Below are positions 1 through 64,000 of a stretch of 64,000 bases of DNA, piece after piece. The translations under genes and the position numbers were made by a program. Within the stretch, counting starts at the first letter, position 1, and every line of letters starts with the position of its first letter. The notes below the pieces were generated by a model, which saw only the letters and a program-made list of their open reading frames with translations, ran no database searches and was not told the DNA's origin. The stretch is from a phage: sequence record PZ212788.1; one strand, 5' to 3'.

Positions 1-89
1 TCTTTATGATACTCTGTAGAGCCAAACCATAAATTAGGCTCAGTAACGCAGCGATCTGCAACAACACCTTTCCAGTTACGGTATTTCAT
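1..89 (-). CDS. hypothetical protein, partial (N-terminal 29 codons; gene continues past window start)
   Basis: Minus-strand ATG at 89 opens a frame (MKYRNWKGVVADRCVTEPNLW...) running off the window edge; abuts stop of the upstream minus gene. Confidence 0.3.
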   Translation of the reverse strand, partial: MKYRNWKGVVADRCVTEPNLWFGSTEYHK

Positions 90-681
90 CCTGATCAGGA
101 CTGAGTCGCAAGGATTGAATACCTTTTTCATCCCCATAGAAATCTCTCTCCTCAGTTTTCTTTATAAACTCCTGCATGTAGAACTCAATAGCCTCATGCT
201 TGGTGCACTCCGGATTAATGACAAGATTGAGATCTGATTCTGCTCGTGCAATGATCGTAGCTTTAGAGCATCTCCTCAAGAACTTTGTCATATCATCTCT
301 GTAGTTTTTGTGGAGCGGGAAGTCGCTGTAGTCTTTCTCCAGATAGTCAGCCATCCGGCGCAACGCCTCTGATAAACTGCAATCTGTATACTCGTTACAG
401 TATTTCATCCAGTATTTAAGCACATACCCCTCAAAGGTATTAGTGCATTGAGACAAAACACCCCTGCAACGACCAGTCAGATGATCATGATCTAAACAAG
501 GCTTACGAAGTGGCTCGCACAAGATTGGATCAAGACCATCCTGCTCCTCTGACAATTCTTTTCGAAAGTTGGCTATGTCCTTAGAATCTTTTAACCACCC
601 GTTATGAACGGGAGCTTTGACAGCTTTCTTTCTTATTTTACGCTTTGCGATAATCCCTCCAGATGCGCCCTGCCTATCCAA
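76..681 (-). CDS. Endonuclease VII-like (HNH-type) junction-resolving nuclease
   Basis: Motif CLDHDHLTGRCRGVLSQCTN matches the C..DHDH.TG..RG.L...CN zinc/HNH signature of T4 endo VII family; start overlaps upstream gene by 49 nt so true start uncertain. Confidence 0.55.
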   Translation of the reverse strand: MDRQGASGGIIAKRKIRKKAVKAPVHNGWLKDSKDIANFRKELSEEQDGLDPILCEPLRKPCLDHDHLTGRCRGVLSQCTNTFEGYVLKYWMKYCNEYTDCSLSEALRRMADYLEKDYSDFPLHKNYRDDMTKFLRRCSKATIIARAESDLNLVINPECTKHEAIEFYMQEFIKKTEERDFYGDEKGIQSLRLSPDQDEIP

Positions 682-1262
682 TAAGCATCTGCAAGATCGG
701 CCTTACCTTGTACCAAATTGATCCCATCTAGGAACCCAGGTTCAGATACTTCGCAGGCCTTAACCATCAACTTTTTATCCATCGTAACAGGTTTCTTCAC
801 AGTATGCTCTTTACCTGTCCTTTTGTCAAGCTTTTTCTTCTCCTCAAAAGCAAGTTCCTCAGGAAGATGACTACGAGCAAACTTTTTGGCAGTTGTTGGT
901 GTCACTGTGTGAACCTTAAACAGGCCGTCATTTTCACAATCAGCTAAAGCATCCCAAAGCATAACTTCGAGACCGTAAAACAACCCAGCCAGTTCACGTG
1001 TGGCATCCCCGCGTGATCCAAAGGAAAGCCCTTCCATAACCACGGTGTCAACGTGGTGCGTGTGGATATAATATCTGACCTGTTTGCAGATCCAGTCAAT
1101 ACGCTCAGCAGCTGTTGCAAAAGAAACCGTCCCTGGTTTCTTCTCTTTTGCAGATGAGCTTTGAGTTCGTAACACAACCTTGTGAACAGGCTTTCCATCG
1201 TCCCATACAACGCAAGCTGTGTGTGTCAACGACTGGTCTATGGATAATAGACGCTCTCTCAT
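633..1262 (-). CDS. putative RuvC-like Holliday junction resolvase
   Basis: RNase H-fold-like spacing of acidic residues (LSIDQS..., VVMEGLSFG, ADLADAYWIG); assignment from motif pattern only. Confidence 0.4.
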   Translation of the reverse strand: MRERLLSIDQSLTHTACVVWDDGKPVHKVVLRTQSSSAKEKKPGTVSFATAAERIDWICKQVRYYIHTHHVDTVVMEGLSFGSRGDATRELAGLFYGLEVMLWDALADCENDGLFKVHTVTPTTAKKFARSHLPEELAFEEKKKLDKRTGKEHTVKKPVTMDKKLMVKACEVSEPGFLDGINLVQGKADLADAYWIGRAHLEGLSQSVK

Positions 1263-1594
1263 GCTTCCTCATCCTCCTCTCCTTCATCAGGAGCATAAGC
1301 CTTATCTTTGAACAGGACGAGAGAGCAAAGCTTAACATCTGTTTCCACACTGGTGAACATGCATAACCGCTCGCCCTCAATCAGCTCACAATCCTCTTTT
1401 AAAACAGCAGACCATACACGGTCATCTGCGTAATCATCCGTGTACAGGATGTATGAAATGGTGTCATCTTCATACAACCGCCACATACCTGTGGCAACAA
1501 TAAATGTATTTTTTGTTTTAATGGCCCCTGTTGTATGATCATCCTCAAAAACAGCTTCCATGATTGCATTATCTACAGAATTTTTAGTCATCAA
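1259..1594 (-). CDS. hypothetical protein (acidic C-terminus)
   Basis: ORF in co-directional early operon, stop overlaps next start. Confidence 0.4.
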   Translation of the reverse strand: MMTKNSVDNAIMEAVFEDDHTTGAIKTKNTFIVATGMWRLYEDDTISYILYTDDYADDRVWSAVLKEDCELIEGERLCMFTSVETDVKLCSLVLFKDKAYAPDEGEEDEEA

Positions 1595-2730
1595 ATTGCT
1601 CCAACATTTCTAAGAACGTTAACAAGTTTTGTTTGATCATTGAATGTTCGCTTCATATACAAACAGTCAAAAATTATACTCATCCATTGACCTACGGAAA
1701 TTCTACGATCAACACCATTGAAGTCAGTATACTTAACAACACCTTTCGGGAACCACTTCTTGTACTGATCAATAATAGCCACCCACATCTCCTTTGGAGT
1801 GCTGCACTGAGACAGTAGGTAGAATGCTGAGGCATCCCCGAACTTACCCTTACCGATAAGTCCTTGATACGGCTTGATATTGTCAGCAGAGTCACCACAC
1901 AGCATTTGGTATCCGAAGAACAGCATTCCGTAACCACCAACCTCTCCATTAGGCTTCATGAAGATGTTCCCCATACCGTTATCGATCAGCATAGGGGTTT
2001 CCCTTACAAAATCTCCCTTATCGTTTCGCATGGGATCGAACACAAGCCCCGGTAGTGTTCTTTGGTCCTTATCAATAGAGATAATAAACTTGTTGAACTT
2101 ACCTGTTTTTTGGTAGTGGTTCCAACCTTCAAATTGCTGAATAGCTAACCAGTCGTCAGCCTCGATACCGTTGATCACTTGAGCATTATACTGCTTTTGG
2201 AGATACTGTCTTGCATCTCCAAGCAGCAGTGGTCGAAGAGTATTGTTACGGTTGGCCTTGTATCTTTCCGGCATTGGAAGATCTAGTCTGAAGTTACCTG
2301 TGCCTCCCAACACCCCGACACATCGCTCTTCCGGAATACCCAGATAGTTAAGAACTGCATTAGCTTTACACTTAATTGTGTGTAAGCAGTTCTCTACAGG
2401 ATCAGGGGTTTGGATATCCAAGACATCGAAATCTTCTCGTGTCCACGGAATAAACTCCTTGCCAGCCTTTTTACATGCAGCTTCACGGTTGGTATTCTCA
2501 GCTTTTAACCAACCTCCAACGGTGTTCTTCTGCCGCCCCCAGAACTCTGTTCGTGTTTTAAACATCTTCTTACGTCCGGAGGCTTTGTGTGTTACCTCAA
2601 TTGTCCTTTTTTCACAACTTGCTGCAGCTTGATATGCAACCTGATCGAAGTCATAATAAACTATAGCGTCAGGTTCAAGAAGATCAGCCAGACAATCTAT
2701 GGACTCAATAAGTGGATATTCTCTACTCAA
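1591..2730 (-). CDS. 5'-3' exonuclease / flap endonuclease (FEN, T5 D15-like)
   Basis: FEN motifs ERYKANR, NGIEADDWLA and H3TH-like GDSADNIKPYQGLIGKGK, comparable to T5 D15 EYKGNR / GVEADD / GDLGDNIRGVEGIGAK. Confidence 0.65.
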   Translation of the reverse strand: MSREYPLIESIDCLADLLEPDAIVYYDFDQVAYQAAASCEKRTIEVTHKASGRKKMFKTRTEFWGRQKNTVGGWLKAENTNREAACKKAGKEFIPWTREDFDVLDIQTPDPVENCLHTIKCKANAVLNYLGIPEERCVGVLGGTGNFRLDLPMPERYKANRNNTLRPLLLGDARQYLQKQYNAQVINGIEADDWLAIQQFEGWNHYQKTGKFNKFIISIDKDQRTLPGLVFDPMRNDKGDFVRETPMLIDNGMGNIFMKPNGEVGGYGMLFFGYQMLCGDSADNIKPYQGLIGKGKFGDASAFYLLSQCSTPKEMWVAIIDQYKKWFPKGVVKYTDFNGVDRRISVGQWMSIIFDCLYMKRTFNDQTKLVNVLRNVGAI

Positions 2731-3031
2731 AGACCCTCCTGTTAGTTATTCTGCAAGATGGTTGGATGCTGTAATGGAATGCATCATCACTCTCTGCAAT
2801 AAGTGACTCAACATCCCAATACTTTTCAAAAAGGAACGGATTAGACCCCCAGTGGTGGGTTATTTTCATCAAGGAGTCTGGTATCATATAACCACAGATC
2901 TTAATTACATCGCCAGGTTGAATTGTGTTTTCATGAAGGTTGCTTGCCTTCTTCAGAATCATACCTTTATGATTCTCGTTTGCATACAACTGGACAATAT
3001 CTTTATCTTCAACAATAAAAATTTTAAGCAT
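2723..3031 (-). CDS. hypothetical protein
   Basis: ORF in operon context. Confidence 0.4.
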   Translation of the reverse strand: MLKIFIVEDKDIVQLYANENHKGMILKKASNLHENTIQPGDVIKICGYMIPDSLMKITHHWGSNPFLFEKYWDVESLIAESDDAFHYSIQPSCRITNRRVFE

Positions 3032-3090
3032 ATCTAGTTCTCCTAGTTTATAGATATCTGACCGATAATATCAGATTAATAACACTTTTG

Positions 3091-3384
3091 TCAAGACTTT
3101 TTAGTCTTTCTTGGAGAGCTTTTTGTTGATCTTTTCCTTTTGTGGTAGATTCCAAGTGCAGCGTTTTCTTGGGCGCACGTTTTAACAGTTCTCAGAGAAG
3201 AACTTTCAGCTTTAGGCAGGTTTAACTCCCACCAACCGAGCCAGTAAAGTTCTGATTCCGACAGCTGCTCAGATTCAGCCTTCCGATACAATGATTGCAT
3301 ACCTCTAATGATGTCGTCCAGAGGTGTATCGAATACAAAAGCTGTCTTATCGAATTTCTCTTTTACAGGTCTCTTAGCCATCAA
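3091..3384 (-). CDS. hypothetical protein (basic C-terminal tail)
   Basis: ORF in operon context. Confidence 0.4.
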   Translation of the reverse strand: MMAKRPVKEKFDKTAFVFDTPLDDIIRGMQSLYRKAESEQLSESELYWLGWWELNLPKAESSSLRTVKTCAQENAALGIYHKRKRSTKSSPRKTKKS

Positions 3385-3889
3385 GGTAACCCTCTATCCA
3401 CGAAAAGTCAGTCTTCCATTCTGGAACTTTACTAAGCTCACGCCACTCTGCAAAGCAGTCTCGGTAATACGCCTCTGCCATACTCTTGGTGATCTTATTC
3501 ACCTTAGCCAACTGATTAACTGCCTGAGCATACTTTCCACGGATATTTGCTAACCCAGGATGCACCGATGTGTGACAATCTGGGCACAACGCTATCAGTC
3601 CGACAAGCCGGATCACTCCCTCTTCGAAAGTGTAAAGTTCATGACACTCCACTGGGTGTTTGCTGCCTTTACCGCCGCACACCTCACAAGTGTAGTTGGC
3701 TTCTCTATAGCACTTCTTACGTATCTTATCCCACTCACTCTTCGTCACAGAGTTTCGGAGGTTATTATACCAAGCTGTTTCTGGGATCAGTTGCACAATA
3801 AGCCTGCGTTCAGACTTCATTAAACGTCCGTCTTCCACGTGTTCTCCCTCATTCAAAGAAATGGGTGCGAGGGCAGGAACCTGCCTCAC
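3374..3889 (-). CDS. zinc-finger protein, HNH-like
   Basis: CEVCGG...ECHELY...LCPDCH cysteine/histidine cluster. Confidence 0.35.
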   Translation of the reverse strand: MRQVPALAPISLNEGEHVEDGRLMKSERRLIVQLIPETAWYNNLRNSVTKSEWDKIRKKCYREANYTCEVCGGKGSKHPVECHELYTFEEGVIRLVGLIALCPDCHTSVHPGLANIRGKYAQAVNQLAKVNKITKSMAEAYYRDCFAEWRELSKVPEWKTDFSWIEGYLDG

Positions 3890-4055
3890 CTTGTTTCACA
3901 AGCTCGTAGAGCTCACCTTGACTTGTCTCATAAAGGCAAATACGTTTACCATTGTCCCGATATACATCGACAAGATACGCTGTTTCACCTGCAAACACGA
4001 CACCACAGGACAGACATGCTACCATGAACAAAATTGCCAACAGAAAATCTTTCAT
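3849..4055 (-). CDS. small lipoprotein
   Basis: N-terminal signal MKDFLLAILFMVACLSCG with lipobox L-S-C; AGGAGGG RBS 7 nt upstream; immediately downstream of endolysin; overlaps 3374..3889 by 41 nt. Confidence 0.45.
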   Translation of the reverse strand: MKDFLLAILFMVACLSCGVVFAGETAYLVDVYRDNGKRICLYETSQGELYELVKQGEAGSCPRTHFFE

Positions 4056-4086
4056 GGTTAAGCCCTCCTAAACATTTTATGAGGTA

Positions 4087-4115
4087 ACAATACCACGTCC
4101 GTGTGGTTATGTCAA
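4087..4115 (-). promoter_or_regulatory. sigma70-like promoter (TTGACA-N17-TATTGT) for lipoprotein gene
   Basis: Minus-strand reading TTGACA taaccacacggacgtgg TATTGT just upstream of RBS/ATG at 4055. Confidence 0.4.
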
Positions 4116-4118
4116 TGA

Positions 4119-4589
4119 TCAATCAAGGACAACACCGCCTGCCTTTTTAAACACCTCGATCAACTTCTCGATCTTCTGTTCATGCTGACCATATCCAGCA
4201 CCAGGTAACGAAGCCCAGCGGGAACGGCATTTATGGATAGCCTCGTGGATACGCCCTTCGTCAATGTCGGCGAGAGCCTTGCACTCACGGATCAGTTGCA
4301 ACGCAATCTTGTCCTGACTGGCGGGGCCAAAATCTGGCAATCCTAACTGTTCCATGTAGTGTTTAGCAAACTTCTCCAAAACCTGGTAACGACCAGCAGC
4401 GGAGGAGGTAAGTTTAGCATTTAGCTTAACGTACACACCTGGATGCTTGCTGTAATCGCTAAACAGCTTGCCACCAACTATGACATCGTATCCCCGATCC
4501 TTAGTGGGTTGCCTACCATTATCTGTGCCTTCCGAATATGCGATCATGTCCAAGAAAGCTTTTCGTTGAACATTTTTATCAAGTTTCAT
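4119..4589 (-). CDS. R: endolysin, lambda R-like lytic transglycosylase
   Basis: Near-colinear with lambda R: QRKAFLDM, YSEGTDNGRQPT, GYDVIVGG, ASLPGAGYGQHE, FKKAGG. Confidence 0.85.
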   Translation of the reverse strand: MKLDKNVQRKAFLDMIAYSEGTDNGRQPTKDRGYDVIVGGKLFSDYSKHPGVYVKLNAKLTSSAAGRYQVLEKFAKHYMEQLGLPDFGPASQDKIALQLIRECKALADIDEGRIHEAIHKCRSRWASLPGAGYGQHEQKIEKLIEVFKKAGGVVLD

Positions 4590-4712
4590 TTTTCATACTC
4601 TCCAGTTTACTCATAACTAACACGATCAACAACACTACACAGTGTGGTTATGTAGGTGCCGATTGAAAACCATCATTCAATTGGCTACCGTTACCTACTG
4701 AACCTTCCTACA

Positions 4713-5996
4713 TCATTCAAGCACCTCCCAAGTGTCTGGGTTAACATTTCGGACGCAGATACCGACAGGGAATTGGTAGTTGTTGTCTTCTGTCCTTGCT
4801 TGGTATTTGAAGGTGACAAACTTGCCGATCATTTCCTGCATCCTGTCATAGCTACGCTCCTCGTGCGTGCCTTTCATCTTCATTTTAACAACAACACCTT
4901 CCTTGTCAACACAGATAAGAACACCTTCATCATTCTTATCTTTCTCAACGTCAATAACTTTCACCTCTGCGTCGTTGAACTTTTTCCATTTCAATGCTTC
5001 AGATGTTCGCTGACCATACTCATATTTACCGCAGAAATTACGCATGATAGTACCTTCATATCCTTCGGACATGAATATACCAACAGATTCTTCGCAATGA
5101 TCAACTGTGTACGCAAGCTCTGCGTCAACAACCTTGATATGATCAAGCATCAGAGTGGTAACGGTATCCTCTGCATCCATAAGATCCTTGCAGCGTCCAG
5201 ACTCTGTTTCTGGATCCCACCACACCTTGTCGCTAGGAATATCAAAAATGTGATACTCCAGATCGTAGCTACAGTATCCACCGTAACGCAAATCATCACG
5301 AACAGGCTCAACATCGACAGGAATATCTACCTTGTTGAAGTTTTTGTATGTTGATAAGCCTGCCTTAATTGCTGCATGACGGCGTTTTTTATCTGCCTCA
5401 TAGTCTTTATCGATCTCGGCCTGAATCTCTTCCTGTGTGCGCCACCGTTTAGCAAGAGACACTATTTTCTGCAAAGGAAGACCATGAATGTATAGTTCCC
5501 CATCAAGTTGTTTAATCCCAGTGGTAGAATGGAAAGAACGAAGTTGCTCTAAAAGCTTTCCTTGAATAGGGTAGGACTTATTACCACGGGAAATAAATTT
5601 AGGCTCACCATTTTGGAAAACAACAAGCAGACGAAGGCCATCTAACTTACGCAAGATCCAGCAAGGTAATTTAAGTGCCTTGCCACGCTTCAGGTAGTCA
5701 TGCACCAGCATAGGTAAAAGATCAACACCCTGCTCGCAATCTTCCATGTTTTCAACATACCCCAGACGGACTTGTTTTTCCCACTTGCTGATAGCCTCAA
5801 GCTCGGCCTGTTGCTCAGCTGTAGTCTCGTTGGCACGACCTACGTTTTTAGGTGTACATACCGTCTCTTTGTACTGCAATTTACCGTCAAGCTTGCCAAA
5901 CTCTACGATAACCTTTTCGCCATCAGTGAATACTTTCCACTGTTGGTAGCTGCCATCTTTGTTCAGTGCGTACAGTGTTGTTTTGATTTGATGCAT
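4713..5996 (-). CDS. ATP-dependent DNA ligase
   Basis: Adenylation motif I KLDGLR, motif IV-like EGTIMR, motif V-like KWKKF; 427 aa. Confidence 0.8.
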   Translation of the reverse strand: MHQIKTTLYALNKDGSYQQWKVFTDGEKVIVEFGKLDGKLQYKETVCTPKNVGRANETTAEQQAELEAISKWEKQVRLGYVENMEDCEQGVDLLPMLVHDYLKRGKALKLPCWILRKLDGLRLLVVFQNGEPKFISRGNKSYPIQGKLLEQLRSFHSTTGIKQLDGELYIHGLPLQKIVSLAKRWRTQEEIQAEIDKDYEADKKRRHAAIKAGLSTYKNFNKVDIPVDVEPVRDDLRYGGYCSYDLEYHIFDIPSDKVWWDPETESGRCKDLMDAEDTVTTLMLDHIKVVDAELAYTVDHCEESVGIFMSEGYEGTIMRNFCGKYEYGQRTSEALKWKKFNDAEVKVIDVEKDKNDEGVLICVDKEGVVVKMKMKGTHEERSYDRMQEMIGKFVTFKYQARTEDNNYQFPVGICVRNVNPDTWEVLE

Positions 5997-6265
5997 TACT
6001 CGGCCTCTTCCTTAAAAATTTTAAACATCTCTTCTTTACTCATTACCAACCAGTCTCCCATAAAGTCAACTAACCAATCTCCCTGGTACAAAACCAAGTT
6101 GCCAAACGGCTCAACAAGCTCACACATGCGACGAATATCTCTGGTCCGAACAGGTGACGATGTAAACACACCTGTATCAATCCACCGTTGCAGATCAGAT
6201 ACTGATGAAGAGCTTCCATCAAACTGGTGTGCTTCTACAGGTTTAGCAAGATTAAATAACGGCAT
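5996..6265 (-). CDS. hypothetical protein
   Basis: ORF, start overlaps stop of upstream gene. Confidence 0.4.
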   Translation of the reverse strand: MPLFNLAKPVEAHQFDGSSSSVSDLQRWIDTGVFTSSPVRTRDIRRMCELVEPFGNLVLYQGDWLVDFMGDWLVMSKEEMFKIFKEEAE

Positions 6266-6560
6266 TGCAGTCCTCCTTCTGTAGTAGGTCTTTTATAGGA
6301 TAAACAAGTAAGTGTGGATCGGAATAACGTATAGTCCTATTCTGCCACACTATGAACTTTATTACAACCAAATTTACAATATCTTTATCACCATGTAGCC
6401 CAACACACACATTTGTCCATATTTTGTGGTTGAAGATCTTGCTATCGATGTAGATTTTAGTGTCAAACTTATCTTCCATTCTACCTATAAGTTTGATCAG
6501 CTCCTTCATCTGGTCGCCAAACACAGCATCTTTTTCAAGATCTCTGGAATGCTTGTACAT
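6252..6560 (-). CDS. hypothetical protein
   Basis: ORF in operon context. Confidence 0.4.
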   Translation of the reverse strand: MYKHSRDLEKDAVFGDQMKELIKLIGRMEDKFDTKIYIDSKIFNHKIWTNVCVGLHGDKDIVNLVVIKFIVWQNRTIRYSDPHLLVYPIKDLLQKEDCNAVI

Positions 6561-6598
6561 AACTAACTACCTCACTGCATACTTTCCATAATAAGTAA

Positions 6599-6616
6599 AG
6601 CCGGGTAATCCCGGCT
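6599..6616 (-). terminator. hairpin terminator after gene 6623..7336
   Basis: AGCCGGG-TAAT-CCCGGCT stem-loop followed on minus strand by U-rich tract. Confidence 0.45.
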
Positions 6617-6622
6617 ATGTTG

Positions 6623-7336
6623 TTAAATATACTCTGTTACATCCTTGAAGCTCGAAGGCTTCATAATCTTACCTTTACTGTCAAGGAATATAATAACTTT
6701 ATTACCGTTGTAGAACTCCTCTTTAGCAACGAAACCTTCGTAGCGACCACCAAAACGACGCTCAAGATCTTCAATCTCTAACTCTATGAGCAATTCAGTA
6801 GACATATCTGCACTGGCACCGTGAGAATATCGTAGATGGTTGATCCGTGCAAACTTGCTGTCATTAGATTTGAGAACCTTCCGCATCATCCCACACACAT
6901 CGCCGCGAAGCTGGAACAGCAAAGCTGTTGACAACTCCGCTAAGCGGTAAGCTGACGCTCTTTGCTTGGATGTGTTTTTCGCAGCGATCAGTGTATCATA
7001 GAACTCACCGATCTTGAACTTAAGACCTCGTGGATTATCAAACAGGTTTGACCACTTTTCGTGATTATCATTAACAAGATAAGCGGCATAACTTGTGACA
7101 ACGTGAAGATCGCAGGCCTCTTTTAGCAGGTGATCTCCACCATCACCTTTCTCCAGCTCTTCCAAAACCTCATTGAACTCTTCCTCAATGAAGCTAAGCT
7201 GTAATTCGAATGGTGTGTATGATTTTTTCACTTTAGCTGCCACACGGTTCCAGTTTTCCACCCAGTTGGCAGACCAAAGGTAGTTTTCAGGCTGAGACAG
7301 TTTTTCCAGGTTGTCGATCAGTTTAGTATTCAGCAT
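6623..7336 (-). CDS. hypothetical protein; possible all-alpha NTP pyrophosphohydrolase (MazG/dimeric dUTPase-like)
   Basis: EExxE-rich helix FIEEEFNEVLEELEKGDGGDHLLKEACD resembles MazG-type metal-binding helix; weak. Confidence 0.3.
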   Translation of the reverse strand: MLNTKLIDNLEKLSQPENYLWSANWVENWNRVAAKVKKSYTPFELQLSFIEEEFNEVLEELEKGDGGDHLLKEACDLHVVTSYAAYLVNDNHEKWSNLFDNPRGLKFKIGEFYDTLIAAKNTSKQRASAYRLAELSTALLFQLRGDVCGMMRKVLKSNDSKFARINHLRYSHGASADMSTELLIELEIEDLERRFGGRYEGFVAKEEFYNGNKVIIFLDSKGKIMKPSSFKDVTEYI

Positions 7337-7349
7337 TAAAGGTCTCCTT

Positions 7350-8111
7350 TTAAAGTTCCATAAAGTTTTCTACAGTTTCAATAAATGCTTTATCAGAGAA
7401 AGCGTCAACAGCACCGTTAAACCATACAGGGATCCCGCGATCCTCATATTGATAAAGGTCGCTACGTGAAATGCCACTTCCATCTGCACTCTGCGAATCA
7501 TACTTGTTTACAATCAGCAGTTTTGTGCCTTTACAAGTAGCAGGAAACAATTCCCAGTTAAAATTAATAACTGTGTTAGAACAACCTACCAGGATCACCA
7601 TATCATTGCTTGTGAGAGATGTCAACAGGTCATACATGTCTGTATACTTAGGAGCAACCTCACCGAAGAACACTACATTGGGCTTAACCCAGGTATACTT
7701 GCCTGTATCTACCTCCGTGTATCCGATATTTTTAATTACATCATTACCTTCAGCATCTTCGTAGGTGATTTCAGGCAAATACCCGTGGACATGTAAAATA
7801 TCTTCATGTTTTACACCAGCACGCTCCAGCAAATCATCTACATTGGTAGTAAGGTTGATCACACGACCAGACCAGCGGGAATACCACTCAGCGATCCGAA
7901 GATGTGCAAGGTTAGGATCAACACTGCCCAGAGCTACACGACGTGCATTGTAAAAGTCATGCACCTTATAGTAGTTCTTGGCAAAGGTGTGGATGTTGCA
8001 CACCTCATCGATGCTGAAATTCTCCCACATTGCAGTGCTACCAGATCGGAAAGTGGGAATACCAGATTCAGCGCTCAAACCAGCACCGGAGATAATAATC
8101 AGTCGTCGCAT
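7350..8111 (-). CDS. Sir2 (sirtuin) family NAD-dependent protein
   Basis: Sirtuin motifs ISGAGLSAESGIPTFRS, TTNVDDLLERAG, HVHG, PNVVFFGE; no four-cysteine zinc ribbon. Confidence 0.75.
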   Translation of the reverse strand: MRRLIIISGAGLSAESGIPTFRSGSTAMWENFSIDEVCNIHTFAKNYYKVHDFYNARRVALGSVDPNLAHLRIAEWYSRWSGRVINLTTNVDDLLERAGVKHEDILHVHGYLPEITYEDAEGNDVIKNIGYTEVDTGKYTWVKPNVVFFGEVAPKYTDMYDLLTSLTSNDMVILVGCSNTVINFNWELFPATCKGTKLLIVNKYDSQSADGSGISRSDLYQYEDRGIPVWFNGAVDAFSDKAFIETVENFMEL

Positions 8112-8119
8112 AAGTGTCC

Positions 8120-8470
8120 TCAGTAGATGTTTTGTTTAATCTCTATTCCAAACTTCTTGAATGAGTCAGCAGCAAGCATAAATTTACGAGCTGCCGATGG
8201 ATTAGAAGTATGCACGAAAATAATCACGTTGTCAATAAGTGGTGGCTTTCCGAATACAAGTTTCTCCTCTAGCGCAGAGAAGCAGTCGTACCCTTCAAGC
8301 ACTTCACCTAGATCATTGTCAAAATGCCACTCAGAAACGCGCCTGTAGAGCTTTCTATTATCGTTAATAAAATCCATGAACTCAGAAGAGTTCTTCAGCC
8401 AAAGAGCATCTTGGATTCCGTAATTTGACGGATCTCTCAAGTCATCTAGCCACACAATCAACTTCTTCAT
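8120..8470 (-). CDS. REC/flavodoxin-like small protein, translationally coupled to RNA ligase
   Basis: ATGA start/stop overlap with RNA ligase; KLIVWLDD, HFDNDLG, IFVHTSNP resemble receiver-like fold; function inferred from context. Confidence 0.4.
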   Translation of the reverse strand: MKKLIVWLDDLRDPSNYGIQDALWLKNSSEFMDFINDNRKLYRRVSEWHFDNDLGEVLEGYDCFSALEEKLVFGKPPLIDNVIIFVHTSNPSAARKFMLAADSFKKFGIEIKQNIY

Positions 8471-9402
8471 TGCATATAGTCCTCGTTGTGAAAATAGCAA
8501 TCAAGTATCTCACGGCGTTCCTGCTCCAGGAGGCAGTTCCACACATCTTCTGTGTAATTGCTACGAATGAAGTTTACCATGCCATAAAACTCTTCGTCAA
8601 TACGTTTAAAGATATCATCATCCCAAATCTTCCAAGCTTTACCCCTCATTACGGCCTTCCGTGCCAAATAGTATGGAGACTTGATCTTCAGCTGCAGGTC
8701 ATAAGGGTAGTAAGGCTTACGGATCATATACCCTTCGCCCCTTGTTTCTGCAGCTAATTCTTTTGCATAGCTGAACGGGATTTCACGCACAGTGTGAGGA
8801 CGTTTTGCACCAAGGTATTTGGCAATCCCATCTAAAGCTGCTTCTGGTAGCATTATTCCAGAATCATTATATCTGCAACCTATCAAATATGCGCCATGGT
8901 CTTCTTGAACAATATGCGGATCTGAAGGGTGACAAATTTCAAACATGAATGTCATGTTTTCATTGCCCATAACCTTCTTGATAAGATCTAAATTACCACA
9001 TTGCTCTTGGATGGTTTCCTTTGCAAGGTTACAATATGGAGAATCAAGAGACCCGGTTGTTGAGAACAATAGGTCACCTTTATGAGATGATACCACACCA
9101 AGGAATCCGTTCTTTTTCTCTACCGCAGTCACAAGCTTATTGTCAGGCAGGTTGGTGGAGTTTTCTCCCAAGTTAAACACTTTTGTGAAGGGCCATGCCA
9201 CAACATTTCCTTCATTACCTACAACAATGCCTCGGCACTCCAGTAAACGAGGGGACAAATGCCATAAATTGTTGTAAAATACTTTTCTAGCATATTTATA
9301 GATCTTTAACCCGAGATCTGGGTAATACCTACTGGTTACAAGACCTTTATCAACTAGGTCGTCTGCATTAAAATACTTCATCATACGTTCCTCATTTGTC
9401 AT
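8467..9402 (-). CDS. rnlA: RNA ligase, T4 Rnl1 (RnlA)-like
   Basis: PRLLECRGIVVG and VFNLGEN align with T4 Rnl1 PDALECRGIMFE / FFNLNEN; nucleotidyltransferase motif I KKNGF, motif IV EGYMIRK, motif V LKIK. Confidence 0.75.
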   Translation of the reverse strand: MTNEERMMKYFNADDLVDKGLVTSRYYPDLGLKIYKYARKVFYNNLWHLSPRLLECRGIVVGNEGNVVAWPFTKVFNLGENSTNLPDNKLVTAVEKKNGFLGVVSSHKGDLLFSTTGSLDSPYCNLAKETIQEQCGNLDLIKKVMGNENMTFMFEICHPSDPHIVQEDHGAYLIGCRYNDSGIMLPEAALDGIAKYLGAKRPHTVREIPFSYAKELAAETRGEGYMIRKPYYPYDLQLKIKSPYYLARKAVMRGKAWKIWDDDIFKRIDEEFYGMVNFIRSNYTEDVWNCLLEQERREILDCYFHNEDYMQ

Positions 9403-9413
9403 TTTGTCAGTCT

Positions 9414-9442
9414 ATCCTGTCACACAAATAACCTAGTGTCAA
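9414..9442 (-). promoter_or_regulatory. candidate sigma70-like promoter for RNA ligase operon
   Basis: Minus-strand TTGACA-N17-CAGGAT; weak -10. Confidence 0.3.
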
Positions 9443-9445
9443 CAC

Positions 9446-9474
9446 TTGAAATTAACAAAACAGTTAGATATACT
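9446..9474 (+). promoter_or_regulatory. sigma70-like promoter TTGAAA-N17-TATACT
   Basis: Good -35/-10 with 17-nt spacer, back-to-back with minus promoter; lies upstream of GGGGG RBS and ATG 9503. Confidence 0.55.
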
Positions 9475-9502
9475 ATCGTTGAAATTAAAACGGGGGGTCA
9501 CT

Positions 9503-9913
9503 ATGTCTAAAATGCTATATATCGTGCGTGGTCTACCAGGGTCTGGCAAATCAACACTGGCAAATGCGCTATCTTTAGAGGGTCTGTATCCACATTTTGA
9601 GAACGACATGTTCTGGTATGACGATGACGGCAATTACAACTGGGATGCAAGTAAAGTAACACTCGCAGCGAAATGGTGCAAAGATAACGTAGAAGATATG
9701 ATGCGTATGGGATACGACCGTATCGTGGTAAGTAATACGTTTACAAAAGAAAAACATGTGCAGGAATATGTTGACATGGCAATCAGTCATGGGTATAGTT
9801 ATACCGTGATCGTGGTTGAAAACCGCCACGGTAATAAAAGCATTCATGATGTTCCAGACAAGGTTGTGGATCGTATGGAACGCCAGCTTAAAAACTGCAT
9901 TAAACTTAAATGA
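9503..9913 (+). CDS. P-loop polynucleotide kinase-like protein
   Basis: Walker A GLPGSGKST directly after start, size and layout like T4 Pnk kinase domain; start set at 9503 because ORF-track Met at 9446 lies upstream of the promoter -10. Confidence 0.6.
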   Translation: MSKMLYIVRGLPGSGKSTLANALSLEGLYPHFENDMFWYDDDGNYNWDASKVTLAAKWCKDNVEDMMRMGYDRIVVSNTFTKEKHVQEYVDMAISHGYSYTVIVVENRHGNKSIHDVPDKVVDRMERQLKNCIKLK

Positions 9914-9920
9914 GGAATGT

Positions 9921-10475
9921 ATGAAATACTTTGTAACAAGCGACACACACTTTCTCCACCAGCGGGTCATGGAGTTTGATTCATGTCAAAAACACAGATC
10001 TCAGTATGATCACAATCTTGACAGTATGAATGCGGGAATCATCGCCGAATGGAACTCTGTTGTGTCACCTGCAGACACTGTGTTCCACTTGGGAGATATT
10101 GCGTGCACTAATGATAAGAATATCAACAACTTACTTCCAGATATTCTAAATATGTTGAACGGACATATTATTCTTGTTCGTGGCAACCATGACACAAGGA
10201 CGACTGTCAGAATTATGAAAGAGTTCGGTCATGAGGTTGTAGATTATTACGAGCTTCGCCACAACAAGAATTTGATCTGTATGAGCCATTACCAATTTGC
10301 AAAGTGGAACAGAAAGCCTCACGGATCAGTCCAACTGTTCGGTCATGCTCACGGAACCACACAACAGTTGTTTGGCAGGCAGCTTGATGTCGGTTGGGAT
10401 GTGTGGGGGAGACTCTTACCATTAGAAGAGGCATACCGTATTGCAATGAGTTTTGCTATTGACAGCGGGGAGTAA
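9921..10475 (+). CDS. calcineurin-like metallophosphoesterase (candidate polynucleotide 3'-phosphatase)
   Basis: Motifs SDTHF, HLGDI, RGNHD, GHAH; GAGG RBS; start 9921 eight nt after kinase stop. Confidence 0.6.
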   Translation: MKYFVTSDTHFLHQRVMEFDSCQKHRSQYDHNLDSMNAGIIAEWNSVVSPADTVFHLGDIACTNDKNINNLLPDILNMLNGHIILVRGNHDTRTTVRIMKEFGHEVVDYYELRHNKNLICMSHYQFAKWNRKPHGSVQLFGHAHGTTQQLFGRQLDVGWDVWGRLLPLEEAYRIAMSFAIDSGE

Positions 10476-10522
10476 TCCCTGCTATTTTAAAGAAAATTGC
10501 CACACAAGGAGAATCAGGAGAT

Positions 10523-10873
10523 ATGAAAGATGGGGATAAGCTGCTATATCTTAAAGTCCCCCTTGAAATACTGTCTATGTCAAAAGTTTTGAATGACACA
10601 ACTGGAGAGGTTGTTGTTCTTGACTTGTATGACAAGATCGTATACTGCTACCTGCACAACTGGTATAAGCTTGGAGGAAATTCACGCTTCACACCCAGCA
10701 CAAGGAAAATTGCAGCAGATGTTGGGATAAAGAAAACAAAAGCAGCAGCGTGCGTTAAAACTTTAGAGTGTGCAGGGGTGGTTGAAACATCCACACAAGG
10801 GAGAGGTAAAAGATGCACATTTTCCAAAGTTTTGCCACCAGAAGAAGTTATTCGGATGTCAACAACTGGTTAG
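10523..10873 (+). CDS. winged-helix/HTH DNA-binding protein (candidate iteron-binding protein)
   Basis: HTH-like segment STRKIAADVGIKKTKAAACVKTLECAGVVE; gene directly precedes iteron array. Confidence 0.4.
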   Translation: MKDGDKLLYLKVPLEILSMSKVLNDTTGEVVVLDLYDKIVYCYLHNWYKLGGNSRFTPSTRKIAADVGIKKTKAAACVKTLECAGVVETSTQGRGKRCTFSKVLPPEEVIRMSTTG

Positions 10874-10947
10874 ACCAGTAAAAACTTAAATATCTGTACT
10901 ATAAGGATTCGTATGTTTTATGTTCGCTCTAGAATAGAGGTCAGTAA

Positions 10948-11030
10948 CTGTCCGTGATACGGACACTACTGTCCGTCACGCGGACACATCTGCCCGTAAT
11001 ACGGACACTAACTGTCCGTGATACGGACAC
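10948..11030. repeat. iteron array: four direct copies of 19-bp palindromic site CTGTCCGTGATACGGACAC at 21-22 bp spacing
   Basis: Copies at 10948-10966, 10969-10987, 10990-11008, 11012-11030; copies 1 and 4 identical; each has TGTCCG/CGGACA arms around a 5-nt spacer. Confidence 0.8.
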
Positions 11031-11534
11031 ATAAAGAATATAACTAAAATAACTAAATAATAAAAAATAAAAGATCTAGTACTTATGGTACTAAAGTACA
11101 TATACTTAACTTATGTAGAATATACTAGATCCTAAGTACCATGTTTTAAATTTATTACTTACTATAGGTAGTGTCGGCCCTTCATTGGCACTCGCCTACG
11201 AGGGGCGAGATGCCGGGCCTCCATAGTGCACACAATAACAGAAGTGCATACATGCAGGTCTGTTAACATGTGTGGGAGCGAAGCGATAGCGCAGGCCAAA
11301 GGCCGAGCACTAATGTGGACCACCGACGAAAGCTTGCCAGCGCCGTAAGGAGTCGGTTGAGAGCCTCCCGCGCGAGTTTGGATAAAGTTTATGTGTGGAA
11401 ACTGACAAGAAGGCCCCTAAATCGCTCCACAGCTATATAAACTATACCAAGTAAGGCAATCGCACCAGTTTGATAGAAAAGCTCGTTACAAAGCGATACA
11501 GTGAGTTTTTCTATAACTTGAAGAGGAGTCTGCT

Positions 11535-12113
11535 ATGAGTTCACGCAAAGATGCCAGTGAAAAGATTGCAAAACGTTATCAGAATGAAGAACAGATGGAG
11601 AAAACTTTCAAGTGGAAGCCAGGTTTCCAGCGTAATCATTCTAACGCTCGTGATCGTAAGCATCCTGATAAGTGGCTAACACCGCCAAATGATGGCATGC
11701 AGGTTGGTGATGAGAAGGAGCTATCACCTGGAAAAGATGGCAACTACATTCGCACTAAGGACGCTAGTCCAAAGGATGACAGCTATCTTGTAGATAAGGT
11801 TCTTAATGGTATTGATGTAGATGTTGACACTACACGGAACTTTTTTCTTGGGTGGTATCGCACAGGTTTTTTCGACATCAAGGCCATTCGTCGTGTTTGT
11901 GATATTAAAAAGTCTGCATATGATGACGACTCGTTACATCGCACACTGAGACAATATTCAGAAAGATATGGTCATCCGGTTATCACTCTTGACGATGTTA
12001 ACGAAGTGATGTATCATGCAGAGGTTGTTGCAGGCAGATTTGGTGATGCATATCTTGATATCCTTTCTGCAAACGATGAGGTAATGTTGAATAAGATTTA
12101 CTACGAACGTTGA
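11535..12113 (+). CDS. hypothetical protein
   Basis: ORF with GAGGAG RBS. Confidence 0.45.
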   Translation: MSSRKDASEKIAKRYQNEEQMEKTFKWKPGFQRNHSNARDRKHPDKWLTPPNDGMQVGDEKELSPGKDGNYIRTKDASPKDDSYLVDKVLNGIDVDVDTTRNFFLGWYRTGFFDIKAIRRVCDIKKSAYDDDSLHRTLRQYSERYGHPVITLDDVNEVMYHAEVVAGRFGDAYLDILSANDEVMLNKIYYER

Positions 12114-12123
12114 GGAGAGCTTA

Positions 12124-12312
12124 ATGAACAATCCGGTAGCAAAGAATTGTAATAAGTTCAACAAGTCTGCAATTCACACTGACAGGAAAAAGAGCTGGTC
12201 ACCGGACATTGACGAGGAGCTTGAGAATTACTTTGAAGATCTGGTTACCAATGCAGGTGAGGTTGCGATTAAAGAATACGCAGACAGGAGGGATAAGGCC
12301 GGAATCTGTTGA
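12124..12312 (+). CDS. hypothetical small protein
   Basis: ORF with GAGGAG RBS. Confidence 0.35.
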   Translation: MNNPVAKNCNKFNKSAIHTDRKKSWSPDIDEELENYFEDLVTNAGEVAIKEYADRRDKAGIC

Positions 12313-12337
12313 CAAAAATAATGTTACCTGATAAGAT
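12309..12337 (+). promoter_or_regulatory. sigma70-like promoter TTGACA-N17-TAAGAT
   Basis: Consensus -35, 17-nt spacer. Confidence 0.45.
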
Positions 12338-12388
12338 CTGCAATATGATGTGATACAATTTTAACTTACGAGGTCTACAGGTAATGCT

Positions 12389-12631
12389 ATGTTTAAGGTT
12401 AAGCTCGTTTTCCGTTCCATGAATGAGGATTATTTAGAAGATGAAGGTGAATTTCGTGCACTAGATGATGCAATAGATTTTGCCAACGACTTAGCTTGTA
12501 TGAATACGGGTTATGGGTTATGCTGTTGGGATGGTGGTGTTCAGATCGGTGATAGCAAGATCTTCTACTTCTACCCTGAGCCTGATAACAAACAAATTAA
12601 GTATGTTTTATTTATTTGTGCTTTACAATGA
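12389..12631 (+). CDS. hypothetical protein
   Basis: ORF downstream of promoter 12309-12337. Confidence 0.4.
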   Translation: MFKVKLVFRSMNEDYLEDEGEFRALDDAIDFANDLACMNTGYGLCCWDGGVQIGDSKIFYFYPEPDNKQIKYVLFICALQ

Positions 12632-12919
12632 GGTTGTTTTCGTGTATCATGATGAATATCCAATTTAAAGATGAGTTTGATGGCTTTATCTCCGGATGCT
12701 TTGAAACAGGGTTCGGAGAAGGCTGAGTTCCCCTTAGAGGGCTTGATAGTGCACCACACTTAAAATGGTAGGGGCAGCCAGCACATGACGATGTGACCCC
12801 AGCCAACCTGTAATAAGGTCGAGCCAGAGCGCGGTAATGGGTATCTGGTAACCCACTTGTTGGGTCTTGCTGGTCCAGGACGCTGGGCAAGTCGCAGGGA
12901 ATACCACCCTGCGGCGAAC

Positions 12920-12948
12920 TTGACAATCAGTATTTGCCGTGATAAAAT
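12920..12948 (+). promoter_or_regulatory. sigma70-like promoter TTGACA-N17-TAAAAT with extended -10 (TGa)
   Basis: Consensus -35, 17-nt spacer, TG at -15/-14. Confidence 0.5.
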
Positions 12949-12965
12949 CCACCTATCACGTGATA
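12938..12965. promoter_or_regulatory. operator-like palindrome: CGTGATA half-site plus perfect 12-bp palindrome TATCACGTGATA
   Basis: Overlaps the -10 and extends toward the RBS of CDS 12977; GTGATA core also present in the iterons. Confidence 0.45.
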
Positions 12966-12976
12966 ATGGAGGAAAC

Positions 12977-13315
12977 ATGGCGGATACAACTAAAAAGCGT
13001 CGCCGTAGAGGCAGACCTCTGAAAGAGGAGTCCAACGCCATTCAGCTAGAGAAGAACATTCTTGATATGAAGGAATCTTTTATAGCGATGGTTCCAGAAG
13101 CTCACAAAGTTTTAAGAGAGCTGATGTTGGACCCGAAAACCAAACAAAATATTCGTCAAAGCATTGCAGAGTATGTTCTTGATAAGGCAGACCGAATGCA
13201 GGAAGAATATGATGAGATGTTTGGTGAAGAGGAAGAGGTGGTAGTGGAAGAGGCTGAAAAACCAGCACCTTTTATGCCATTTACCACAGAAATACAGCCT
13301 GTTGGCAATAGTTAA
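12977..13315 (+). CDS. hypothetical protein with basic N-terminus (KKRRRRGRP) and acidic C-terminus
   Basis: GGAGG RBS 4 nt upstream of ATG 12977; ORF-track Met at 12857 lies upstream of promoter. Confidence 0.4.
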   Translation: MADTTKKRRRRGRPLKEESNAIQLEKNILDMKESFIAMVPEAHKVLRELMLDPKTKQNIRQSIAEYVLDKADRMQEEYDEMFGEEEEVVVEEAEKPAPFMPFTTEIQPVGNS

Positions 13316-13324
13316 AATATTTTC

Positions 13325-13353
13325 TTGACAAACTTTGCCTAACAGTGTAATAT
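13325..13353 (+). promoter_or_regulatory. sigma70-like promoter TTGACA-N17-TAATAT upstream of tRNA cluster
   Basis: Consensus -35 and near-consensus -10 about 60 nt before first tRNA. Confidence 0.55.
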
Positions 13354-13411
13354 TATAAACATGGTCTCCCACCTTTTCTGGCGGCTCAGGTGTAAAAGAA
13401 AGCCACCCAGT

Positions 13412-13486
13412 GCCCTGTTAGCTTAGTGGATAAAGCAGCGGCCTTCTAAGCCGTTGACACTGGTTCGAGTCCAGTACGGGGTGCCA
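13412..13486 (+). tRNA. tRNA-Arg (anticodon TCT)
   Basis: Hand-folded cloverleaf: acceptor GCCCTGT/ACGGGGT, D arm GCTT/AAGC, anticodon stem GCGGC/GCCGT with loop CTTCTAA, T arm ACTGG-TTCGAGT-CCAGT, discriminator G, encoded CCA. Confidence 0.8.
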
Positions 13487-13490
13487 AATT

Positions 13491-13577
13491 GGGGAGTTAT
13501 CCCGTAGGGGTAGCGGTGTAGACTGTAAATCTATTGTCATTGCGACTCGGGTGGTTCGACTCCACCACTCCCCACCA
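13491..13577 (+). tRNA. tRNA-Tyr (anticodon GTA), type II
   Basis: Acceptor GGGGAGT/ACTCCCC, anticodon loop CTGTAAA, long variable arm, T arm GGTGG-TTCGACT-CCACC, CCA encoded. Confidence 0.8.
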
Positions 13578-13692
13578 AATTTATAGTTTTAAATGCATAA
13601 ATCATACAGATAATGGCATTGATATTTATCGTCGTTTATACTAGTCACTAACTGCTCGAAAATCAGTGTCATTATCAGTATTGTTTATAAAT

Positions 13693-13778
13693 GAGGGTAG
13701 GGAGCAATGGTGCTCAAGCGGTCTTGAAAACCGTCCCGTTGAGGATGACTTGATGATGGTTCGATTCCATTACCCTCA
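13693..13778 (+). tRNA. tRNA-Ser (anticodon TGA), type II
   Basis: Acceptor GAGGGTA/TACCCTC, anticodon stem GCGGT/ACCGT with loop CTTGAAA, long variable arm, T arm ATGG-TTCGATT-CCAT. Confidence 0.75.
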
Positions 13779-13879
13779 GCCATATTGTTGACCTTGTAAT
13801 TAATCGAAAGCCGGAAGCAGAACCGGATTATCAAATGTTACAGTCGTCATCGCCGACTAGCAACATGGTCAACATACTG

Positions 13880-13976
13880 AGCTAGGTAAGCCCTTTGGCA
13901 AGGGCGAGGATTTTTAATCCTGAAAATAGACGAGGTAGTCGTTGAATACATAGGTGGTTCGATTCCATCACCTAGC
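13880..13976 (+). tRNA. atypical tRNA-like element (97 nt), anticodon hairpin presenting TTT (Lys-like), with about 30-nt variable-region insertion
   Basis: Acceptor GCTAGGT/ACCTAGC, D arm GCCC-TTTGGCAA-GGGC, hairpin AGGA-TTTTTAA-TCCT, T arm GGTGG-TTCGATT-CCATC; too long for canonical tRNA. Confidence 0.4.
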
Positions 13977-13985
13977 ACCTTTTTT

Positions 13986-14061
13986 GCTGATGTAGCACAA
14001 TTGGTAGTGCAATTGATTTGTAATCAATAGGTTGCAGGTTCAAGTCCTGCCATCAGCACCA
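13986..14061 (+). tRNA. tRNA-Thr (anticodon TGT)
   Basis: Acceptor GCTGATG/CATCAGC, D arm GCAC-AATTGGTA-GTGC, anticodon stem ATTGA/TCAAT with loop TTTGTAA, T arm GCAGG-TTCAAGT-CCTGC, CCA encoded. Confidence 0.8.
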
Positions 14062-14062
14062 T

Positions 14063-14137
14063 GGCCCTGTAGCTGGAAGGTTCAAGCAAGCGACTCATAA
14101 TCGCCAGACGGTGGTTCAATTCCACCCAGGGCCACCA
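14063..14137 (+). tRNA. tRNA-Met or tRNA-Ile2 (anticodon CAT)
   Basis: Acceptor GGCCCTG/CAGGGCC, anticodon loop CTCATAA, T arm GTGG-TTCAATT-CCAC, CCA encoded. Confidence 0.7.
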
Positions 14138-14148
14138 AATAATAAATA

Positions 14149-14225
14149 CTCCGCGTAGCTCAGCTTGGTAGAGCGCCTGATTTGGGATCAGGAGGTCGAG
14201 TGTTCGAATCACTCCGTGGAGACCA
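14149..14225 (+). tRNA. tRNA-Pro (anticodon TGG)
   Basis: Acceptor CTCCGCG/CGTGGAG, D arm GCTC-AGCTTGGTA-GAGC, anticodon stem CCTGA/TCAGG with loop TTTGGGA, T arm GAGTG-TTCGAAT-CACTC, CCA encoded. Confidence 0.8.
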
Positions 14226-14271
14226 CTTTCAGTTATACTTTAAACATATACAAACAAAAGGAACCTTTAAA

Positions 14272-14541
14272 ATGTATACACTTAAAATTGTAGAGCGTGT
14301 AAATCCAACCCATACCGTAGATTTTCGTGACGATTTCAATCCTCTGGCTGTAAATCTTCGAGAGTCATATCATGAACTCAGCTGCGATGCAGTGGTGGTC
14401 TTTTTTGAAGACAACTCTGAAGGGGCGGTAGCTTGTGTTGTTGATAGTGAGCAGAAGTTTTATATTTACAGAGATGTAGATGCATACTTGATGAATGAAA
14501 ATGCAGTTACTGTTAGAATCATCCACCGAGTGCCTCGATAA
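14272..14541 (+). CDS. hypothetical protein
   Basis: ATG 14272 preceded by AAAAGGAA; ORF-track start at 14182 would overlap tRNA-Pro. Confidence 0.4.
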   Translation: MYTLKIVERVNPTHTVDFRDDFNPLAVNLRESYHELSCDAVVVFFEDNSEGAVACVVDSEQKFYIYRDVDAYLMNENAVTVRIIHRVPR

Positions 14542-14597
14542 GTATTAGTCTCCTTTTAGTTAGTTTCGATCTATTTAGGTTACTCAATTTTAACCCG

Positions 14598-14628
14598 CCC
14601 CGTTAGCTGTATAGCTGCGGGGTTTTTT
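14598..14628 (+). terminator. rho-independent terminator
   Basis: GC-rich hairpin CCCCG..AGCT/AGCT..CGGGG followed by TTTTTT. Confidence 0.6.
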
Positions 14629-14646
14629 CGTTTCTGGAGCCTTAAA

Positions 14647-15045
14647 ATGATTTCAGTTTTAACATGGCTGAGCAGGTATAGAGGGATCATAAAAGGTTTA
14701 GTTTTTGCAGCTGCGATAGGTACAGCTTATCTTGGGGCCGTGTATTGGTTTAACTCTAAGCTTAATGATGCCTACCAAGAAGGTGTGTCAGCAACAGAGT
14801 TAAAGTGGGAACGGATCCTTGATCAGCAACAAAAGCAGGCCGACAAAATTAAAATGGGCCACGCAGAGGAGGTTAAAAACCTTGAAAAATCCCTTTCTGA
14901 TCTACAGGATAAATTAAATATGGCTGAGAAGGCAGGTAAAGAAAAGCAGATTATCTACCTCCAATCACCTGAAGGTAAGAAGTCAACACTTCCTGATCAG
15001 CTTATAGATATTTATAATGAGAGTATCAATCAGGAGGATCGATGA
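14647..15045 (+). CDS. i-spanin (Rz-like)
   Basis: N-terminal TM helix followed by coiled-coil periplasmic domain; stop overlaps lipoprotein gene. Confidence 0.5.
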   Translation: MISVLTWLSRYRGIIKGLVFAAAIGTAYLGAVYWFNSKLNDAYQEGVSATELKWERILDQQQKQADKIKMGHAEEVKNLEKSLSDLQDKLNMAEKAGKEKQIIYLQSPEGKKSTLPDQLIDIYNESINQEDR

Positions 15046-15329
15046 GAGTTGCTACACTGTTTATTGCGTGCTTGTTATTATGTGGGTGTGCAACCAGTGT
15101 TGAGAAAGAATACAAGATTGACCCTCCAGATGTAGGAAGGTTGATTGTTAAACCCCCAGAAGGTGCCATGAAACCACCTGCTAAAGCTATGCCTTTGAAG
15201 AAAGGTGCGCCAGATGCAGTGAACTCTGGCATTATGAGGGATAATAATTTGTCTTGTAGCAATGATAGAGCTAAATTGATCATTTTGCAAGACTATATTA
15301 GAACACTGTTTCCAAAGGAGAGAGGTTAA
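15042..15329 (+). CDS. o-spanin (Rz1-like outer-membrane lipoprotein)
   Basis: Signal peptide with lipobox LLCGCA, proline-rich mature part, AGGAGG RBS. Confidence 0.55.
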   Translation: MRVATLFIACLLLCGCATSVEKEYKIDPPDVGRLIVKPPEGAMKPPAKAMPLKKGAPDAVNSGIMRDNNLSCSNDRAKLIILQDYIRTLFPKERG

Positions 15330-16876
15330 TGTCTAAGATTTACGGACCGTGTTCTGAAAAGCAGAAGATGATCCTCGAAAACGATGCAGATATTTTGGTA
15401 ATCGGCGGTGCCGCAGGGTCTGGCAAGTCGTTCCTCTTGCAGTTGATGCCGCTTAAAATTATTGATGACCCCCACAGCTCTGTAGTTATGTTCCGAAGAA
15501 CAACTCCCCAGTTGGAAGGTGAGGGTGGGCTATGGCCTAAAGCAGTAGCTATTTATAGTGATCTGCCTGAAAACATTAAGCCAAAGTTCAGAGAGAAGGA
15601 TCATAAGTTCATTTTTCCACGGTTTGATCCGAATACTGGTAAGTGGGATAGAAGCAAAAAGGGAGCTGTTGTAAAATACTGCCATATGGAGTATGTACAA
15701 GATAAGCTTAACCATCAGGGGCTTGAGTACACCATGGTTTGCTTCGATGAGGGCACGCAGTTCGAATGGGAGCAGATAGACTACCTGATGTCTCGTCTGC
15801 GATCTCAGTCAAAGTATCCATCAAGGATGGTTATCAGCTGTAACCCTGATTCAGAACACATGCTTGCCAAACTGGTTAGATGGTGGTTGGACGATGAAGG
15901 GTATCCAGATCCGGAGAAATGCGGTAAGAAAAGATATTTTATCCGACGCGACGGTGAATTTATTTGGGGAGACTCTAAGGAAGAGTTGATAGAGAAATAC
16001 ACCACGGTTAACGGACTGGGTGTAGAGATCAAGCCAAGACCGTTGTCATTCTCGTTCATAGGCGCAACAATATTCGATAATCCTGTCTGTTTGAGAGACA
16101 ACCCAGAATACCTTGCTTTCCTAGAAGGTCTACCAGAGCTGGAAAAAGCTCAGCTTCTCCATGGTAACTGGTTTGCAAAGCCTGAGGGTGCAAACTATTT
16201 TCAAAGATCTTTCCTTCGTGATGCCGATAGAGTACCACTTGGATCAGTATCTTGTAGGGCATGGGATAAGGCAGGAACCGAGAGAACTTCCGGTAATAAA
16301 TTTCCTGACTTTACTGCCAGTATTAAGGTAAGTAAAGATAGCGACGGCTTTTATTACCTGTCCGGTGATTATTGTCCTGAGAACGTGGATGACGGGAGGT
16401 ATTCCACAGGTCTGGAAGGCAAGTTCTGTAAAAAGGCTGGTGAACGAGATGTGATCATCAGGAAACAGGCGCAGTTCGATGGTGATGATTGCATAATCGT
16501 CTTCTCTGTGGACCCAGGACAGGCAGGTAAGAGTGAGTTCTTAACCTCCTCCAGATCCTTGCTCGCCGAAGGGTTTAGGGTTGAAGAAGACCCAATGCCT
16601 TCCAACAAATCTAAACTGACAAGGTTCTCACCTTTTGCCAATCTTGCCCAACAAGGGATGGTGAGGATTGTAAAATCCAGTTTCCATCCTGATACTCTGG
16701 AAGCATTTCTGACTGAACTTGAAAAATTCAACGGGGAAAGATCAACATTTAACAGAAAAGACGACTGGGCCGACTGTGTAGCTTCTGCGATTAATTTCCT
16801 GGAGAAAGAGGAGGTAGCACTTCCTTGTGTGATTCCATCAATCTCATCACCTTCTATGTTCAAGCGTTTTATCTAA
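15329..16876 (+). CDS. terL: terminase large subunit
   Basis: Walker A ILVIGGAAGSGKSF, Walker B-like VCFDEGTQF, 515 aa, position ahead of portal. Confidence 0.85.
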   Translation: MSKIYGPCSEKQKMILENDADILVIGGAAGSGKSFLLQLMPLKIIDDPHSSVVMFRRTTPQLEGEGGLWPKAVAIYSDLPENIKPKFREKDHKFIFPRFDPNTGKWDRSKKGAVVKYCHMEYVQDKLNHQGLEYTMVCFDEGTQFEWEQIDYLMSRLRSQSKYPSRMVISCNPDSEHMLAKLVRWWLDDEGYPDPEKCGKKRYFIRRDGEFIWGDSKEELIEKYTTVNGLGVEIKPRPLSFSFIGATIFDNPVCLRDNPEYLAFLEGLPELEKAQLLHGNWFAKPEGANYFQRSFLRDADRVPLGSVSCRAWDKAGTERTSGNKFPDFTASIKVSKDSDGFYYLSGDYCPENVDDGRYSTGLEGKFCKKAGERDVIIRKQAQFDGDDCIIVFSVDPGQAGKSEFLTSSRSLLAEGFRVEEDPMPSNKSKLTRFSPFANLAQQGMVRIVKSSFHPDTLEAFLTELEKFNGERSTFNRKDDWADCVASAINFLEKEEVALPCVIPSISSPSMFKRFI

Positions 16877-16879
16877 GTG

Positions 16880-16908
16880 TTGCCAATCTTAATTAGATGT
16901 GGTACAAT
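16880..16908 (+). promoter_or_regulatory. candidate promoter TTGCCA-N17-TACAAT (extended -10 TGg)
   Basis: Motif spacing upstream of portal gene. Confidence 0.35.
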
Positions 16909-16925
16909 AAAGTAATTGGAGATAC

Positions 16926-16952
16926 TAGCCCTCTGACGAGGGCTATTTTGTT
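16926..16952 (+). terminator. hairpin terminator/attenuator between terminase and portal
   Basis: TAGCCCTC-TGAC-GAGGGCTA followed by TTTTG. Confidence 0.45.
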
Positions 16953-16976
16953 ATACTGTTTTGAGGGGTAAAGCTT

Positions 16977-18533
16977 GTGGCCAAAAAGAACCGCAGGAAA
17001 CACAACGCCACAGCCAAAACTGTGAATAAATCTGGGAACGCAGGCGCACCAACTCATAATGTTCGTATGAGTGAGATCGGTTCTGGCGCACTTTCCCAAA
17101 TTATGGCAGAATCGCAATCTATGATGGTTGAGGAATTGCGTTGGCCTCAGCTGATTGCTACAGTGGAGACTATGAAATGTGATTCCACAGTTGCTACTGC
17201 CTTAGATACAAAATATGTTTTCATCACGAAAGCATTCAATGATTTTAAGATCCTTTATAATGTTAAAAGTGAAGACTCTAAAAAAGCTGCCGAGCTTATA
17301 GAGTATTCTTTGCGTAATTTGGCAAACCAACAAACTCTTCGAGATATTGCAAGAAGCGCAGCTACCTTTAACGAGTATGGTTTTTCACTGTTTGAGAAAG
17401 TATACCGCAGAGAGAAAGAAGGTAAATATGCCGGGATGCTTCTTATTGATAAAATTGCATTCCGACCTCAGGCCAGCCTGTCCAGATCAGAGCCGTTTGT
17501 TTTTGACAAGAATAGTAGAACACTGACAGGTATTTATCAGTCACCTAATGCATTTCTAAACACTCAGAATGCACGCTGGGCTGGACCTCTTGCTGCAATG
17601 CCTTCAAAAGGCTTTAATGAGCCTGAAATTTTCATCCCTGCTAAAAAGCTTATGCTCATGACCCTGTCAGGAACAGAATCTAACCCTGCAGGTGTGTCAC
17701 CGATGATAGGTTGCTACAGATCTTTCCGTGAGAAAGTTCTGATTGAAAACCTTGAGGTTGTTGGCTGTTCCAAAGACCTTGGTGGTGTGCTTGAGCTGAA
17801 AATTCCTTCCAATATTTTGAACAAGGCCAGCATTGACCCGAATTCAATGGAAGGGAGAATGGTTGCAGATCTTATGCTTGACGCAGCAAACGCCCATAGT
17901 GGTGAGCAAAGTTTCTTTATACTTCCGTCTGATAGAGATAAGTCTGGTAAAGAGCTTTACTCCATGACCCTGAAGGGGGTTGACGGTATGGGTAAGCAGT
18001 ATTCCACTAAAGATTTGATTGATGCCCGTAAGAAGGCGATTCTTGACCGTTTCGGTGCTGGCTTTATTAACCTCGGTAACGATAACGTTGGATCCTTCTC
18101 TCTGTCTGAATCAAAACAGTCTATCCATGGTCATTTTGTTCAGCGTGATATAGATATTATCACTGAAGCCTTCAATAAGGATCTTATTCCACAGCTTTTG
18201 GCATTGAATGGTATCATCCTTGAAGATGATGATATGCCTAAACTGAAACCTGGTCTGATTGAAGAGGTGGACATGGAGAGCTTCTCCAAATTTGTCCAGA
18301 GGATCGGTGCTGTAGGTTACTTGCCAAAAACTCCTGCAGTAATTAATAAGATTCTTGAAGTAGGCGGGTTTGATGAAAGATTTGACGAGGACATGGATCA
18401 GGAAGAGCTGATGAAGCTCTTGGGCCAGGATATCAGCAGGGCTGGTGATGGTATGGCTGCAGGATCCACTGGCAACGGCACTTCTAAGATGTCATCGACC
18501 AGAGATAATTCCATATCTAACATGGAAAATTAA
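16977..18533 (+). CDS. portal protein (putative)
   Basis: 518-aa ORF immediately after terminase; GTG start with GAGGGG RBS; assignment by position and size. Confidence 0.55.
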   Translation: MAKKNRRKHNATAKTVNKSGNAGAPTHNVRMSEIGSGALSQIMAESQSMMVEELRWPQLIATVETMKCDSTVATALDTKYVFITKAFNDFKILYNVKSEDSKKAAELIEYSLRNLANQQTLRDIARSAATFNEYGFSLFEKVYRREKEGKYAGMLLIDKIAFRPQASLSRSEPFVFDKNSRTLTGIYQSPNAFLNTQNARWAGPLAAMPSKGFNEPEIFIPAKKLMLMTLSGTESNPAGVSPMIGCYRSFREKVLIENLEVVGCSKDLGGVLELKIPSNILNKASIDPNSMEGRMVADLMLDAANAHSGEQSFFILPSDRDKSGKELYSMTLKGVDGMGKQYSTKDLIDARKKAILDRFGAGFINLGNDNVGSFSLSESKQSIHGHFVQRDIDIITEAFNKDLIPQLLALNGIILEDDDMPKLKPGLIEEVDMESFSKFVQRIGAVGYLPKTPAVINKILEVGGFDERFDEDMDQEELMKLLGQDISRAGDGMAAGSTGNGTSKMSSTRDNSISNMEN

Positions 18534-18552
18534 AAATTATCAACACAGGGGG

Positions 18553-18581
18553 TTGCAAAACCTCCTTTGGCGTGATAAAAT
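18553..18581 (+). promoter_or_regulatory. candidate promoter TTGCAA-N17-TAAAAT (extended -10 TGa)
   Basis: Shares GTGATAAAAT core with promoter at 12920. Confidence 0.4.
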
Positions 18582-18600
18582 AATCCACATGGGGAATAAA

Positions 18601-19020
18601 ATGCCACAGGAAGAAATGATTTCCTACGAAATCATCTACGAACCTGACACTAAAGATGCTCACGGTGAGTGGATGAGTAAAGACACCATCAAAAAGGCTA
18701 AAGATAACTGGGACGCAGCATACGCCGCAGGCCTAGTTTCTGAAAACCTTTTTCACTTGACCTCTACAGATGCTTTCACCATTGAAAAGACGTGGATTCA
18801 AGAAGAGTTTGATGTTGTAGTGATTGGCACTGAGCAGGTCATCAAGGCTGGCTCTTGGGTTGCTAAAGTTAAATACAATAATCCTGAATTATGGGAAGCT
18901 AAGAAGGCTGGCATTGTTGGTGGCCTAAGCATTCAGGCAACAGGTAATGTTGATGAAGAAACTGGTGAAATTACCAACGTAAACTTCGGGATCAGTGTTG
19001 TAGAAGAGGGCAATGAATAA
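18601..19020 (+). CDS. head morphogenesis protein (possible prohead protease)
   Basis: 139 aa between portal and scaffold; GGGGA RBS; function by position only. Confidence 0.3.
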   Translation: MPQEEMISYEIIYEPDTKDAHGEWMSKDTIKKAKDNWDAAYAAGLVSENLFHLTSTDAFTIEKTWIQEEFDVVVIGTEQVIKAGSWVAKVKYNNPELWEAKKAGIVGGLSIQATGNVDEETGEITNVNFGISVVEEGNE

Positions 19021-19997
19021 TGTCTGAAAAAACGATTACTATTAAAGAGAAGGGGATTGCCCTGTGCCATAAGGCGCAAGGCTATAGCGCTAACAACAGA
19101 CCTGTATCTCTTTTGATGAAGAGTGATCTTAAGCCTGAGCAGTTAACAGACGATATTGTTAAGGCACTTCGCCAAGTTACTGTGGAGCTTAGTTTTGAAG
19201 AATACCTGCGTCGTTTCTTCGATATGTGGTATGATGATGCTAAAGCACTTGCACACATGCTTGGTTTTGAGATTGAAGAGGAGGCTTGGGCTAAAGAGCA
19301 TCCTGATTGGGAATGGGCGCAAGCTGACGCAGAGTCTTGTATTGCATGGCTGGAAGAGCGTTGTGATAACGTGACCATTCATAAAGCTGCAAAAGAAGGT
19401 AAGCAGCTTAGCGTGGCAGATCAGTACAGCCTGTTAAAAACACAACAGATTTTTGAACAAGTAACCGCTGATCTCTTCGATAAAGAAGGGAACCTGATCA
19501 AGGCGGTACAGGAACCCGCTGAGGTGGATAAAACTGCCGAGGTGGATGATGTTGCAAAATCCGCAAATACCGAGGAGAATCCGGTGGACGTAACCAAAAC
19601 TAAAGAGTATCTGGATCTGCTGAAGCAAGTAGAAGAGCTGAAAGCAACCCAGAGTAAAGCTGAAGAAATCATCAAGGCCCAGGTTGAAGTTGAAAAAGCT
19701 AAAATGCTGACTAAGGCTCAAGCTTTAAGCTTTGTTGGTGAAGAAGATCATGCAACCCTGGTTGACTTCATGCTGGAAAAAGCTAACGAACCTATCGTAG
19801 CTATGCTTGAGAAAGCTCAAGCAAAAATTGAAGAGCTGGAAGCAGAGGTGCATAAAACCAAAGAAGAGTTTGCCACCACTGAACATGGTAATGATGGCGA
19901 ACCTGTTGTGGATGATATTGCGAAATCCGCAGAAGAAATTCTTGCTGAAAACGTTGCAAAAGCACTTGCTCGTGCACGTGCAGAATCTACCAAATAA
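19020..19997 (+). CDS. scaffolding protein (putative)
   Basis: Highly acidic, alanine/lysine/glutamate-rich coiled-coil protein upstream of capsid gene. Confidence 0.5.
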   Translation: MSEKTITIKEKGIALCHKAQGYSANNRPVSLLMKSDLKPEQLTDDIVKALRQVTVELSFEEYLRRFFDMWYDDAKALAHMLGFEIEEEAWAKEHPDWEWAQADAESCIAWLEERCDNVTIHKAAKEGKQLSVADQYSLLKTQQIFEQVTADLFDKEGNLIKAVQEPAEVDKTAEVDDVAKSANTEENPVDVTKTKEYLDLLKQVEELKATQSKAEEIIKAQVEVEKAKMLTKAQALSFVGEEDHATLVDFMLEKANEPIVAMLEKAQAKIEELEAEVHKTKEEFATTEHGNDGEPVVDDIAKSAEEILAENVAKALARARAESTK

Positions 19998-20017
19998 GAC
20001 ATTAACGGGGGAAATAA

Positions 20018-20404
20018 ATGATTACCGCTCAATATTCTGATATCGTGCTCGGCAAAGTTGATTCTAGCGATGCTGGCTACAATTTTAAAGAGATCAAGGT
20101 AACACTGACAGAGCATCACCACGCTGGCACTGTTGTAACAAAAACTGGTACCATCGCTAACGCAGATGGTTCTGATGTGTACGGCGTTCTTGTTGACCGT
20201 GCTCTTGTCAAAGATGCTGGTACGGTCCATCTTGCAAAACCGTTAGAAGTAGGACAATCCTATAACCTGGTTGTTGCCGTCCATGGTGTTACCTTTGCAA
20301 AAGACATGCTGTTAGGTGCAGATGGAGCTAAAGCAGACCAAAGAATTCTGGATAAGTTGGAAGCTTTAGGTAACAAAGTTCACGTCCAGACTCTTGGTGA
20401 ATAA
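20018..20404 (+). CDS. head decoration protein (putative)
   Basis: 128-aa ORF directly preceding major capsid gene. Confidence 0.35.
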   Translation: MITAQYSDIVLGKVDSSDAGYNFKEIKVTLTEHHHAGTVVTKTGTIANADGSDVYGVLVDRALVKDAGTVHLAKPLEVGQSYNLVVAVHGVTFAKDMLLGADGAKADQRILDKLEALGNKVHVQTLGE

Positions 20405-20454
20405 TAAGCCCTAAATTGTTCGGGAAATATTTAAGTTTTACTTTGGAGAAATAA

Positions 20455-21465
20455 ATGATTACTCGTAAAGATGAATTTGGCATTGTCGATTTAGGTGCTA
20501 CTCTGGACCTTGTTCCGCGTCAATTCCGCCTGATTACTGGTATGGATCTGTTCGAAACCCGTCTCGGCACCTCAACAATTGCTCAGATTGAGCGTGTTGA
20601 TGAAGTTGTAACCGACATTCCGGCACGCCGTCGTGGTGGTGAGCGTAACTACGTTGGTAGTGAACGTGCTCAGGTTAAAAACCTGAACATCCCGTTCTTC
20701 CCTCTGGACAAAGGCATCACCGCAGCAGATGTTCAGAACTTCCGTCGTTACTTCACCCCTGATGCTCCGAAAACTGTTCAGGACGTAGTAACCCGCGTTG
20801 TTCGCCGTATCCGTGTTTCTCATGAAGCACTGCGTGAGAAAGCGCTGTTCCAGGCTATTCTGGGTAAATCCTATGCACCTGGTGACGCTACCTGCCAGTA
20901 TGATTACTACACTCTGTGGGGTGTGTCCCAGAAGTCTGTTGAGATCGACCCTGCAAAAGCAGATCAGGATCCGATGGAGGTTCTGGAAGAAGCTCGTCTG
21001 CACATCGCGCTGCAAGCTGGCGATAACGCAGCTGGCTATCGTATTGTAGCCCTGTGCTCACCAGAGTTCTTCAGTGCTATTACCCATCACCCTCTGGTAG
21101 AACTGGCATACACCTATTACGGCTCTGCTCAGGAACCTCTGCGTCGCCGTCTTGGTGCTGGCGGTCAAGACAGCGTATACCGTGTGTTTGAGCATAAAGG
21201 TATCACCTTTATCGAAGATATCTCTGGCAATATTCCTAAGAAAGAAGCTCGCATTCTGCCGATGGGTATTGATCAGATGTTCCAGCTGCACTTTGCTCCG
21301 GCAGACGATGTTAACGAAGCAAATACTCCAGCACAGGAACTGTATATGTGGTATAAACACTCTGCATACCTGCGTGAAGAGAAGATTGAATCTGAAACTT
21401 CTATGCTGGCAGTTAACACTCGTCCAGAGCTGGTTGTTAAAGTAACTCTGAAAAACGGTGGCTAA
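20455..21465 (+). CDS. major capsid protein (putative)
   Basis: 336 aa, strongly biased codon usage, follows scaffold/decoration genes, followed by strong terminator. Confidence 0.6.
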   Translation: MITRKDEFGIVDLGATLDLVPRQFRLITGMDLFETRLGTSTIAQIERVDEVVTDIPARRRGGERNYVGSERAQVKNLNIPFFPLDKGITAADVQNFRRYFTPDAPKTVQDVVTRVVRRIRVSHEALREKALFQAILGKSYAPGDATCQYDYYTLWGVSQKSVEIDPAKADQDPMEVLEEARLHIALQAGDNAAGYRIVALCSPEFFSAITHHPLVELAYTYYGSAQEPLRRRLGAGGQDSVYRVFEHKGITFIEDISGNIPKKEARILPMGIDQMFQLHFAPADDVNEANTPAQELYMWYKHSAYLREEKIESETSMLAVNTRPELVVKVTLKNGG

Positions 21466-21489
21466 TCACTAAGGTGATTCATCCCATAT

Positions 21490-21520
21490 GGGGAGGGGGT
21501 TCTCCCCTCCCCTTTTTATT
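21490..21520 (+). terminator. rho-independent terminator after capsid gene
   Basis: GGGGAGGGGG-TTCT-CCCCTCCCC hairpin followed by TTTTT. Confidence 0.7.
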
Positions 21521-21545
21521 TATTAGGGTTTAACAGGAGTGTCCC

Positions 21546-22391
21546 GTGAAGAGAGCCGTATATCCAGTTGAGTATGATCCTCTATTAAGAGTTTTCAACA
21601 ATCAATTAAGTTTTTATCAATTTTTAGCACAATACAATCCAGAAATCAATGTTGGTTTATCAGCTCTTCTGCCACCAACAGAATTCGTTATTGGCAGTGT
21701 TCACTATCCATGTAGAACGATTGTAGACTTCTTCCAGAAGATTGCAAAACACACAGGCCTGCCAATTGATACTGGTATTTCAACTATCCGTATGGGTGTT
21801 ATTCTTCTGTTCTTCACAGAGAACCTTGATGAAAGCACTTTAACACTGCAAAGCGGGGATGTCAATATTACACTCACTCCGTCAGTGTTTAAAGAGGTAG
21901 ATGCTGCTTTCAAAGTTTCCGTGGCAGAGGGTCATCTGTGGGACCCTGAAGGTATGCCTAAAAAAGTGACCATAAACGATGAGCAATGCAACATTGTTTA
22001 TGAAGAAGATACCCAAACTTTCACCATCGAGTGGCCTAAGAAACGTTCTCAGGTTGTAAATCTTGGGCTGGTTTCTACGGTAGCTCCACTGCCTGAACCA
22101 GAGCCGGAGCCACCTGTAGGTCCTACTGAACCAGGTGGTGGCGGTGAAGAATCCCCAGATCCGGCTGCACCGGGAGGCACTGAGCAGGATCCTGAACAGG
22201 CACAAGAATCAAGATCTTCTCGCAGTGATGTTGATGCCATACTGCAGCAGGCCGCAGCTCTTAACAACGAAGATGACAAAAGTGGTTCAAAAGATGCACT
22301 CCAAACCTTCGCCAAAGAGCACGGTGTTACCTTAAGTAAGGCAAAAACTTTCCAAAATATGATGAAAGATTTTGAGGCTGCACTGGCATAA
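21546..22391 (+). CDS. structural protein with Pro/Glu-rich linker (hypothetical)
   Basis: GTG start with AGGAG RBS; internal PLPEPEPEPPVGPTEPGGGGEESPDPAAPGG low-complexity linker. Confidence 0.4.
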   Translation: MKRAVYPVEYDPLLRVFNNQLSFYQFLAQYNPEINVGLSALLPPTEFVIGSVHYPCRTIVDFFQKIAKHTGLPIDTGISTIRMGVILLFFTENLDESTLTLQSGDVNITLTPSVFKEVDAAFKVSVAEGHLWDPEGMPKKVTINDEQCNIVYEEDTQTFTIEWPKKRSQVVNLGLVSTVAPLPEPEPEPPVGPTEPGGGGEESPDPAAPGGTEQDPEQAQESRSSRSDVDAILQQAAALNNEDDKSGSKDALQTFAKEHGVTLSKAKTFQNMMKDFEAALA

Positions 22392-22401
22392 TTTTGTTAA
22401 G

Positions 22402-22440
22402 GCCCCTTCCAAATCAGGAATGGGGCTTTATTTTTACGAG
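22402..22440 (+). terminator. hairpin terminator
   Basis: GCCCCTTCC..GGAATGGGGC stem followed by TTTATTTTT. Confidence 0.45.
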
Positions 22441-22450
22441 GTATTTTCAA

Positions 22451-23071
22451 ATGGCATGGTATGAAGATGAAGAGATTATCCCGTCACCGCCTAACCATGA
22501 TGGTGTAGTCGATACCCCAGAAGAACCACCAAAAGAAGATCCTGTACCTCCGGAACCTGATCCAGACCAACCTCTTATTAATATTATGAGGTTGTTACTT
22601 GGCAATGTTGATGAGGAAACACTCCCTGATGAGGTAATTAAAACATTCCTTGACATGGAGAAGCTGAAACTAAATTATCCGGAAGATCCTGATAAGCTGC
22701 CCCTGCTTAAGTACAATGTGCTTGTGCAGCTTGTGCGGTGGCTGATGATGCAGGAAGTGTCCAGTGGTAATGCAAGTATAACTTCCCGTCTGGAAAAAAT
22801 AGGTGATGAGACCATAGAGATTCGTGGTGGATCTGCCTACGCCCAATGGAAAGATTTCCTTGATTGGCTGCTGGCACACCCAGACTATGTAGATTCTGAG
22901 CTAGATGCTTACAGCAGAATGATTATCATTGGCGGTGTTCGTGTAGACGAAGGAATTCGGGTTAAATTTAATGAAAACAGCAACGGACCGTTCGATGTCC
23001 AGGGGATTACACCTATCAGTGGTCTAAATAACCAACCTCCTAGACACCCAAGACGCAAACGCAGTTTTTAA
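22451..23071 (+). CDS. hypothetical structural protein (proline-rich N-terminus)
   Basis: ATG 22451 downstream of terminator; ORF-track start at 22394 lies inside terminator hairpin. Confidence 0.4.
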   Translation: MAWYEDEEIIPSPPNHDGVVDTPEEPPKEDPVPPEPDPDQPLINIMRLLLGNVDEETLPDEVIKTFLDMEKLKLNYPEDPDKLPLLKYNVLVQLVRWLMMQEVSSGNASITSRLEKIGDETIEIRGGSAYAQWKDFLDWLLAHPDYVDSELDAYSRMIIIGGVRVDEGIRVKFNENSNGPFDVQGITPISGLNNQPPRHPRRKRSF

Positions 23072-23077
23072 AAATTG

Positions 23078-23106
23078 TTGCTTTTGATGTATCTTTGTGG
23101 TAAAAT
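23078..23106 (+). promoter_or_regulatory. candidate promoter TTGCTT-N17-TAAAAT (extended -10 TGg)
   Basis: Contains recurrent TGGTAAAATAC motif. Confidence 0.4.
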
Positions 23107-23124
23107 ACATTAGTGAGGGATATA

Positions 23125-23583
23125 ATGCTAAAGGTTAAATGTCAAACAAGGTTCAACCTAAAGCGTTTAGATCGCTTCTACAAAGAACTTGTGAGACTTG
23201 AAAGCAAAACAATAACCTACGGCTTTTATGACGAACCTCACCCGTCAGGCTTAAATATGGCAACATTGGCAGCCATTCACAACTTCGGTTGGAACGGGCT
23301 GCCTGTTCGCAATTTCATGGAGACAGCCTTCGCATTTCACAGCACTCAACTACAGACCTTGACAGAAAAATTGTTGAGAGCTATGGCTAGAGGATCAAGT
23401 GCAGAGGCTATTCTTAAGCAGATGGGGGACACAGGGGCCAAAGCTATCCAGTTTGTTATTGAGGCTGGTCAATTTAGTAATCCTACTGTTAGTGAGCAGT
23501 GGGCACAAGAAAAGGGCTTCAACGAGGCTATGCGGCATTACGATGTGCTGCTTGAATCTGCAACCTTTAAAATCGGACAGTAA
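23125..23583 (+). CDS. hypothetical protein (head-tail joining region)
   Basis: GAGGGA RBS; position between head and tail modules. Confidence 0.35.
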   Translation: MLKVKCQTRFNLKRLDRFYKELVRLESKTITYGFYDEPHPSGLNMATLAAIHNFGWNGLPVRNFMETAFAFHSTQLQTLTEKLLRAMARGSSAEAILKQMGDTGAKAIQFVIEAGQFSNPTVSEQWAQEKGFNEAMRHYDVLLESATFKIGQ

Positions 23584-23599
23584 AAATAAGGGGGGTTGA

Positions 23600-24025
23600 G
23601 TGGCAGCAGGTTATAAGCTGATAGGAAAGAACAGACTAATACCTCGTAAAACATTCAAAGGTCGCCACAGAGTGTATAACAAAACAGTTGGTGGTCCTTT
23701 TGTCAACGAGGGGTTAGAGCTTGAGTATGAAGAGTTTGATGTCTTAGAGTGTGTTGTGCAGCCGTTGACAGGAAGGGCAGCTAAAGATTACTCCTCTCAA
23801 ATAAACCCTGAAGGTGACAGACAGTACGAGGCTTTTACAGTTTACTCCTCAACCAAGTTGTATAGTCCGGACGAAGGAACATATGCAATGGCTGACCAAA
23901 TTCAGCTGCCTGACATCCGTGGTGACTTGAAATGGTTTACCGTTTTAAAATGCGATGCATATGTTACCTCTGGTGGTGGGAGATATAGATTTTTTGTGGT
24001 AGAAGAGCCTGAAGGAGAAAACTGA
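23600..24025 (+). CDS. hypothetical protein (neck/tail completion region)
   Basis: GTG start with AAGGGGGG RBS. Confidence 0.35.
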   Translation: MAAGYKLIGKNRLIPRKTFKGRHRVYNKTVGGPFVNEGLELEYEEFDVLECVVQPLTGRAAKDYSSQINPEGDRQYEAFTVYSSTKLYSPDEGTYAMADQIQLPDIRGDLKWFTVLKCDAYVTSGGGRYRFFVVEEPEGEN

Positions 24026-24576
24026 TGGAAGCTTTCGAAAAAGTTTTTTCTGATCTTGAAACAACCATTGCTAAGCTTGTCAAGGTTGCCACAGGAAGAA
24101 CTGTAGTTCTGGCAGAAAGCTCTACCATACCGAAGCCGGAAGGTGAGTTTGTACTCTTACAAACCTTGGCGATCAATCCCACCACTTGGGAAGATAATGA
24201 GTTTCAAGATGCTGAGGGTAATGCTTACGTCACCCACAGCTACACTGTTACCTATCTGCTAACAGCTTATCGTGGCAGAGCATATGCTGCACTTAGCAGA
24301 GTATTGCAAGCAATAAACCTTCCAATGTTTTATGACAAGTATTTCCCTCTGGGATCGTGCTTTGCCTACTCTAACAATTCAACAATCTCACCTCAAAGAG
24401 TGCCGTTGAATAAGCAGACGTATGAAAATAGAGCCACTGTGATGCTGACATTTAACGTAAGGTTTGTTGAAACAGACATTGGGGCTTTTGAGGATCTTGA
24501 GGGAATTAAGGCTGAAATAACCACACACTTCCCTTCACCCAATTCTGGTAAAGCGGTTACAGACAGTGGTCAGTAA
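24025..24576 (+). CDS. hypothetical protein (neck/tail completion region)
   Basis: Start overlaps upstream stop (TGATG). Confidence 0.35.
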   Translation: MEAFEKVFSDLETTIAKLVKVATGRTVVLAESSTIPKPEGEFVLLQTLAINPTTWEDNEFQDAEGNAYVTHSYTVTYLLTAYRGRAYAALSRVLQAINLPMFYDKYFPLGSCFAYSNNSTISPQRVPLNKQTYENRATVMLTFNVRFVETDIGAFEDLEGIKAEITTHFPSPNSGKAVTDSGQ

Positions 24577-24648
24577 TCGTTATAGTTGTGTAGTGTAATG
24601 ATTACACTGCGTGTTTGATATCCGTGCACAGATATTAAGAGGAAACAA

Positions 24649-26025
24649 ATGCCATATTTAGATAAAGTGGTAGATGTTACAGTTAACCTCGGAACCCAGC
24701 CTATTGACACTGTAGGTTTCGAAACTCCCCTGTTCATCGCTATCCACAACAACTTTACTGAGCGAGCTCGCGTATATGCAGAGCTGGATCAGATGGTGGA
24801 AGATGGTTTCGCACAAGGCTCTGCAGCGTATGAGTTTGCAGCAAAAGCTTTTGGTGGTGTATTCCCTCCACAATACGTTATGATCGGCAGACAGGCCAAA
24901 GAAAAGACAACTGTAGATTTTAAAGGTATTGCTGCCGCAGCTGATACCGATGTCGTAATGACTATTGCAAAAGGTAGCTACAATACTTCTTTGATAGTGC
25001 CTATCTCTGGTGGAACAGGTGCAACTCAGATTGCAGAGTCAATGAAGACTAAAATTGAAGCAGATGATAGCTTGAACGATATCACTGTAGAGGCTTCTGA
25101 AGGTGTTCTCACCATCACTGGTGACTGTACTGTTGGTTACCATACTGGTAACTATACAATCAAAAATATCGCCAATGCTGAAAAACCTTCTACAGTAGTT
25201 GATAAGATCAATGCTGAGCGTGACAATTGGTACTTCCTGTGCCATGAAGACCACACCGACATTGAAGCATGTGCTAAGTGGGCTCAGGCTAACTACAAGC
25301 TGCATGTCTACTCTACTGCAGAAGATGTGACTGGTAAAGATAATAACATCGCCACCAAACTGAAAGCTGCACAATATGACAGTGTCGGCATGTACGATCC
25401 TCGTGCAGATAAGGACTTCCCGGAGGGTGGTATCATAGGTGCTATGGCATCCAACGATCCGTCTTACGGCGACAGCTTGCACTTAAAACAGATGCCAGGT
25501 GTGATTGCACCATCTCTGACTTTAACTCAGCGTATGGCTATTTGGGAAAACCACGTTAACTTCTACAGAATGATTAACGGTGTTGGCGCTTTCTGGGAAG
25601 GCAAGTGTGCTTCAGGTCAGTATGCAGACGCTATTCGTTTTGCACACTGGATCAAGTTCAGATCTGAAGAATCCATGTTTGGGTACATGCATCGTCGCTC
25701 TAATATGGGTTTAAGCATGAAGATGTCTGATGATGATCTTCCGGTTATCAAGTCTGTTCTGATGAACAACCCGATCAATACTGGCATTAAGAATGGCGCG
25801 ATCCTGACAGGTTTTGACGAAGACAACAATGTGTTCTACGACCCGATCATCACAGTTCCTAAACGTGCAGAGATTCCAACCAATCAGTTGGCTGCTCGTG
25901 TTCTGGAAGGTGTGAAAGTAGAACTGGTGTATAACAACGCCCTGCACTTCGTTCGTATCCGGATCAACGTCCTTCTGGACAAAGTTGGTTCTAAATCTAC
26001 CAATGCTGTTGCAATGACTGAATAA
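24649..26025 (+). CDS. tail sheath protein (putative)
   Basis: 458 aa, biased codon usage, followed by 157-aa tube-like gene, chaperone with frameshift, tape measure and baseplate spike. Confidence 0.5.
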   Translation: MPYLDKVVDVTVNLGTQPIDTVGFETPLFIAIHNNFTERARVYAELDQMVEDGFAQGSAAYEFAAKAFGGVFPPQYVMIGRQAKEKTTVDFKGIAAAADTDVVMTIAKGSYNTSLIVPISGGTGATQIAESMKTKIEADDSLNDITVEASEGVLTITGDCTVGYHTGNYTIKNIANAEKPSTVVDKINAERDNWYFLCHEDHTDIEACAKWAQANYKLHVYSTAEDVTGKDNNIATKLKAAQYDSVGMYDPRADKDFPEGGIIGAMASNDPSYGDSLHLKQMPGVIAPSLTLTQRMAIWENHVNFYRMINGVGAFWEGKCASGQYADAIRFAHWIKFRSEESMFGYMHRRSNMGLSMKMSDDDLPVIKSVLMNNPINTGIKNGAILTGFDEDNNVFYDPIITVPKRAEIPTNQLAARVLEGVKVELVYNNALHFVRIRINVLLDKVGSKSTNAVAMTE

Positions 26026-26035
26026 GGAAGCCTAG

Positions 26036-26509
26036 ATGGAAACTCAAATTTTAACTCCTTATGCGTATGACCCTAAAAAGGTCAAACTGTATCTGATGCA
26101 GCAGCGTGTCACTGGCTTCGCTGCTGACACCAAGATTGTTGTTTCAAGAAACGAAGACAACATTTATCCTCACGTCGGTGTGGATGGTGAAATGTCTGCG
26201 GCTCTGTCCCGTAACCAATCCGGTGTTATGACTGTATCTTTGCAGAACACTTCTGTATGGAACGCTTACCTTTCTGACTGGCAGAAACAGGCATCTATTA
26301 CTGGCCTGGTATTCTTCCCGGTTCTGCTGGAAGGTAGCCAGGGCCCTGGTATTTCCACAATCGGTTGGATCCAGAAACAGCCTGACCTGACTTACGGAAC
26401 CGAAGTAGGTCAACTGGACTGGGATATCGGTATTCTGGATGCATGGCTCAACCGTGATAACATCACTGGTGCTCTTACTGGCCTCGCAGGTCTTGCAGGT
26501 ATTATCTAA
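26036..26509 (+). CDS. tail tube protein (putative)
   Basis: 157 aa immediately after sheath candidate, followed by strong terminator. Confidence 0.5.
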   Translation: METQILTPYAYDPKKVKLYLMQQRVTGFAADTKIVVSRNEDNIYPHVGVDGEMSAALSRNQSGVMTVSLQNTSVWNAYLSDWQKQASITGLVFFPVLLEGSQGPGISTIGWIQKQPDLTYGTEVGQLDWDIGILDAWLNRDNITGALTGLAGLAGII

Positions 26510-26527
26510 GGGCACACTTTAGCATAA

Positions 26528-26556
26528 GCCTCACCTTCGGGTGGGGCTTTTTGCTT
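26528..26556 (+). terminator. rho-independent terminator
   Basis: GCCTCACC-TTCG-GGTGGGGC hairpin followed by TTTTT. Confidence 0.65.
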
Positions 26557-26599
26557 TTATGGTTTTGACACACGTTCTTGAATTGCTTGAAAGGTTAAA

Positions 26600-26628
26600 T
26601 TGACAATGCACCATAATCATGGTAAAAT
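26600..26628 (+). promoter_or_regulatory. sigma70-like promoter TTGACA-N17-TAAAAT (extended -10 TGg), flanked by inverted repeat ATGCACCAT/ATGGTGCA
   Basis: Consensus -35, 17-nt spacer, TGGTAAAATAC motif. Confidence 0.55.
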
Positions 26629-26671
26629 ACACAAATATGGTGCACAACATGACTAATAAGGATGCTATAAA

Positions 26672-27145
26672 ATGGCTATAAACTTTAGACCTACAACAGA
26701 GATTGATTTAGCAGGGCACAACTTTGTGATCACCCACTGGGGACCGATGAAAGCAATGAAAAACATGCCCAAAATCGGTAAGATTGTGGCTGTCCCGCTA
26801 GGTGCTATCGGTGGATCTATTATCTCTGGTGGTCAGAATATGGCAGAGGTCCTTCCTACTGCTCTGGCTTACCTGTTCCAAGAACTTGATGACAGCTCTA
26901 TTGAAGAGTTATTTAAAATCTTGTTCGAAGATATTACCGTAGATGGCGTGGATAAGCTTAACCCGGATGTTGTGTTTGCAGGGCATCTGCTGGAGATGAT
27001 TAAGCTGGCAGGTAAGGTTCTGGAGGTTAACTACGGCTGTTTTTTCACACAAGACGGTTTAGGAAGCCTTCTGGAGATGTTACAGCAGATGGGTATGATT
27101 CAGCAGGTGAACAACCTGGATCAGACTCCGGAAGAGCAGGAATAA
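26672..27145 (+). CDS. tail assembly chaperone
   Basis: Acidic 157-aa protein directly upstream of tape measure; contains slippery heptamer near 3' end. Confidence 0.55.
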   Translation: MAINFRPTTEIDLAGHNFVITHWGPMKAMKNMPKIGKIVAVPLGAIGGSIISGGQNMAEVLPTALAYLFQELDDSSIEELFKILFEDITVDGVDKLNPDVVFAGHLLEMIKLAGKVLEVNYGCFFTQDGLGSLLEMLQQMGMIQQVNNLDQTPEEQE

Positions 27146-27405
27146 GCAAGGTTGTTGTGAGGGCCAGTGAGTGGGCAGCTAAGAACAGTTCACTCAACTG
27201 GTTCGACTTTCTTTGGTGCAGGGTGCTCAAGAATTTCAAAGGGGAAAATTTTGAATCGCTAAATCTTGCAGATATGGCGTATTTCCTGAAGCTCTGTGAG
27301 TATCTTGATATCGAAGAATTCCTAGATACCGTCCAAAACAGGGAAATGGAGCGGGAGCAGAAGGCTGCCGCAGCTGCTGCGAAAGCTAAGCGCAGGAGAG
27401 GATAA
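26672..27405 (+). CDS. tail assembly chaperone, predicted -1 frameshift extension product
   Basis: Zero-frame T_TTT_TTC at 27040-27046; -1 frame is open from 27031 to stop at 27405, ending 55 nt before tape measure start. Confidence 0.45.
27040..27046 (+). other. candidate -1 programmed ribosomal frameshift slippery heptamer T_TTT_TTC
   Basis: X_XXY_YYZ heptamer in zero frame of chaperone ORF; -1 frame continues to 27405. Confidence 0.45.
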
Positions 27406-27459
27406 TCTAAGGGCCGGATTCCTTTTCTGGGATCTGGTCCTTTTTATTATGAGGAAACC

Positions 27460-29796
27460 ATGGCTACAAACAAAATAGTTGCCACAACAGTCAACAAGAT
27501 TGGCTTTGAGATAGAGAACTCCTCCTACAAAAAAGCTGTAGAGAAAATTCGCAGTATTGGGAGGGAGTTCAGGAAACTGGGCGAAGATTTTAACTCAGCC
27601 AACCCCATGAGCAGATGGCAGGCGGTAGCTGTTAAAACCCAGCAGACAATGCAGCGGGTTGCCAGACAGCAATCTCAGGCAAATGCTAAGCTGCACAGGG
27701 AGAGCGTAGCACAGGCCAAGAAAGAGGCTGCAGTAAAGGCTGCAATAGAGCGTAGGGAGAATGCAAGACGTAGGCAAGCTGTAGGCAATCTTACCGCTAA
27801 AAATCCAGAAATGGCTAGGATGCGTAAGTTCTACCAGCAGCAAGCTAAAGAGGCCAAAAAGGCTGCCAAATCTGCACCAGTGTCTTACGGCGGTTATAAG
27901 GCACCTAAGGCAAGAGTTCTGGCTAATGCCAAAGCTTTCAAATATATCCCCGGTAACCCTAATATGGGTGGTGTGGCTTCCGACCCTAACCTTGTAAAAG
28001 CTCAGACAGCTGCTATGAATCGTTATCATAGACAGCTAAGAAGGGACGGTAAAGCTGGTATGGATAATAGACTTATGTCGGATCGTGAGGCAAGAAGAAC
28101 CCACCTCTACAACTCCGCGATAAGACTTTCTGCCAAGTATGGGGCCGGATTCCGTGGAAGCTTGCCAGGATACTCAGAGTTAGAGTCCAGGTTTGCTCGC
28201 GGGGAGATGAAAAAGTCAACCTTTAACGCCCACCTATCAGCGCTGCAGTCCGGATTTAAAAGTGCCACCAGCCAAACGCTTACACTAGGCGATGCCATGA
28301 GAGATTTACGTAGATCTGTTATTAATGCAACAGCTGCGTATACAGCTTTTTCTGGATTTGCTGCGGTTAACAGATCCGGTCACATGATGGAGGGGGCAAG
28401 TGCTGCTCTTACTGCTGTTACTGGAGATCCAAACAAAGCTAACAGTGAGGTTGCGTTTGTCCAGCAAGAGGCTATGCGTCTTGGTTTTGATCTCAAATCT
28501 GGTCTTCAAGGTTACGCCCAGATGTCGGTAAACGCCAAAAACCAGATGACAAATCAGGAAGTGCATGAGCTGTTTTCTGCATACTCCCAGTATGCTGCTG
28601 CTTATGGTGCCGATGAGGTAAAATACCAGCGCGGTATTATGGCAATCCAGCAAATGCTCGGTAAAGGGCAAGTAATGTCCGAAGAACTGAAGCAACAACT
28701 TGCTGAAGCATTGCCTGGTGCATACGAACCTTTTATCAAGGCCACCAAAGAGGCTTTTGGTCTTTCTGAACTCTCCATGGATCAGTTCATGGACATGATG
28801 AAGAAAGGTGAGGTTAAAACAGCCAAGATCATGAAGTATGTGGCTAAGTACATGAACGAGGCATCTGCAGCTGGTTATGAAAGAATGCAGAAGTCTAACG
28901 TGCTGGCAGAAAACAGACTGAAAACCTTCATCGAACTGACTCGTCAGAAACTGTTCACCCGTTGGTCTGACGAACTAACAGAGTTCTATTATACACTGAT
29001 CCGCACGGGTGAGACTCTGCAATTTGTGTGGGATGCCTCTGGTGATTTTGTTAGCGGGTTTGTGAGAGGCCTTAACTGGGTAGTTGGTGAACTAAACAAC
29101 ACTATAGTCAAGATCCGCATGTTTTTCCTTGAATGGGGGATTAAATGGGGGTTCATAACAGCCAAGACGAAGGAATATTCTGAAGAGCTTCATGACACCT
29201 TTAGCTATGCTAAATGGGCAGGGTTTGCTGCTGCCATCATGCTGGTCGTCAACGCCCTAACAAAAGGTTTTGTCATGGCATCTATGCTTGTAAAAACCTT
29301 TAAATTCCTTAACTCTCTAAGGGGTGCAGCTGGAGCAGCGGGTGCCGCTACTACAGAAGGATCTGGTGGTGGAGCTCCGGCAGGAAAAGGTGGAGGTGGC
29401 CTCAAGACACCTGGTGGCAAAGTTGGTCTGCTCGGTAAGCTGGGCATTATCGGTACAATACTAAGCGCCGGGGAATTATTTAATGACCGTTACAACCCAC
29501 TAAGTGAAAGAAATCAGCAGCTGGATACTATCAGCGATATGATTCGCAAAGATATCATATCGGGAGGTAACGGGTTTGTTAATCCTTTGGACACCTTACC
29601 GGGCGGGACTCTTCCGTTGCCGGGTGGCCCTGGTTTTGCTTCTCAATTAAGAACTATGGAAATGCTACCTTTAGAGATCAGTGATGGGAAAATCACGATT
29701 TCAATAGATGAGGGTGAGTTTAACAAAATATTTGATGCAAAACTTGAGTGGGAGAACAATAAAGATATCAACTTCATGTCTACCGACCTTTGGTAA
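27460..29796 (+). CDS. tail tape measure protein
   Basis: 778 aa, alpha-helical with Gly-rich segment, directly after chaperone pair. Confidence 0.7.
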   Translation: MATNKIVATTVNKIGFEIENSSYKKAVEKIRSIGREFRKLGEDFNSANPMSRWQAVAVKTQQTMQRVARQQSQANAKLHRESVAQAKKEAAVKAAIERRENARRRQAVGNLTAKNPEMARMRKFYQQQAKEAKKAAKSAPVSYGGYKAPKARVLANAKAFKYIPGNPNMGGVASDPNLVKAQTAAMNRYHRQLRRDGKAGMDNRLMSDREARRTHLYNSAIRLSAKYGAGFRGSLPGYSELESRFARGEMKKSTFNAHLSALQSGFKSATSQTLTLGDAMRDLRRSVINATAAYTAFSGFAAVNRSGHMMEGASAALTAVTGDPNKANSEVAFVQQEAMRLGFDLKSGLQGYAQMSVNAKNQMTNQEVHELFSAYSQYAAAYGADEVKYQRGIMAIQQMLGKGQVMSEELKQQLAEALPGAYEPFIKATKEAFGLSELSMDQFMDMMKKGEVKTAKIMKYVAKYMNEASAAGYERMQKSNVLAENRLKTFIELTRQKLFTRWSDELTEFYYTLIRTGETLQFVWDASGDFVSGFVRGLNWVVGELNNTIVKIRMFFLEWGIKWGFITAKTKEYSEELHDTFSYAKWAGFAAAIMLVVNALTKGFVMASMLVKTFKFLNSLRGAAGAAGAATTEGSGGGAPAGKGGGGLKTPGGKVGLLGKLGIIGTILSAGELFNDRYNPLSERNQQLDTISDMIRKDIISGGNGFVNPLDTLPGGTLPLPGGPGFASQLRTMEMLPLEISDGKITISIDEGEFNKIFDAKLEWENNKDINFMSTDLW

Positions 29797-29807
29797 TAAA
29801 CTGTGCA

Positions 29808-29832
29808 GGGGGCTCCGGCCCCCTTTATTTTA
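29808..29832 (+). terminator. rho-independent terminator
   Basis: GGGGGC-TCCG-GCCCCC hairpin followed by TTTATTTT. Confidence 0.65.
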
Positions 29833-29838
29833 TCGGTG

Positions 29839-29867
29839 TTGTAAAAACGGCTATTTTATGATACAAT
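29839..29867 (+). promoter_or_regulatory. candidate promoter TTGTAA-N17-TACAAT
   Basis: Motif spacing downstream of terminator. Confidence 0.35.
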
Positions 29868-29900
29868 ATCTAGATGGTATCGGAGTGTCCTGGAGAGGTT

Positions 29901-30785
29901 ATGCCAAGCAATATAGTTGATGAAAAAGACCTGTACAAGCCTCAAGAGGTTAAATCTCCAAAGGCTGAAAAGGCAGAACAGCAAACTGAAAGCGATGTAA
30001 AGTACACTATGTTTGTCAGCGGTCTTAACTATGGTGGTCGCAATACGGAGATGAAGGGTAAAAACTTTACTAACGATCTTGCCATCATCTTCGATCAGGT
30101 TGAGAATTACTCTTTCAAACATTCTGTTGATAAGACTGGGTTTGCGGTGGAAGATAAATCTACCCTGTCAGACCACGCTGTAATTAAAGATGGTGTATTT
30201 TCTTTTACTGGTAGGGTAAATACATCACCACATATAATCTATGAGCAAAACTACATTGACAGGAATACTGACTCTAAAAACCCTGCAGCGTCTATGCGAC
30301 CAGGCGCTGCACTGGAGGCTTTGACTGAGATCATTAATAAGCGCCAGTTGGTTTCTTTGGTTACCGAGGAGAGACTCCTTGAGAACTACATCATAACCAG
30401 CCTTTCTGCCAACAAGTCTGTTGGTGAAGGTGCTGCGATGGTGTTTGATGTAGAACTTACAGAGTTCCGCACATTCTACTTGAACAAGGTTGTTAATGCA
30501 ACTGTATACAGCAACCCTAAGAAAGTAGGCAAGACCCAGCAAAAAGGTGCTGTCAACGACTGTAAGAATGGCAGTAACGTAGGTAACAAGAGGGACACAG
30601 GGGCATTTGCAGACACTGCATCCACAAATGCCGCAGAAGAGTGGCAGCCCTACAAATCTATGATGTGGACGGATGAAAACGGTGTTACTCAATCTGCTGC
30701 GGATTGGTATTATCAGGAATATGGAAGACCTTCTACCATAGTCCCATCTGAGCAGGGAAACTACAACAAAGTTAACGGAAAATAA
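29901..30785 (+). CDS. tail/baseplate protein (hypothetical)
   Basis: GGAGAGG RBS; position after tape measure. Confidence 0.35.
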   Translation: MPSNIVDEKDLYKPQEVKSPKAEKAEQQTESDVKYTMFVSGLNYGGRNTEMKGKNFTNDLAIIFDQVENYSFKHSVDKTGFAVEDKSTLSDHAVIKDGVFSFTGRVNTSPHIIYEQNYIDRNTDSKNPAASMRPGAALEALTEIINKRQLVSLVTEERLLENYIITSLSANKSVGEGAAMVFDVELTEFRTFYLNKVVNATVYSNPKKVGKTQQKGAVNDCKNGSNVGNKRDTGAFADTASTNAAEEWQPYKSMMWTDENGVTQSAADWYYQEYGRPSTIVPSEQGNYNKVNGK

Positions 30786-30797
30786 GGGGAGCGTGTA

Positions 30798-31178
30798 ATG
30801 GAACTTAAAGATTGGTGCATAATCACCTTTGTGTGGGACATTGACGGCTTTCCTGATCAAACCATGCGTGTTGTTTTAGACAATGAGACGTATGAAATGC
30901 GTATGCAATGGAATGAGAGGGATGAGTCCTGGTGGTTATCTCTTGGTCCGGTAGGTGACAGCCCTTTAGTAACCAGAAAAGTAACAGCTTGTCAAGATAT
31001 TTTAGACGGACTGCATTACAGAGACGATTTACCGAAAGGTAGATTGATGGCGCTGTCGTTTAAAGACGATCAATATTGGGGCAGGGTTGGAAGATATAAC
31101 CTTGGGGCGAGATCTGAGCTACAACTTGTATACGGCACCCCGGTTGATCTTTACAAGGAACAGCAAGGGTTAGAATAA
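30798..31178 (+). CDS. hypothetical protein (tail module)
   Basis: ORF with AAGGGGAG RBS. Confidence 0.35.
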   Translation: MELKDWCIITFVWDIDGFPDQTMRVVLDNETYEMRMQWNERDESWWLSLGPVGDSPLVTRKVTACQDILDGLHYRDDLPKGRLMALSFKDDQYWGRVGRYNLGARSELQLVYGTPVDLYKEQQGLE

Positions 31179-32182
31179 TGGCAGAGTACAGACGTAGAAC
31201 ATGGCGATTATTGTTTGGTCGTCCTGTAGAACATGGCGGTAAATCAAAAACCAATATCCCAAAATCTGTTGAAAAGAAAGGGGAGAGTGATTCCGGAGTT
31301 TATGAAGTTAGCTCAGACACTGGTGCTGCCAATATAGAGTTTGACATACAAAAGGACAATACCAAAGAGCCAAACAAAGGTTATGTGACAGTTTACAACC
31401 TGTCTGACGATACAGTTAACTATCTGGATATGCATCAGGCTGATGCCCTTGCAGTTATGTTTGAAGCTGGCTATGATAATGAGAACCAGTTGATATTCTC
31501 CGGAACTGTGGAGTTTGTTGAAGACAGGTGGGAAGGTCCGACCAGAAAAACTAAGTTCATCTTTGGGGATGGCACTGAGAACATCATTAAGTGCCAAAGC
31601 ACAAGATCTTATCAGAAAGGTACACCTCTGAACTCTGTGCTTAATGACCTACTGAAGGATATGAACTTGCCAAAAGGTAGGGTTGTTGGTTTTGGAAACC
31701 AGACTTTGCAATACTCTATGGCTTTCTCTGGAAACACTGCAGAGAACCTCCGCAGGTTTGCAAGGCTGACCAACTCAACATTTAGCGTTCAGGATGGGGC
31801 TTTGTATTGGACCAAGGTTGGAAAAAGGTTCAAAGACTCTGTGTTTGAAATAAGTGCAGAGTCTGGGATGCACGGATCTCCTACCCCTAAAAACCCAGAA
31901 CCTGCTAAAAAACGAAAAGCTAAAGCTGCTGCCAAAGGTGGTTCGACATCTAAAAAGAAAAAGAAAAACCCGAGAGAGGATGTTGGCCTTACTGTAACCA
32001 CATGCCTTAACGGAGCTATCCTCCCAGAGTCCACTATTTATCTTAAAAGCAAGCAATATACAGGCTTCTATAAGGTGATCACGGTGCATCATAAGGGCAC
32101 CATAGAAGGTGGTGATTACACTACAGAGCTTGGCCTTGGGGAAACAGTGGGTGGAGTTGTTGACAAAACTGAGGAGGTATGA
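31178..32182 (+). CDS. baseplate hub-like protein with lysine-rich insertion (putative)
   Basis: 334 aa after tape measure; internal PAKKRKAKAAAKGGSTSKKKKKNPRE tract. Confidence 0.35.
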   Translation: MAEYRRRTWRLLFGRPVEHGGKSKTNIPKSVEKKGESDSGVYEVSSDTGAANIEFDIQKDNTKEPNKGYVTVYNLSDDTVNYLDMHQADALAVMFEAGYDNENQLIFSGTVEFVEDRWEGPTRKTKFIFGDGTENIIKCQSTRSYQKGTPLNSVLNDLLKDMNLPKGRVVGFGNQTLQYSMAFSGNTAENLRRFARLTNSTFSVQDGALYWTKVGKRFKDSVFEISAESGMHGSPTPKNPEPAKKRKAKAAAKGGSTSKKKKKNPREDVGLTVTTCLNGAILPESTIYLKSKQYTGFYKVITVHHKGTIEGGDYTTELGLGETVGGVVDKTEEV

Positions 32183-32859
32183 TGGCAATAAATAGGAAAG
32201 ATGCTGCTGTAAGATCTTTTATAGAAAAAATAATGAGGGACTACCACACCAGTATCAGGGCCAGAGTTGTCAGTGTAGACTACAGTATACCTTCTGCAGC
32301 CGTGCAGCCAATAGCTGAAACTACGTTTGATGACGGAGATGTGGAGAGATACCCTCTTATCTATGACGTTCCAATTCAGGTGATGTCTGCAAACAGCGGA
32401 AAGGCAAGGTTAACACTCCCTATTAAGGCTGGAGATGTTGTAGGATTGCAGTTTTCAGAGAGAAATGAAAACAATAACGACGATCAACAAACTCACGGCC
32501 TGTTTCCAGGGTGGGCAATCACCTCTGTTCATTCAGACTCAAACGCCTTACAGATCGATCCTGATAACGTAGAGTTATGGAATGATAGGGTTTATTTTAA
32601 ACTGACACCTTCTGGCGATTTTGAGCTTCAAACACCTGGTGGGACATTACGGTGCGACAGCAGCGGGGAGTTTTCTTTCACTAACGGGGCTGCCAATTTG
32701 CGAGCTGCTGTGGATGGGAATATCAGAATGAATGGTGCTACAATAGACCCATCTGGTAGAATTATAACTGCTGCTGGCGTGGATTTGGATTCATTCTATG
32801 CAGAATATAAAGGTCATACCCACTCTTGCCCTGATGGCGAGACAAGTGGACCGCACTAA
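32179..32859 (+). CDS. baseplate central spike protein (gpV/gp5-like, putative)
   Basis: Size and position; C-terminal HTH-S-C (HxH) motif like spike-tip metal site. Confidence 0.45.
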   Translation: MMAINRKDAAVRSFIEKIMRDYHTSIRARVVSVDYSIPSAAVQPIAETTFDDGDVERYPLIYDVPIQVMSANSGKARLTLPIKAGDVVGLQFSERNENNNDDQQTHGLFPGWAITSVHSDSNALQIDPDNVELWNDRVYFKLTPSGDFELQTPGGTLRCDSSGEFSFTNGAANLRAAVDGNIRMNGATIDPSGRIITAAGVDLDSFYAEYKGHTHSCPDGETSGPH

Positions 32860-32871
32860 TAGAGGGCTTTC

Positions 32872-33588
32872 ATGGCTACGCTTTATAGTGATATATTGAT
32901 GGACCCGCAGACAGGCGATTTGGCGATAGACAAAGGTCTTGAGTTGATAGATTCAAACCAGGTAAGTCTGCGCCAGCGCTTGTGGATGAGGTTTAATACG
33001 TGGAAGGGGAGCTGGTACTTTGACGAGCTGTTTGGCTTCCCTTATATGGACTTTCTCAGCAAGAAGGTCATGAAGACTGTTCTTGATAACAAGATCATGG
33101 AAGTGGCAAGACAAGAGCCGGATGTGCTAAACATCATAAACTTCCAGTCTACCATGGACCGAAGATCGAGAACATACCAAGCGTTCTTCGAGGTTGTTAC
33201 CAAAGAGAACGAGATTGTAAGGCTGGCTTTCGTAGGTCTTGATCAGTTCACCTACCCACAGCCTGATTCTGGGACAACCTCTCTCTGTGATGATGAGGGT
33301 TGGATTAAGTGGGCTAATAAACTGTACTATCTGATCAACTTCAGATTGCCTAGAACAGGAGATGCCACATGGTGGAACCAGTATGCTGGCCCTGAGATGG
33401 AAAACCCGATCCCTGTAGGCTCTCTGTTGACTCAGGATAAAGATCTGCTGATGACTGAGGCAGAACAAACCATTAACCGCAATACCTGGACGCTTGCTCC
33501 AGATGAGCGCGAATACTCTGGTGTTATTGCTACCTCCAATGATGAGGCTATTGCCAACCAGTCTGGTCGTGCTATTGATGTTAACTAA
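32872..33588 (+). CDS. baseplate wedge protein (putative)
   Basis: N-terminal DPQTGDLAIDKG-type segment and position after spike. Confidence 0.35.
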   Translation: MATLYSDILMDPQTGDLAIDKGLELIDSNQVSLRQRLWMRFNTWKGSWYFDELFGFPYMDFLSKKVMKTVLDNKIMEVARQEPDVLNIINFQSTMDRRSRTYQAFFEVVTKENEIVRLAFVGLDQFTYPQPDSGTTSLCDDEGWIKWANKLYYLINFRLPRTGDATWWNQYAGPEMENPIPVGSLLTQDKDLLMTEAEQTINRNTWTLAPDEREYSGVIATSNDEAIANQSGRAIDVN

Positions 33589-33597
33589 GGAGAAATC

Positions 33598-34266
33598 ATG
33601 GCTGTAGCTTATCCTACAATACCAATTCCAGATCTTGAAGATGCAGAAACAGTCCTGAGTGATGACTTCTTGGTTGTCAACCAGACTGATGGGACAAGAA
33701 AGGCTAAGATTGACGATGTTGTCAACGATCTTAGTATTACTAAGATAGTCTATTTCACAGAGGGTGGTTATCTTAAGAGCAAGAAGGACTTTGCTTATGA
33801 CCCAGAGACTAAGCGCTACTACACGTGGAACGGGGATTATCCTAAAATAATCCTCCCAGACTCCACCGTAGAGGGTGCTGGGGGCGTGTCTGCAAATGCC
33901 TGGTCTGTTTTTGGTGAGCTTGCTGCAACTTCTTCTGGCAGAATAGTTGATTACGGATCTATCGGTGGTCAGCTTGATATGGATCTTGAAGTTGCGGATA
34001 CCTTTAAGGTTCGACTAACTTCAAATACCACAATCTCTTTTGAAAATCAAACAGAAGGTCTTGAAGGGGTGGCGAGAACTATAACCGTATGCATTACTCA
34101 GACCTCTGGCGGCAACAAAGTCTATTGGCCTGGTAATGTTAAATGGTCCTACGGAAGAGATCCTATCCTAACATTTACAGCTGGTGCAACAGATATTTTC
34201 AAGTTGGAAACCTACGACAACGGGTTAACTTGGTACGGGGCACTGATTATCGCAGGAGCTATCTAA
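33598..34266 (+). CDS. fibre-anchor domain protein (shares N-terminal domain with fibre 36901..40713)
   Basis: LVVNQTDGTRKAKIDDVV...FTEGGYL...DFAYD paralogous to N-terminus of 36901 gene. Confidence 0.4.
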   Translation: MAVAYPTIPIPDLEDAETVLSDDFLVVNQTDGTRKAKIDDVVNDLSITKIVYFTEGGYLKSKKDFAYDPETKRYYTWNGDYPKIILPDSTVEGAGGVSANAWSVFGELAATSSGRIVDYGSIGGQLDMDLEVADTFKVRLTSNTTISFENQTEGLEGVARTITVCITQTSGGNKVYWPGNVKWSYGRDPILTFTAGATDIFKLETYDNGLTWYGALIIAGAI

Positions 34267-34267
34267 G

Positions 34268-36865
34268 ATGCGTATTCAACATAACATTGATAACGTATTT
34301 CAGATGATTGAGGGGCACAGGAAGTGCCTCGATAACAACACAGGTATTACCAACACCTCTACACAAAATAAGCTAGTAAACCCTGATGGTCTTATAGCTG
34401 CAGGGTGGGCAGGTAATAAGATAAATAATGATTGGGCAATGCATGAGTCCCAAGCTGTGTTGATTCTGGGATACATTGAAGCATACAGGGCATCGAAAAG
34501 CGATTTCTATCTGGATAGGGCAAAAGATGCTTGGGAAGCTTACAATAGCCATCTTCTGGGTGCATATGCAGTAGAAAGTAAAATGCAAAGATTGTCCCAC
34601 TACCCTCTATCCACAGATGGGGTTCCATCACATGGTGGGTTTAAAGATGTGGTGGTGTCTTTTACCAACGGTAGAGGAAAAATCCCAGCTGGATCTCCGA
34701 CATGGGGGGAATACCTTGACAAGGCATTCCAAGCGTATAACGGTGTGTTAGGAAGAAACACTGTAGACTCTGATGTTTACGGTGGCACAGATGCTAACCC
34801 AGATTGGACAACATCCGGATTAAGTTGGTGGGTTGAGTGGTACATAGCATGGGATGGTAACCGCTATTGGGCTAACGGTAGCATAGCCGACAGTGGTCAT
34901 ACGTCTGTAGAGTTCGGCACAATCCAATTACAAGATAAGGGTGTTACAGGCAGCCACAAGGTGACCTATTGTGTAAGATTACCTCAAGAGCAGGGCGGAT
35001 CGGTGATACCTGCAGGATCCCCTGTAATTGTAAATCCTATAAACGTGGTTGCAGATAATCAGGCCCCAGAGTTGGACGGGGAAGAAATGTGGTGTGACGC
35101 TTGTTATCAACTCTACACCTTGACAGGTGAGGAAAAGTATTACACCGCGTTTAAACAGTCTTACAACAAATTGCTTAATTTCAGTGATATAAACGCCTAC
35201 GACAAACTGTTTAGGAAGACCACGTTGATTAAGGCACCGTTTACAGATGGTACTTGCCTTGTTGCAGGAACAGTTCCTGCCATGAGCAGGGACAGTGACG
35301 GGTATATCAATTTTAGAATGAACGCACGCCAGCCTTGCGAAATAATTCAAAAAGGGACTACATACAAAATAGGCAGAGATGCTGAAATTGTTATGAATTT
35401 CGGAGGAGAAGGGGTTCTGTTCCAGCCACATTTCATCCTTAATGATGGCAACAATAACAAAAAACAGTACAGGATAGGGGTTCCTTTTGGAGGGGCAGAG
35501 GTAACAGAAATAGTTGCCAAGGTTACTGATTTCGTAGAGGTAGTTGGTAAAGACGGTAATCCGTATCTCTTACCTAAAGAGGAAAACATTGTCGTAAGCG
35601 GTGGCGCTAGTGTTAGTATGCAGTATGATACCGACATTTACAACCACTCTGACAACTTCACCCGTTGTAATATAGCAAGAGGTAAAGTAACTTTCAATTT
35701 TGGGAGAGAGATTTCTTTAAACTCAGTAACTTATCGATCAGATGATGAGATGGTAAGGGTCAAATTTCTTGACAAAGATAGGTGGTTATGGTATGCTGAT
35801 CTATATGCCACTAATGGACAATGGATAACAGAAACTCTTACTCTAGGAGATTTCAAACTAGATCCGACACAACCTCATCACACCGAAGAAGAGATTAAAC
35901 CTTTCTTTGCTAATCCTAAGGGGCTCACCTCTGTAGATTTCAGCCTAAGCGACAGGCAGATAGGTAATGGCTTGTTTGATCTGTACTGCGTAAACACGCT
36001 GCCGCAGTTCTATATTGCAGATAGGGATGCTTATCTGATCTGGTTTAGCGTATGGATGGCAAGCAAGACAGAATCAACCGCTAAGGTTGGTGATTGCTAT
36101 GTCAGAAACTACAAGCAAGGTGCATACAGGCACACACCAGGTGTGTTCCCTGCCGGAAAGGTGATAGATAAGGAAAACTATCTCTTAGAGGAAAGGCCAA
36201 ATTGGCCCTACCCTGGCATGCAATACCCAGCAGTCTACTGCATGGGTGCAGAAAACATAGATCGCCATAGATTGTCAAATACAATAGGCTTTCTGTATGA
36301 CTCTCAAGTCTGGTATAATAATACGTTTAAGACAGAGGGTCCAGTTGCCTCACGTTATGTATGGCAGAGAGGCAATGAAGGGTTGACTGGTTGGTGGGAG
36401 ATGGTAGATAACTCTAAGCTCCAGTCAAGATCTTTTGTTGCTGCGTGCCGCACAATATATGAGCTCAAGAAACATAAAGAACCTGTTGATGAAAGACTAT
36501 TCCTGTTCTGCCAGAAATGGGCATGGTTCCTCAACAGATTCCAGTCATCTCATTCAGGAAATCTGCCTACAGACTTTAACACCTCTGGGGGATATTCTTA
36601 TCAGGACAGAGGAGACAGGATGTGGGTGGTAGGTGAATGGCTTGCAGGTTGCTGCTGGCTAGGTCTGTGCGGGTATTCAGAGACAATACCTCAAATAGAT
36701 ATTGTTGTGGAAGCCTGTGTGAAGCTACTGCAAAAGCACCACTTCATTAATGGGGATAATATTTTAAACGGCTGCTGGGCAGTTTCTGATCCGGTAGGCT
36801 ATCACTCTGGCGAAATCCTTCGCGGTCTGGGCCTTTATGCTCAATACCGTGGATTGTACCTTTAA
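34268..36865 (+). CDS. large tail/baseplate structural protein (hypothetical)
   Basis: 865-aa Trp/Tyr-rich ORF in tail module. Confidence 0.4.
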   Translation: MRIQHNIDNVFQMIEGHRKCLDNNTGITNTSTQNKLVNPDGLIAAGWAGNKINNDWAMHESQAVLILGYIEAYRASKSDFYLDRAKDAWEAYNSHLLGAYAVESKMQRLSHYPLSTDGVPSHGGFKDVVVSFTNGRGKIPAGSPTWGEYLDKAFQAYNGVLGRNTVDSDVYGGTDANPDWTTSGLSWWVEWYIAWDGNRYWANGSIADSGHTSVEFGTIQLQDKGVTGSHKVTYCVRLPQEQGGSVIPAGSPVIVNPINVVADNQAPELDGEEMWCDACYQLYTLTGEEKYYTAFKQSYNKLLNFSDINAYDKLFRKTTLIKAPFTDGTCLVAGTVPAMSRDSDGYINFRMNARQPCEIIQKGTTYKIGRDAEIVMNFGGEGVLFQPHFILNDGNNNKKQYRIGVPFGGAEVTEIVAKVTDFVEVVGKDGNPYLLPKEENIVVSGGASVSMQYDTDIYNHSDNFTRCNIARGKVTFNFGREISLNSVTYRSDDEMVRVKFLDKDRWLWYADLYATNGQWITETLTLGDFKLDPTQPHHTEEEIKPFFANPKGLTSVDFSLSDRQIGNGLFDLYCVNTLPQFYIADRDAYLIWFSVWMASKTESTAKVGDCYVRNYKQGAYRHTPGVFPAGKVIDKENYLLEERPNWPYPGMQYPAVYCMGAENIDRHRLSNTIGFLYDSQVWYNNTFKTEGPVASRYVWQRGNEGLTGWWEMVDNSKLQSRSFVAACRTIYELKKHKEPVDERLFLFCQKWAWFLNRFQSSHSGNLPTDFNTSGGYSYQDRGDRMWVVGEWLAGCCWLGLCGYSETIPQIDIVVEACVKLLQKHHFINGDNILNGCWAVSDPVGYHSGEILRGLGLYAQYRGLYL

Positions 36866-36900
36866 CATAGGGGGCTGTTTGCCCCCTTTCAGGAGAAAGA

Positions 36901-39900
36901 ATGGCTGATATTAAAGTTGTCAGAATTGAATCTCTTCCTGCCACTACCGCAGTGACAGAGGATGATTACCTGGTTGTTCAACAACCAGACCTGACTCGTC
37001 GTGTAAAAATTGGCGATGTTGTCCATGTGGATGGGACTGTTTCTCATGTAATCTCCTTTAAGGAAGGTGGTAAGTTAAACGGCCCAATGGATTTTGCCTA
37101 CTTCGAAGAGGAAGACCTCTACCTGCGTTGGAAAGGCGAATTTCCACACACTGTTCCTGCACTGTCTTCACCGTACTCCGATGGTGGGATTACTGACGCT
37201 GCATGGATGGTATATACAGATCCGTCCTTAAGGGAGGAGCTGGAATCTACTATTGGCGCATCTATGATCATGACAGCCGAAGGGCAGTCTGTCCAGGATG
37301 TGATGGATGTTACGGTTCAGACAGCTAACGATGCTAAAGCACTTGCACAGCGGGTAGATTTTGGTACAGTACATACTGTAGGCGATGTTATTCACCTTGT
37401 CAACTTTGTGGGTCCTGCAGTTATTGAGGAGGGAAGAACCACCAACTACCCTTCCGTAGCAGCTGGTGAAAGATTTCTGAACGGTGTGGTATCTCGTCGT
37501 GATACTACAACTGTTGATGGTATTTTCCGTGGCGCTACCACCGGAGCCATGTACACCATTGCAGTAACCAACGGTGTAGCAACAACGAAAAGAATAGCAC
37601 TTCGTGATGAATTTAAACGCCTAGAGGCAAACAACCCAACAAGAACAGTTATCCGTGCTGGAGATGATTTAAATACGGCAGGGTACTTGCAGCTTGATGC
37701 AACAGGCCGTTGGGGTATGTGGAACCAACAAACAGCTTCGTGGCAACCTCTTGCTATAGAGCAAGGCGGCACAGGGGCTAGAGATGCCGCTGGAGTCCGT
37801 ATCAATATCGGTGCTTTCTATAAGCAACGTGCAGCCCTTGAGCCAAATTTCAATATCAATAACTTGACTGGTAATCAGGATGGTGTATACTATCAGCCAA
37901 TGACTGCTTATGCAACTGAGGCGAATGGTTACCCTGCAGGTTCTGGTGCGGGTCACTTGATTGTTTGGCAGAACAATGCTAACGGCGGTACAGGTTGTCG
38001 TCAGGAATACTATCCATTCTCTAACGTAGATGTTTGGTATTTGAGAACCTATCAGGCCAACACAAATCAGTGGACTGCATGGCAGCCGATGGTCAGACCT
38101 CGTAACGATGATACCTTCAGATCTCATATTGGCCTTGGTAAAAACAACTCGCCAGCCTTCGGGCACCTTTACTTAGCTCAATACTCGGGAGATGTTAAAT
38201 CGGCCTCAGGTATTCTCCATGGAGATAAATATAATACTGACGGTGTCCTTGAGCATGGATATAGGATCTATTCTGAGGTAAGAAACGACAATAAGGCTTG
38301 GTTGACAATCCACCTGCACAAAGGCGCAAAAGGATCTGAAACTCATAGATATTTAGGCTTCCGTGAGGATGGGGTCTTAGATTGTCCTAAATATATGCAG
38401 GTTGGTGATCTGAACGGTCAGATGGCAAACTGGGGACTTGGAGAATGGATCCGCAGTTCAGGAGCAGAAAGAGGTTTCTGGGGATCTAAGAAAGCCGCCA
38501 AGATGGTCATCTGGGATGGCGGTATGGACGAGCAAGGTGAAGGAACGCTTGAGTGGGGTGTTTATAACAACCGGAAAGCCAAATGGGAACCACTACCGAT
38601 AGCTTGTGGTGGTACCAGTGCCAGGACTGTAGGGGATGCTCAAGCACAATTCAGAATCCCTCTGGCAGCAGGTGCTAGACCATATGTAAACCTGCCTAGA
38701 ACTGCAGCTATGCAGGACGGTAAGTATTATCCTATTATCGTCAGAACTGACCCCAACTTTGCAGCAACTATCGGGACAGATTTAACCATTGTCACCAGAT
38801 CTTCTTCTGGCGGCGACCCAATGAACTGTGCTACACTACAGTGTCACTACAGAACTGGTGGCTGGACAGACAGAGGTGATTCTTTCCAAGGGGTTATTAA
38901 TTTCTACCAAAACGAGAAAGCAATCCTCGGATGTGTATCTCCAACCAGAGGTAAGCAGGAGTATGTTGCATTCTATGTAGAGGCACGTGCATTCCCTGTT
39001 ACAGTATATGCTGGCGCTACTGTAATAGAAGTGTCAACCAGGGAGGCTGATTGGCAGGTAGGCAACGTGACAGGTAACCAAGATGGTGTCAAGTTCTGTG
39101 CTCCTCTGGAATCTGCAGATTTGAGTCTTGCAATCAAAGGTGATGATGTAACAAACACCAGACCTCTGGTTGAGTTCAAAGGAACATCAGGTTTCTACAC
39201 TGGTGGTGGAACTATGTGGCACTACCTGGGGACTCCTGAACGCTATGCAGTGATGAGCAAAATGAACATGCCTAAAGTCGAGCTTTGGGCAGACGGTATT
39301 GACTACATTTGTCCTGGTAGTCAGACCACTAGAAAAGCACTGTTCTCTAACGCAGGGTTCCAAGCTGCATCGGAAGGAACAGAGGATCTGATCAACAACA
39401 CCTTTACCTCTAAATGTGGTAATGGTGCAAGACTGCAAGGCCAGGCAGAGTTCAGATCTACTCCGGAAGCTGGTCAAGTTATCGTTCGCGATGTTGTAGG
39501 TACAGCTCATAAGTTCTACAATTTCAACAAAGACGGCACATTTTTCCCTCCTGGAGGCTATGTTTGCCAGACAGGTGCTGACTGGAACAATCAGTTTGGT
39601 AATACAAACCCCTCCAAGATAATGGCTGGCAATGTCAACGGGCCGGAAGGTTCGATGGTTGTTGGTGGACTGTCTGTGGCGTTTTCTGGAAACTATGCTT
39701 TCCAAATGGCTGGTCGCCTTGATCAGTTATACACTAGGTCTATCGAAGGTGGTAACCATAGGGCATGGAACAAGGTTATTCAGCACCGTGGTCAAGGTCT
39801 GGGGACAGAAGACCTTAATGCCTACGATGGTAGCCGTGAAGGTTTCTATCACCAGGGTTCAAACGCTGACGCACTTGTAACAGATCGTCACTACCCTGCT

Positions 39901-40713
39901 CCGTACGCTGGTACACTGCTTGTTTACAAAAACACAGCTAACAGACCTCAAGGTTGTGTGCAGGAATATATCACCTATTTTGGTGACAGATATACTCGTG
40001 CTGGTAACTACGTTGGCGATGTCTTTACTTGGGAAGAATGGAGACACGATGCTGGTAAGGGCATCCAGTTAAGACCTAATTACACTTTTGGTGAAACCAG
40101 TAATCAACTGGAAATTCATATCGGTGCTAATGGTCTTCCCTCCAACGCAGATGGCTTACCTAAGGATGATGCTGTACTCCATTATTGGGGTAACGGCAGC
40201 ACAGGGGATCGTCCAAACGTGTTAGAGTTTAAGGTTCGTGACGAGTCTCAAGCAAATTGGGTATGGCATTGCGGTACCTTGCCGGATAAATCAAGATATC
40301 TTTCTGTAAACGGTGCTGTGAATTGCACATCTGTCAATCAGAGTTCTGACAGAGACCTGAAAGATAACATAGCTGTTATTCCTGATGCGTTAGAAGCTAT
40401 CCGGAAGATGAAGGGTTATACTTACACTCTTAAAGAGAACGGTATGCCTTATGCAGGTGTTATAGCACAAGAGGTGCTTGAAGCGCTGCCGGAAGCAGTT
40501 AGCTCTTTCGTGCAAAGAAAGGAAATCCCAAACCCTGATCAGGATGGAACTCCTTTAGTAACAGAGGAAAGATTCTACAGCGTGGATTACGCAGCCGTAA
40601 CAGGCTTGCTTGTCCAGGTTTGCAGGGAACAGGACGATAAAATAACCGCCCTTGAGGAGCAGGTTAAAAAATTGACAGAGGTTGTTACTGGGTTGCAAGA
40701 GAAACTTAAGTAA
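36901..40713 (+). CDS. tail fibre protein with C-terminal intramolecular chaperone domain
   Basis: 1270 aa; C-terminus SDRDLKDNIAV...GVIAQEVLEALPEAV...EERFYSVDYAAVTGLL matches auto-cleaving chaperone domain of endosialidase/long tail fibres. Confidence 0.7.
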   Translation: MADIKVVRIESLPATTAVTEDDYLVVQQPDLTRRVKIGDVVHVDGTVSHVISFKEGGKLNGPMDFAYFEEEDLYLRWKGEFPHTVPALSSPYSDGGITDAAWMVYTDPSLREELESTIGASMIMTAEGQSVQDVMDVTVQTANDAKALAQRVDFGTVHTVGDVIHLVNFVGPAVIEEGRTTNYPSVAAGERFLNGVVSRRDTTTVDGIFRGATTGAMYTIAVTNGVATTKRIALRDEFKRLEANNPTRTVIRAGDDLNTAGYLQLDATGRWGMWNQQTASWQPLAIEQGGTGARDAAGVRINIGAFYKQRAALEPNFNINNLTGNQDGVYYQPMTAYATEANGYPAGSGAGHLIVWQNNANGGTGCRQEYYPFSNVDVWYLRTYQANTNQWTAWQPMVRPRNDDTFRSHIGLGKNNSPAFGHLYLAQYSGDVKSASGILHGDKYNTDGVLEHGYRIYSEVRNDNKAWLTIHLHKGAKGSETHRYLGFREDGVLDCPKYMQVGDLNGQMANWGLGEWIRSSGAERGFWGSKKAAKMVIWDGGMDEQGEGTLEWGVYNNRKAKWEPLPIACGGTSARTVGDAQAQFRIPLAAGARPYVNLPRTAAMQDGKYYPIIVRTDPNFAATIGTDLTIVTRSSSGGDPMNCATLQCHYRTGGWTDRGDSFQGVINFYQNEKAILGCVSPTRGKQEYVAFYVEARAFPVTVYAGATVIEVSTREADWQVGNVTGNQDGVKFCAPLESADLSLAIKGDDVTNTRPLVEFKGTSGFYTGGGTMWHYLGTPERYAVMSKMNMPKVELWADGIDYICPGSQTTRKALFSNAGFQAASEGTEDLINNTFTSKCGNGARLQGQAEFRSTPEAGQVIVRDVVGTAHKFYNFNKDGTFFPPGGYVCQTGADWNNQFGNTNPSKIMAGNVNGPEGSMVVGGLSVAFSGNYAFQMAGRLDQLYTRSIEGGNHRAWNKVIQHRGQGLGTEDLNAYDGSREGFYHQGSNADALVTDRHYPAPYAGTLLVYKNTANRPQGCVQEYITYFGDRYTRAGNYVGDVFTWEEWRHDAGKGIQLRPNYTFGETSNQLEIHIGANGLPSNADGLPKDDAVLHYWGNGSTGDRPNVLEFKVRDESQANWVWHCGTLPDKSRYLSVNGAVNCTSVNQSSDRDLKDNIAVIPDALEAIRKMKGYTYTLKENGMPYAGVIAQEVLEALPEAVSSFVQRKEIPNPDQDGTPLVTEERFYSVDYAAVTGLLVQVCREQDDKITALEEQVKKLTEVVTGLQEKLK

Positions 40714-40720
40714 CTGTTTT

Positions 40721-40747
40721 GCCCTCGCTTCGGCGGGGGCTTTTTGT
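40721..40747 (+). terminator. rho-independent terminator
   Basis: GCCCTCGC-TTCG-GCGGGGGC hairpin followed by TTTTTG. Confidence 0.65.
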
Positions 40748-40752
40748 TTGTA

Positions 40753-40781
40753 TTGCGTATTAACTCAAAATCTGGTAAAAT
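40753..40781 (+). promoter_or_regulatory. candidate promoter TTGCGT-N17-TAAAAT (extended -10 TGg)
   Basis: TGGTAAAATAG motif. Confidence 0.4.
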
Positions 40782-40812
40782 AGCTATCATGATTGTTTAA
40801 CCTGGAGGCACA

Positions 40813-41403
40813 ATGTTTTTATGGGAAAGGCCTAGATACCTTCCAGATATTAGATTAGAGCTGCTGGCAGATATTGTTACGTTTAAAAGTCCGTTTACAG
40901 GTAAAACGCAAAAAGTAACCTATGCCACACCTAACTGGAAAGGCACTTTGACGGTCTCCAATATCAGCGAATCCCAGTTGCTAGAGCTTAAGAGCTTTGT
41001 TGATCAGGTGTATAAAGATGGGAACATCTTTCTCATTAAAACTTACGGTCACTCAGTAACAGCTAATGAGCCAATCGCCCTTGGGCCTACTGGTAACGAC
41101 GATTTTTTGAAGACGGTCGGGTGGGAGCCAAACAGAGACATAGCCAGAGCTGGAGATAAAATATCTGTCAATGATGAATTGAAAGTGGTAACAGCTCCAG
41201 TGCGTAGTGATGGTGTTGGGTCTGCTGTTATAGGCATATCTCCAAGACTTAGAAAACCTATTGCCGCAGGGGACACCATGAAGATAATAACTCAATCTCC
41301 GAAGGGTAGGTTTCATATCAGAGATATTTATAAAATTAAGCAAAAAGTCGATGCTATGCAAAAAGGTGATAATATAGTTATCAACTTCTTTGAGGATTTC
41401 TAA
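40813..41403 (+). CDS. baseplate/distal tail protein (hypothetical)
   Basis: 196-aa ORF with GGAGG RBS. Confidence 0.35.
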   Translation: MFLWERPRYLPDIRLELLADIVTFKSPFTGKTQKVTYATPNWKGTLTVSNISESQLLELKSFVDQVYKDGNIFLIKTYGHSVTANEPIALGPTGNDDFLKTVGWEPNRDIARAGDKISVNDELKVVTAPVRSDGVGSAVIGISPRLRKPIAAGDTMKIITQSPKGRFHIRDIYKIKQKVDAMQKGDNIVINFFEDF

Positions 41404-41404
41404 G

Positions 41405-41956
41405 ATGATCAGAGCGCCATTAGATAATTTATTTCTTGAAAAGCTGGAGCTTGATGGTGTTGAGATCTTAATTGCTGCAAAGCTGGAGCTACCGACAGGA
41501 ACTGTCAGGGTGTGCTCAGGCACTGGTGTTGTAGTAATTGAGGGGCAACATTTTATAGGGATAGGTGGATCAGCAACATTGACCGCTGTGTCTGAGAAAG
41601 ATGCCACCAACTTCGGATCTGTGGTAGCAACATTGAACGGGTTTGATCCTAAGTATGTAGGTGATCTGCTGAAGACGGAGTATTCTGGTTGTCGTGCCAC
41701 GTTGTACATTACCGCTATGGAGAATGGTTTGCCTGTTACAACTAATGGCTTGTTTGACGGACTTATAACAGATATGGCTATTCAGACAGGCGAGAATAGT
41801 GCTTTGTCCATATCCATCTCTTCCATCTTCAACAGCTGGTTAAGAGGTTTTCCTTATCGGTACACGGAGGAAAGCCACAGCTCAAGAAACGATAACGACA
41901 GATTTTTTAAATATGTGGATCAGGTGGCGAGCCGCCCGATCATTTGGGAGGTTTAA
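41405..41956 (+). CDS. baseplate/tail-tip protein (hypothetical)
   Basis: GAGGA RBS before ATG 41405. Confidence 0.35.
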   Translation: MIRAPLDNLFLEKLELDGVEILIAAKLELPTGTVRVCSGTGVVVIEGQHFIGIGGSATLTAVSEKDATNFGSVVATLNGFDPKYVGDLLKTEYSGCRATLYITAMENGLPVTTNGLFDGLITDMAIQTGENSALSISISSIFNSWLRGFPYRYTEESHSSRNDNDRFFKYVDQVASRPIIWEV

Positions 41957-42381
41957 TGAGCACACACCCTCGTTTAGTGGATTGGCAAGAAAGATTGTGG
42001 AAAGTGTTTGACGAAGAGGCCACCATACCTTTTGAATGGGGATTCCACGATTGTTGCACCTTTGCAGCTAAGTGTGTTGATGCCCAATACGGAACAGATT
42101 TTCTTTCTAACTTTGAAGGAACGTATAAAACAGAGTTGGAAAGCAAGAGATGGTGCATGCTTCATTTCAAAACCACACATCTGCCCACTATTTTTGATTT
42201 CTTTATGACTCGACTGGACACTCCTAAACAGGTTCAGCGTGGTGATATTGTTATTTTCGAAGGCCTGAACGGGCTCACCGCTGGTGTGTTCTGGAACAAC
42301 CAGATTTGGGCGAAAGGGGATAAAGGGGTCTTTATGTTCGACATGAAAGATTCTATCGTTGTTGATGTCTGGAGGTATTAA
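41956..42381 (+). CDS. tail-associated protein with cysteine-peptidase-like motif (putative cell-wall hydrolase)
   Basis: FHDCCTF and GDIVIFEG segments resemble NlpC/P60/CHAP-type motifs; weak. Confidence 0.3.
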   Translation: MSTHPRLVDWQERLWKVFDEEATIPFEWGFHDCCTFAAKCVDAQYGTDFLSNFEGTYKTELESKRWCMLHFKTTHLPTIFDFFMTRLDTPKQVQRGDIVIFEGLNGLTAGVFWNNQIWAKGDKGVFMFDMKDSIVVDVWRY

Positions 42382-45300
42382 TGCCAATTGCAATGATTGA
42401 TAACATCGTTGCTTCTGCAAGATCTTCAAGTTATGACTGGAACGCATCCAAGGCAGCTCTGGCTGACAGCCTGAACACTGTTACCACCAGAACTCTGGAT
42501 AAGATTTTTGAGGGCAACAAATCTTACAGAAGTCAGCAAGATAGACAAAAGCTTCTCAGATCTTCTGCTGCACCTTGCTCTGTAGTGTATGGGAAGACAC
42601 GCACATCTGGATTACTTGCGTTTTTGGAGCAGGACAGGGACAGGACCCTCCATTGTGCTATTGTTCTTGCCAATCATCCCCTGGAAGGTATAGAAGATAT
42701 ACTCATCGACGGTAATCCTATTTCCTCGTATGGAGATTTGATATCGTGGGAGCTACATAACGACAGAAAAACATCTGATCCTTTCATGGGTACACACTGC
42801 CCGTCGTGGTCACCAGACATGATAGGTAGAGGGATCAGTTGGCTACGTGCCAGCTTCAGGTTTGACCCTAACAAGTTCCCTTTTGGGTTGCCAAACGTTA
42901 CACTCGTCAAGGTTGGTAAAAAATGCTATGATCCTCGTATCAGTAAAGAGGTGTATACCAATAACGCGGCCTTGGTGATTCTAGACTATTTAAGAACGTA
43001 CCTTAAATGTCCTGACGAAACCATCAACTGGGAGTCCTTCAAGGAGGCTGCTAACATATGCGATGAGGCGGTAAGAAACGCGGACGGAACTAGTGAGCGC
43101 CGTTACACCATTAATGGTGAGTTCGATATGGATGAGGCCCCAGCAAGTATTATGGCAGAAATGCTGAAAGCTTGTGGTGCAGATCTCAGCTATGTAGCTG
43201 GTAAGTATGGACTGCTGGTAGGTGCATATTATGGTCCGGCAACAATGACACTGAGTGAGGACTGTGTCTGTGGTGAGGTTAAGATCTATCCGGAAGCCTC
43301 GTTTGACAAAAGATCCAACACAATAACTGGCAGATTCACCAGTCCGACTAAAGGGTATTCTGAAACAGATTTTCCATCAGTATTTGTCCCAGAGTGGATA
43401 GAGAAGGATGGAGAAAGAAAGATAATCGATATAGACTACCGCTTTGTTACCAGTCCTTACCAAGCTCAGCGTGTTTCTGCAATCTTCTTAAGACGTGCTA
43501 GAGCTGGCAGGATTATTGAAGTCACCTGCAATATGCGAGGTTTTAAATTTAAGCCTGGTAGTTACGTTACAATGGACCTTCCAAGTATTGGTATAGTGGG
43601 CCAAGAAATGAGGGTTCTTGAGTGGGAGTTCACTAAAAAGGGTGGTGTTAAGGTAAAACTTCGCCAAGATGCTAAAGAGTGGAATGATGCCACAGGGCAA
43701 CTTCCTGATTCCGGCGATGTAGATATTCCGATATCCCCGTCCGGTGTAGCTCAACCGCAAAACTTCAGATACTCCGTTCTCCAAGCTGGGGAAGTAACTC
43801 ACGGTGTTTTGGCTTGGGACAACGTTGGAACTTACGCTCAAAATATTGTGCAGGTAAGAAAGAACGGAGAGATTGTTTGGACAGCACAGACAGTTGAGCA
43901 GTTTGTCCGAGTAGAAGGCTTGACCAAAGGGTCATACACAGCAACCGTGGTTGCAACATCTTATAAAGGTGGTGTATCTCCAGAAGCCTACTGCGAGTTC
44001 AACATTCAAGCACCTGAAGCTCCTGTTTCTGTAGAAGTTAAGCAGGGATACTTTGCTATCACCTTGATTCCGCATAGTAGGGATTTAGCAAGTGTTAGCA
44101 CCCAGTATGACTTTTGGACATCCGGTATGACAAGGTTGCCAGACACCAGTGATGCAACCGTTACTTCAAAAGCCACCCGTATGGGTGTTGGTTCAACTTG
44201 GACATCTGAAGGTCTGCAGAACGATAAGATTTATTATTGGTATATTAGAACCACAAACGCTTTTGGTAGTTCTCAGTTTGTAGAATGCGCTGCACGCTGC
44301 TACACCTCTATTGAGGATTTGATGCCTCAGATAGATGCTGAATTCAAAAAGACAGAAACTTATAAAGAGTTGATGAGTACTTTGGATTCCTCTATTGAAG
44401 AGGTTGAAAATCGTGTCACAGAACTTAACAGGTACATGGATGGTAGGGTAGATGAAGCGTTCCAGCAACTTGGGGACAGAATAGGTGCGGTAGTTACAGA
44501 AACAACTCAGAAGTTTGAAGATGTCAATGGTAACATTACAGCGCTGGATAGGAAACTTGTTGCTGCACAGAACAAATTCACCAACGATCTGAACACTGAA
44601 AGTGGCAGACTGGCATCTCTGATCGAGACAACCAATAAAGCAACTACTGATCTTCTGAACAAAAAGACAGAGGCTTTAGATGAGAAATTGGTTGCCGCCA
44701 AAGGTGAGCTGGTAGAGCAGATAGAGGGAGTTGAGAGCGGGTATTTAGCCGGAGATAAAACTCTGGATGGTAAGATCAATACTCAGAGAACAGAACTTGA
44801 CGCAAGCATCTTGAGCACTAACCAGGCAACTGTGGATCTTTTGAACAGGACATCTGAAACTCTGGATCAAAAGATCAGTCAGACAAACGCGACGGTATCT
44901 AAAAACTATACCACCCTGGATGGCAAGATAACCACCGCAAAAACTGACCTCAACACCTTGATTGCCAATACCAACAAGGCCACCACTGACTTGTTGAATC
45001 AGAAAACATCTGCACTGTCAGAGCAGATAACTTCTGCACGTGGGGAGATTTCTACCAACAAGCAGGCGATTGATGCTTTGGATGGAAAACTGACTTCCAC
45101 AAAAACAGCGCTGGATGCTACAATTTCCGATACCAACAAAGCTACTGTGGACCTTATCAACGGCACAGCGTCAGCTATTCGTCAAGAACTTGCTGTTGCT
45201 AAGCAGGAGATCATTGATGATGTTGGGGATGTGTCCGAAATCAGGGCTGCAGTAGCTACAACATCTAAGGCTGTAACCGACTTAGAGGGTAAAGTAAATG

Positions 45301-46220
45301 CTCAATGGGGCACAAAAATACAGGTAGACTCCGCAGGGAATAAATATGTTGCAGGTATCCAGTTGGGGATGGAAGGGTCTGGAGGCCAAGTTCAATCCTA
45401 CTTCATGGTTAGTGCAAACAATTTTGCGGTATACAACCCTGGAAATGGAACAGCAACCCTTGCTTTCGCAATCAAGAACAACCAAGCGTTCTTGAAAGAT
45501 GCTTTTATAGAGAACGGGACGATTTCATCTGCCAAGATCGCACAAGAAATTTCGTCAAACAACTACGATGGCAACGGGTACCATAAATACGGTTGGTATA
45601 TTAACAAGAACGGGCACGCCCAATTTATGGATGTATGGGTGAAAGGCAACATCAACGCCAGTTCTGGTAACTTCACAGGGGCAGTTAACGCCACTAGTGG
45701 TACCTTCCGTGGGGATGTTTATGCCAATAATGGTAGCTTTAGGGGCACCATAGATGCAACTGGAGGTACCTTCCGTGGACGTGTAGAAGCTTCCGTTATC
45801 CGTGCTAACCAGTTCGAAGGTGCAATCGTTGCACATAGGACCTACGGTGACTGTTCTCCAGTGTACAACTCGCAGCAAAGGGTTTGCCGTTGGAGGTGGA
45901 GATATGTGGACAACGTGCAAGGCCAAGGTAAGAACGTAACATTCTTCTTTAAACTGAATGGTACTCTTGCCAGCTCACAACTGAATGCATGGATAGCTGG
46001 TCATCAGATCCTTGCTGGCAAGAAGTATTTTAACGACAACAACGGCATGTGTGCGGTAGGGATAACAGGTCTGGGTGAACAAACTATAGACATTGTTATC
46101 GAGATTTACACACCGTGGTCAACGTCTAGCGTGACAGGTGTCACAATCTCCTGTCCTACTGTGATCGTTAGTCGTTCTAACTCAAGCTTCCAGGGACCTT
46201 GGAACGAGTCTCACGACTAA
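42381..46220 (+). CDS. large tail fibre/baseplate protein with FN3-like region, tandem coiled-coil repeats and Gly-rich C-terminal repeats
   Basis: 1279 aa; repeated NKATTDLLNKKTEALDEKL-type units; C-terminal repeated G(T/S)FRG. Confidence 0.5.
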   Translation: MPIAMIDNIVASARSSSYDWNASKAALADSLNTVTTRTLDKIFEGNKSYRSQQDRQKLLRSSAAPCSVVYGKTRTSGLLAFLEQDRDRTLHCAIVLANHPLEGIEDILIDGNPISSYGDLISWELHNDRKTSDPFMGTHCPSWSPDMIGRGISWLRASFRFDPNKFPFGLPNVTLVKVGKKCYDPRISKEVYTNNAALVILDYLRTYLKCPDETINWESFKEAANICDEAVRNADGTSERRYTINGEFDMDEAPASIMAEMLKACGADLSYVAGKYGLLVGAYYGPATMTLSEDCVCGEVKIYPEASFDKRSNTITGRFTSPTKGYSETDFPSVFVPEWIEKDGERKIIDIDYRFVTSPYQAQRVSAIFLRRARAGRIIEVTCNMRGFKFKPGSYVTMDLPSIGIVGQEMRVLEWEFTKKGGVKVKLRQDAKEWNDATGQLPDSGDVDIPISPSGVAQPQNFRYSVLQAGEVTHGVLAWDNVGTYAQNIVQVRKNGEIVWTAQTVEQFVRVEGLTKGSYTATVVATSYKGGVSPEAYCEFNIQAPEAPVSVEVKQGYFAITLIPHSRDLASVSTQYDFWTSGMTRLPDTSDATVTSKATRMGVGSTWTSEGLQNDKIYYWYIRTTNAFGSSQFVECAARCYTSIEDLMPQIDAEFKKTETYKELMSTLDSSIEEVENRVTELNRYMDGRVDEAFQQLGDRIGAVVTETTQKFEDVNGNITALDRKLVAAQNKFTNDLNTESGRLASLIETTNKATTDLLNKKTEALDEKLVAAKGELVEQIEGVESGYLAGDKTLDGKINTQRTELDASILSTNQATVDLLNRTSETLDQKISQTNATVSKNYTTLDGKITTAKTDLNTLIANTNKATTDLLNQKTSALSEQITSARGEISTNKQAIDALDGKLTSTKTALDATISDTNKATVDLINGTASAIRQELAVAKQEIIDDVGDVSEIRAAVATTSKAVTDLEGKVNAQWGTKIQVDSAGNKYVAGIQLGMEGSGGQVQSYFMVSANNFAVYNPGNGTATLAFAIKNNQAFLKDAFIENGTISSAKIAQEISSNNYDGNGYHKYGWYINKNGHAQFMDVWVKGNINASSGNFTGAVNATSGTFRGDVYANNGSFRGTIDATGGTFRGRVEASVIRANQFEGAIVAHRTYGDCSPVYNSQQRVCRWRWRYVDNVQGQGKNVTFFFKLNGTLASSQLNAWIAGHQILAGKKYFNDNNGMCAVGITGLGEQTIDIVIEIYTPWSTSSVTGVTISCPTVIVSRSNSSFQGPWNESHD
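44570..45200 (+). repeat. in-frame tandem repeats encoding coiled-coil heptad units
   Basis: At least four imperfect copies of about 120 nt (TNKATTDLLN.KT..L...). Confidence 0.5.
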
Positions 46221-46228
46221 CCTTTAAA

Positions 46229-46254
46229 GCCCCGCTTCGGCGGGGTTTATTTTT
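46229..46254 (+). terminator. rho-independent terminator
   Basis: GCCCCGC-TTCG-GCGGGG hairpin followed by TTTATTTTT. Confidence 0.65.
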
Positions 46255-46263
46255 ATGCTCAGA

Positions 46264-46292
46264 TTGACTATTGTTACAAAATTTGGTAAAAT
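46264..46292 (+). promoter_or_regulatory. sigma70-like promoter TTGACT-N17-TAAAAT (extended -10 TGg)
   Basis: TGGTAAAATACC motif. Confidence 0.5.
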
Positions 46293-46325
46293 ACCTTGTA
46301 GAGATTTTCATACCGGAGGAGTGAC

Positions 46326-47816
46326 GTGGCTAAGTATGGATTGACAGAGGCTGGTTTCGTTATACCAACCCTAAATGACCTAATCGTTGAAACTAAGCAA
46401 AGCCTGATCCGTGCTTTTGGCGAAAACTTCAACGTACAGAGTAACTCCGTTGCAGATAAGCTGACCACTATCTTCAACGAGCGAGAGTATCAACTTATTC
46501 TTATGGCAGCATCTGTATACGCATCACAGACGCTGTATGGGGCAGAAGGTATCTACCTAGATGAGCTTCTTGGAAGACAGGGTATTTACCGAAGAGGCCG
46601 TTCTAAATCATCAGGTACCTGCCAGTTGACAATCAACACAACTGTGCCGTACAATATGATTTATGATTCCAAAACTTATACGCTGGACAGTGGCAACTTT
46701 GTTCTTAGCAACGATGTGCAAGTAGCAGGGAATCTTATTGCTCACAGAATAAATGCTCCAGACCTAAGGATTGGGAAATACAACTTCCAAATTACCAACC
46801 AGACAGATGGAAGTATCAAAACAAAAAGTCTGGTTTTAACAGATAAGTCTCTGGACTCTTCTGATTTGCCAAGCTTTTACGGAGAGATTAAGCAATTCAT
46901 TGTCGATAATACAACCCTGTTGAACGACGATTTGATTCAGGTCGATATGTTGACAGGAACGTTGTGGATAGGGTACAATTCGAATCTTGATCAAGTTGGA
47001 CTTAATAGTAGAGTAGATTTCAGAGTATCCCCGATTGTAGGGGAAAGAACTATCACCCTGGATGTTATCGCTAACGAGGCTGGTGAGCTGTCAAGAGAGG
47101 CAGAAACCGTGACAACAATGTCACCTACTCCCAGTGGATTTATCAAGCTTACCAACCGAGAAAGATTCAACGAGGGCAGGGATGTTGAGAAAGATTCCGA
47201 GTATCGCTTAAGAGCTTCCAGCACAAAACAGTTAACATCGAAGGCTACCCGTCCTGCAATCCTTAGCGCTGTAAGCGAGGTGAAAGGTGTTGAGAAAGTG
47301 AGAGTGTTCTCCAACAACACTGATAAAACTGATGCTAAAGGTATACCTCCTTACAAGTTCCAAGTGGTTGTGTTTGGTGGTGCAACGGAGGACATTTGCC
47401 AAGCACTTTACCAAACTATAGCCTGTACGAACAGGACTTATGGTAATATTTTCTACGATGTCACTACATCTGACGGTCAAACTGAAAGAATTTATTACTC
47501 CAAGGCAAATACCTACCGCCTAGATGTAAGAATTACCTATTCCGGCGCTGCGCTTTCCACAACCGAAAAAGATGCCATTGTAGAGGCTCTTTTGCAGGTT
47601 GTTAACGGACTGGATGTTGCAGATACGTTGTACAATATCCAATTGGTCGGTGCTGCATCCGCTGCTGTGTCGATAGGTAGATTTAATAGACTGGTAATTC
47701 AAGTTAAACCAGTAGGAGCTTCTGATGAAGCTTACACTACAAACGATATTGTTGCGAACATGACCGAGGTGTTTGACCTCGACGAAAGTAATATAACTTT
47801 CCAACAAACTATTTAA
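46326..47816 (+). CDS. baseplate J-like protein (putative)
   Basis: GTG start with GGAGGAG RBS; N-terminus YGLTEAGFVIPTLNDLIVETKQSLIRAFGENF resembles baseplate J/gp6 family. Confidence 0.5.
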   Translation: MAKYGLTEAGFVIPTLNDLIVETKQSLIRAFGENFNVQSNSVADKLTTIFNEREYQLILMAASVYASQTLYGAEGIYLDELLGRQGIYRRGRSKSSGTCQLTINTTVPYNMIYDSKTYTLDSGNFVLSNDVQVAGNLIAHRINAPDLRIGKYNFQITNQTDGSIKTKSLVLTDKSLDSSDLPSFYGEIKQFIVDNTTLLNDDLIQVDMLTGTLWIGYNSNLDQVGLNSRVDFRVSPIVGERTITLDVIANEAGELSREAETVTTMSPTPSGFIKLTNRERFNEGRDVEKDSEYRLRASSTKQLTSKATRPAILSAVSEVKGVEKVRVFSNNTDKTDAKGIPPYKFQVVVFGGATEDICQALYQTIACTNRTYGNIFYDVTTSDGQTERIYYSKANTYRLDVRITYSGAALSTTEKDAIVEALLQVVNGLDVADTLYNIQLVGAASAAVSIGRFNRLVIQVKPVGASDEAYTTNDIVANMTEVFDLDESNITFQQTI

Positions 47817-47827
47817 GGCGGCGAGAT

Positions 47828-48514
47828 ATGGCAGAGATTAAGTCGGATGTTAACCACATCCACACTCTGCCAGATTTTGTTCAGGGAGGTCTTGACTACC
47901 TGCCTGGAGATTTTCTGGCTGAGAAGGTTAATTTAGTCACATTCTTAACCGTATACCTTAAAAGGTTGGAGGATGTTGATAAGATGCTGGTAGGTTTGGC
48001 TGAAGGAAGATTGCTTAACAATGCCAGCGGAAGATACCTTGACGAAGTTGGTAATCAACTTGGTATTCTTAGGAATGGACTTTCAGATGCTGATTTTCGT
48101 GCCACACTAATTATTCAGCAGGCCGCAGCATCAAGGGGCGGGACTCGCGAAGATGTCATCTCCACCTTGCGACAATTGTTCGGAAGAGACAATTTCGATA
48201 CGTGGAAAGGAGACAACTTCAGGTTTGACATAAATATTAGAAAAACTTGCTTTGACATATTGCAGTCTATCGATCAGATCTTAGATATGCTACCATTGCC
48301 TTGTCATTTGCGTCTTACAGAATCGCAAGGGCAAGCTTTTGGTTTTGAAGGGGACTCTACAGCTCTTGGCTTCGGATCAGTATGGGAAGAAAACCAGTTT
48401 GGAGTTGGTGGGCTGGCTACTTTGCTGTATGTTCCTGACGTAAGACCTGATTGGGACACCACAACCATTTATTGTGAAAGTATTACAGTAAACGCAACTA
48501 GACAGGAGGGTTAA
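47828..48514 (+). CDS. baseplate/tail protein I-like (putative)
   Basis: Follows J-like gene; LDYLPGDF motif. Confidence 0.4.
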   Translation: MAEIKSDVNHIHTLPDFVQGGLDYLPGDFLAEKVNLVTFLTVYLKRLEDVDKMLVGLAEGRLLNNASGRYLDEVGNQLGILRNGLSDADFRATLIIQQAAASRGGTREDVISTLRQLFGRDNFDTWKGDNFRFDINIRKTCFDILQSIDQILDMLPLPCHLRLTESQGQAFGFEGDSTALGFGSVWEENQFGVGGLATLLYVPDVRPDWDTTTIYCESITVNATRQEG

Positions 48515-50586
48515 TGGCAACAGCTGTTTTTAAACCTTACCGTGATTACTCTACAATGGCTGCACGGTTTCATTACCGAACAGTTCAGGATACTGCCGTT
48601 CCTGGTAGGGATTATGATCATGTTGAGGGCGATGTAACTATCCCAGTTGGGGCAACCAGTATTGAGATCCCCGTGGAAATTGTTGACAAATTACCCAACA
48701 GGTTGCCAAGAAGCTTCTTTATGGAGTTTTCATCAAAATCTCAAGGGGTGATGATTGGAACACAAAGGGCGAAATGTACAATAGTTTCAGATGAGAATCT
48801 TGACAGGATATCTTGGGATACTGTTGAGGAGAGAATGTTTCACCCAAGATATTGGGTTACAACCACTCAGCAGACTGAAAGTACCTGTATTGTTGCAGAT
48901 AACAACTGTTGTATTAACCGTTTAGTGTCAAGAACATATGGAGGTATGGCTGGGTGCATTTGGGAAACAGTTGACAAGTATGACCATTTCGGTATTGGGT
49001 TTGATGATCACTATGAGATGAGAAACACCAAGCTTTGGTTCAGAATGTCAATAACCAATGCCAGCAACTTCTCCACCCCTGAAAAGATGATTATGACTGT
49101 AGACCTTGTTGATGGCACAATCATCTATGTTCCTTTAGCTCAATATGCTGTCAGCATCTCAGAGGATAAGAATGTTGCAGAGATTCATATTGATTTCGAG
49201 GACTGCGTCGGGATGGATCAGAACAACAACATGATGGGTGTTGATCCTCGACAGGTGAGAAGGATTTTAATACCGCTTATGCCTAAAGACTGGGTAAGTA
49301 ATAGCACAGACCCGAGAACGGAAAATGTAGAGTGTGAGTTGCGCCTAGATCTGCTCCAGCCAGACACAGGCTGGAAAATGATGCAACTTAACAATATTCA
49401 GGTTAAAGAGCACGACGTTGGGATCTGCACCGCATATGACGATATGTGGAACGTATCTCCTTTAAGGGTGTTGAACAATATCAAGCGTCTGGGCTATACC
49501 GGAACCATAAACCATTATGTTGGTATGAGTCATTATTATGACTACACATGGTCAGGAACCCAATGGTCTATAAACAGAACAGGGGCGCTAAACGCTGCAG
49601 CTTATAAATGGCATGATGATTTTATGTACAATGCCAAACGACATAACTTCGACGTTATGCAATCTGTAAGTTTTGAGCTTTTCAGCGATGCCTGCCCGTT
49701 GGAATGGACCCAAAGAGACTGGAACGATAACTACGCTAAAACAGGGTATACACCCTGTAGCTACCTCCTGTCTCCAACCATTGAAGAGGGTATGAATTTC
49801 CTTACTGCAGTATTTAAGAATTTTGCATCAGCCGCTATGAGAAACAACCTGCCAGTGATTATGCAGGTTGGTGAACCGTGGTGGTGGTACAATACCGATA
49901 CTCGTAGACCTTGTATTTATGATTACCCTACAAAGCAGGCGTTTTATGATGAGACAGGTGAGTATGCATTAGATATTGGGACTATTGACGATCCTAAAAC
50001 TGGCGGTGTTTACGACAAGTATGTAGCATTTTGTCGTGGTAAGCTTGGCGCTCGTATTGCGGCTATTTCAAAGGCAATAAAGGCACACGCTGCATCAGCT
50101 CAGATGACAGCTTTGCTGTTTTTCCCAACCATCATGGAAACCGAGCTTACGCAAAAGCTGAACCTTGCTGACCAATATAAAAAGGAAGCAGGTGCTCTTG
50201 ATTTCTTCTGCACCGAGTGCTACGATTGGGTGATGCAGGGAGGTATTGAAAAGGCAAAAGAGTCTGTAAACATACCTATCGTTAAGTTAGGTTGGCAACC
50301 GTCTGAAATACAATACCTTGCAGGGTTCGTTCCTAGTAAAGAGCTTGCTCCGGTATATGGCTACGACCCAACCAGGAATTACCAAGAATTTTTATGGAGA
50401 TGTATCTGCGGAAACATGGCAACCATAGAGTATAGATACCCTGAGGTAAAACAGTATGTGTGGGCATACCCGCAAGTAATGTCTGACAGCATCACTGTTA
50501 CAGCCAGAGATTCTACCGTGCTTCATATGGGGCAGGTTGCTCTGAAAGGGTATGTAGAAGATGTTGTCCCTCCAGACTTCTCATAA
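48514..50586 (+). CDS. tail fibre/receptor-binding protein with Calx-beta-like N-terminal segment
   Basis: DYDHVEGDVTIPVGATSIEIPVEIVD resembles Calx-beta motif; Trp-rich C-terminal domain. Confidence 0.4.
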   Translation: MATAVFKPYRDYSTMAARFHYRTVQDTAVPGRDYDHVEGDVTIPVGATSIEIPVEIVDKLPNRLPRSFFMEFSSKSQGVMIGTQRAKCTIVSDENLDRISWDTVEERMFHPRYWVTTTQQTESTCIVADNNCCINRLVSRTYGGMAGCIWETVDKYDHFGIGFDDHYEMRNTKLWFRMSITNASNFSTPEKMIMTVDLVDGTIIYVPLAQYAVSISEDKNVAEIHIDFEDCVGMDQNNNMMGVDPRQVRRILIPLMPKDWVSNSTDPRTENVECELRLDLLQPDTGWKMMQLNNIQVKEHDVGICTAYDDMWNVSPLRVLNNIKRLGYTGTINHYVGMSHYYDYTWSGTQWSINRTGALNAAAYKWHDDFMYNAKRHNFDVMQSVSFELFSDACPLEWTQRDWNDNYAKTGYTPCSYLLSPTIEEGMNFLTAVFKNFASAAMRNNLPVIMQVGEPWWWYNTDTRRPCIYDYPTKQAFYDETGEYALDIGTIDDPKTGGVYDKYVAFCRGKLGARIAAISKAIKAHAASAQMTALLFFPTIMETELTQKLNLADQYKKEAGALDFFCTECYDWVMQGGIEKAKESVNIPIVKLGWQPSEIQYLAGFVPSKELAPVYGYDPTRNYQEFLWRCICGNMATIEYRYPEVKQYVWAYPQVMSDSITVTARDSTVLHMGQVALKGYVEDVVPPDFS

Positions 50587-50598
50587 TCAGGAGATAAA

Positions 50599-51639
50599 AT
50601 GTCAAAACCTAGTTTTCCATTAGAGATTTGGGCAGAGGAGGATCAGGTTCTGCCTAACACCCACAGACAGAACAGGCTACGCCCGATTGATGATTTGTGG
50701 AGAAAAGGTTGGGATCTTGGTCAAAAGCCATCCTGTGAAGAACTTAACTATATTTTCAATATGCTCGGAACTTGGGCAAAATACATTGCTGACGAGCAGA
50801 TCCCCGCTCAAGAAGGCCGTTATCTGGTACGTGATAATAACTTGAGCGATCTTTTGAACATCCCTGTTGCCCGTAGAAACCTTGGGATTATCACTAAGGA
50901 AGAGGCAGACGCCAGGTATGTAAAAGTTACAGGTGATACAATGACAGGCCCCTTGGGGTTGCAACGTATCAACTTTAAAGCTGCCGAGACAGATAAGGCT
51001 TGGATAGAGACAACTATTGGCCCAGATAAGACAACTCTCGACTTTGGGTTAAGTGATAATACCGGGTCGTTTGATGATGGTGGTACATCTACAGTAGATG
51101 CGTTTCGTTGGAGATTCCAGCCAACTCAGCCGGATATTAATCCAGAGTTCACTTTGATGTACCTTAACGCGATCACGGCTAATCGTGCGCTGTTGAAAGT
51201 GGTAGGCAATGTTGAAGTTGTCGATAACATGAGGTGCAATAACCTTACTATCAGCAATACAGCAACATTCACCAACTGTAATGTGGCTAGTCAGTTGACG
51301 GCTGGGTCAGTATATGTTAATGGTGGTGCAAGTTGTGACAGTATGGTTGTAAGAAGCCAGCACTGTGTTGTCGGTAACAGAAATGTGGTGCGCTCCGTGA
51401 ATGGAGTGACGGCTAACGGTAACGGTGATGTAACGATCACTATCCCGCAGACAGGTGTGCAAGACATCAGAATCGGTGCAAGACTTGTGGACGGCGTTTC
51501 TGAATCTCCAATCCGCAACGGCTACGTTGTCACAGGCTGGCATTTCGGTGACAAAAAAGAGATGCGTGGTTCAACCTACTGGGCAGGACCTTTACAAAAA
51601 CTTGTAAATGGTCAATGGATCACTGTTAATTATGCATAG
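50599..51639 (+). CDS. tail fibre protein, paralog A
   Basis: Shares N-terminus and C-terminus QKLVNGQWIT with 52654..53697. Confidence 0.55.
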   Translation: MSKPSFPLEIWAEEDQVLPNTHRQNRLRPIDDLWRKGWDLGQKPSCEELNYIFNMLGTWAKYIADEQIPAQEGRYLVRDNNLSDLLNIPVARRNLGIITKEEADARYVKVTGDTMTGPLGLQRINFKAAETDKAWIETTIGPDKTTLDFGLSDNTGSFDDGGTSTVDAFRWRFQPTQPDINPEFTLMYLNAITANRALLKVVGNVEVVDNMRCNNLTISNTATFTNCNVASQLTAGSVYVNGGASCDSMVVRSQHCVVGNRNVVRSVNGVTANGNGDVTITIPQTGVQDIRIGARLVDGVSESPIRNGYVVTGWHFGDKKEMRGSTYWAGPLQKLVNGQWITVNYA

Positions 51640-51653
51640 ATCGGAGGACTAGC

Positions 51654-52238
51654 ATGAAAATACTTCAAGAGTTTAAACTTTACCAACCGGGATCTGGCGA
51701 ATACCACTCCAACAAGGAAACCAAGGAGCTGACCCCTCAAGAGGTCGAGGATTACACCGCATACACTGGGTATTTTTTACGTAATGATGATGGTGATTGG
51801 TATGTGCAGTCACGAACATTACGACAAGAAAATCCAGGGTGTATCTTCCTACTTGTTGACGAGAAGGGAATTCTTAAGACATCTACAGAAGAACCTGATG
51901 CCTTATGGCCTGCTCCAGGTCTTCGTGTGGTTATCGCCAAAAAAGAAGAGGTACCAGAAAACATTATGCTTCACCACGACGCTTTGCGTTTAGTTGGTGA
52001 TGAATTTGTCACAGACAATGAATTCTTTGTTCAACAGGCAGAGGGTGTCATAGAGACAGAACTTGCTTGGGCTACTGCTAGAATTGGTGCCTATCAAGAC
52101 ATGATTGACCTTGAATATGATCTTACTGATGACCAGAAACGTAACATCAGAGATTTGAAAATGTACAGGGTAAAACTTCTTGAAATAGATACATCTAAAG
52201 CCCCTGACATTTTCTTCCCGGAGCGACCTACCCTCTAA
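51654..52238 (+). CDS. tail fibre assembly protein (Tfa-like chaperone)
   Basis: C-terminal YRVKLLEIDTSKAPDIFFPERP matches conserved tail-fibre-assembly C-terminus. Confidence 0.55.
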   Translation: MKILQEFKLYQPGSGEYHSNKETKELTPQEVEDYTAYTGYFLRNDDGDWYVQSRTLRQENPGCIFLLVDEKGILKTSTEEPDALWPAPGLRVVIAKKEEVPENIMLHHDALRLVGDEFVTDNEFFVQQAEGVIETELAWATARIGAYQDMIDLEYDLTDDQKRNIRDLKMYRVKLLEIDTSKAPDIFFPERPTL

Positions 52239-52249
52239 GAGGAGGTGTT

Positions 52250-52564
52250 GTGGAGTTGGATTTGGCGGCATTGTACGGTATCTGCATGGGTACCGTTGTC
52301 CCGATCTGTGTATGGGCTTTCAACCAGTGGCACACCAAATGGAAAGGCATTTCCAAGAGGTTGGATGAGCTGGAGAAAGACCTCATCTTAGTGAAAAACA
52401 GTATGGTTACAAAAGATAGACTTGATTCCGTTATCGAGACTCGGTTAAGCAAGCTAGAGGCCGATATTAACGACCTTAAGCAGGATGTCAGGACAGATGT
52501 CTCCGGCATCCGAGCTGATGTACAAAAGATTTTGCACATGCTCGTAGAGCATAGTAAAAGGTAA
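52250..52564 (+). CDS. membrane-anchored coiled-coil protein
   Basis: GTG start with AAGAGGAGG RBS; N-terminal TM segment then heptad-repeat region. Confidence 0.4.
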   Translation: MELDLAALYGICMGTVVPICVWAFNQWHTKWKGISKRLDELEKDLILVKNSMVTKDRLDSVIETRLSKLEADINDLKQDVRTDVSGIRADVQKILHMLVEHSKR

Positions 52565-52573
52565 ACAAAGGTC

Positions 52574-52606
52574 AGAACGGAAAGGACTCCGTTCTTGCAT
52601 TTTGTT
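52574..52606 (+). terminator. hairpin terminator
   Basis: AGAACGG-loop-CCGTTCT followed by TTTTGTT. Confidence 0.4.
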
Positions 52607-52623
52607 CTCTAAAGTGTTAAAAT
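52595..52623 (+). promoter_or_regulatory. candidate promoter TTGCAT-N17-TAAAAT (extended -10 TGt)
   Basis: Motif spacing upstream of fibre paralog B. Confidence 0.4.
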
Positions 52624-52653
52624 AGTCCTAAGGAATTTTCTCAGGAGAACGTG

Positions 52654-53697
52654 ATGACTAAACCAGTTATCCCTCTTGATATTTGGGCCAATCAGGATGT
52701 TGTGCTTGAAAATACGGGAGAGTTGAATAAGTCTCAACCAAAAAAAGAAGAGAGATTGAAAGGTTGGGATATGACACAAAGAATGGCATGTGAAGTTGTT
52801 AACTTTGAACTTCACATGCTTTCTGCGTGGTTGAAGCATTTAACAGAAGATGTTGTCCCAGGATGGGATAATAGATTCTTAAAGGTCACTAATAATCTAG
52901 CAGACGTTCCAGACAAAGCTGCTGCACGTCAAGTTCTCAATGTATACTCACCTGAAGAAATGGACGATCTATATGTTGACAAGTCTGGAGACATAATGAC
53001 TCAGACTCAAACTTTAGGTCTCCAAAGAATCGAGTTTGCATCTGCGTCAACAGACAGTGCGGCAATATATACCACCATAACGCCAGACAAGACGACGATG
53101 GATTTCTGGATTATGGACAACATCGGTGGTGCTGACGGCACAGACCTTGATGATCCTTCTCACCAAATAGACGGGTTCCGTTGGAGATTTCAACCTTCTG
53201 GTGGGCAGCCTGTGTTTTCGGCTATGAAGCTCAATGCTATAACTGCCAACCGTGCAAGACTGGCTATCCAAGGAAATCTTGAATGCAACGATGCAAAAAG
53301 TTCCTCTGCAAATGCCAATGCGGTCACGATACCAAGAGCCACTGTTAACGGACAACAATCCTGCGGAAGCGCTCAAATAGGTGGAAGAGTTGATTGTAAC
53401 GATGAAACCGTTAGAGGCCAATATGCAACCGTTGGTGGAAGAAACGTGGTCCGCAGGGTAAACGGTAACAGCGCAGACGGTAGTGGTAACCTTACTGTCC
53501 CTATGCCCAGTAGAGGGGTTGACGATGTAAGGATAGCAAACCGTTTCAAAACCACCTACAGAGAGTCAAGAGTCTACCCTGGACATGTGATGTGCTCTGG
53601 TAACTACGCTTATAAACACCCTTATCAAGGTGATTACTGGACAGGTGCTATCCAAAAACTTGTAAACGGTCAATGGATCACTATATCTTATGCTTAA
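52654..53697 (+). CDS. tail fibre protein, paralog B
   Basis: AGGAG RBS; conserved termini with paralog A, divergent central region. Confidence 0.55.
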   Translation: MTKPVIPLDIWANQDVVLENTGELNKSQPKKEERLKGWDMTQRMACEVVNFELHMLSAWLKHLTEDVVPGWDNRFLKVTNNLADVPDKAAARQVLNVYSPEEMDDLYVDKSGDIMTQTQTLGLQRIEFASASTDSAAIYTTITPDKTTMDFWIMDNIGGADGTDLDDPSHQIDGFRWRFQPSGGQPVFSAMKLNAITANRARLAIQGNLECNDAKSSSANANAVTIPRATVNGQQSCGSAQIGGRVDCNDETVRGQYATVGGRNVVRRVNGNSADGSGNLTVPMPSRGVDDVRIANRFKTTYRESRVYPGHVMCSGNYAYKHPYQGDYWTGAIQKLVNGQWITISYA

Positions 53698-53708
53698 AAA
53701 GAGGGTAA

Positions 53709-53975
53709 ATGAAACTAACTCAGTTTTTATGGGGACTGGTTGCGGCATCTGATGACCCTACGAAAGTATCCCAATCTAAGCTATGGTCGAACATAGGCAT
53801 GGCGGTGATGACTGGGGTGTTTATTCATATGGGGTATAATGATACGCTTCCTGAATGGTATGCGTGGATATATGCACCTTCAGTAGCCTGCCCCCAGCTT
53901 ATTAGCAAATTCATCTCGCTCCGGTGGGGTTGCCAGCACCCTGACCACGTTAAAAACGAAGAGCAAAAAGCTTAA
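53709..53975 (+). CDS. small membrane protein, candidate holin
   Basis: 88 aa, two hydrophobic segments, charged C-terminus; no other holin-like ORF found near endolysin. Confidence 0.3.
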   Translation: MKLTQFLWGLVAASDDPTKVSQSKLWSNIGMAVMTGVFIHMGYNDTLPEWYAWIYAPSVACPQLISKFISLRWGCQHPDHVKNEEQKA

Positions 53976-53984
53976 GGAGAAATC

Positions 53985-55730
53985 ATGGCGCAAGACATGA
54001 CAAGCTTCGAGCAGGCGGTAGATCAAGTAATTGTTGATTCTGAACGTTTGCACTTGATTGTCAACGGTAACGCTGTGGATGAAGTTGTCGTAGAGGATGG
54101 GACCACTATCCCTACGGTACGAAAAGCCATGCTTGACACCCTTTATTTTAAAACGCCACCAATCCCTTGGGCGTATGGTGCATCCACAACAGTTTTTAAC
54201 CAGTTGTATGAGTTTAAAGGGGATACAGGCACTCAGTGGTGGTACGCCCCAGCAGCATCAAAATCTAACCCGGTTAGAATGCCAGCAGATCCTTCACAAT
54301 CTCCAAACTGGAGATTATACACCGACTCTGCAGTAATGGCAAAATACTACGCAAAACTTAACAGCCCAAGGTTCGAAGGTGACCCGCGAGTACCTACACC
54401 TCCAATGGACGACAAATCCGAGTCTATAGCAAACACAGAGTTTGTTGTTGACTATGTGGATAGCATATTTGAAGCCATGGAGGGAATGAAAGTTACTGTA
54501 GGGTCTTTGGTGGTAAAAGGTCTTACAGAACTTGCTAACACTATAGTTGGTGGCACACTCACCTTACATGGGCCTGTTAATGGAGCAGATTCTACTGCAC
54601 GCTTCAGGAACCTAATCCTCACGGCAAATACTTCTACACTTACTTTTGCGTGGAGTGATCCTAAGCATGCAGACTGGAGAAGCACAGAGCTGCAACCTCA
54701 TGAAGTGTCCACCCACAGGGTTATAGCTGACACTATAACTTCTGGGAAACCAGTGGCTAATAATAACGATGTGCATTTTGATGGTCTAGGTAATAACTTT
54801 TTTGACTACGTGTACATTCGTGGTAATGCCATGAAGGCAGCAACCGAACCGACATTGCAGGTAGATGGAACCACCAGGGTTAAGAACCTTGAGGTGACAG
54901 GCACTGTTACAGGGATAACCTACTCTGTCGATGGCACCATGATTTACCCTAGCTATATTGAAAGCACGGGGGACGCATTAATAAATGGTGATTTAGAAGT
55001 TGGCGGATCTGTAGTTATTCGAGGTACAGCCTCTATCCAAAACATAGCTCTGAATACCCTAAGAGTCAATGAGCGTGCAACTTTTGAAGGGGAAGGGCTT
55101 ACAGCCAACAAAGGTGTAATTACCGAGCTGACAACCACTACTTTAACTGCAACAACTGCAAACTCTGAAAACTGCAACGTTACCAGAAACTTGCAGGTAA
55201 ATGGAGATGTTAGTTTAAACGCAGCAGGGACGGGCACCACCTACCTTCACAACCTTGAAATATCCGGCACAGTGACTGGGTGGCTGCCAGACTTCTCTAA
55301 TGTCAACTTTGTTTGTAATGGCATTAACTCCAGTGGCAAGATAACCACCTCTCAAGAAATTGAGGCGGGTAAAACCATTACTGCCCCTACTTTCCACGCA
55401 GGAAAGGTAGATTTTGATTTAGAGGAGGTTGACGCGTCCAGTGGGACATGGACACCTAACGGGCAGGCCAGTATGTATGTTGTCCACGCGAAAGGGGATT
55501 TTACAATAGGACAATGGCCTGGTACATCAGCGGAAGATAAACCTTATCCATTCACTGCGGTTATCTATGTCATTCAGGATGCTGTAGGTCACAACGTGAC
55601 TTTGCACGATAAGTATGCTATCCTGTCGGCAACGCCTGTTATTAATAACAAGGCTAATAGTGTTACCTTGCTGCAATTAACATATTGTGGTGTTGGTGAT
55701 ATCGTAGACGTAGTAATTGCACAACGTTAA
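53985..55730 (+). CDS. tail fibre protein
   Basis: N-terminal FEGDPRVPTPP...SIANTEFV resembles conserved fibre collar motif of Stf/gpH-like fibres; beta-repeat middle. Confidence 0.6.
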   Translation: MAQDMTSFEQAVDQVIVDSERLHLIVNGNAVDEVVVEDGTTIPTVRKAMLDTLYFKTPPIPWAYGASTTVFNQLYEFKGDTGTQWWYAPAASKSNPVRMPADPSQSPNWRLYTDSAVMAKYYAKLNSPRFEGDPRVPTPPMDDKSESIANTEFVVDYVDSIFEAMEGMKVTVGSLVVKGLTELANTIVGGTLTLHGPVNGADSTARFRNLILTANTSTLTFAWSDPKHADWRSTELQPHEVSTHRVIADTITSGKPVANNNDVHFDGLGNNFFDYVYIRGNAMKAATEPTLQVDGTTRVKNLEVTGTVTGITYSVDGTMIYPSYIESTGDALINGDLEVGGSVVIRGTASIQNIALNTLRVNERATFEGEGLTANKGVITELTTTTLTATTANSENCNVTRNLQVNGDVSLNAAGTGTTYLHNLEISGTVTGWLPDFSNVNFVCNGINSSGKITTSQEIEAGKTITAPTFHAGKVDFDLEEVDASSGTWTPNGQASMYVVHAKGDFTIGQWPGTSAEDKPYPFTAVIYVIQDAVGHNVTLHDKYAILSATPVINNKANSVTLLQLTYCGVGDIVDVVIAQR

Positions 55731-55738
55731 TATATCTA

Positions 55739-55764
55739 ACCGCTCCTGACGGGGCGGTTTTCTT
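55739..55764 (+). terminator. rho-independent terminator
   Basis: ACCGCTCC-TGAC-GGGGCGGT hairpin followed by TTTCTT. Confidence 0.55.
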
Positions 55765-55778
55765 ATCTGGAGAACACA

Positions 55779-58700
55779 ATGCTTCCAATCCCTTTGCTAA
55801 AACTTGGTCGTCATTTCCTCGATAAGAGGGGTGGAATTAAGGAACTTGCTGTTCTGTCATACCCAATAGACAACAGTGATGGTACAAGCAACACAGTATC
55901 CTATGTAAATAGCTTAGCTATACTTTTTGATGATGGTCAGCTTAATATTACTGGCTATAATAGGTTCGGAGAGTGTCGGACTGGAGATCTTGATACAATA
56001 AACTATCCTAATGAGGCAGCTTGGAACGTAGACCATGTTTGGAGAGCTGACCGTGCATTTGTAATCCGCACATTCGATAATAAATTTTTCTATATTGGTT
56101 GCACAGCTGGTCTTATCGGATCGGAGGCAGCAGGTGGAAACGATGTTTGTGTCAGAGAGTGGACACCTTTGCCGGAACAGATCGTAACAGGGTTGCATTT
56201 GGACACCCATCCTGAGAGACTTGTTGAAGTAATGGGTGGCGTAAACAATACCGTGTGGGTAATTGCTGCACCAGAGGCTGATGGTATGCTTCACCTGTAC
56301 GGCTCTGGCAATAATACTTACGGCTCTCTTCATGTTGACAAAAGTCAACACGCTACTCCAGTTAAGATCGGTGAAACATCTGAAAGTCCAGAGACAGGTC
56401 CTTGGAAAAATCCAAGAATTAATTGTGAAGTTCATGACAACTCGGTTATTTTTGGTGGTCCTAACGGATTCTGGATTGCAGGTTACGACTTTCTGAGAAA
56501 TAACAGTAGAAACGACCTTGTTTGGCCTCCTGTGCAGATTACTCGTAACGATTTGAGGGGCATTCCTGCAGATGAGGAGTGGAAAGGGTTTATGTGTGGT
56601 CCTAACGGGGCAGTAATTGCTACACAGAGGATGCATAGACCCGATGACCAGCAGCTTGTTAACGTATTTTATGGTCAAAACATTTGGGGAGATGATACAT
56701 GGCGGGAACTGAATATCACCTACACCCATGAGGTAATGATGGCTCGTGGGTACGGCACAAGTGGCATTTTCTTCAATAATGGCACCAAGCAGTATCGTGG
56801 ATTCTCTCGCAACTTGTGTAATGATATTGGTGCACAATCTGCAAACAATAGTCCTAGGTCCGATTTTATCCACTATCAAGCTCTTGCTACAGCTAAATAT
56901 GTTGAGCAACGCCTGCCAGTTAGCTGGACAGAGAGTGTTTATTTCCAAGGCATCCATAGAGAAGGTTTCTTAGGGACCTTTACTGTTGTTAATGGTAAAC
57001 TTTGGTGGTCAGGCATCCCAAGGGGAAGTTTTGCAGGCTCTAACAACCTGTTTGGAGGCAGACTTAATAGCCAGGGGTTCACAGAGGTTCCTGAGAATTG
57101 GTATAAAAATGTCCCGGTAGACAGTTGGGGTGTTGAGGATATTTTCGACGTTAACGGTGTTAGCAGCGTTAGCAATATTTACATTGGTGACACGGTCAAG
57201 ATGAAGTTGAAGCCTCAGCCAGAGGGGGCTACGTTCATTATTGACAAGATTGAACTGGTAAATGCTGCAGGTACGGTTGTTACAGATGCAAATTACCAAT
57301 TCTCCACCAACTGGAACCACGGAGGGGCCAATGAAGTTGTTGTCACCCAGTATAACAGAAATGTTAACAGACGTGGCCTGTACTCTGTAAAAATAACCTA
57401 TCATGACAAGCATGGCACAGGCAGAACCCATACGACAAGGACTTTGAACTGGAACACCATAGTTCCTGCGTACCCGTCTGATGGTAAATGGCATACTGTC
57501 GGTAGAAACAAACAGTTCCATGTCAACGATACTGTATACTTTGGGTTGAATGCGGCTCAGCCTGCAGTAGAAGGGGATACATCGTATATGGTCAGACTCC
57601 ATAGAATGGATGCCGGATCAGTAACTTATGATGTTACCCAAGAGATTTATAATCAGCGACGAAATACCTATGATAACTTGGTGCAGACACAGGCCTTATG
57701 GGAGTTCAACCCAAACGGCAGAGGTGGTAAAATGTTGCAGGTCAATGAACAAAACGGGACATCGTTAACTGTTCACGAACACCCAAACCCTTGGCCTGAT
57801 CCTGGAAAACCTAACTCTGGTGCTCGTACACTGAAAATTGTCAGCCATGATGTAGGATATTTCGGAATACGCTGGGAAGCTACAGTAAGATATGCCGACG
57901 GGACAACAAACAACATAGGGATCACTCTTGGTGGCACTAGTGAGGATAACTCACTGAAAATTGCCTACACCCCTAGAGGCATCTCTATTGACAATATGGA
58001 TGTTGTTCGCAACGGTTACGGCGATGTGAATGTCAAAGTTACTCTTGGCGAACATCTTGGTGGGGAAAGGATCATCATGTATGCCTTTGATCATGACCCT
58101 CGCACCAACGGAACCTATGCAGACCAGGCGTGGAGCTACCTGATAAGCGCACCTGAGCCAAATACTAAAGAGTTCTACTACGGTATGAAGCGAGATGTGT
58201 GCAAGAAAACAGGAACACATGACTGGATTGCTATCTGCGTTAAAGATGAGCGCACAGCTTGGGACGAGCCTGTTAACAGATGGTTCATAGGGATTCCTAC
58301 CAGAAGTGATAAATACGTTGAAGACTATATCGTGTGTATGGGCGGCACCAACCTCAACATGTGTTGGAACGAGGATGCTGCAAACAAATACTCTGACTAT
58401 GACTATATGAGGGACTACTCTTGCAATCAATGGTTTAACCAATCCGGATATGCTAATCGACAGTCAAGAGTAAATCCTGCAATCTTTACAGATACGCAGG
58501 TTTTCTTGTTGAAACAGGCAAACGAGGTTCAGACCTTCAAGAATAACTATGACCCTAATAAGTGGTTCTACAACTGTTACGGGGCATACTTTTGGGGACC
58601 TGCTGAACTGCCTGACAGCGGCTCTTGCTTCGAGGCTGCAACCTACGGCAGCGACTATATCATGGGACAGGTCAAGAAGTACAAGATGATCCCAGGGCCT

Positions 58701-61406
58701 GAAACTTTAGGTAACGCTGTTGACCCATACATAAATTTCGCAGCTTTGCATGCGAATATGGATGGTGCAAGGTATCCGTTCAACGTTCCAGTCGCCAATG
58801 GGTACAGACGTGTCGTGATGATTATCAAATGCGATCTGATCGGAAAGCAAGTTCTTGCAGAAAACGGAACATCCACACATCCTTTTGAAGTTGCTCTGCA
58901 CTACCAGTTTGCAGACTCACCATATGCGGGAGATAAAAGAATCTCCGACACAGACTCTAAGCGCTGTAAGAAAGTTTTACTTGGAGCCGGGTGGTGGTGG
59001 TACGAGTTTGATTTAACAGATAAGTTCACAGATGATACCAAAACTCTCACAGGTATCCGTCTGGACCTTGGTGAGAACATGCACAAAGCTGTTTGTGATG
59101 GCACCTACGGTGATCCTACAGTATACTTGAAGTATGTCTCTCTTGAGCATCCAGAGGATGCCGTAATCGGTCCTAAACTGAAATTGTTCGGCTCATGGAT
59201 TGCCAAGGATAGAGTAGGAATGGGTAAGAAAGTGAGAGGATTCCTGATAGACGCAGGGACAGAGGACATGCTGGTTAATGCAGTGTGGCCTACGCTAGAA
59301 GGCACTGCCTACAACAATGCAGCTAGGTCTATAAATTGGTTCAACATTCACAGAGCTATGTGGACCACTAACTGCTACTTGTGGAGAGAGCTTAACGATC
59401 AGGCCTTTGGCTTTAGTGACGGCAGAAGGATGGCGATCATTTGCTGGACAACACTGCAAAGATGTTATGACCATGACTACGAGATTGGCGGTAGAGCATG
59501 GAAAGATATCAGAGATAGAATCATATACAATTTTGCAGATGATAATGGTGGCGGGGCATATAACTTTGGCACAAGCCGACTTATCCACTTGAACGGATCT
59601 TTAGCCTACAAGAAAGAAGGTTACTCTGGGTCCATGATCGAGTGGGGCCTGGTAAAAGATGCTCGTATATTGATGGGCCAGCAACTTGCTGCCGCAATAG
59701 GACCTAGCGCAGTGCAGTCTGTTAAACCAGCGTGGTTCGATATTCCATTGTGGTCACCTGGAACACCAGGAACTGCTGCAATCAACCCTACCACTGGGGA
59801 TCTAGAAATCTCATGGGAGGACTTGAAGCAGGTCGGTGGTTGGGATAAAACAGGGTATCAGGTTCAGTGGTGGAGGCCTGATGGATCTTTAGCCGCTGAT
59901 GAGTTTGTTAAGGACAATTTCTACACTATGTCTTCTGCAAAAGCACAGCAATTGTTCGGTCAGGCCACTCCGTCAACGATCACCATGTCTATGTGCTGTA
60001 AAGACAACAGGACTGGAGCTCTGGGACCGAGGGTTGCTAAGGTTTTCTCAGGTATTAAATGGAATCTTCCTGTTCAAAGTGTTTCATGGAAGCAAATAGG
60101 TGATAACAAGCTGCTGGTTACCCCTGCCTGTCAGTTCAACGCAACTCTTAACGTTGATCCTGCTGTTGCGGCAAACTCAGCTAAAGCTTCTGACTTCTCT
60201 GTGTCTAACACTGCTATGGCAGATGTGAGGAAGATTGACACACTGAACGCCAGAATTACCTGTAAAAACACTTATGGCACATTCCAAATCATCAACAACT
60301 TCACAGATGCTGATTCTAAGGTAGTAAGGACAGCAAGCCAGACTCTGAGTTTAGGGACTCTGGCCTATGCGGCCCTGATCACCGAGCAGTCGGCAACACT
60401 CCAAGGAGGTGGTGTAGGCAAGTCCATTGCAACACCTGTGTGGAAGCCAAATGAGTGGGTTGTGTTTGATTTGACTGTGGACTTCTCCAGCGATAATAAC
60501 TGGACATGGGTAAGGAATTGTTTGTCACAATTGATGGGAGGTCCAAGCTCCGTTAGTGATAGTCACGACTCTACTGACCCGAGTGTGTTCCAGGTAGGTA
60601 AAACTCACCCAGAGACTGGAGAAACGTTGCCTGACAGGAAGTATGCGTTGGTTTGCATCTCTTACGGGAAGGCAGATGTCACCTTCTCGGGGACACACAC
60701 TTATAACGGAACATACAATTTCTCAAGGAAGTATAGTCTCAAAGCAGGGAACATTATAGACGAGGTTGGTGCACTGTATAATCCTGGAAACGGCATAGGG
60801 ATTGTGGGTGGTCAACTGCAGATGCAGGAACCTTCTATTACCCCTTCCAACGTATCTGGGATTAGAAAGACTTGGGAAAGTAGCAATACCAACATTGCAA
60901 CAGTGGATGCTACCACAGGGCTGGTAACATTTAAAGCTACTGGGAATGTCACCATAAAGTTTGTAGTTACAGATGATGCAGGCCGCAAAACGTCCTCAAC
61001 ATCATTCACTGTCAAACAGATGGCACCTCAGTGGTTTATTTGGGAAGGAAATCCTCTTGACGGGGCCTACCCTAGACCTGCAGGAACGTCTAATATGAGG
61101 GTCTTTACCGGTCCGGTAATGAACAATCCGACCACAACCACCAACCCTACATTTTTTGGTGCTTACATACCTGAAATTATTGGCCTACCAAGGAACCAGA
61201 TACAACTGCTTTTCGGAGCAGGTGTTGATGGTCTAGCCACTTTTGGGTACAGTGACAACATTGATGCAGCCAGAAGCTCTGGTTGGATTGGATTTAAGTT
61301 TCAGTGGAACCCTGGTGGTAGAACATTAGGTATTGCAAGCATAGGTGTTATGCTACCTGGTAACCAGCAATACCATCTCGAAGCTTATACAAACTTCCCT
61401 AGTTAA
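55779..61406 (+). CDS. giant structural protein (1875 aa), candidate adhesin/fibre with Ig-like domain
   Basis: Single uninterrupted ORF with GGAGAA RBS; Ig-like (Big_2-type) segment near C-terminus. Confidence 0.5.
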   Translation: MLPIPLLKLGRHFLDKRGGIKELAVLSYPIDNSDGTSNTVSYVNSLAILFDDGQLNITGYNRFGECRTGDLDTINYPNEAAWNVDHVWRADRAFVIRTFDNKFFYIGCTAGLIGSEAAGGNDVCVREWTPLPEQIVTGLHLDTHPERLVEVMGGVNNTVWVIAAPEADGMLHLYGSGNNTYGSLHVDKSQHATPVKIGETSESPETGPWKNPRINCEVHDNSVIFGGPNGFWIAGYDFLRNNSRNDLVWPPVQITRNDLRGIPADEEWKGFMCGPNGAVIATQRMHRPDDQQLVNVFYGQNIWGDDTWRELNITYTHEVMMARGYGTSGIFFNNGTKQYRGFSRNLCNDIGAQSANNSPRSDFIHYQALATAKYVEQRLPVSWTESVYFQGIHREGFLGTFTVVNGKLWWSGIPRGSFAGSNNLFGGRLNSQGFTEVPENWYKNVPVDSWGVEDIFDVNGVSSVSNIYIGDTVKMKLKPQPEGATFIIDKIELVNAAGTVVTDANYQFSTNWNHGGANEVVVTQYNRNVNRRGLYSVKITYHDKHGTGRTHTTRTLNWNTIVPAYPSDGKWHTVGRNKQFHVNDTVYFGLNAAQPAVEGDTSYMVRLHRMDAGSVTYDVTQEIYNQRRNTYDNLVQTQALWEFNPNGRGGKMLQVNEQNGTSLTVHEHPNPWPDPGKPNSGARTLKIVSHDVGYFGIRWEATVRYADGTTNNIGITLGGTSEDNSLKIAYTPRGISIDNMDVVRNGYGDVNVKVTLGEHLGGERIIMYAFDHDPRTNGTYADQAWSYLISAPEPNTKEFYYGMKRDVCKKTGTHDWIAICVKDERTAWDEPVNRWFIGIPTRSDKYVEDYIVCMGGTNLNMCWNEDAANKYSDYDYMRDYSCNQWFNQSGYANRQSRVNPAIFTDTQVFLLKQANEVQTFKNNYDPNKWFYNCYGAYFWGPAELPDSGSCFEAATYGSDYIMGQVKKYKMIPGPETLGNAVDPYINFAALHANMDGARYPFNVPVANGYRRVVMIIKCDLIGKQVLAENGTSTHPFEVALHYQFADSPYAGDKRISDTDSKRCKKVLLGAGWWWYEFDLTDKFTDDTKTLTGIRLDLGENMHKAVCDGTYGDPTVYLKYVSLEHPEDAVIGPKLKLFGSWIAKDRVGMGKKVRGFLIDAGTEDMLVNAVWPTLEGTAYNNAARSINWFNIHRAMWTTNCYLWRELNDQAFGFSDGRRMAIICWTTLQRCYDHDYEIGGRAWKDIRDRIIYNFADDNGGGAYNFGTSRLIHLNGSLAYKKEGYSGSMIEWGLVKDARILMGQQLAAAIGPSAVQSVKPAWFDIPLWSPGTPGTAAINPTTGDLEISWEDLKQVGGWDKTGYQVQWWRPDGSLAADEFVKDNFYTMSSAKAQQLFGQATPSTITMSMCCKDNRTGALGPRVAKVFSGIKWNLPVQSVSWKQIGDNKLLVTPACQFNATLNVDPAVAANSAKASDFSVSNTAMADVRKIDTLNARITCKNTYGTFQIINNFTDADSKVVRTASQTLSLGTLAYAALITEQSATLQGGGVGKSIATPVWKPNEWVVFDLTVDFSSDNNWTWVRNCLSQLMGGPSSVSDSHDSTDPSVFQVGKTHPETGETLPDRKYALVCISYGKADVTFSGTHTYNGTYNFSRKYSLKAGNIIDEVGALYNPGNGIGIVGGQLQMQEPSITPSNVSGIRKTWESSNTNIATVDATTGLVTFKATGNVTIKFVVTDDAGRKTSSTSFTVKQMAPQWFIWEGNPLDGAYPRPAGTSNMRVFTGPVMNNPTTTTNPTFFGAYIPEIIGLPRNQIQLLFGAGVDGLATFGYSDNIDAARSSGWIGFKFQWNPGGRTLGIASIGVMLPGNQQYHLEAYTNFPS

Positions 61407-61423
61407 CAGGAGGAAAATAAAAA

Positions 61424-61448
61424 AGGGGCCAAACGGCCCCTTTCTTTT
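61424..61448. terminator. bidirectional rho-independent terminator
   Basis: AGGGGCC-AAAC-GGCCCCT hairpin flanked by A-run upstream and T-run downstream; sits between convergent genes. Confidence 0.7.
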
Positions 61449-61453
61449 TATAA

Positions 61454-61654
61454 TTAGTAATATTCCCAACATGCCCCATCTTCAGACGGCTTGACGCGCT
61501 TACCTTTATGGTCAACATAGGTATAGCCACAACCTTCACAAATAACAGGTGCTGCATAGCCTTCCTTCCACTGATCCTCAGTGATCAGACCTTCCAAATC
61601 TTTGCAGTCAAAGCCAAACAACTCTTCAGAGCAATCTTTACAAAAATCAGCCAT
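61454..61654 (-). CDS. small zinc-ribbon protein
   Basis: CKDCS ... CEGCG cysteine pairs. Confidence 0.4.
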   Translation of the reverse strand: MADFCKDCSEELFGFDCKDLEGLITEDQWKEGYAAPVICEGCGYTYVDHKGKRVKPSEDGACWEYY

Positions 61655-61657
61655 TTC

Positions 61658-62122
61658 TCAGTCCTCGCATTTAACAAATTTTTCTATAGATCCACCAAGC
61701 ACAGCTTGTTGTTTGATGGCACTTTCTTCATCATAGTGGATAGACTTATGTTCCGTACCTCCAAACTTACCTGTGTGGAAGGTGTGCACCCAAATCTCTT
61801 TAGGAAGGGATTTATTCTCTTCCTCCACCAACTCCCACATACCCCACAAGTGATCTGTGATATCTCTGATGAAATATCCCTCGCCGAGGTTTGTATTCAC
61901 ACTGTAAGCTGATTCGTGATCTCCGCAAATATAACGGAAGGCAGTGTACTCTTTACCTGGTGTGAAGTGAGTATCCATTAGTATGGCTGTTAAAGAATAA
62001 GGGTCTCGAAAGCCCAAGAACTTTAGTTTAACAATTTCGACATTTACATCTGCAAGATTATCCATGACGATCTCCTCTGTTTGGTTGGTGAGAATTATAT
62101 ATAGATCTGGTGGTGGTGTCAA
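61658..62122 (-). CDS. hypothetical protein
   Basis: ORF in minus-strand operon. Confidence 0.4.
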   Translation of the reverse strand: MTPPPDLYIILTNQTEEIVMDNLADVNVEIVKLKFLGFRDPYSLTAILMDTHFTPGKEYTAFRYICGDHESAYSVNTNLGEGYFIRDITDHLWGMWELVEEENKSLPKEIWVHTFHTGKFGGTEHKSIHYDEESAIKQQAVLGGSIEKFVKCED

Positions 62123-62226
62123 GCTTAATTTTAAGAGATCTGAGAGGGTATTTTATTCAGGAAGGCAATCGCACAGGGTGGAGAAATTTATGAAGGCACA
62201 GGCCTCGTTTGAGGCCTTAAATTCTA

Positions 62227-62607
62227 TTATGACACTTTGACATAGCGCTCTGACAAAGCTGGGAAGCCAAAAGTAGTGCCTATACTACCATAGGCTATCC
62301 ACCATTGGAGTTCATCGTGACACCATTTTCCGATCAGGAAGGTGCTGGGATAGCGGGTCAGTATTTTGGCATAAGCTTTAGGATCTGCATCTTCTGGGAT
62401 AATGATGCTTGGAATATCTTTGTTATGACCACAGCAGCAGTTTAGCGTTTTCAAACCTGCTGCCCACAAACTCATGATAGGCTTAGCCATACACTTATCA
62501 AGGCACACACGTTTTTTGCCGTCACGAAGATTTTTAGGCACATCAACGATAACATTTGGATGCTTGGCACCTTTCACTTTCCAATTATAGGATTTACACT
62601 TGCACAT
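62227..62607 (-). CDS. cysteine-rich hypothetical protein
   Basis: CKCK, CLDKC, CCCGH clusters. Confidence 0.4.
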   Translation of the reverse strand: MCKCKSYNWKVKGAKHPNVIVDVPKNLRDGKKRVCLDKCMAKPIMSLWAAGLKTLNCCCGHNKDIPSIIIPEDADPKAYAKILTRYPSTFLIGKWCHDELQWWIAYGSIGTTFGFPALSERYVKVS

Positions 62608-62657
62608 TTAATCAGTCTCCGTCTAGAAAGCCGCACTATACGTTTTTGAGGTATACT

Positions 62658-62828
62658 TTACTTAAAGTCTTTATCACCTGCCACGATTGCATGAATCCAC
62701 TCATTGTGATGCTCAATAGCGGTGAGATGTAACATGATGTAGTGATCGTCATTGCCAAACATGATATGATAGGCTTTGGCAGCATTTTGATATAACTTCC
62801 ACATCAGGTAATGATATCTTCGCCTCAT
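62658..62828 (-). CDS. small hypothetical protein (56 aa)
   Basis: ORF below 60 aa filling the gap between 62607 and 62834, GGAG 9 nt upstream. Confidence 0.25.
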   Translation of the reverse strand: MRRRYHYLMWKLYQNAAKAYHIMFGNDDHYIMLHLTAIEHHNEWIHAIVAGDKDFK

Positions 62829-62833
62829 GGCTC

Positions 62834-63304
62834 TTACTCCGGTGCAGGATCTGGGTAATCTTCAATAATAAAGGGCCATCCGTTCCGCTTAGCCTCAGAC
62901 TTATACTCAATCTCCTTCATTGCAAACTCTAACTGATTCTTAGCCGGAATACATGCCGGAGAATCATCAATCCAGATATCTGGGTAGATATCAAACTGCG
63001 CCAGGTAGGCTGCCTTCTGAACACCACCTGTGTAGAACACACCAACATCGAGCTCCTTGCGCCAATACTCAATGTCTACATTGTCTTGAGTAATGAATCG
63101 GAAAGTCACAAGGTAGACTGTCCACCCCTCCTTCTTCAGATCCCTGATCAGGCGGGAGAAGATGAAAGGGCTCGCATTAAACGTTCCATCAAAGTCGATG
63201 GCAATGATGTGCGTGCCGTGGCGAGTCTCATATGGATTGCTCGTGGTAAGATTGCTGTAATTAAAAGGGACTTCTTCCCCGCAGTAGCTGTAGTCCATAT
63301 TCAC
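62834..63304 (-). CDS. HAD-superfamily phosphatase / nucleotidase (putative)
   Basis: HAD motif I IAIDFDGTF and motif IV-like WIDDSP. Confidence 0.5.
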   Translation of the reverse strand: MNMDYSYCGEEVPFNYSNLTTSNPYETRHGTHIIAIDFDGTFNASPFIFSRLIRDLKKEGWTVYLVTFRFITQDNVDIEYWRKELDVGVFYTGGVQKAAYLAQFDIYPDIWIDDSPACIPAKNQLEFAMKEIEYKSEAKRNGWPFIIEDYPDPAPE

Positions 63305-63576
63305 ACCTTCTCGTTGATAAATTTACGGGCGGTTTGGTGAGTTGTTTCTGCTGTCTTCAGAATGATATTAATTTTATCGTCAAGATCATTCATCTCGGCA
63401 GTTAATTCAGGAATCTCTCCGGCATGCATGGTGAAATCATACATAGACATGCCCAAGATCTCATTGATGCGGCGGTTGCATTCTGCAGCACGCTGGTTCA
63501 TTTTCCAAGCTAACACCAAAGCCTCCTGCGTAGCCTCTAGTGCAAAATCTAATACGTCGGCCTCTTCTTTCGTCAT
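63301..63576 (-). CDS. hypothetical protein
   Basis: ORF, stop overlaps next start. Confidence 0.4.
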   Translation of the reverse strand: MTKEEADVLDFALEATQEALVLAWKMNQRAAECNRRINEILGMSMYDFTMHAGEIPELTAEMNDLDDKINIILKTAETTHQTARKFINEKV

Positions 63577-63633
63577 CTTAGTCTCTCCTGTTGTATTGTT
63601 GGTAGGTGTATGAATACCTTATAACTCACCTTT

Positions 63634-64000
63634 TTATTCAAACTGCAATAGTAAGTCCACCACCGCGCTAGGTCTGTCAACAAATTCCCCAGGTCCACAT
63701 GCCCACAGAGGGTATCCGTCTACATACCGCCAAATCCAACCTGCAGTGTGGAGTTCGAGCAGGGCAGTACCGTCCTTACTGTCAACCACTCTTTCCCACA
63801 GTGTCGGGCAGCGAAGCTTGAGGATCGGATCCCCTCCCTTATACCCATCCATGTAGATACCCATTGCAAAGTTCAGCATCATCTTTTTGTGCACTGATCT
63901 TTTACTGAGGGTACTCATCACTTCCTCTTTGTGAATGTTTGTAAGCTTCTCCTTGGCTACCCGCAGATCGTTGCAACCATTGTTCAGCAGATCTTCCAGA
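63634..64000 (-). CDS. hypothetical protein, partial (frame open to window end)
   Basis: Minus-strand frame has no stop between 63921 and 64000, so the gene probably starts beyond the window. Confidence 0.4.
   Translation of the reverse strand, partial: LEDLLNNGCNDLRVAKEKLTNIHKEEVMSTLSKRSVHKKMMLNFAMGIYMDGYKGGDPILKLRCPTLWERVVDSKDGTALLELHTAGWIWRYVDGYPLWACGPGEFVDRPSAVVDLLLQFE

Follow-up and report, generated by a model that had tools for sequence, protein, structure and literature searches.

In the replication origin of phage lambda four dyad-symmetric O iterons, O having a DNA-binding domain of the HTH type, are followed by an AT-rich region; the iterons lie within the O gene, and lambda is not known to have a conserved folded block of high GC content next to its AT-rich region. 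The segment order in the oriV of plasmid RSF1010 is RepC iterons, a GC-rich and an AT-rich segment, and the hairpins ssiA and ssiB, on which the RepB' primase acts. In plasmid R1 leading-strand synthesis starts at a G-site that lies a few hundred bp past oriR, where the initiator opens the duplex. The ssoA, ssoT, ssoU and ssoW signals of rolling-circle replicons are non-coding, orientation-specific and extensively folded; they measure 150-300 nt, contain short conserved motifs that are unpaired, initiate synthesis on the displaced single strand and are read by host RNA polymerase, and the satellite-helper pairs P4/P2 (cos) and those of the PICIs (pac/cos) have cis-acting sites in common. In RSF1010 the iterons are bound by the initiator and unwinding exposes ssiA and ssiB, hairpin signals of 40 nt, for the plasmid primase (PMC8567376). 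A 2026 review describes mini-hairpins at the primase sites of G4, St-1 and alpha3 and in RSF1010 ssiA, where the motif CCGAAGG caps the hairpin (PMC13037366). In the 2013 rV5 genome paper a skew analysis for the origin gave no result (PMC3606486).

The DNA that we have analyzed is a 64-kb window of an rV5-like (Vequintavirus) E. coli phage, with whole-genome comparisons run on the 136-kb genome of the identical phage OR062525.1. An earlier note on this window had pointed to a tract free of open reading frames and, indeed, positions 10874-11534 form a 661-nt gap without any ORF of 60 aa or more on either strand, the longest such gap in the window (the second-longest, 651 nt, is a tRNA cluster); the largest ORFs within it are of 56 aa (11270-11440, + strand) and 53 aa (11162-11323, minus strand). 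The cumulative GC-skew minimum and a region of divergent transcription lie ∼1.5 kb from the tract. The first gene 3' of it (11535-12113, + strand) encodes a 192-aa protein, phrog_12226, with no function assigned, and a terminase gene is located ∼4 kb downstream of the GC-rich block described below.

Upstream of the tract a sigma-70-like promoter (TTGACA, 18-nt spacer, TATTTT; 10459-10488), the sole one predicted there on the + strand, precedes a gene at 10523-10873 (+ strand) for a 116-aa winged-HTH protein, a candidate origin-binding initiator; in the rV5 record the equivalent promoter is annotated 'P76' and the next promoter comes only past ORF76. The protein matches phrog_12838, 'replication initiation protein', with E 5e-80, an annotation-based assignment, and scores 24.5 bits against Pfam HTH_36 (cut-off 25), with DUF6945 also just under its cut-off. 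Adjoining this gene are the iterons to which the earlier note had referred, 17-bp dyads of TGTCCGTGATACGGACA and variants that are at once direct and inverted repeats, at 10949-10965, 10970-10986, 10991-11007 and 11013-11029. With spacings of 21, 21 and 22 bp the four copies are direct repeats in helical phase, at least three of which are looked for in an iteron-type origin. No DnaA box (TTWTNCACA) was found within 10870-11180, a feature that is not universal among phage origins.

The iterons are flanked by an AT-rich tract at 11037-11160, the extreme composition of which had been noted before: its GC content is 19.4% where the window as a whole has 44.2%, just 6 of the ∼63,900 124-nt windows in the 64 kb are equally low, all of them at this locus, and no stretch of the entire 136-kb genome is lower, the runner-up being at 25%. 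The partial palindromes described earlier are represented by TAGTACTTATGGTACTAAAGTAC at 11077-11099, with the 5-bp inverted repeat AGTAC/GTACT, and a longer imperfect inverted repeat pairs 11061-11085 with 11133-11157. GATC sites are found at 11073 and 11128, and the minus strand carries, at 11064-11076, GATCTTTTATTTT, which we take to match the 13-mer consensus of oriC, GATCTnTTnTTTT, at every position. Placed between iterons and GC-rich block, with an initiator-like gene upstream and a 13-mer inside, the tract is a candidate DNA-unwinding element, a reading already offered in the earlier note that fits all of our findings. The phased iterons, the initiator-like gene, the genome's lowest-GC stretch with its 13-mer, and the GC-skew minimum and divergent transcription nearby suggest that the tract without genes is the core of a phage replication origin of the iteron type.

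The region 3' of the AT-rich tract had been described as GC-rich between 11161 and 11520; this interval has 50% GC, which places it among the highest 2% of windows, and GC-richness proper is confined to 11173-11380 (58.7%, the top-ranking 208-nt window of the 64 kb). Read on the + strand, the block opens with a 5' hairpin domain (11173-11226) in which a GGCCC/GGGCC stem closes off an 11-bp hairpin, GGCACUCGCC...GGGGCGAGAUGCC, that contains a bulged A. It is followed by a variable, dispensable hairpin, CACACA..ACAG..UGCA-UACA-UGCA..CUGU..UGUGUG (11229-11275), 18 nt of which are missing in rV5 and Pr121LW and the end of which is the first of two TGTGTGG heptamers (11269-11275), and by small GC hairpins at 11276-11309, comprising the mini-hairpin motifs GCGAAGC and GCGATAGC and then GGCC-AAA-GGCC. 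The core is a 66-nt three-way junction (11310-11375), backed by covariation and present as a single copy in the 136-kb genome. Its helices are GGAC/GYCU, with an invariant G.U (11317/11366), and CACCGAC/GUCGGU(U)G, that is CACCGAC/GUCGGUUG at 11321-11327/11352-11359; its mini-hairpins are GCU-UGCC-AGC and CC-GNRA-GG, and it is bordered by UAAUGUGG and CUCCCGCGCG, both conserved. A G.U-rich hairpin at 11368-11398, CGCGCGAGUUUGG...UGUGUGG, has five G.U among its 12 pairs and includes the second TGTGTGG (11392-11398).

Beyond the hairpins lies a weakly conserved linker (11399-11466), 71% identical to the divergent relatives L003 and L016, which is about the neutral level, with a motif GGCCCCTAAATCGC that is found again in the satellites introduced below. 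The final stretch (11467-11534) is strongly conserved (87-93%), contains a 12-bp hairpin, AUAGAAAAGCUC/GAGUUUUUCUAU, at 11473-11514 and the RBS GAGGAG of the 192-aa gene, and is probably the leader or a regulatory site of that gene. The motifs GCGAAGC, GCGNNAGC and CCGNNAGG occur on the + strand only, in every lineage; by the mini-hairpin definition of PMC13037366 the phages have two or three GC-closed motifs (GCGNAGC or GCGNNAGC) on the + strand and zero on the minus strand, a modest enrichment. Clusters of TGTGTGG flank the origin, those on one side being inverted relative to those on the other, a local arrangement only; a genome-wide replication polarity of the heptamer was considered and dropped, there being only these local inverted clusters and no polarity in contig L065.

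That the block contains many short complementary segments, as had been claimed, is reflected in single-sequence folding, with z-scores of -2.5 to -2.9 relative to dinucleotide shuffles, whichever strand is folded and whether the parameters are those of RNA or of DNA, by itself a modest signal. Much more is gained from the comparison with homologous phage regions that the earlier note had proposed. In the alignment of the three-way junction 97% of positions are paired and 9 of 16 pairs are altered on both sides, compared with 0-2 in slid controls; in that of the 5' hairpin 100% of cells are paired, with two G-C to U-A double changes in satellite NZ_CP020521.1; and in the hairpin at 11368-11398 (helix 13) several G.U pairs change to G-C or U-A and there is one double change. 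The helices of the block are thus real and are kept by compensating mutations. Covariation in the junction passes via G.U, with A-U, G.U and G-C seen at one pair, and it is because of such G.U-to-Watson-Crick changes and of the invariant G.U that the fold is assigned to the + strand. Consensus folding energy did not discriminate between the strands (structure-conservation index 0.71 vs 0.70).

The loops are of several kinds. In three lineages there is a GNRA tetraloop, in the form of GUAA, GGAA or GGGA, and satellites have two loops of the type C(UUCG)G, whereas the loops GAUA and GUCA match the DNA consensus GCGNNAGC and not the RNA GNRA; minimum free energy folding recovers the covariation-backed junction with DNA parameters but not with RNA parameters. 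A predicted helix GUGUGGGAG/CUCCCGCGC that would close the structure is invariant in phages and satellites and absent from L015, and we regard it as plausible for the former two. Long-range helices proposed by RNAalifold (GUGU/CGCAC, GGCC/GGC and GGGCCU at 11216-11221 with AGGCCC at 11411-11416) were left out of the model because they show no informative variation, because satellites without the 5' domain retain the 3' motif and because the local GGCCC/GGGCC stem accounts for the 5' domain. An RNase P-like RNA was also entertained, GCCGGGCCUCCAUAG and ACAAGAAGGCCCCUAAAUC presumably resembling CR-I and CR-V, respectively, and was rejected: there is no match to an RNase P model at E≤10, the predicted pairings are nested rather than pseudoknotted as in the P4 of RNase P, with its conserved regions CR-I to CR-V, and most satellites have no 5' domain.

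A clear picture of modularity emerges from the relatives. Homology to L003 and L016 ends at 10485 and restarts exactly at 11173, and between these points, with identical flanks, the two carry another initiator-like gene (143 aa, phrog_8102), other repeats and another AT-rich tract, so that initiator and repeats switch together. In all, the block recurs in the same orientation 3' of iterons and an AT-rich/GATC-rich tract in three settings: Vequintaviruses with two different initiator/iteron cassettes, six 13-kb plasmid-like elements of E. coli with at least four iteron types, and an unrelated metagenomic phage contig (L015/L065). Downstream genes are different in each. The 13-kb plasmids encode capsid, baseplate and tape-measure proteins related to those of the phage, and we infer that they are satellites of a helper phage; a 303-aa protein of one has a weak match to the PHROG 'replication initiation O-like', and TGTGTGG is the most frequent 7-mer in a satellite (17 copies vs 1.3 expected). 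Most satellites are without the 5' hairpin domain, a GC-rich hairpin of variable length takes the place of 11368-11398, in one of them (L046) a plain hairpin substitutes for the three-way junction and, more generally, hairpin modules are reshuffled or replaced with pairing retained. The L015 lineage has the fold in common and little of the primary sequence (35 bits).

Outside these groups little is found. In blastn searches of PLSDB and the phage collection the block matched only satellites and Vequintaviruses and no known plasmid or phage ssi; in the same phage collection the flanking proteins are restricted to Vequintavirus and the L015 origin region has no match. A search of IMG/VR returned one divergent relative, and 16-mer and 19-mer scans gave the same contig plus chance matches; a metagenome scan with one 19-mer produced four close Vequintavirus contigs and ten chance matches, and a gapped core pattern had zero matches in IMG/VR and, among species genomes, 16 chance matches in GC-rich MAGs. 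In GenBank the block is represented by 119 copies. Literature searches on non-coding RNA, origin, transcriptome and satellites of Vequintavirus brought up nothing relevant and no description of the folded module.

The explanation that we prefer, with a probability of roughly 0.4, is that the block is a strand-specific single-strand initiation signal, comparable to RSF1010 ssiA/B and the G4 G-site, serving as a generic module of an iteron-type origin. The 116-aa HTH protein would bind the four dyad iterons at 10949-11029 and thereby melt the adjoining 19%-GC tract; a replicative helicase of 5'-to-3' polarity, travelling along the + strand to the right, would then expose 11173 to ∼11400 as ssDNA, which would fold into the 5' hairpin domain, the mini-hairpins and the three-way junction. 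These hairpins could be the entry or priming site for the phage primase-helicase or for host primase, a first primer at the block starting synthesis back across the origin. The phage has its own primase/helicase gene, at 129416-131494 of OR062525.1, and its own DNA polymerase gene. Initiator, iterons and AT tract would together form an exchangeable specificity cassette and the folded block a generic module, and it would be for this proposed reason that relatives with another initiator keep the block and that 13-kb satellites carry it beside their own iterons. As one would look for in an ssi signal, the hairpins are strand-specific and under selection, as judged from covariation and the G.U assignment to the + strand, and they lie beside the initiator-opened region in a fixed order of iterons, AT tract and block on the + strand in three lineages. 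The loop motifs and this fixed place beside the unwinding element fit a folded ssDNA signal at least as well as they fit RNA. Points against this explanation are the weak energy-based strand asymmetry, the size and complexity of the block next to known ssi signals, the lack of a sequence match to any of these, the plain hairpin that replaces the junction in satellite L046, and the RNA-like pairs and loops and expected read-through transcription that are taken up below; the limit of the cassette at 11173 may just as well place the block with the gene 3' of it. Activity as an origin, the sequence of events, ssDNA as opposed to RNA as the folding species, and priming are all steps that we infer.

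Three other accounts of the block have to be weighed. It might code for small proteins, and the possibility raised in the earlier note that homologues encode a protein here is formally borne out by annotated 31-aa and 56-aa ORFs (rV5 ORF78) in several GenBank records; in addition, most Vequintaviruses have a stop-free minus-strand frame of 77-87 codons (84 here), and deletions of 18 nt and 3 nt stay in frame. These ORFs fail the coding tests, however. Variable sites per codon position number 23/19/18 in the block and 14/15/13 in ORF78, without a third-position excess in any frame; the minus frame offers only a GTG start, giving 53 aa, and is interrupted in Aya and SYGMH1, where it has stops, and in the Logan relative, where it has a +1 insertion, and a stop-free run of this kind would arise by chance in ∼1 in 5 like GC-rich stretches by our own estimate; L003 has different ORF ends; and what satellites and L015 preserve are helices, not frames. 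The block is non-coding, and a coding function is very improbable; it is also under purifying selection, its core being 86-87% identical where the third codon positions of the gene that follows reach 66%. The earlier note had itself suggested a structured RNA or a protein-binding scaffold. The block could work as duplex DNA, as a protein platform (a pac or helper-recognition site, a transcription-factor array or a helicase-loader site) with TGTGTGG as the recognition unit, which would account for its being common to a phage and to plasmid-like elements with helper-related tail genes, cf. P4/P2 cos, for the terminase gene ∼4 kb away, for the excess of the heptamer in the satellite and its inverted clusters across the origin, and for long invariant stretches inside loops. 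Yet nine pairs altered on both sides with complementarity kept are what is expected of a folded single strand, satellite hairpin modules are swapped with pairing kept, and the third lineage keeps the fold with little primary sequence. Of the earlier suggestion the structure therefore stands, on the strength of the compensatory changes, whereas a plain double-stranded scaffold is disfavoured by the same changes and we consider a duplex function improbable.

The remaining account, that the block acts as RNA, is a close rival of the single-strand initiation signal and one that we hold to be a serious, if tentative, possibility. The early transcript that reads through from the promoter at 10459 would contain the block as a structured segment, or the block would be processed from this transcript, and it could serve as a cis-acting leader, processing or stability element for the downstream genes, or as protection of the untranslated 660 nt against Rho; at the origin, as a pre-primer or as an RNA that forms an R-loop, as with ColE1 RNA II and the T4 and T7 origin transcripts; or as a trans-acting non-coding RNA common to helper and satellite. 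Transcription by read-through is expected, since there is no terminator in 10873-11535 and a single rV5 promoter is annotated for ORFs 79 to 76. Conservation extends from the block to the start codon, and the RNA folding z-score is -2.9. The covariation through G.U intermediates and the invariant G.U, the G.U-rich hairpin with wobbles that become Watson-Crick pairs in some lineages, the GNRA tetraloop retained in three lineages and the C(UUCG)G loops of satellites are features more typical of RNA than of DNA. On the other hand, the GAUA and GUCA loops are not GNRA and the RNA-parameter fold does not recover the junction. The Rfam scan proposed in the earlier note left the tract without a usable match even at E≤10: Rfam 15 has none at gathering score for the 64-kb window, the only hit at E≤10 in 10800-13100 is rli43, at 26 bits against a gathering score of 100 and mainly over the iterons and AT tract, and satellites and L015 give nothing at that threshold. 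A scan of the + strand for promoters of the sigma-70 class and for intrinsic terminators was likewise negative from 10489 to 11896; because the block is without such a promoter or terminator of its own, an RNA from it has no defined ends. Satellites and L015 have sigma-70-like promoters 3' of the block and ahead of the genes that follow, so that the block would lie outside the mRNAs of those genes; the satellites have more than 1.5 kb of non-coding DNA upstream without a convincing promoter. Finally, the only constant neighbour of the block in three lineages is the unit of iterons and AT tract, not a gene.

If we return to the known systems with the single-strand initiation signal in mind, the closest likeness is to RSF1010 oriV, with its iterons, opening AT region and hairpin signals, its own helicase and primase, and an origin separable into an opening module and a priming module. 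It differs in that ssiA and ssiB are single hairpins on opposite strands whereas here a multi-hairpin block of 230-300 nt occupies one side and one strand, in showing no sequence similarity to the block, and in that RepC is unrelated to the small HTH initiator. The block is far larger and more elaborate than ssiA and ssiB and, to our knowledge, than other ssi signals. With lambda the locus shares four inverted-repeat iterons about two helical turns apart with the AT tract directly after, and an initiator that is exchanged together with its iterons between relatives; unlike O, the 116-aa protein is without a counterpart of the C-terminal domain that recruits P and DnaB. Primase sites of the G4 type are likewise strand-specific hairpin sets in ssDNA that direct primase and have GCGNNAGC-type mini-hairpins (PMC13037366), but similarity to them is not detectable (the phage collection returned Vequintavirus only) and the block is longer and has a three-way junction. 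The sso signals belong to rolling-circle replicons, whereas the partner here is an iteron (theta-type) origin. ColE1 RNA II, T4 (oriF, oriG) and T7, where a folded transcript across the origin sets initiation, would be the model if the block acts as RNA, although those origins are without initiator and iterons and have a defined promoter at a fixed distance; no promoter was found for the block. With P4/P2 and the PICIs the locus has in common that a small element carries a short non-coding sequence of a large phage along with its own initiator; in this case the piece adjoins a replication origin and is folded rather than being a terminase site, and the helper-satellite relation is a presumed one.

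Vequintaviruses related to rV5 are widely used in therapy cocktails and are part of the BASEL collection, and their replication origin has not been located so far; the tract provides a precise and testable candidate, in which a folded part that is conserved can be told apart from an initiator/iteron cassette that is exchanged. Were the block a priming signal in ssDNA it would be by far the most elaborate known, and were it an RNA it would constitute a new origin-linked class. Taken at its widest, the proposal is that the block represents an undescribed family of folded RNA or ssDNA, an initiator-independent origin module of rV5-like phages that is found as well in a new family of ∼13-kb plasmid-borne satellites with helper-related tail genes, where it may be the satellites' handle on the helper primase-helicase or an RNA shared by helper and satellite; in this full form we consider it rather doubtful. 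That the module is common to small E. coli plasmids points, in any event, to an unrecognised satellite family and to a cis element by which it may exploit its helper.

The absence of ORFs of 60 or more codons from both strands of 10874-11534, stated in the earlier note, is exact; no other stretch of the window free of such ORFs is as long (661 nt), and the compositional contrast that the note described is borne out as well. GC content is only 19.4% over 11037-11160; nowhere else in the 64 kb, or in the full genome, does a 124-nt segment have so little GC. The palindromic string that had been quoted for this AT-rich block is located at 11077-11099. Over 11161-11520 GC content is 50%, and the core of the GC-rich block (11173-11380, 58.7%) surpasses every other 208-nt segment of the 64 kb. 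Directly upstream are the iterons, four 17-bp dyad repeats (TGTCCGTGATACGGACA type, 10949-11029) with a spacing of 21-22 bp, and we consider that the tract is probably an iteron-type replication origin. Escherichia phage vB_EcoM_10C2_SA_NWU carries the region at 100% identity, and 119 rV5-like phages (genus Vequintavirus, genomes about 136 kb) carry it at 92-99%.

Upstream of the tract lie a minus-strand RNA ligase gene (T4 Rnl1 type) and, on the plus strand, genes for a P-loop kinase (polynucleotide kinase by annotation) followed by a metallophosphoesterase, an RNA-repair-like set (8467-10475) directly left of the putative origin, as well as a plus-strand gene for a 116-aa HTH protein (10523-10873). 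Downstream, the gene for a 192-aa protein with no known function (11535-12113) is followed by three small genes and a second GC-rich block devoid of genes. A tRNA cluster (13412-14225), 3 kb rightward of the origin, suggests, together with the repair-like set, tRNA repair against anticodon nucleases. One tRNA-like gene of the cluster (13881-13979) scores low (35.5 bits), with an irregular anticodon loop and an insertion of ~25 nt relative to the tRNA model; ARAGORN assigns it a 4-base anticodon and one record annotates tRNA-Lys. Adjoining the RNA ligase are a SIR2-family protein and a cREC_REC-domain protein (934-2054 in L016, a Logan contig from a divergent relative; 66783-67903 in OR062525.1, the identical phage), with possible counter-defence or NAD-related functions.

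The earlier note had held that a protein encoded here in homologous phages would speak against a noncoding element. ORFs of 31 and 56 aa are indeed annotated in some records (e.g. rV5 ORF78), but they fail coding tests: the 60 variable alignment columns of 11173-11416 are spread 23/19/18 across the three codon phases, and those in the ORF78 frame 14/15/13. The minus strand has a stop-free frame of about 84 codons whose sole start is a GTG (53-aa product) and which is cut by stops in two phages and shifted by a +1 insertion in another. With no codon-phase skew and a minus frame so disrupted, small proteins were rejected, and it is very improbable that the block codes for protein.

What the block does possess is a conserved fold, and the covariation analysis proposed in the earlier note supports it. 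The 66-nt core (11310-11375) is a three-way junction of four helices: GGAC/GYCU, whose G.U pair is invariant in all lineages, CACCGAC/GUCGGU(U)G, and the mini-hairpins GCU-UGCC-AGC (AGC-GAA-GCU in the metagenomic phage contig L015) and CC-GNRA-GG (loop GUAA, GGAA or GGGA). Over 13 distinct sequences, in an alignment that was fitted to the model and to which only ~3 independent lineages contribute, 97% of cells pair and 9 of the 16 pairs change on both sides, a level reached by none of 500 shuffles; sliding the partners by 1-3 columns leaves 0-2 such pairs, and five persist in the trivially aligned set without L015. In the 5' domain (11173-11226) a GGCCC/GGGCC stem closes an 11-bp hairpin with a bulged A, and in the sole satellite having this domain every pair is kept, two of them through double changes from G-C to U-A. 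As rV5 and Pr121LW are missing 18 nt of the hairpin at 11229-11275, it is dispensable; that at 11368-11398 contains five G.U pairs, of which other phages have replaced some by G-C or U-A, and its place is taken in satellites by a GC-rich hairpin. Because one-sided changes at several pairs leave a G.U, and not an A.C, when read on the plus strand, the plus strand is, judging from these substitutions, the folded one; energy-based measures did not separate the two strands. The protein-binding scaffold that the earlier note offered as its other reading, here a duplex protein-binding or packaging site, is unlikely.

Comparison with two divergent relatives, L003 (an IMG/VR contig) and L016, whose 192-aa protein is 82% identical, indicates from the alignments that the block is under selection. 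Its core is 86-87% identical, whereas the gene next to it has 66% identity at third codon positions; at 71%, the linker on the 3' side (11381-11466) is near neutral, and the 68 nt preceding the start codon of the 192-aa gene are 87-93% identical. Homology to both relatives stops at 10485 and restarts exactly at 11173, and between these breakpoints the encoded protein (143 aa), the repeats and the AT-rich stretch are all different, so that initiator, iterons and AT tract appear to behave as a single exchangeable specificity cassette, with the GC block apparently belonging to the conserved backbone. Each of the two proteins, of 116 and 143 aa, has a match in a PHROG family called 'replication initiation protein'; the former scores slightly under the threshold for Pfam HTH_36.

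A sensitive blastn search of complete E. coli genomes returned partial block matches (83-85%) in small plasmids, circular and 13.2-13.7 kb long, and a 39.6-kb plasmid has three copies. In this family (NZ_CP020521.1, or L043, 13,689 bp; L042; L044-L047), non-mobilizable by PLSDB typing, the homolog occupies unannotated DNA right after the plasmid's own iteron array, of which there are at least four types, and an AT-rich segment with GATC sites, oriented as in the phage; downstream is encoded a 300-aa HTH protein weakly similar to lambda-O-like initiators. Members encode major capsid, baseplate and tape-measure proteins, and three of their genes are 38-54% identical in protein sequence to window genes at 30030-30587, 23212-23553 and 27802-28755; the plasmids look like Vequintavirus-related satellites or mini-phages, hitherto undescribed. 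All have three AATAGAT copies and a C4TAAC4/G4AATG4 hairpin immediately 5' of the block, and NZ_CP020521.1 has a second array of three ~27-bp repeats (TATCAACATATCAATNTGATATAYTTA; L041 575-690) between iterons and block. A covariance model built on the core, which occurs once in the 136-kb genome, uncovered a third lineage, the metagenomic contig L015/L065 (35 bits, E about 2e-7), where palindromic iterons (4 or 5 copies; AAGGGCCAAATAATGGCCC) and a tract rich in AT or GATC directly precede the core. The genes 3' of the block differ (the 192-aa protein in Vequintavirus, small proteins and the HTH protein in satellites, an HNH endonuclease in L015/L065) and sigma-70-like promoters intervene in satellites and L015, leaving the iteron plus AT-tract unit as the block's only constant neighbour.

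We tentatively favor (probability roughly 0.4) a GC block that serves as the generic single-strand module of the origin, most likely as a signal for priming or for helicase-primase entry. A close rival is a structured RNA, which the earlier note had proposed, here lying within the early transcript; the structure stands, but the block has no promoter or terminator of its own, and the suggested scan against Rfam matched it to no family. Conserved G.U pairs, the GNRA loop and two C(UUCG)G loops in satellites speak for RNA, as does the read-through transcription expected from a promoter at 10459, given that no terminator intervenes and that ORFs 79 to 76 share a single annotated promoter in rV5. 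On the side of DNA are the missing promoter, terminator and Rfam match; in addition, the position and orientation of the block beside the unwinding element are fixed whatever the flanking genes, two of the mini-hairpin loops, GAUA and GUCA, agree with the DNA consensus and not with GNRA, and the covariation-supported junction is recovered by the minimum-energy fold with DNA, not RNA, parameters.

Also pointing to DNA, the motifs GCGAAGC, GCGNNAGC and CCGNNAGG are confined to the plus strand in phages and L015; several satellites have CCGAAGG or CCGTAGG on the minus strand too. According to a recent review, such motifs form DNA mini-hairpins of unusual stability, which occur where primase starts on G4, St-1 and alpha3 and also in RSF1010 ssiA (PMC13037366). 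RSF1010 oriV provides a worked precedent: the DNA is opened by iterons with bound initiator, a helicase uncovers the hairpins ssiA and ssiB, and these signals are where the plasmid's primase begins (PMC8567376). The geometry would fit as well: a 5'-to-3' helicase exiting the AT tract rightward would travel on the plus strand, so that the plus strand of the block would be exposed before any other lagging-strand template, and a primer synthesized on it would be extended back across the origin. Primase/helicase and polymerase are encoded by the phage itself. Since blastn against PLSDB and the phage collection found no sequence similarity to known ssi families, and since the block is much larger than ssiA and ssiB (40 nt each), it may work like these families but is not a member of them.

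The block has two copies (11269 and 11392) of the heptamer TGTGTGG, which is the commonest 7-mer throughout satellite L043 (17 copies versus 1.3 expected). Its five copies on the minus strand of 8400-10940 (mean 0.34 in composition-matched permutations) place it first, tied with the overlapping TTGTGTG. Around the origin (8450-11398) seven of eight sites read away from the iteron/AT tract on both sides, those at 10357, 10500 and 10791 being antisense to plus-strand genes, and L016 has the same orientation at 8/9 sites left of its origin; the pattern was not found in L065, nor is there genome-wide polarity. These could be candidate phage-protein binding sites or priming sites on lagging-strand templates. 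A second inverted cluster, beyond the window (OR062525.1 102836-107207), encloses 2.5 kb of DNA at 103.5-106 kb that lack annotated genes; segments of this DNA are also low in GC (25%), and it might be a further origin or a control region.

The second GC-rich, ORF-free block (12655-12925), with sigma-70-like promoters ahead of it (12622-12650) and at its end (12920-12948), is 93.5% identical in L003 and L016, exceeding its flanking genes. With an RNA folding z-score of -2.3 and no match in Rfam, it is most likely a separate structured non-coding RNA. Its 45-nt core (GTAATAAGGTCGAGCCAGAGCGCGGTAATGGGTA...; 12799-12843, L064 1505-1550) recurs at 88-95% identity in >700 T4-like phages, in intergenic DNA that carries no annotation (in KIT03, between an internal-protein gene and vs.8), with no match among E. 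coli genomes, and appears to be a short non-coding element common to unrelated coliphage families.

The literature searched holds no description of the folded element, of the origin of rV5-like phages or of the satellites. The anatomy is a variant of a known origin type, an opening module followed by a single-strand signal; its unusual part is a large, covariation-supported folded module common to a lytic phage and plasmid-like satellites.

Follow-up and report, generated by a model that had tools for sequence, protein, structure and literature searches.

We identified a small structured RNA in a non-coding island of an E. coli phage genome, and its core belongs to an RNA family common to unrelated virulent phages. 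The DNA analyzed (the window; 64,000 nucleotides of record PZ212788.1) is that of a Vequintavirus, an rV5-like E. coli myophage: 119 phage records are at least 95% identical to positions 12300-13400, and nearly all of them are E. coli Vequintavirus (rV5-like myophages of ~136 kb). The RNA folds into a three-way junction, lies on the strand of neighboring tRNA genes, and is apparently undescribed. Literature searches, both with sequence strings and by subject, yielded no account of it; PMC10690425, which catalogues 10,006 anonymous candidate viral RNAs, may have the motif among them. The element is kept nearly base for base between phage families in which the neighboring proteins are down to about 35% identity, and it accompanies tRNA genes. 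This points to a function under strong selection that is connected with translation or with host defence directed at tRNA, and the motif is open to direct test in tractable phages, namely T4 and the rV5-like phages of the BASEL collection.

A structured RNA in the GC-rich island

All genes of the neighborhood are on the + strand. They include genes for an RNA ligase, a polynucleotide kinase and a phosphoesterase, and one at 10523-10873 whose product is a winged-helix 'replication initiation' protein; there are also several small ORFs, seven clustered tRNA genes (13412-14225, on the motif's strand and 575 nt 3' of the motif), and the large terminase gene (at 15329). A reading made earlier from the sequence only had described 12632-12920 as a GC-rich, non-coding region. 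This description holds for 12700-12899, where GC is 0.55 versus about 0.40-0.44 in the surroundings, but not for 12632-12726, where GC is only 0.37-0.42 and which is taken up by a small ORF (12616-12726) and the final part of ORF 12389-12631. The island proper, which is the full rV5-type non-coding RNA region, is 12727-12919 (+ strand), bounded by the stop of ORF 12616-12726 and by the base before the promoter P74. It carries no annotation in rV5 and most relatives; in the rV5 type record the 287-nt gap is empty.

The same reading had listed five mutually overlapping ORFs as the signature of non-coding structured sequence, and all five are present exactly as given. We compared reading frames among relatives that are >97% identical and observed that 12727-12865 differs among them by indels of -1, +2, +3 and -10 nt: three nucleotides are inserted at 12727, changes of -1 and +2 nt lie at ~12843-12846, and ~12856-12865 has a net 10-nt deletion. 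The deletion also takes out the TTG start of a 152-aa extended ORF that one GenBank record names 'putative regulatory protein'. These indels break every ORF spanning the island, so the overlapping ORFs are ruled out; a reading frame kept among relatives, as expected of a protein-coding gene, is not found. Judged by this frame comparison, the island (12727-12919) is non-coding. The indels, and the presence at the island's center of an RNA motif that is conserved widely and has covarying helices, bear out the idea of non-coding structured sequence. Annotation should be corrected in two places: (i) the start of vs.8 in T4, and (ii) the small ORFs and the extension to a 152-aa 'regulatory protein' that are wrongly called in Vequintavirus records.

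An Rfam scan had been proposed as a check on the island. Rfam 15, run on the whole window at gathering thresholds, returned five tRNA matches and nothing else, and at E<=10 across 10800-13450 it returned only a sub-threshold rli43 match (10956-11253) and a cut-off tRNA; the island thus matches no family, even at E<=10. No tRNA or tmRNA was called in 12632-12976 by ARAGORN or Rfam RF00005, the nearest tRNA beginning at 13412. The first GC-rich island of the window (11160-11450) is confined to the genus, and our covariance model found no second copy of the motif in it.

The RNA of the island, read on the + strand, is built from several modules. A 5' module, defined by alignment and consensus fold, consists of the hairpin CCC-UUAGA-GGG (12731-12741) followed by CUUGAUAGUGC (to 12752). 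It is shared with, and present in two copies in, a second, uncultured rV5-like clade (clade B: L025, L027, L032, L039, L085 and L090), for which the phage collection holds no close isolate. The P0 hairpin, CACAU-GACG-AUGUG (12782-12795), lies directly 5' of the junction. In clade B it reads CUACG-GACG-CGUAG in the same place, with four of its five pairs changed on both sides and the loop kept, and a variable P0 hairpin stands ahead of the junction in every lineage that we read. Beyond the junction, a clade-specific 3' module (12852-12912) is predicted by minimum-free-energy folding to form three hairpins: CCCA-CUUGU-UGGG (12852-12864), CUUGC...GCAAG around CCAG-GACG-CUGG (12866-12891), and GCAGGG-AAUACCA-CCCUGC (12894-12912). 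Relatives' substitutions in this module fall in loops, and there is a compensatory change, CUCAG-GACG-CUGAG in the divergent relative L130 versus UCCAG-GACG-CUGGG.

The three-way junction itself is the covariance-model match at 12794-12849 (+ strand; R1 70.4 bits, E 6e-21; R2 66.4 bits). No other copy occurs in the window (the next R1 match scores only 10 bits), and this one contains every element that defines the family: P1, ACCU-GURRNA-AGGU, C-N-A[G-N...N-C]G-GUAA, and P1'. The conserved core is 12796-12843, and the core shared in blastn searches is 12799-12843 (~45 bases). The 5' strand of P1, CCCA (12798-12801), pairs with its 3' strand, UGGG (12838-12841), and is followed by J1/2, GCCA (12802-12805), and by the P2 hairpin, ACCU-GUAAUA-AGGU (12806-12819), with an invariant stem and a G-U-R-R-N-A loop. 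The stretch 12820-12837 holds J2/3 (C-G-A), P3 and the G-UAA strand (12834-12837); P3 consists of the pairs G12823-C12832 and C12824-G12831 around a loop (12825-12830), flanked by an A12822.G12833 mismatch. In the family consensus, P1 is 3-5 bp of free sequence, J1/2 is 0-4 nt and often NCA, and P2 is ACCU-GURRNA-AGGU; C-N-A follows P2 directly, then P3 of 2-3 bp with a loop of 3-7 nt, G-G-UAA, and the 3' strand of P1. The P2 and P3 hairpins abut directly.

Base-pair covariation supports this fold. A covariance model built with P1, P2 and the revised P3 retrieved 79 copies in 80 sources, and the alignment was made from these. In this alignment, which was fitted to the model and whose members came from exact search patterns, 95.5% of pairing cells can pair versus 86.9% in shuffles (0/500 reach the observed value), and the covariation score is 0.260 versus 0.112 in shuffles (again 0/500) and 0.015-0.054 with slid partners. 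Six of the ten pairs are changed on both sides, including all four P1 pairs and one P3 pair. P1 appears in other lineages as CCCG/UGGG, CCCU/AGGG, CUGGU/GCCAG, ACUCA/UGAGU and ACACU/GGUGU. In P3, the second pair occurs as C:G (n=60), U:A (n=11) or G:C (n=2), around a loop that varies in sequence and length. The P2 stem is unchanged in 74 of 75 distinct sequences, the exception being a single swap of A-U to G-C, and is therefore uninformative for covariation. Because members were found by exact patterns, the invariance of P2 and of part of P3 is partly an artefact, although the 5' strand of P2 was left free in scan 2 and was conserved nonetheless. G.U pairs are tolerated in the helices on the + strand only, which makes the fold strand-specific.

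The folding energy of the core is unremarkable (z -0.7 to +1.1; whole island z -1.55), which suggests that the fold is stabilized by tertiary contacts or by a partner. We dropped an initial P3 register, CGAGC/GYGCG (5 bp with an A.G mismatch), because divergent members show C5 covarying with G3' (x5:y2); canonical members can still form it. We also rejected an extra helix of the single-sequence fold, CCAGA/UCUGG, where relatives carry indels, and a likeness of CUGUAA to the tRNA-Tyr anticodon loop, since the covarying structure gives a 6-nt rather than a 7-nt loop. The segments GUAACAAGGU and GCGGUAAU resemble 16S rRNA, which we take to be probably due to chance.

Distribution of the motif and its linkage to tRNA genes

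A sensitive blastn search found 682 records, comprising 119 Vequintaviruses that match the whole query and 563 T4-like phages that match 12799-12843 only, at 89-95% identity. In the T4-likes denV lies just before the motif and vs.8 after it; the T4 reference has the motif within the annotated N-terminus of vs.8. A conserved 'hairpin' between the motif and vs.8 in T4-likes was also considered and discarded, as the sequence there is really coding, either a short upstream ORF or an N-terminus. When viral and metagenome contigs were scanned with exact and degenerate patterns, >100 motif loci were obtained. They showed the motif in three T4-like subtypes, in clade B, in ~46-kb Klebsiella/Salmonella/E. 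coli siphophages, in a 360-kb jumbo-phage contig (L112), and at about 25 further viral-contig loci. Complete E. coli genomes gave no motif by blastn, and a pattern scan of 185,579 bacterial genomes, one per species, gave 27 matches, all of them chance-like: they are GC-rich coding DNA without the P2 hairpin. On these grounds we reject a host origin.

The motif is far better conserved than its neighbors. Across T4-likes the vs.8 proteins are 34-45% identical versus ~90% for the motif DNA, and the two proteins that flank the motif in the rV5 clades are 66-72% identical while the RNA core is nearly invariant. Since the neighbors have diverged and the core has hardly changed, selection acts on the RNA rather than on its neighbors.

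Without exception, the tRNA genes of motif-bearing loci are on the same strand as the motif. The motif-to-tRNA distance is typically 45-720 nt, in about 17 lineages. The order of the two varies: the motif precedes the array in both rV5 clades and in most ~46-kb siphophages, lies inside it at six loci (L087, L112, L121, L123, L128 and L129), and is downstream of all detected tRNAs at seven (L036, L040, L083, L107, L116, L118 and L133). Given this variable position, the motif behaves like one more gene of a tRNA array and not like a leader. In T4-likes it is ~6 kb from the tRNA cluster and always just upstream of vs.8, a placement that fits a cis role better.

Transcription signals next to the motif also differ among lineages. 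In clade B (L025) a TTGACA-17-TATACT promoter lies directly 5' of the RNA; in the window that position is held by a hairpin, so transcription must start upstream, for example at a promoter at 12309. At L040 an intrinsic terminator lies directly 3' of the motif. In the ~46-kb siphophages a ~20-bp stem encloses the motif and is one of an array of such stems, a layout that looks like RNase III-type processing.

Candidate functions of the RNA

We favor, with moderate confidence, the reading that the motif is a processed, trans-acting small structured RNA that comes from tRNA or early transcripts and binds a conserved partner. The + strand of 12727-12919 would specify a structured non-coding RNA that is made within long early/tRNA transcripts, in the window from the upstream promoter at 12309 and in clade B from its own promoter. 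The RNA would be excised by the host RNases that mature tRNA operons, with RNase III acting in the siphophages, and would then act in trans as a small stable RNA whose invariant P2 hairpin and junction bind the partner. This partner would most likely come from the host's translation or tRNA machinery, as a protein or an RNA, or else be a defence nuclease directed at tRNA. A more specific proposal, which we put forward only tentatively, is that the family is a new class of phage small RNA that represents a third stable RNA of T4, located in the start of vs.8, and belongs to the tRNA-island toolkit, with a partner in translation, tRNA metabolism or nuclease-based defence. If so, many tRNA-bearing virulent phages would carry an RNA that keeps translation running during infection.

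The closest precedent is provided by the T4 species 1 and 2 RNAs (rnaC and rnaD). Like the motif, they are small, structured, and encoded in and co-oriented with phage tRNA arrays; they are co-transcribed with the tRNA genes and matured from the tRNA operon. The role of the small stable RNAs of the T4 tRNA operon has been unknown for decades (PMC3014915), and according to the same review no riboswitch or trans-acting RNA has been characterized in T4. In contrast to rnaC and rnaD, T4's copy of the motif is ~6 kb away, between denV and vs.8, and the motif occurs in far more phage lineages. We considered and rejected identity with rnaC or rnaD, whose sequences contain neither the ACCU-GUAAnA-AGGU hairpin nor the GGUAA junction. 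GOLLD and ROOL are other phage-borne structured RNAs of unknown function that are often found beside tRNA genes. However, they are 500-800 nt long and oligomerize, versus ~55 nt for the motif core and ~190 nt for the island, and neither matched the island although both are in Rfam.

We weighed this reading against several others. The motif might instead be a cis element of transcription or processing, one whose nascent transcript would modify RNA polymerase for processive antitermination, or would mark processing sites, so that long untranslated tRNA arrays escape Rho termination. HK022 put and the lambda nut and rrn boxA-boxB elements are hairpins that follow strong early promoters and precede long units, and the motif is likewise placed in the rV5-like clades. 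There, as in most 46-kb siphophages, it lies upstream of the tRNAs with no terminator between, and in clade B it begins right after a consensus promoter. P2 and P3 form two abutting hairpins, and the terminator that directly follows the motif at L040 is also what a read-through element would be expected to show. We nevertheless consider this role unlikely: the motif is downstream of all seen tRNAs in seven loci and inside the array in six, which sets it apart from antiterminator RNAs, and in T4-likes it precedes a translated gene. The comparison is one of layout, and no boxA was seen. A ligand- or protein-responsive element (riboswitch or translational operator) in the 5' UTR of the next gene (vs.8 in T4-likes; 12977-13315 here) would account for the strict synteny of the motif with vs.8 in T4-likes (at 34-45% protein identity) and with the ORF74 homologue in both rV5 clades, and for the position of the T4-like P1 3' strand, which ends ~15 nt before a short upstream ORF coupled to vs.8. 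Aptamer cores typically combine a highly conserved sequence with only marginal stability, and the motif resembles three-way-junction riboswitch aptamers of the purine class in size, in a junction closed by P1, and in its conserved junction nucleotides. Unlike those aptamers, it has no J2/3 strand, has a P2 stem whose sequence does not vary, and is found only in some cases in a 5' UTR; the island matches no riboswitch family of Rfam. In the window a full promoter separates the motif from 12977-13315, so that the gene's own transcript is without it; in other lineages the motif is followed by a tRNA, a terminator or a long hairpin rather than an ORF, and the downstream genes are unrelated between lineages. 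Hence we judge this role very unlikely.

Two further readings concern what kind of element the motif is. Small ribozymes of other kinds occur in non-coding multi-RNA phage transcripts. The motif might be a new self-cleaving ribozyme that cuts polycistronic tRNA-array transcripts: its junction is small, with invariant nucleotides and covarying stems, and it too occurs in non-coding multi-RNA phage transcripts. However, no known ribozyme family matches it even at E<=10, an invariant P2 stem sequence is unusual for the class, and by eye the cores are without the hammerhead signature CUGAnGA/GAAA, which together would make such an activity highly improbable. The near invariance of ~40 bp, stems included, and an origin-like module 1.7 kb upstream could also be explained by an element that works as DNA, whether a single-strand initiation signal or a protein-binding site. 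Yet the helices accept G.U on this strand only, the orientation is always that of transcription and of the tRNA genes, and the motif is immediately preceded by a promoter in clade B and immediately followed by a terminator at L040. This leaves a function at the DNA level barely credible.

Promoter P74, its palindrome and the GTGATA sites

The island is followed by a sigma-70-type promoter, TTGACA-N17-TAAAAT (12920-12948, + strand), which the sequence-only reading had recognized correctly. It matches 11/12, with a 17-nt spacer and a TG extended -10, and no other promoter in 10800-14300 scores as high; clade B keeps it as TTGACA-17-TAAACT. The promoter is already known, as it is annotated as P74 in the rV5 GenBank record (DQ832317.1). 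It is like the other rV5 sigma-70 early promoters (P75, P74 and P(tRNA), some with operator-like dyads) in its consensus -35, 17-nt spacer and extended -10. It drives 12977-13315 (+ strand), a homologue of rV5 ORF74 (PHROG 3330, function unknown) with a conserved N-terminal KKRRRRGRP; a PDB structure search with its product gave insignificant matches only.

The palindrome TATCACGTGATA (12954-12965, + strand) surrounds the predicted transcription start, just 5' of the Shine-Dalgarno sequence GGAGG (12968-12972). It is perfect, as had been claimed, and its sequence is unique to this position. However, the window holds 12 perfect 12-bp palindromes versus ~15.6 expected by chance, so that TATCACGTGATA is not remarkable in itself. 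It is invariant within Vequintavirus, the divergent L130 included; clade B keeps only its left half (TATCA), though promoter, Shine-Dalgarno site and gene are all retained. An operator function for TATCACGTGATA is possible, and the products of 12977-13315 and 10523-10873 are candidate regulators. Promoter and palindrome (12920-12965) are distinct from the RNA: they make up an ordinary promoter for the gene that follows and add little that is new.

The sequence CGTGATA occurs at 10953, 11017, 12938, 12954 (- strand), 12959 and 18571. With 10 occurrences in the window versus 4.3 expected (3 of 100 shuffles reach 10), it is mildly enriched. At 12938 and 18571 it is part of the extended -10, 'cGTGaTAAAAT'; other strong promoters of the window read TGGTAAAAT, TGTTAAAAT or TGATAAGAT there. 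The earlier reading had linked these sites in a model in which a structured spacer is followed by a promoter with a palindromic operator, and one regulator also acts at iterons and at a promoter at 18553. In its favor, the palindrome overlaps the predicted transcription start and does not vary within the genus, there is a third, inverted CGTGATA 9 bp 5' of it, and the basic KKRRRRGRP N-terminus of the downstream protein could allow it to regulate its own gene. Against it stand the chance rate of perfect 12-bp palindromes, the loss of the right half in clade B, and the variability of the upstream half-site, the first CGTGATA, which appears in close relatives as CTATGATA and CTGTGATA. We therefore regard the model as quite unlikely. 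The GTGATA occurrences at the iterons and at 18553 do exist, but a single regulator for several sites finds no support: at promoters GTGATA is the extended -10 element, and the conserved part of the iterons, TGTCCG-N5-CGGACA, is TGTCCG/CGGACA. Of the four iteron copies, two have GTGATA, and there it falls in the 5-nt spacer, which is not conserved. The iterons follow the replication-initiator-like gene (10523-10873, whose product has a winged helix-turn-helix) and precede an AT-rich stretch, and with these two neighbors they look like an origin rather than operators.

Origin-like module and first GC-rich island

Window positions 10523-11160 can be described as an origin-like module, in which a gene for a winged-helix 'replication initiation protein' (10523-10873; PHROG 12838) is followed on its 3' side by four TGTCCG-N5-CGGACA iterons (about 10943-11031) and, after the iterons, by an AT-rich stretch (11040-11160; GC about 0.31). 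Directly 3' of this module lies the first GC-rich island (11160-11450; GC 0.555). Most relatives carry no annotation there, blastn matches to the island come from Vequintavirus only, and its fold has a z of -2.3. We considered this island as a possible copy of the three-way-junction motif, the conserved RNA core at 12794-12849, and rejected it; it is not a copy.

Genes around the second island

On the 5' side of the GC-rich island that contains the motif (12727-12919), a small ORF with a TTG start (12616-12726) begins before ORF 12389-12631 has ended. Clade B, the second, uncultured rV5-like clade, keeps the small ORF's ...KDEFDGF stretch; there a stop immediately follows this stretch and the RNA's own promoter then begins. 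ORF 12616-12726 may be a real micro-ORF, or it may be merely conserved DNA. The gene downstream of the TTGACA-N17-TAAAAT promoter (12977-13315; 279-626 in the clade B locus L025) encodes a PHROG 3330 product, with an AT-hook-like N-terminal KKRRRRGRP and an acidic C-terminus conserved in both rV5-like clades. Its PDB match to a small terminase subunit was weak and insignificant (E 0.06).

The tRNA-like gene at 13881-13979 is unusually long (97-99 nt). ARAGORN gives it a 4-base anticodon ('???'), its Rfam score is only 35.5 bits, and the labels in relatives differ (tRNA-Lys or tRNA-Stop(tta)). Among the phage collection matches of window 12300-13400, 18 GenBank records named 'Campylobacter phage' show 97-99% identity to E. 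coli Vequintavirus over this stretch; these are probably mislabelled or contaminant assemblies.

The motif: 16S rRNA likeness and settings in other phages

Many members of the motif family contain GUAACAAGGU, the window version being GUAAUAAGGU at 12810-12819. We take GUAACAAGGU to be identical to 16S rRNA 1497-1506, and GCGGUAAU (window 12831-12838) is presumably identical to the 530-loop positions 527-534. The two 16S segments are the pair of classic universal-primer regions. Because the secondary structures differ, the likeness is probably due to chance.

In the ~46-kb siphophages, tail genes on the opposite strand flank about 1 kb of non-coding DNA (L038 8600-9000, - strand; also L034, L036, L043, L046, L083 and L141 1421-2441). 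This gap is filled with tRNAs and arrayed ~20-bp long hairpins that each enclose a different insert, one of these inserts being the motif; the hairpin arms carry UGCUCUUU, which we take to be boxA-like. Some phages have two tandem motif copies (L042 5089-5243, L044 9028-9183, L103 370-525, L122 824-965), the second being diverged in L042, L044 and L103. In L042 the second copy has GCCU/AGGC as hairpin P2, and its hairpin P3 also differs.

The motif falls inside the annotated start of T4 vs.8 (loci compared: L108, T4 NC_000866 64253-64912, and L002 2465-2610). Across T4-likes, vs.8 is conserved from MRTFLTG onward, and the end of an upstream 16-codon ORF, MDNSCATEWPKLIEKK, overlaps the MRTFLTG start as ATGA.

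Follow-up and report, generated by a model that had tools for sequence, protein, structure and literature searches.

Among the tRNA genes of the phage DNA analyzed here, a window of 64,000 nucleotides from an rV5-like phage, in a region 98-99% identical to the rV5-like coliphages (genus Vequintavirus), lies one sequence that has been given contradictory names, and the question it raises is whether it is a tRNA, the remains of one, or an RNA that keeps the shape of a tRNA for another end. GenBank records call the locus tRNA-Lys, tRNA-OTHER, tRNA-???(atcc), tRNA-Stop(tta) or pseudo, and in others it carries no label, as in the rV5 reference record, which lists six tRNAs; the founding paper on rV5 also counted six tRNAs and omitted the element (PMC3606486). 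A first-pass annotation of the window had placed an atypical tRNA-like element at 13880-13976, and an element does occupy this site, but its start had been set one base early and its end short of the discriminator. It is composed of the following parts:

13881-13979, plus strand: tRNA-like RNA gene, from G1 to the discriminator A73 (13977), then an encoded CC (13978-13979)
13881-13887, plus strand: 5' strand of the acceptor stem, GCUAGGU, paired with ACCUAGC at 13970-13976 in a perfect 7-bp stem
13890-13905, plus strand: D arm, GCCC(UU)-UGGC-(AA)GGGC, with 13890-13893 paired to 13902-13905; predicted 6-bp stem and 4-nt loop
13898, plus strand: elbow-contact base G13898 in the D loop UGGC, which switches jointly with a T-loop base
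13906-13922, plus strand: 'anticodon' arm, read as G, AGGA, loop UUUUUAA, UCCU, G, with 13907-13910 paired to 13918-13921 and the loop at 13911-13917
13922-13952, plus strand: variable region of 31 nt, with a 5' flank GAAAAUA, a hairpin at 13929-13943 and a 3' flank GAAUACAUA, both flanks conserved
13953-13969, plus strand: T arm, GGUGG-UUCGAUU-CCAUC, with the canonical T loop UUCGAUU

The Rfam tRNA model (RF00005) gives the element 35.5 bits, above its gathering score of 29 and with E = 9.5e-4 for the full window, and is its best match in the clan, ahead of tRNA-Sec; to align the two, 26 nt have to be inserted in the variable region and residue 26 deleted. Folded alone, the element has a five-arm cloverleaf as its minimum-energy structure (-34.2 kcal/mol, z = -3.66), and none of 200 shuffled sequences folds as well. 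The Rfam score, the z of the fold and stems kept by compensatory changes in the homologs demonstrate that the element is not a chance resemblance. Its description as an atypical tRNA-like element rather than a standard tRNA of some other identity is supported. The perfect 7-bp acceptor stem, the D arm and the canonical T arm that had been reported can all be read directly in the sequence. The insert of roughly 30 nt with a 5-bp hairpin is close to the mark at 31 nt and five pairs (G-ACGA/UCGU-U, 13929-13933 with 13939-13943), of which four are Watson-Crick and one is G-U. The UUU loop, with U33, A37 and A38, holds for the rV5 lineage, but UUU is presented by the arm only while the loop stays open at 7 nt; an optional U13911-A13917 pair reduces it to 5 nt, and the minimum-energy fold to 3 nt. 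Past A73 and the encoded CC the sequence continues into a T run. The stretch 13951-13985, comprising the T arm and acceptor 3' strand and then TTTTTT, has the pattern of a simple terminator, and since tRNA-Thr begins only 6 nt beyond it, partial termination or read-through must occur.

Other readings of the same letters were considered. ARAGORN returns 'tRNA-???' with a four-base anticodon 'atcc'; both this fold and the label 'tRNA-Stop(tta)' were rejected because the ATTTT/AAAAT stem that they require cannot form in the homologs, as judged by eye from the alignments. A hammerhead-like reading of CUGAAAA...GAAU fails, from the sequence, on the order of the core and on the positions of G8 and A15.1. 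No tmRNA is reported by ARAGORN, and the sole Rfam tmRNA match, to the permuted model, reaches 17.4 bits and lies elsewhere in the cluster. Where the fifth arm begins, at its base, AAUA faces GAA, and these strands are put forward as a candidate sarcin-ricin-like motif.

The element has relatives well beyond the rV5 group. BLAST picks out the element but not its flanks in TH18-type phages (94% identity) and one Seunavirus (75%); between the rV5 and TH18 phages the flanks can no longer be aligned. Further carriers are PVP-SE1, SSE121, 4MG, Cronobacter phages, Klebsiella and Raoultella phages of the genus Mydovirus, one N4-like Ithacavirus (Schitoviridae), Phapecoctavirus (32 records), Erwinia phages, and contigs from IMG/VR and metagenomes. 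A family covariance model (R1), built from 13 sequences, gives exactly one match per locus at 68-126 bits, against no more than 31 bits for the ordinary tRNAs of the same loci; its matches span the Vequintavirinae, Phapecoctavirus, the Erwinia phages and the Ithacavirus, and it scores the window element at 99.2 bits (E = 7e-25), the sole high-scoring match in the 64 kb. A conserved 21-nt motif had no match in 185,579 bacterial and archaeal genomes (one genome per species), and judged by these searches the family appears to be restricted to phages. A relaxed pattern scan of IMG/VR added only the Phapecoctavirus variant, and a second, whose pattern was too strict in requiring five A's, yielded nothing new. 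Two members with the loop CAUCCA (SSE121 and LNA4) have no Rfam match at E < 0.01. No prior description of the family was found in open-access literature, and it is so far undescribed. The element very probably represents a conserved, phage-specific, five-arm tRNA-like RNA that lies outside Rfam and is inconsistently annotated.

The structure itself is well supported by covariation. Across 32 distinct sequences and 25 modeled pairs, 95.1% of stem cells hold standard pairs and compensatory changes are seen at 17 of the pairs, compared with 32-44% of cells paired in a control in which the 3' partners were shifted by 1-3 columns; the 13-sequence seed alignment gives the same picture. The acceptor and T stems are paired in 100% of cells in these sequences, with compensatory changes at five of the seven acceptor pairs. 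Covariation extends to three of the four core pairs of the D arm, to three of the five 'anticodon' pairs and to all four modeled pairs of the V stem, of which 80% of cells are paired and which in the TH18 group maintains its pairing through changes from A-U to G-C. The two additional U-A pairs of the D stem are predicted by RNAalifold and by every single-sequence fold, their bases being invariant and therefore without covariation. Each member folds, at minimum energy, into the five-arm shape, and RNAalifold given no structure recovers the acceptor, D (6 bp, 4-nt loop), 'anticodon' and T stems, the V arm being absent from its prediction.

Contacts outside the stems are also retained. At the third position of the D tetraloop and of the T loop the bases are G:C in 23 of the 32 sequences and U:A in nine, with no mixed case, and the T loop reads UUAGAUU wherever the D loop has U in place of G and UUCGAUU otherwise. 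Retention of this D/T elbow contact implies that the L shape is maintained; the switch from G:C to U:A may represent a single evolutionary event. All 32 sequences have A at position 8, and position 14, the first base of the D loop, is an invariant U, the inverse of the U8/A14 of almost all tRNAs. Very little variation is seen in the D and T arms, in the GAAAAUA and GAAUACAUA flanks or in the two central G-C pairs of the 'anticodon' stem. The variable region ranges from 31 to 41 nt and always includes a hairpin, and one subgroup retains the fifth-arm loop GAACUAACAGUA in distant phages. The folds and alignments establish a cloverleaf in which a 7/5 acceptor/T branch and an elbow are combined with a short 'anticodon' arm and, between conserved A-rich strands, a long fifth arm; selection has maintained this fold across several phage groups.

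The 'anticodon' loop follows the phage lineage. It reads UUUUA or UUAUA in Vequintavirus and the TH18 phages, CAUCCA (6 nt) in Seunavirus and Mydovirus, CAUCAAA (7 nt, position 33 being A) in Phapecoctavirus, Ithacavirus, the Erwinia phages and several contigs, and GUGAUA in one contig. This conservation within lineages indicates that the loop matters. Family-wide, the loops are 5, 6 or 7 nt long, their central triplets are UUU, UAU, UCC, GCC and UCA, A33 is present in most lineages, and no lineage has the standard geometry of five pairs and seven nucleotides with U33. As neither the sequence nor the length of the loop is conserved throughout, the family is not a tRNA-Lys. Several carriers with CAUCCA or CAUCAAA loops also encode an ordinary tRNA-Gly(UCC) or tRNA-Lys(UUU) in the same cluster, and this, together with the nonstandard loop geometry, suggests that the family is probably not a normal decoder. 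Compared with a canonical tRNA, the elbow contact (G19-C56) is present, but U8/A14, a 7-nt loop with U33 and a consistently kept anticodon are not.

The acceptor end is similarly patterned. C2-G71 is invariant and G1-C72 is found in 29 of the 32 sequences, while U73 occurs in 25, which is all but two of those outside the rV5 group. U73 is followed by an encoded CCA in 22 of the 32, all outside the rV5/TH18 branch, and the rV5 group encodes only part of the CCA and the TH18 group none of it. The bacterial lysine identity set consists of A73, U34, U35 and U36 (review PMC9976931), and all four determinants are present in the rV5 element when its loop is read as 7 nt. The combination of UUU and A73 is confined to the rV5 lineage, and the TH18 group pairs UAU with C73 or U73, which matches no identity set. 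The members with CAUCCA loops carry five of the six bacterial glycine determinants through G1-C72, C2-G71, U73 and C35/C36 (PMC9976931). The change to A73 coincides exactly with the loop becoming UUU; this co-switch, a single event, hints that recognition by a synthetase may be under selection. The Lys-like character first ascribed to the element is real in so far as A73, U34, U35 and U36 are present, but the element is not a tRNA-Lys as such, since its relatives differ: the lysine anticodon and discriminator are not kept in the orthologs, the TH18 phages having UAU with C73 or U73 and the other genera having other loops and U73.

The surroundings of the element bear on how it would be made:

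six ordinary tRNAs around the element: Arg-UCU, Tyr-GUA and Ser-UGA upstream, and Thr-UGU, Met-CAU and Pro-UGG downstream
13325-13353, plus strand: sigma-70-like promoter, TTGACA, 17 nt, TAATAT, from a consensus scan only
13783-13880, plus strand: structured 98-nt spacer directly 5' of the element (-24.6 kcal/mol, z = -2.46)

The promoter 'P(tRNA)' of the rV5 reference record maps onto 13325-13353, which is probably where transcription of the element-bearing cluster starts. Most family members begin 2 nt past the CCA of the upstream tRNA, the arrangement expected for RNase P processing, and in the window the 98-nt spacer fills the place of the abutting upstream tRNA seen in other genera. In its predicted fold the spacer has two inner hairpins enclosed by an 8-bp stem. 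At about 82% identity it resembles phage lambda 44866-44952, which lies unannotated between tR' and gene S, and at 86-88% identity it resembles parts of phage D6 and of a Salmonella siphophage; it matches no Rfam family. The CAU-anticodon tRNA at 14063-14137 is called Met in most records and Ile (codon ATA) in BASEL records, the candidates being an elongator Met or a lysidine-modified Ile2.

Upstream of the element, at a distance of 3.4-5.8 kb, the phage encodes a T4-type RNA repair set:

8120-8470, minus strand: cREC_REC domain protein
8467-9402, minus strand: Rnl1-type RNA ligase
9503-9913, plus strand: AAA_33 P-loop kinase
9921-10475, plus strand: metallophosphoesterase

By encoding this set the phage would be equipped for conflicts over cleaved tRNAs. 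A Sir2-like gene (7350-8111, minus strand) lies beside it, and cREC homologs also occur near the tRNA clusters of two distant loci (L037 and L054). A comparison of the open reading frames of distant loci with those of the window, in search of a co-inherited protein partner, returned just structural genes, a cREC homolog and a homolog of a transposase-like protein, and so pointed to no specific partner.

Natural variants indicate how far the element can be spared. In phages V18 and JES2013, deletions have created fusions of tRNA-Tyr with the element's 3' portion: in V18 (L071, about 855-947) the 5' half of tRNA-Tyr is joined, inside the variable arm, to the 3' half of the element's variable arm, and in JES2013 (L072, about 830-932) the junction lies in the T loop, where a 5' part resembling tRNA-Tyr passes into the element. 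Neither phage has tRNA-Ser or an intact element, from which it follows that the element is dispensable for growth on laboratory hosts, a dispensability that fits the usual behavior of accessory counter-defense or tRNA genes.

Other irregular tRNA-like sequences occur near family members. Just 3' of the element, Seunavirus loci (L003, about 1620-1790; also L010, L011, L012 and L014) have a second such sequence, consisting of an acceptor/D-arm-like GTGCATTAGCTCAG, about 105 nt and then GGTCGTAGAGC, after which come an anticodon-like arm (loop CGCGGAG, G33) and a degenerate T arm; TH18 has a related copy, and the window has none. The tRNA clusters of several genera contain elements of about 190 nt with long closing inverted repeats (e.g. 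AACATCTTATGTACGGG ... CCCGTACATAAGATGTT), located at 1310-1500 in L009, after the family element in L013, L015, L017 and L018, and after tRNA-Asn in L016. Several of these have in common, by eye, the motif TTAAAAYC..CTGCAYCTA.TGGGRTGTGA, and the one carrier locus searched (L016) gave no Rfam match at E < 0.01. At L036 (about 2540-2640), right after a family member, GGCGTT/AACGCC encloses a further tRNA-like sequence, which contains two hairpins resembling T arms, TGGGTTCGATTCCCAA and GAAGGTTCGATTCCTTC, and has CCA behind it.

Among RNAs already described, the allo-tRNAs and tRNA-Sec-like tRNAs (Mukai et al. 2017, PMC5389517) come nearest: like the family they have a long variable arm and anticodons that vary among relatives, and their long D stem with its tetraloop corresponds to the D stem predicted for the family. 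Some of these RNAs are inactive in translation, with five-stem junctions, and are thought not to decode, and some reside in phage tRNA clusters (PMC5389517). The branch sets the groups apart, being 8/4 or 9/3 in allo-tRNAs, 8/5 (13 bp) in bacterial tRNA-Sec and 7/5 in the family. In the family, moreover, the variable arm is set off on either side by 7-10 nucleotides that are unpaired and conserved, the loops are 5-7 nt and the discriminator is U73 (A73 in rV5) in place of the usual G73. Assignment to the allo-tRNAs (PMC5389517) was rejected on the 7-bp acceptor and 5-bp T stems, 100% paired, in place of an 8/4 or 9/3 branch. Assignment to tRNA-Sec (RF01852) was rejected on scores below its 47 bits, a 7/5 branch in all members, a discriminator U or A and the absence of UCA from the window element. 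Class II tRNAs (Ser, Leu and bacterial Tyr), represented by the tRNA-Ser and tRNA-Tyr neighbors of the element in the window, likewise add a base-paired variable arm to the cloverleaf. Their variable regions reach roughly 20 nt and begin near the core, in contrast to the 31-41 nt and conserved flanks of the family, which also differs in having A8/U14 for U8/A14 and an 'anticodon' loop that is not the standard 7 nt family-wide. The stable RNAs species 1 and 2 of T4 (rnaC and rnaD) are small, stable, tRNA-like RNAs of a phage tRNA cluster that are not ordinary decoders. A tRNA-Other of Bacillus cereus is mentioned as charged by LysRS and not a normal tRNA (PMC5389517). With both of these the resemblance is of context only.

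What, then, might such an RNA do? The reading favored here, held with slightly less than even confidence, is that it is a tRNA mimic, matured as a tRNA and possibly charged, which occupies a tRNA-binding factor instead of decoding and which has become tuned to lysine in rV5. The element would be co-transcribed with the tRNA cluster, cut by RNase P at G13881 as its neighbors would be, trimmed at its 3' end and then completed to CCA, and it would assume an L shape acceptable to tRNA-binding proteins. With an 'anticodon' arm that lacks one layer, or a loop of the wrong size (5, 6 or 7 nt, with A33 in most lineages), it would not decode normally and would therefore work as a mimic occupying a tRNA-recognizing factor. 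The invariant A8 and the invariant U that opens the D loop likewise speak against decoding, and C2-G71, G1-C72 and the prevalence of U73 speak for recognition of the acceptor end. The rV5 version would have acquired the lysine identity set (UUU and A73), its most likely partners being LysRS and/or host nucleases that attack tRNA-Lys, and as such it would complement the RNA repair genes nearby. Several points weigh against the mimic: conservation of the loop within lineages is also predicted by a decoding role, the joint change to A73 and UUU happened only once, the TH18 group fits no identity set, a decoy that is cleaved would need to be abundant to help, and an encoded CCA with a tRNA-like 5' junction is equally expected of a plain processing signal. 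An extended form of the proposal holds that the mimic is aminoacylated, five-armed and non-decoding, with an acceptor end and loop retuned in each lineage (Gly-like, UCA or Lys-like), and that in its carriers, large lytic enterobacterial phages, it jams or diverts a tRNA-directed defense or another tRNA-dependent process; this is considered unlikely.

The main rival to the mimic, and the third possibility named in the first-pass annotation, is a working, nuclease-resistant tRNA-Lys with an odd body, charged by LysRS, reading AAA and AAG, and a poor substrate for the nucleases that cut tRNA-Lys. Such a tRNA would account for a 7-nt loop UUUUUAA with U33, UUU, A37 and A38 which, with A73, supplies the complete lysine set, for the absence of another tRNA-Lys gene from the window, for the RNA repair genes nearby, and for the tRNA-Lys calls made by the pipelines behind several GenBank records. 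It also has a precedent in T5, whose tRNA-Lys, with changes in the anticodon stem-loop, resists AriB; this variant neutralizes PARIS and was shown to stay uncleaved and to rescue infection (PMC11464382). The T5 tRNA-Lys and the rV5 RNA are both phage-encoded, have UUU and an anticodon stem unlike that of the host tRNA-Lys, and belong to the setting of host-phage conflict over tRNA-Lys, but the former is otherwise a normal 76-nt tRNA, and in the latter a fifth arm is present and the anticodon arm is abnormal. Against a working tRNA-Lys, a 7-nt loop leaves four Watson-Crick pairs and a G-G mismatch with no residue 26, and five pairs leave a 5-nt loop (3 nt in the minimum-energy fold). The closest relatives, furthermore, carry UAU, other lineages have 6-nt loops or A33, and A8 and U14 stand in place of the near-universal U8 and A14. 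A working tRNA-Lys is regarded as a serious but rather unlikely alternative.

The remaining explanations fit the data less well than the mimic. The element could act purely in cis as tRNA-shaped punctuation, an entry point for RNase P and 3' exonucleases in the processing or stabilization of the tRNA transcript, with no function as a free RNA. RNase P needs a CCA and a canonical T arm, and the encoded CCA, the T arm and the position 2 nt after an upstream CCA in most genomes would all suit such a role, as would the dispensability evident in V18 and JES2013. Conservation, however, goes beyond the acceptor/T minihelix that would suffice for a processing signal: it also takes in the flanks of the variable arm, the loops particular to each lineage, the elbow contact, the D arm and the middle of the 'anticodon' stem. 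The window copy, in addition, has no adjacent upstream tRNA. A role confined to punctuation is on balance improbable.

More improbable again is a recoding tRNA family that reads UGA through the loop CAUCAAA, or quadruplets through an 8-nt form CCAUCCAG, of which the rV5 copy would be a changed or lost derivative. UCA is central in the strictly conserved 7-nt loop of Phapecoctavirus, Ithacavirus, the Erwinia phages and several metagenomic contigs, one Erwinia phage record labels the element tRNA-TERM, and tRNA-Sec is brought to mind by UCA together with the D arm and the length of the variable arm, such members scoring 39-42 bits on the Rfam tRNA-Sec model. These scores, however, fall below its gathering score of 47 and near those of ordinary tRNA-Ser and tRNA-Tyr (35-38 bits), nearly all members with UCA have A33 for U33, and the stem is four pairs long. 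The branch is 7/5 instead of 8/5 and the discriminator U73 instead of G73, and both UCA and an 8-nt loop are missing from the window copy.

A decaying pseudogene kept only through linkage, one sense of the earlier suggestion of a 'pseudo-tRNA' and of the pseudo label in some records, could invoke the incomplete or absent CCA of the rV5 and TH18 groups, but it is contradicted by the covariation data and scarcely credible for a member of a family under clear structural selection, all five stems being held by compensatory change, the element remaining 94% identical between rV5 and TH18 despite unalignable flanks, and one copy per genome persisting in several phage groups.

More than 200 sequenced phage genomes, members of the widely used BASEL collection among them, bear this RNA under contradictory labels or none, and its recognition as a single conserved family would allow their annotation to be mended. 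For tRNA biologists it offers a natural five-arm scaffold with a covarying elbow. If the aminoacylated form of the mimic proposal were true, the family would constitute a new class of RNA-based counter-defense, distinct from the supply of spare tRNAs. Debate over phage tRNA genes has set their use as spare parts against anticodon nucleases against a role in codon supply, and the RNA described here may be neither, but a mimic; its rV5 version, with lysine marks and an RNA repair module close by, is the obvious version to consider in relation to PrrC, PARIS and Schlafen-type defenses.
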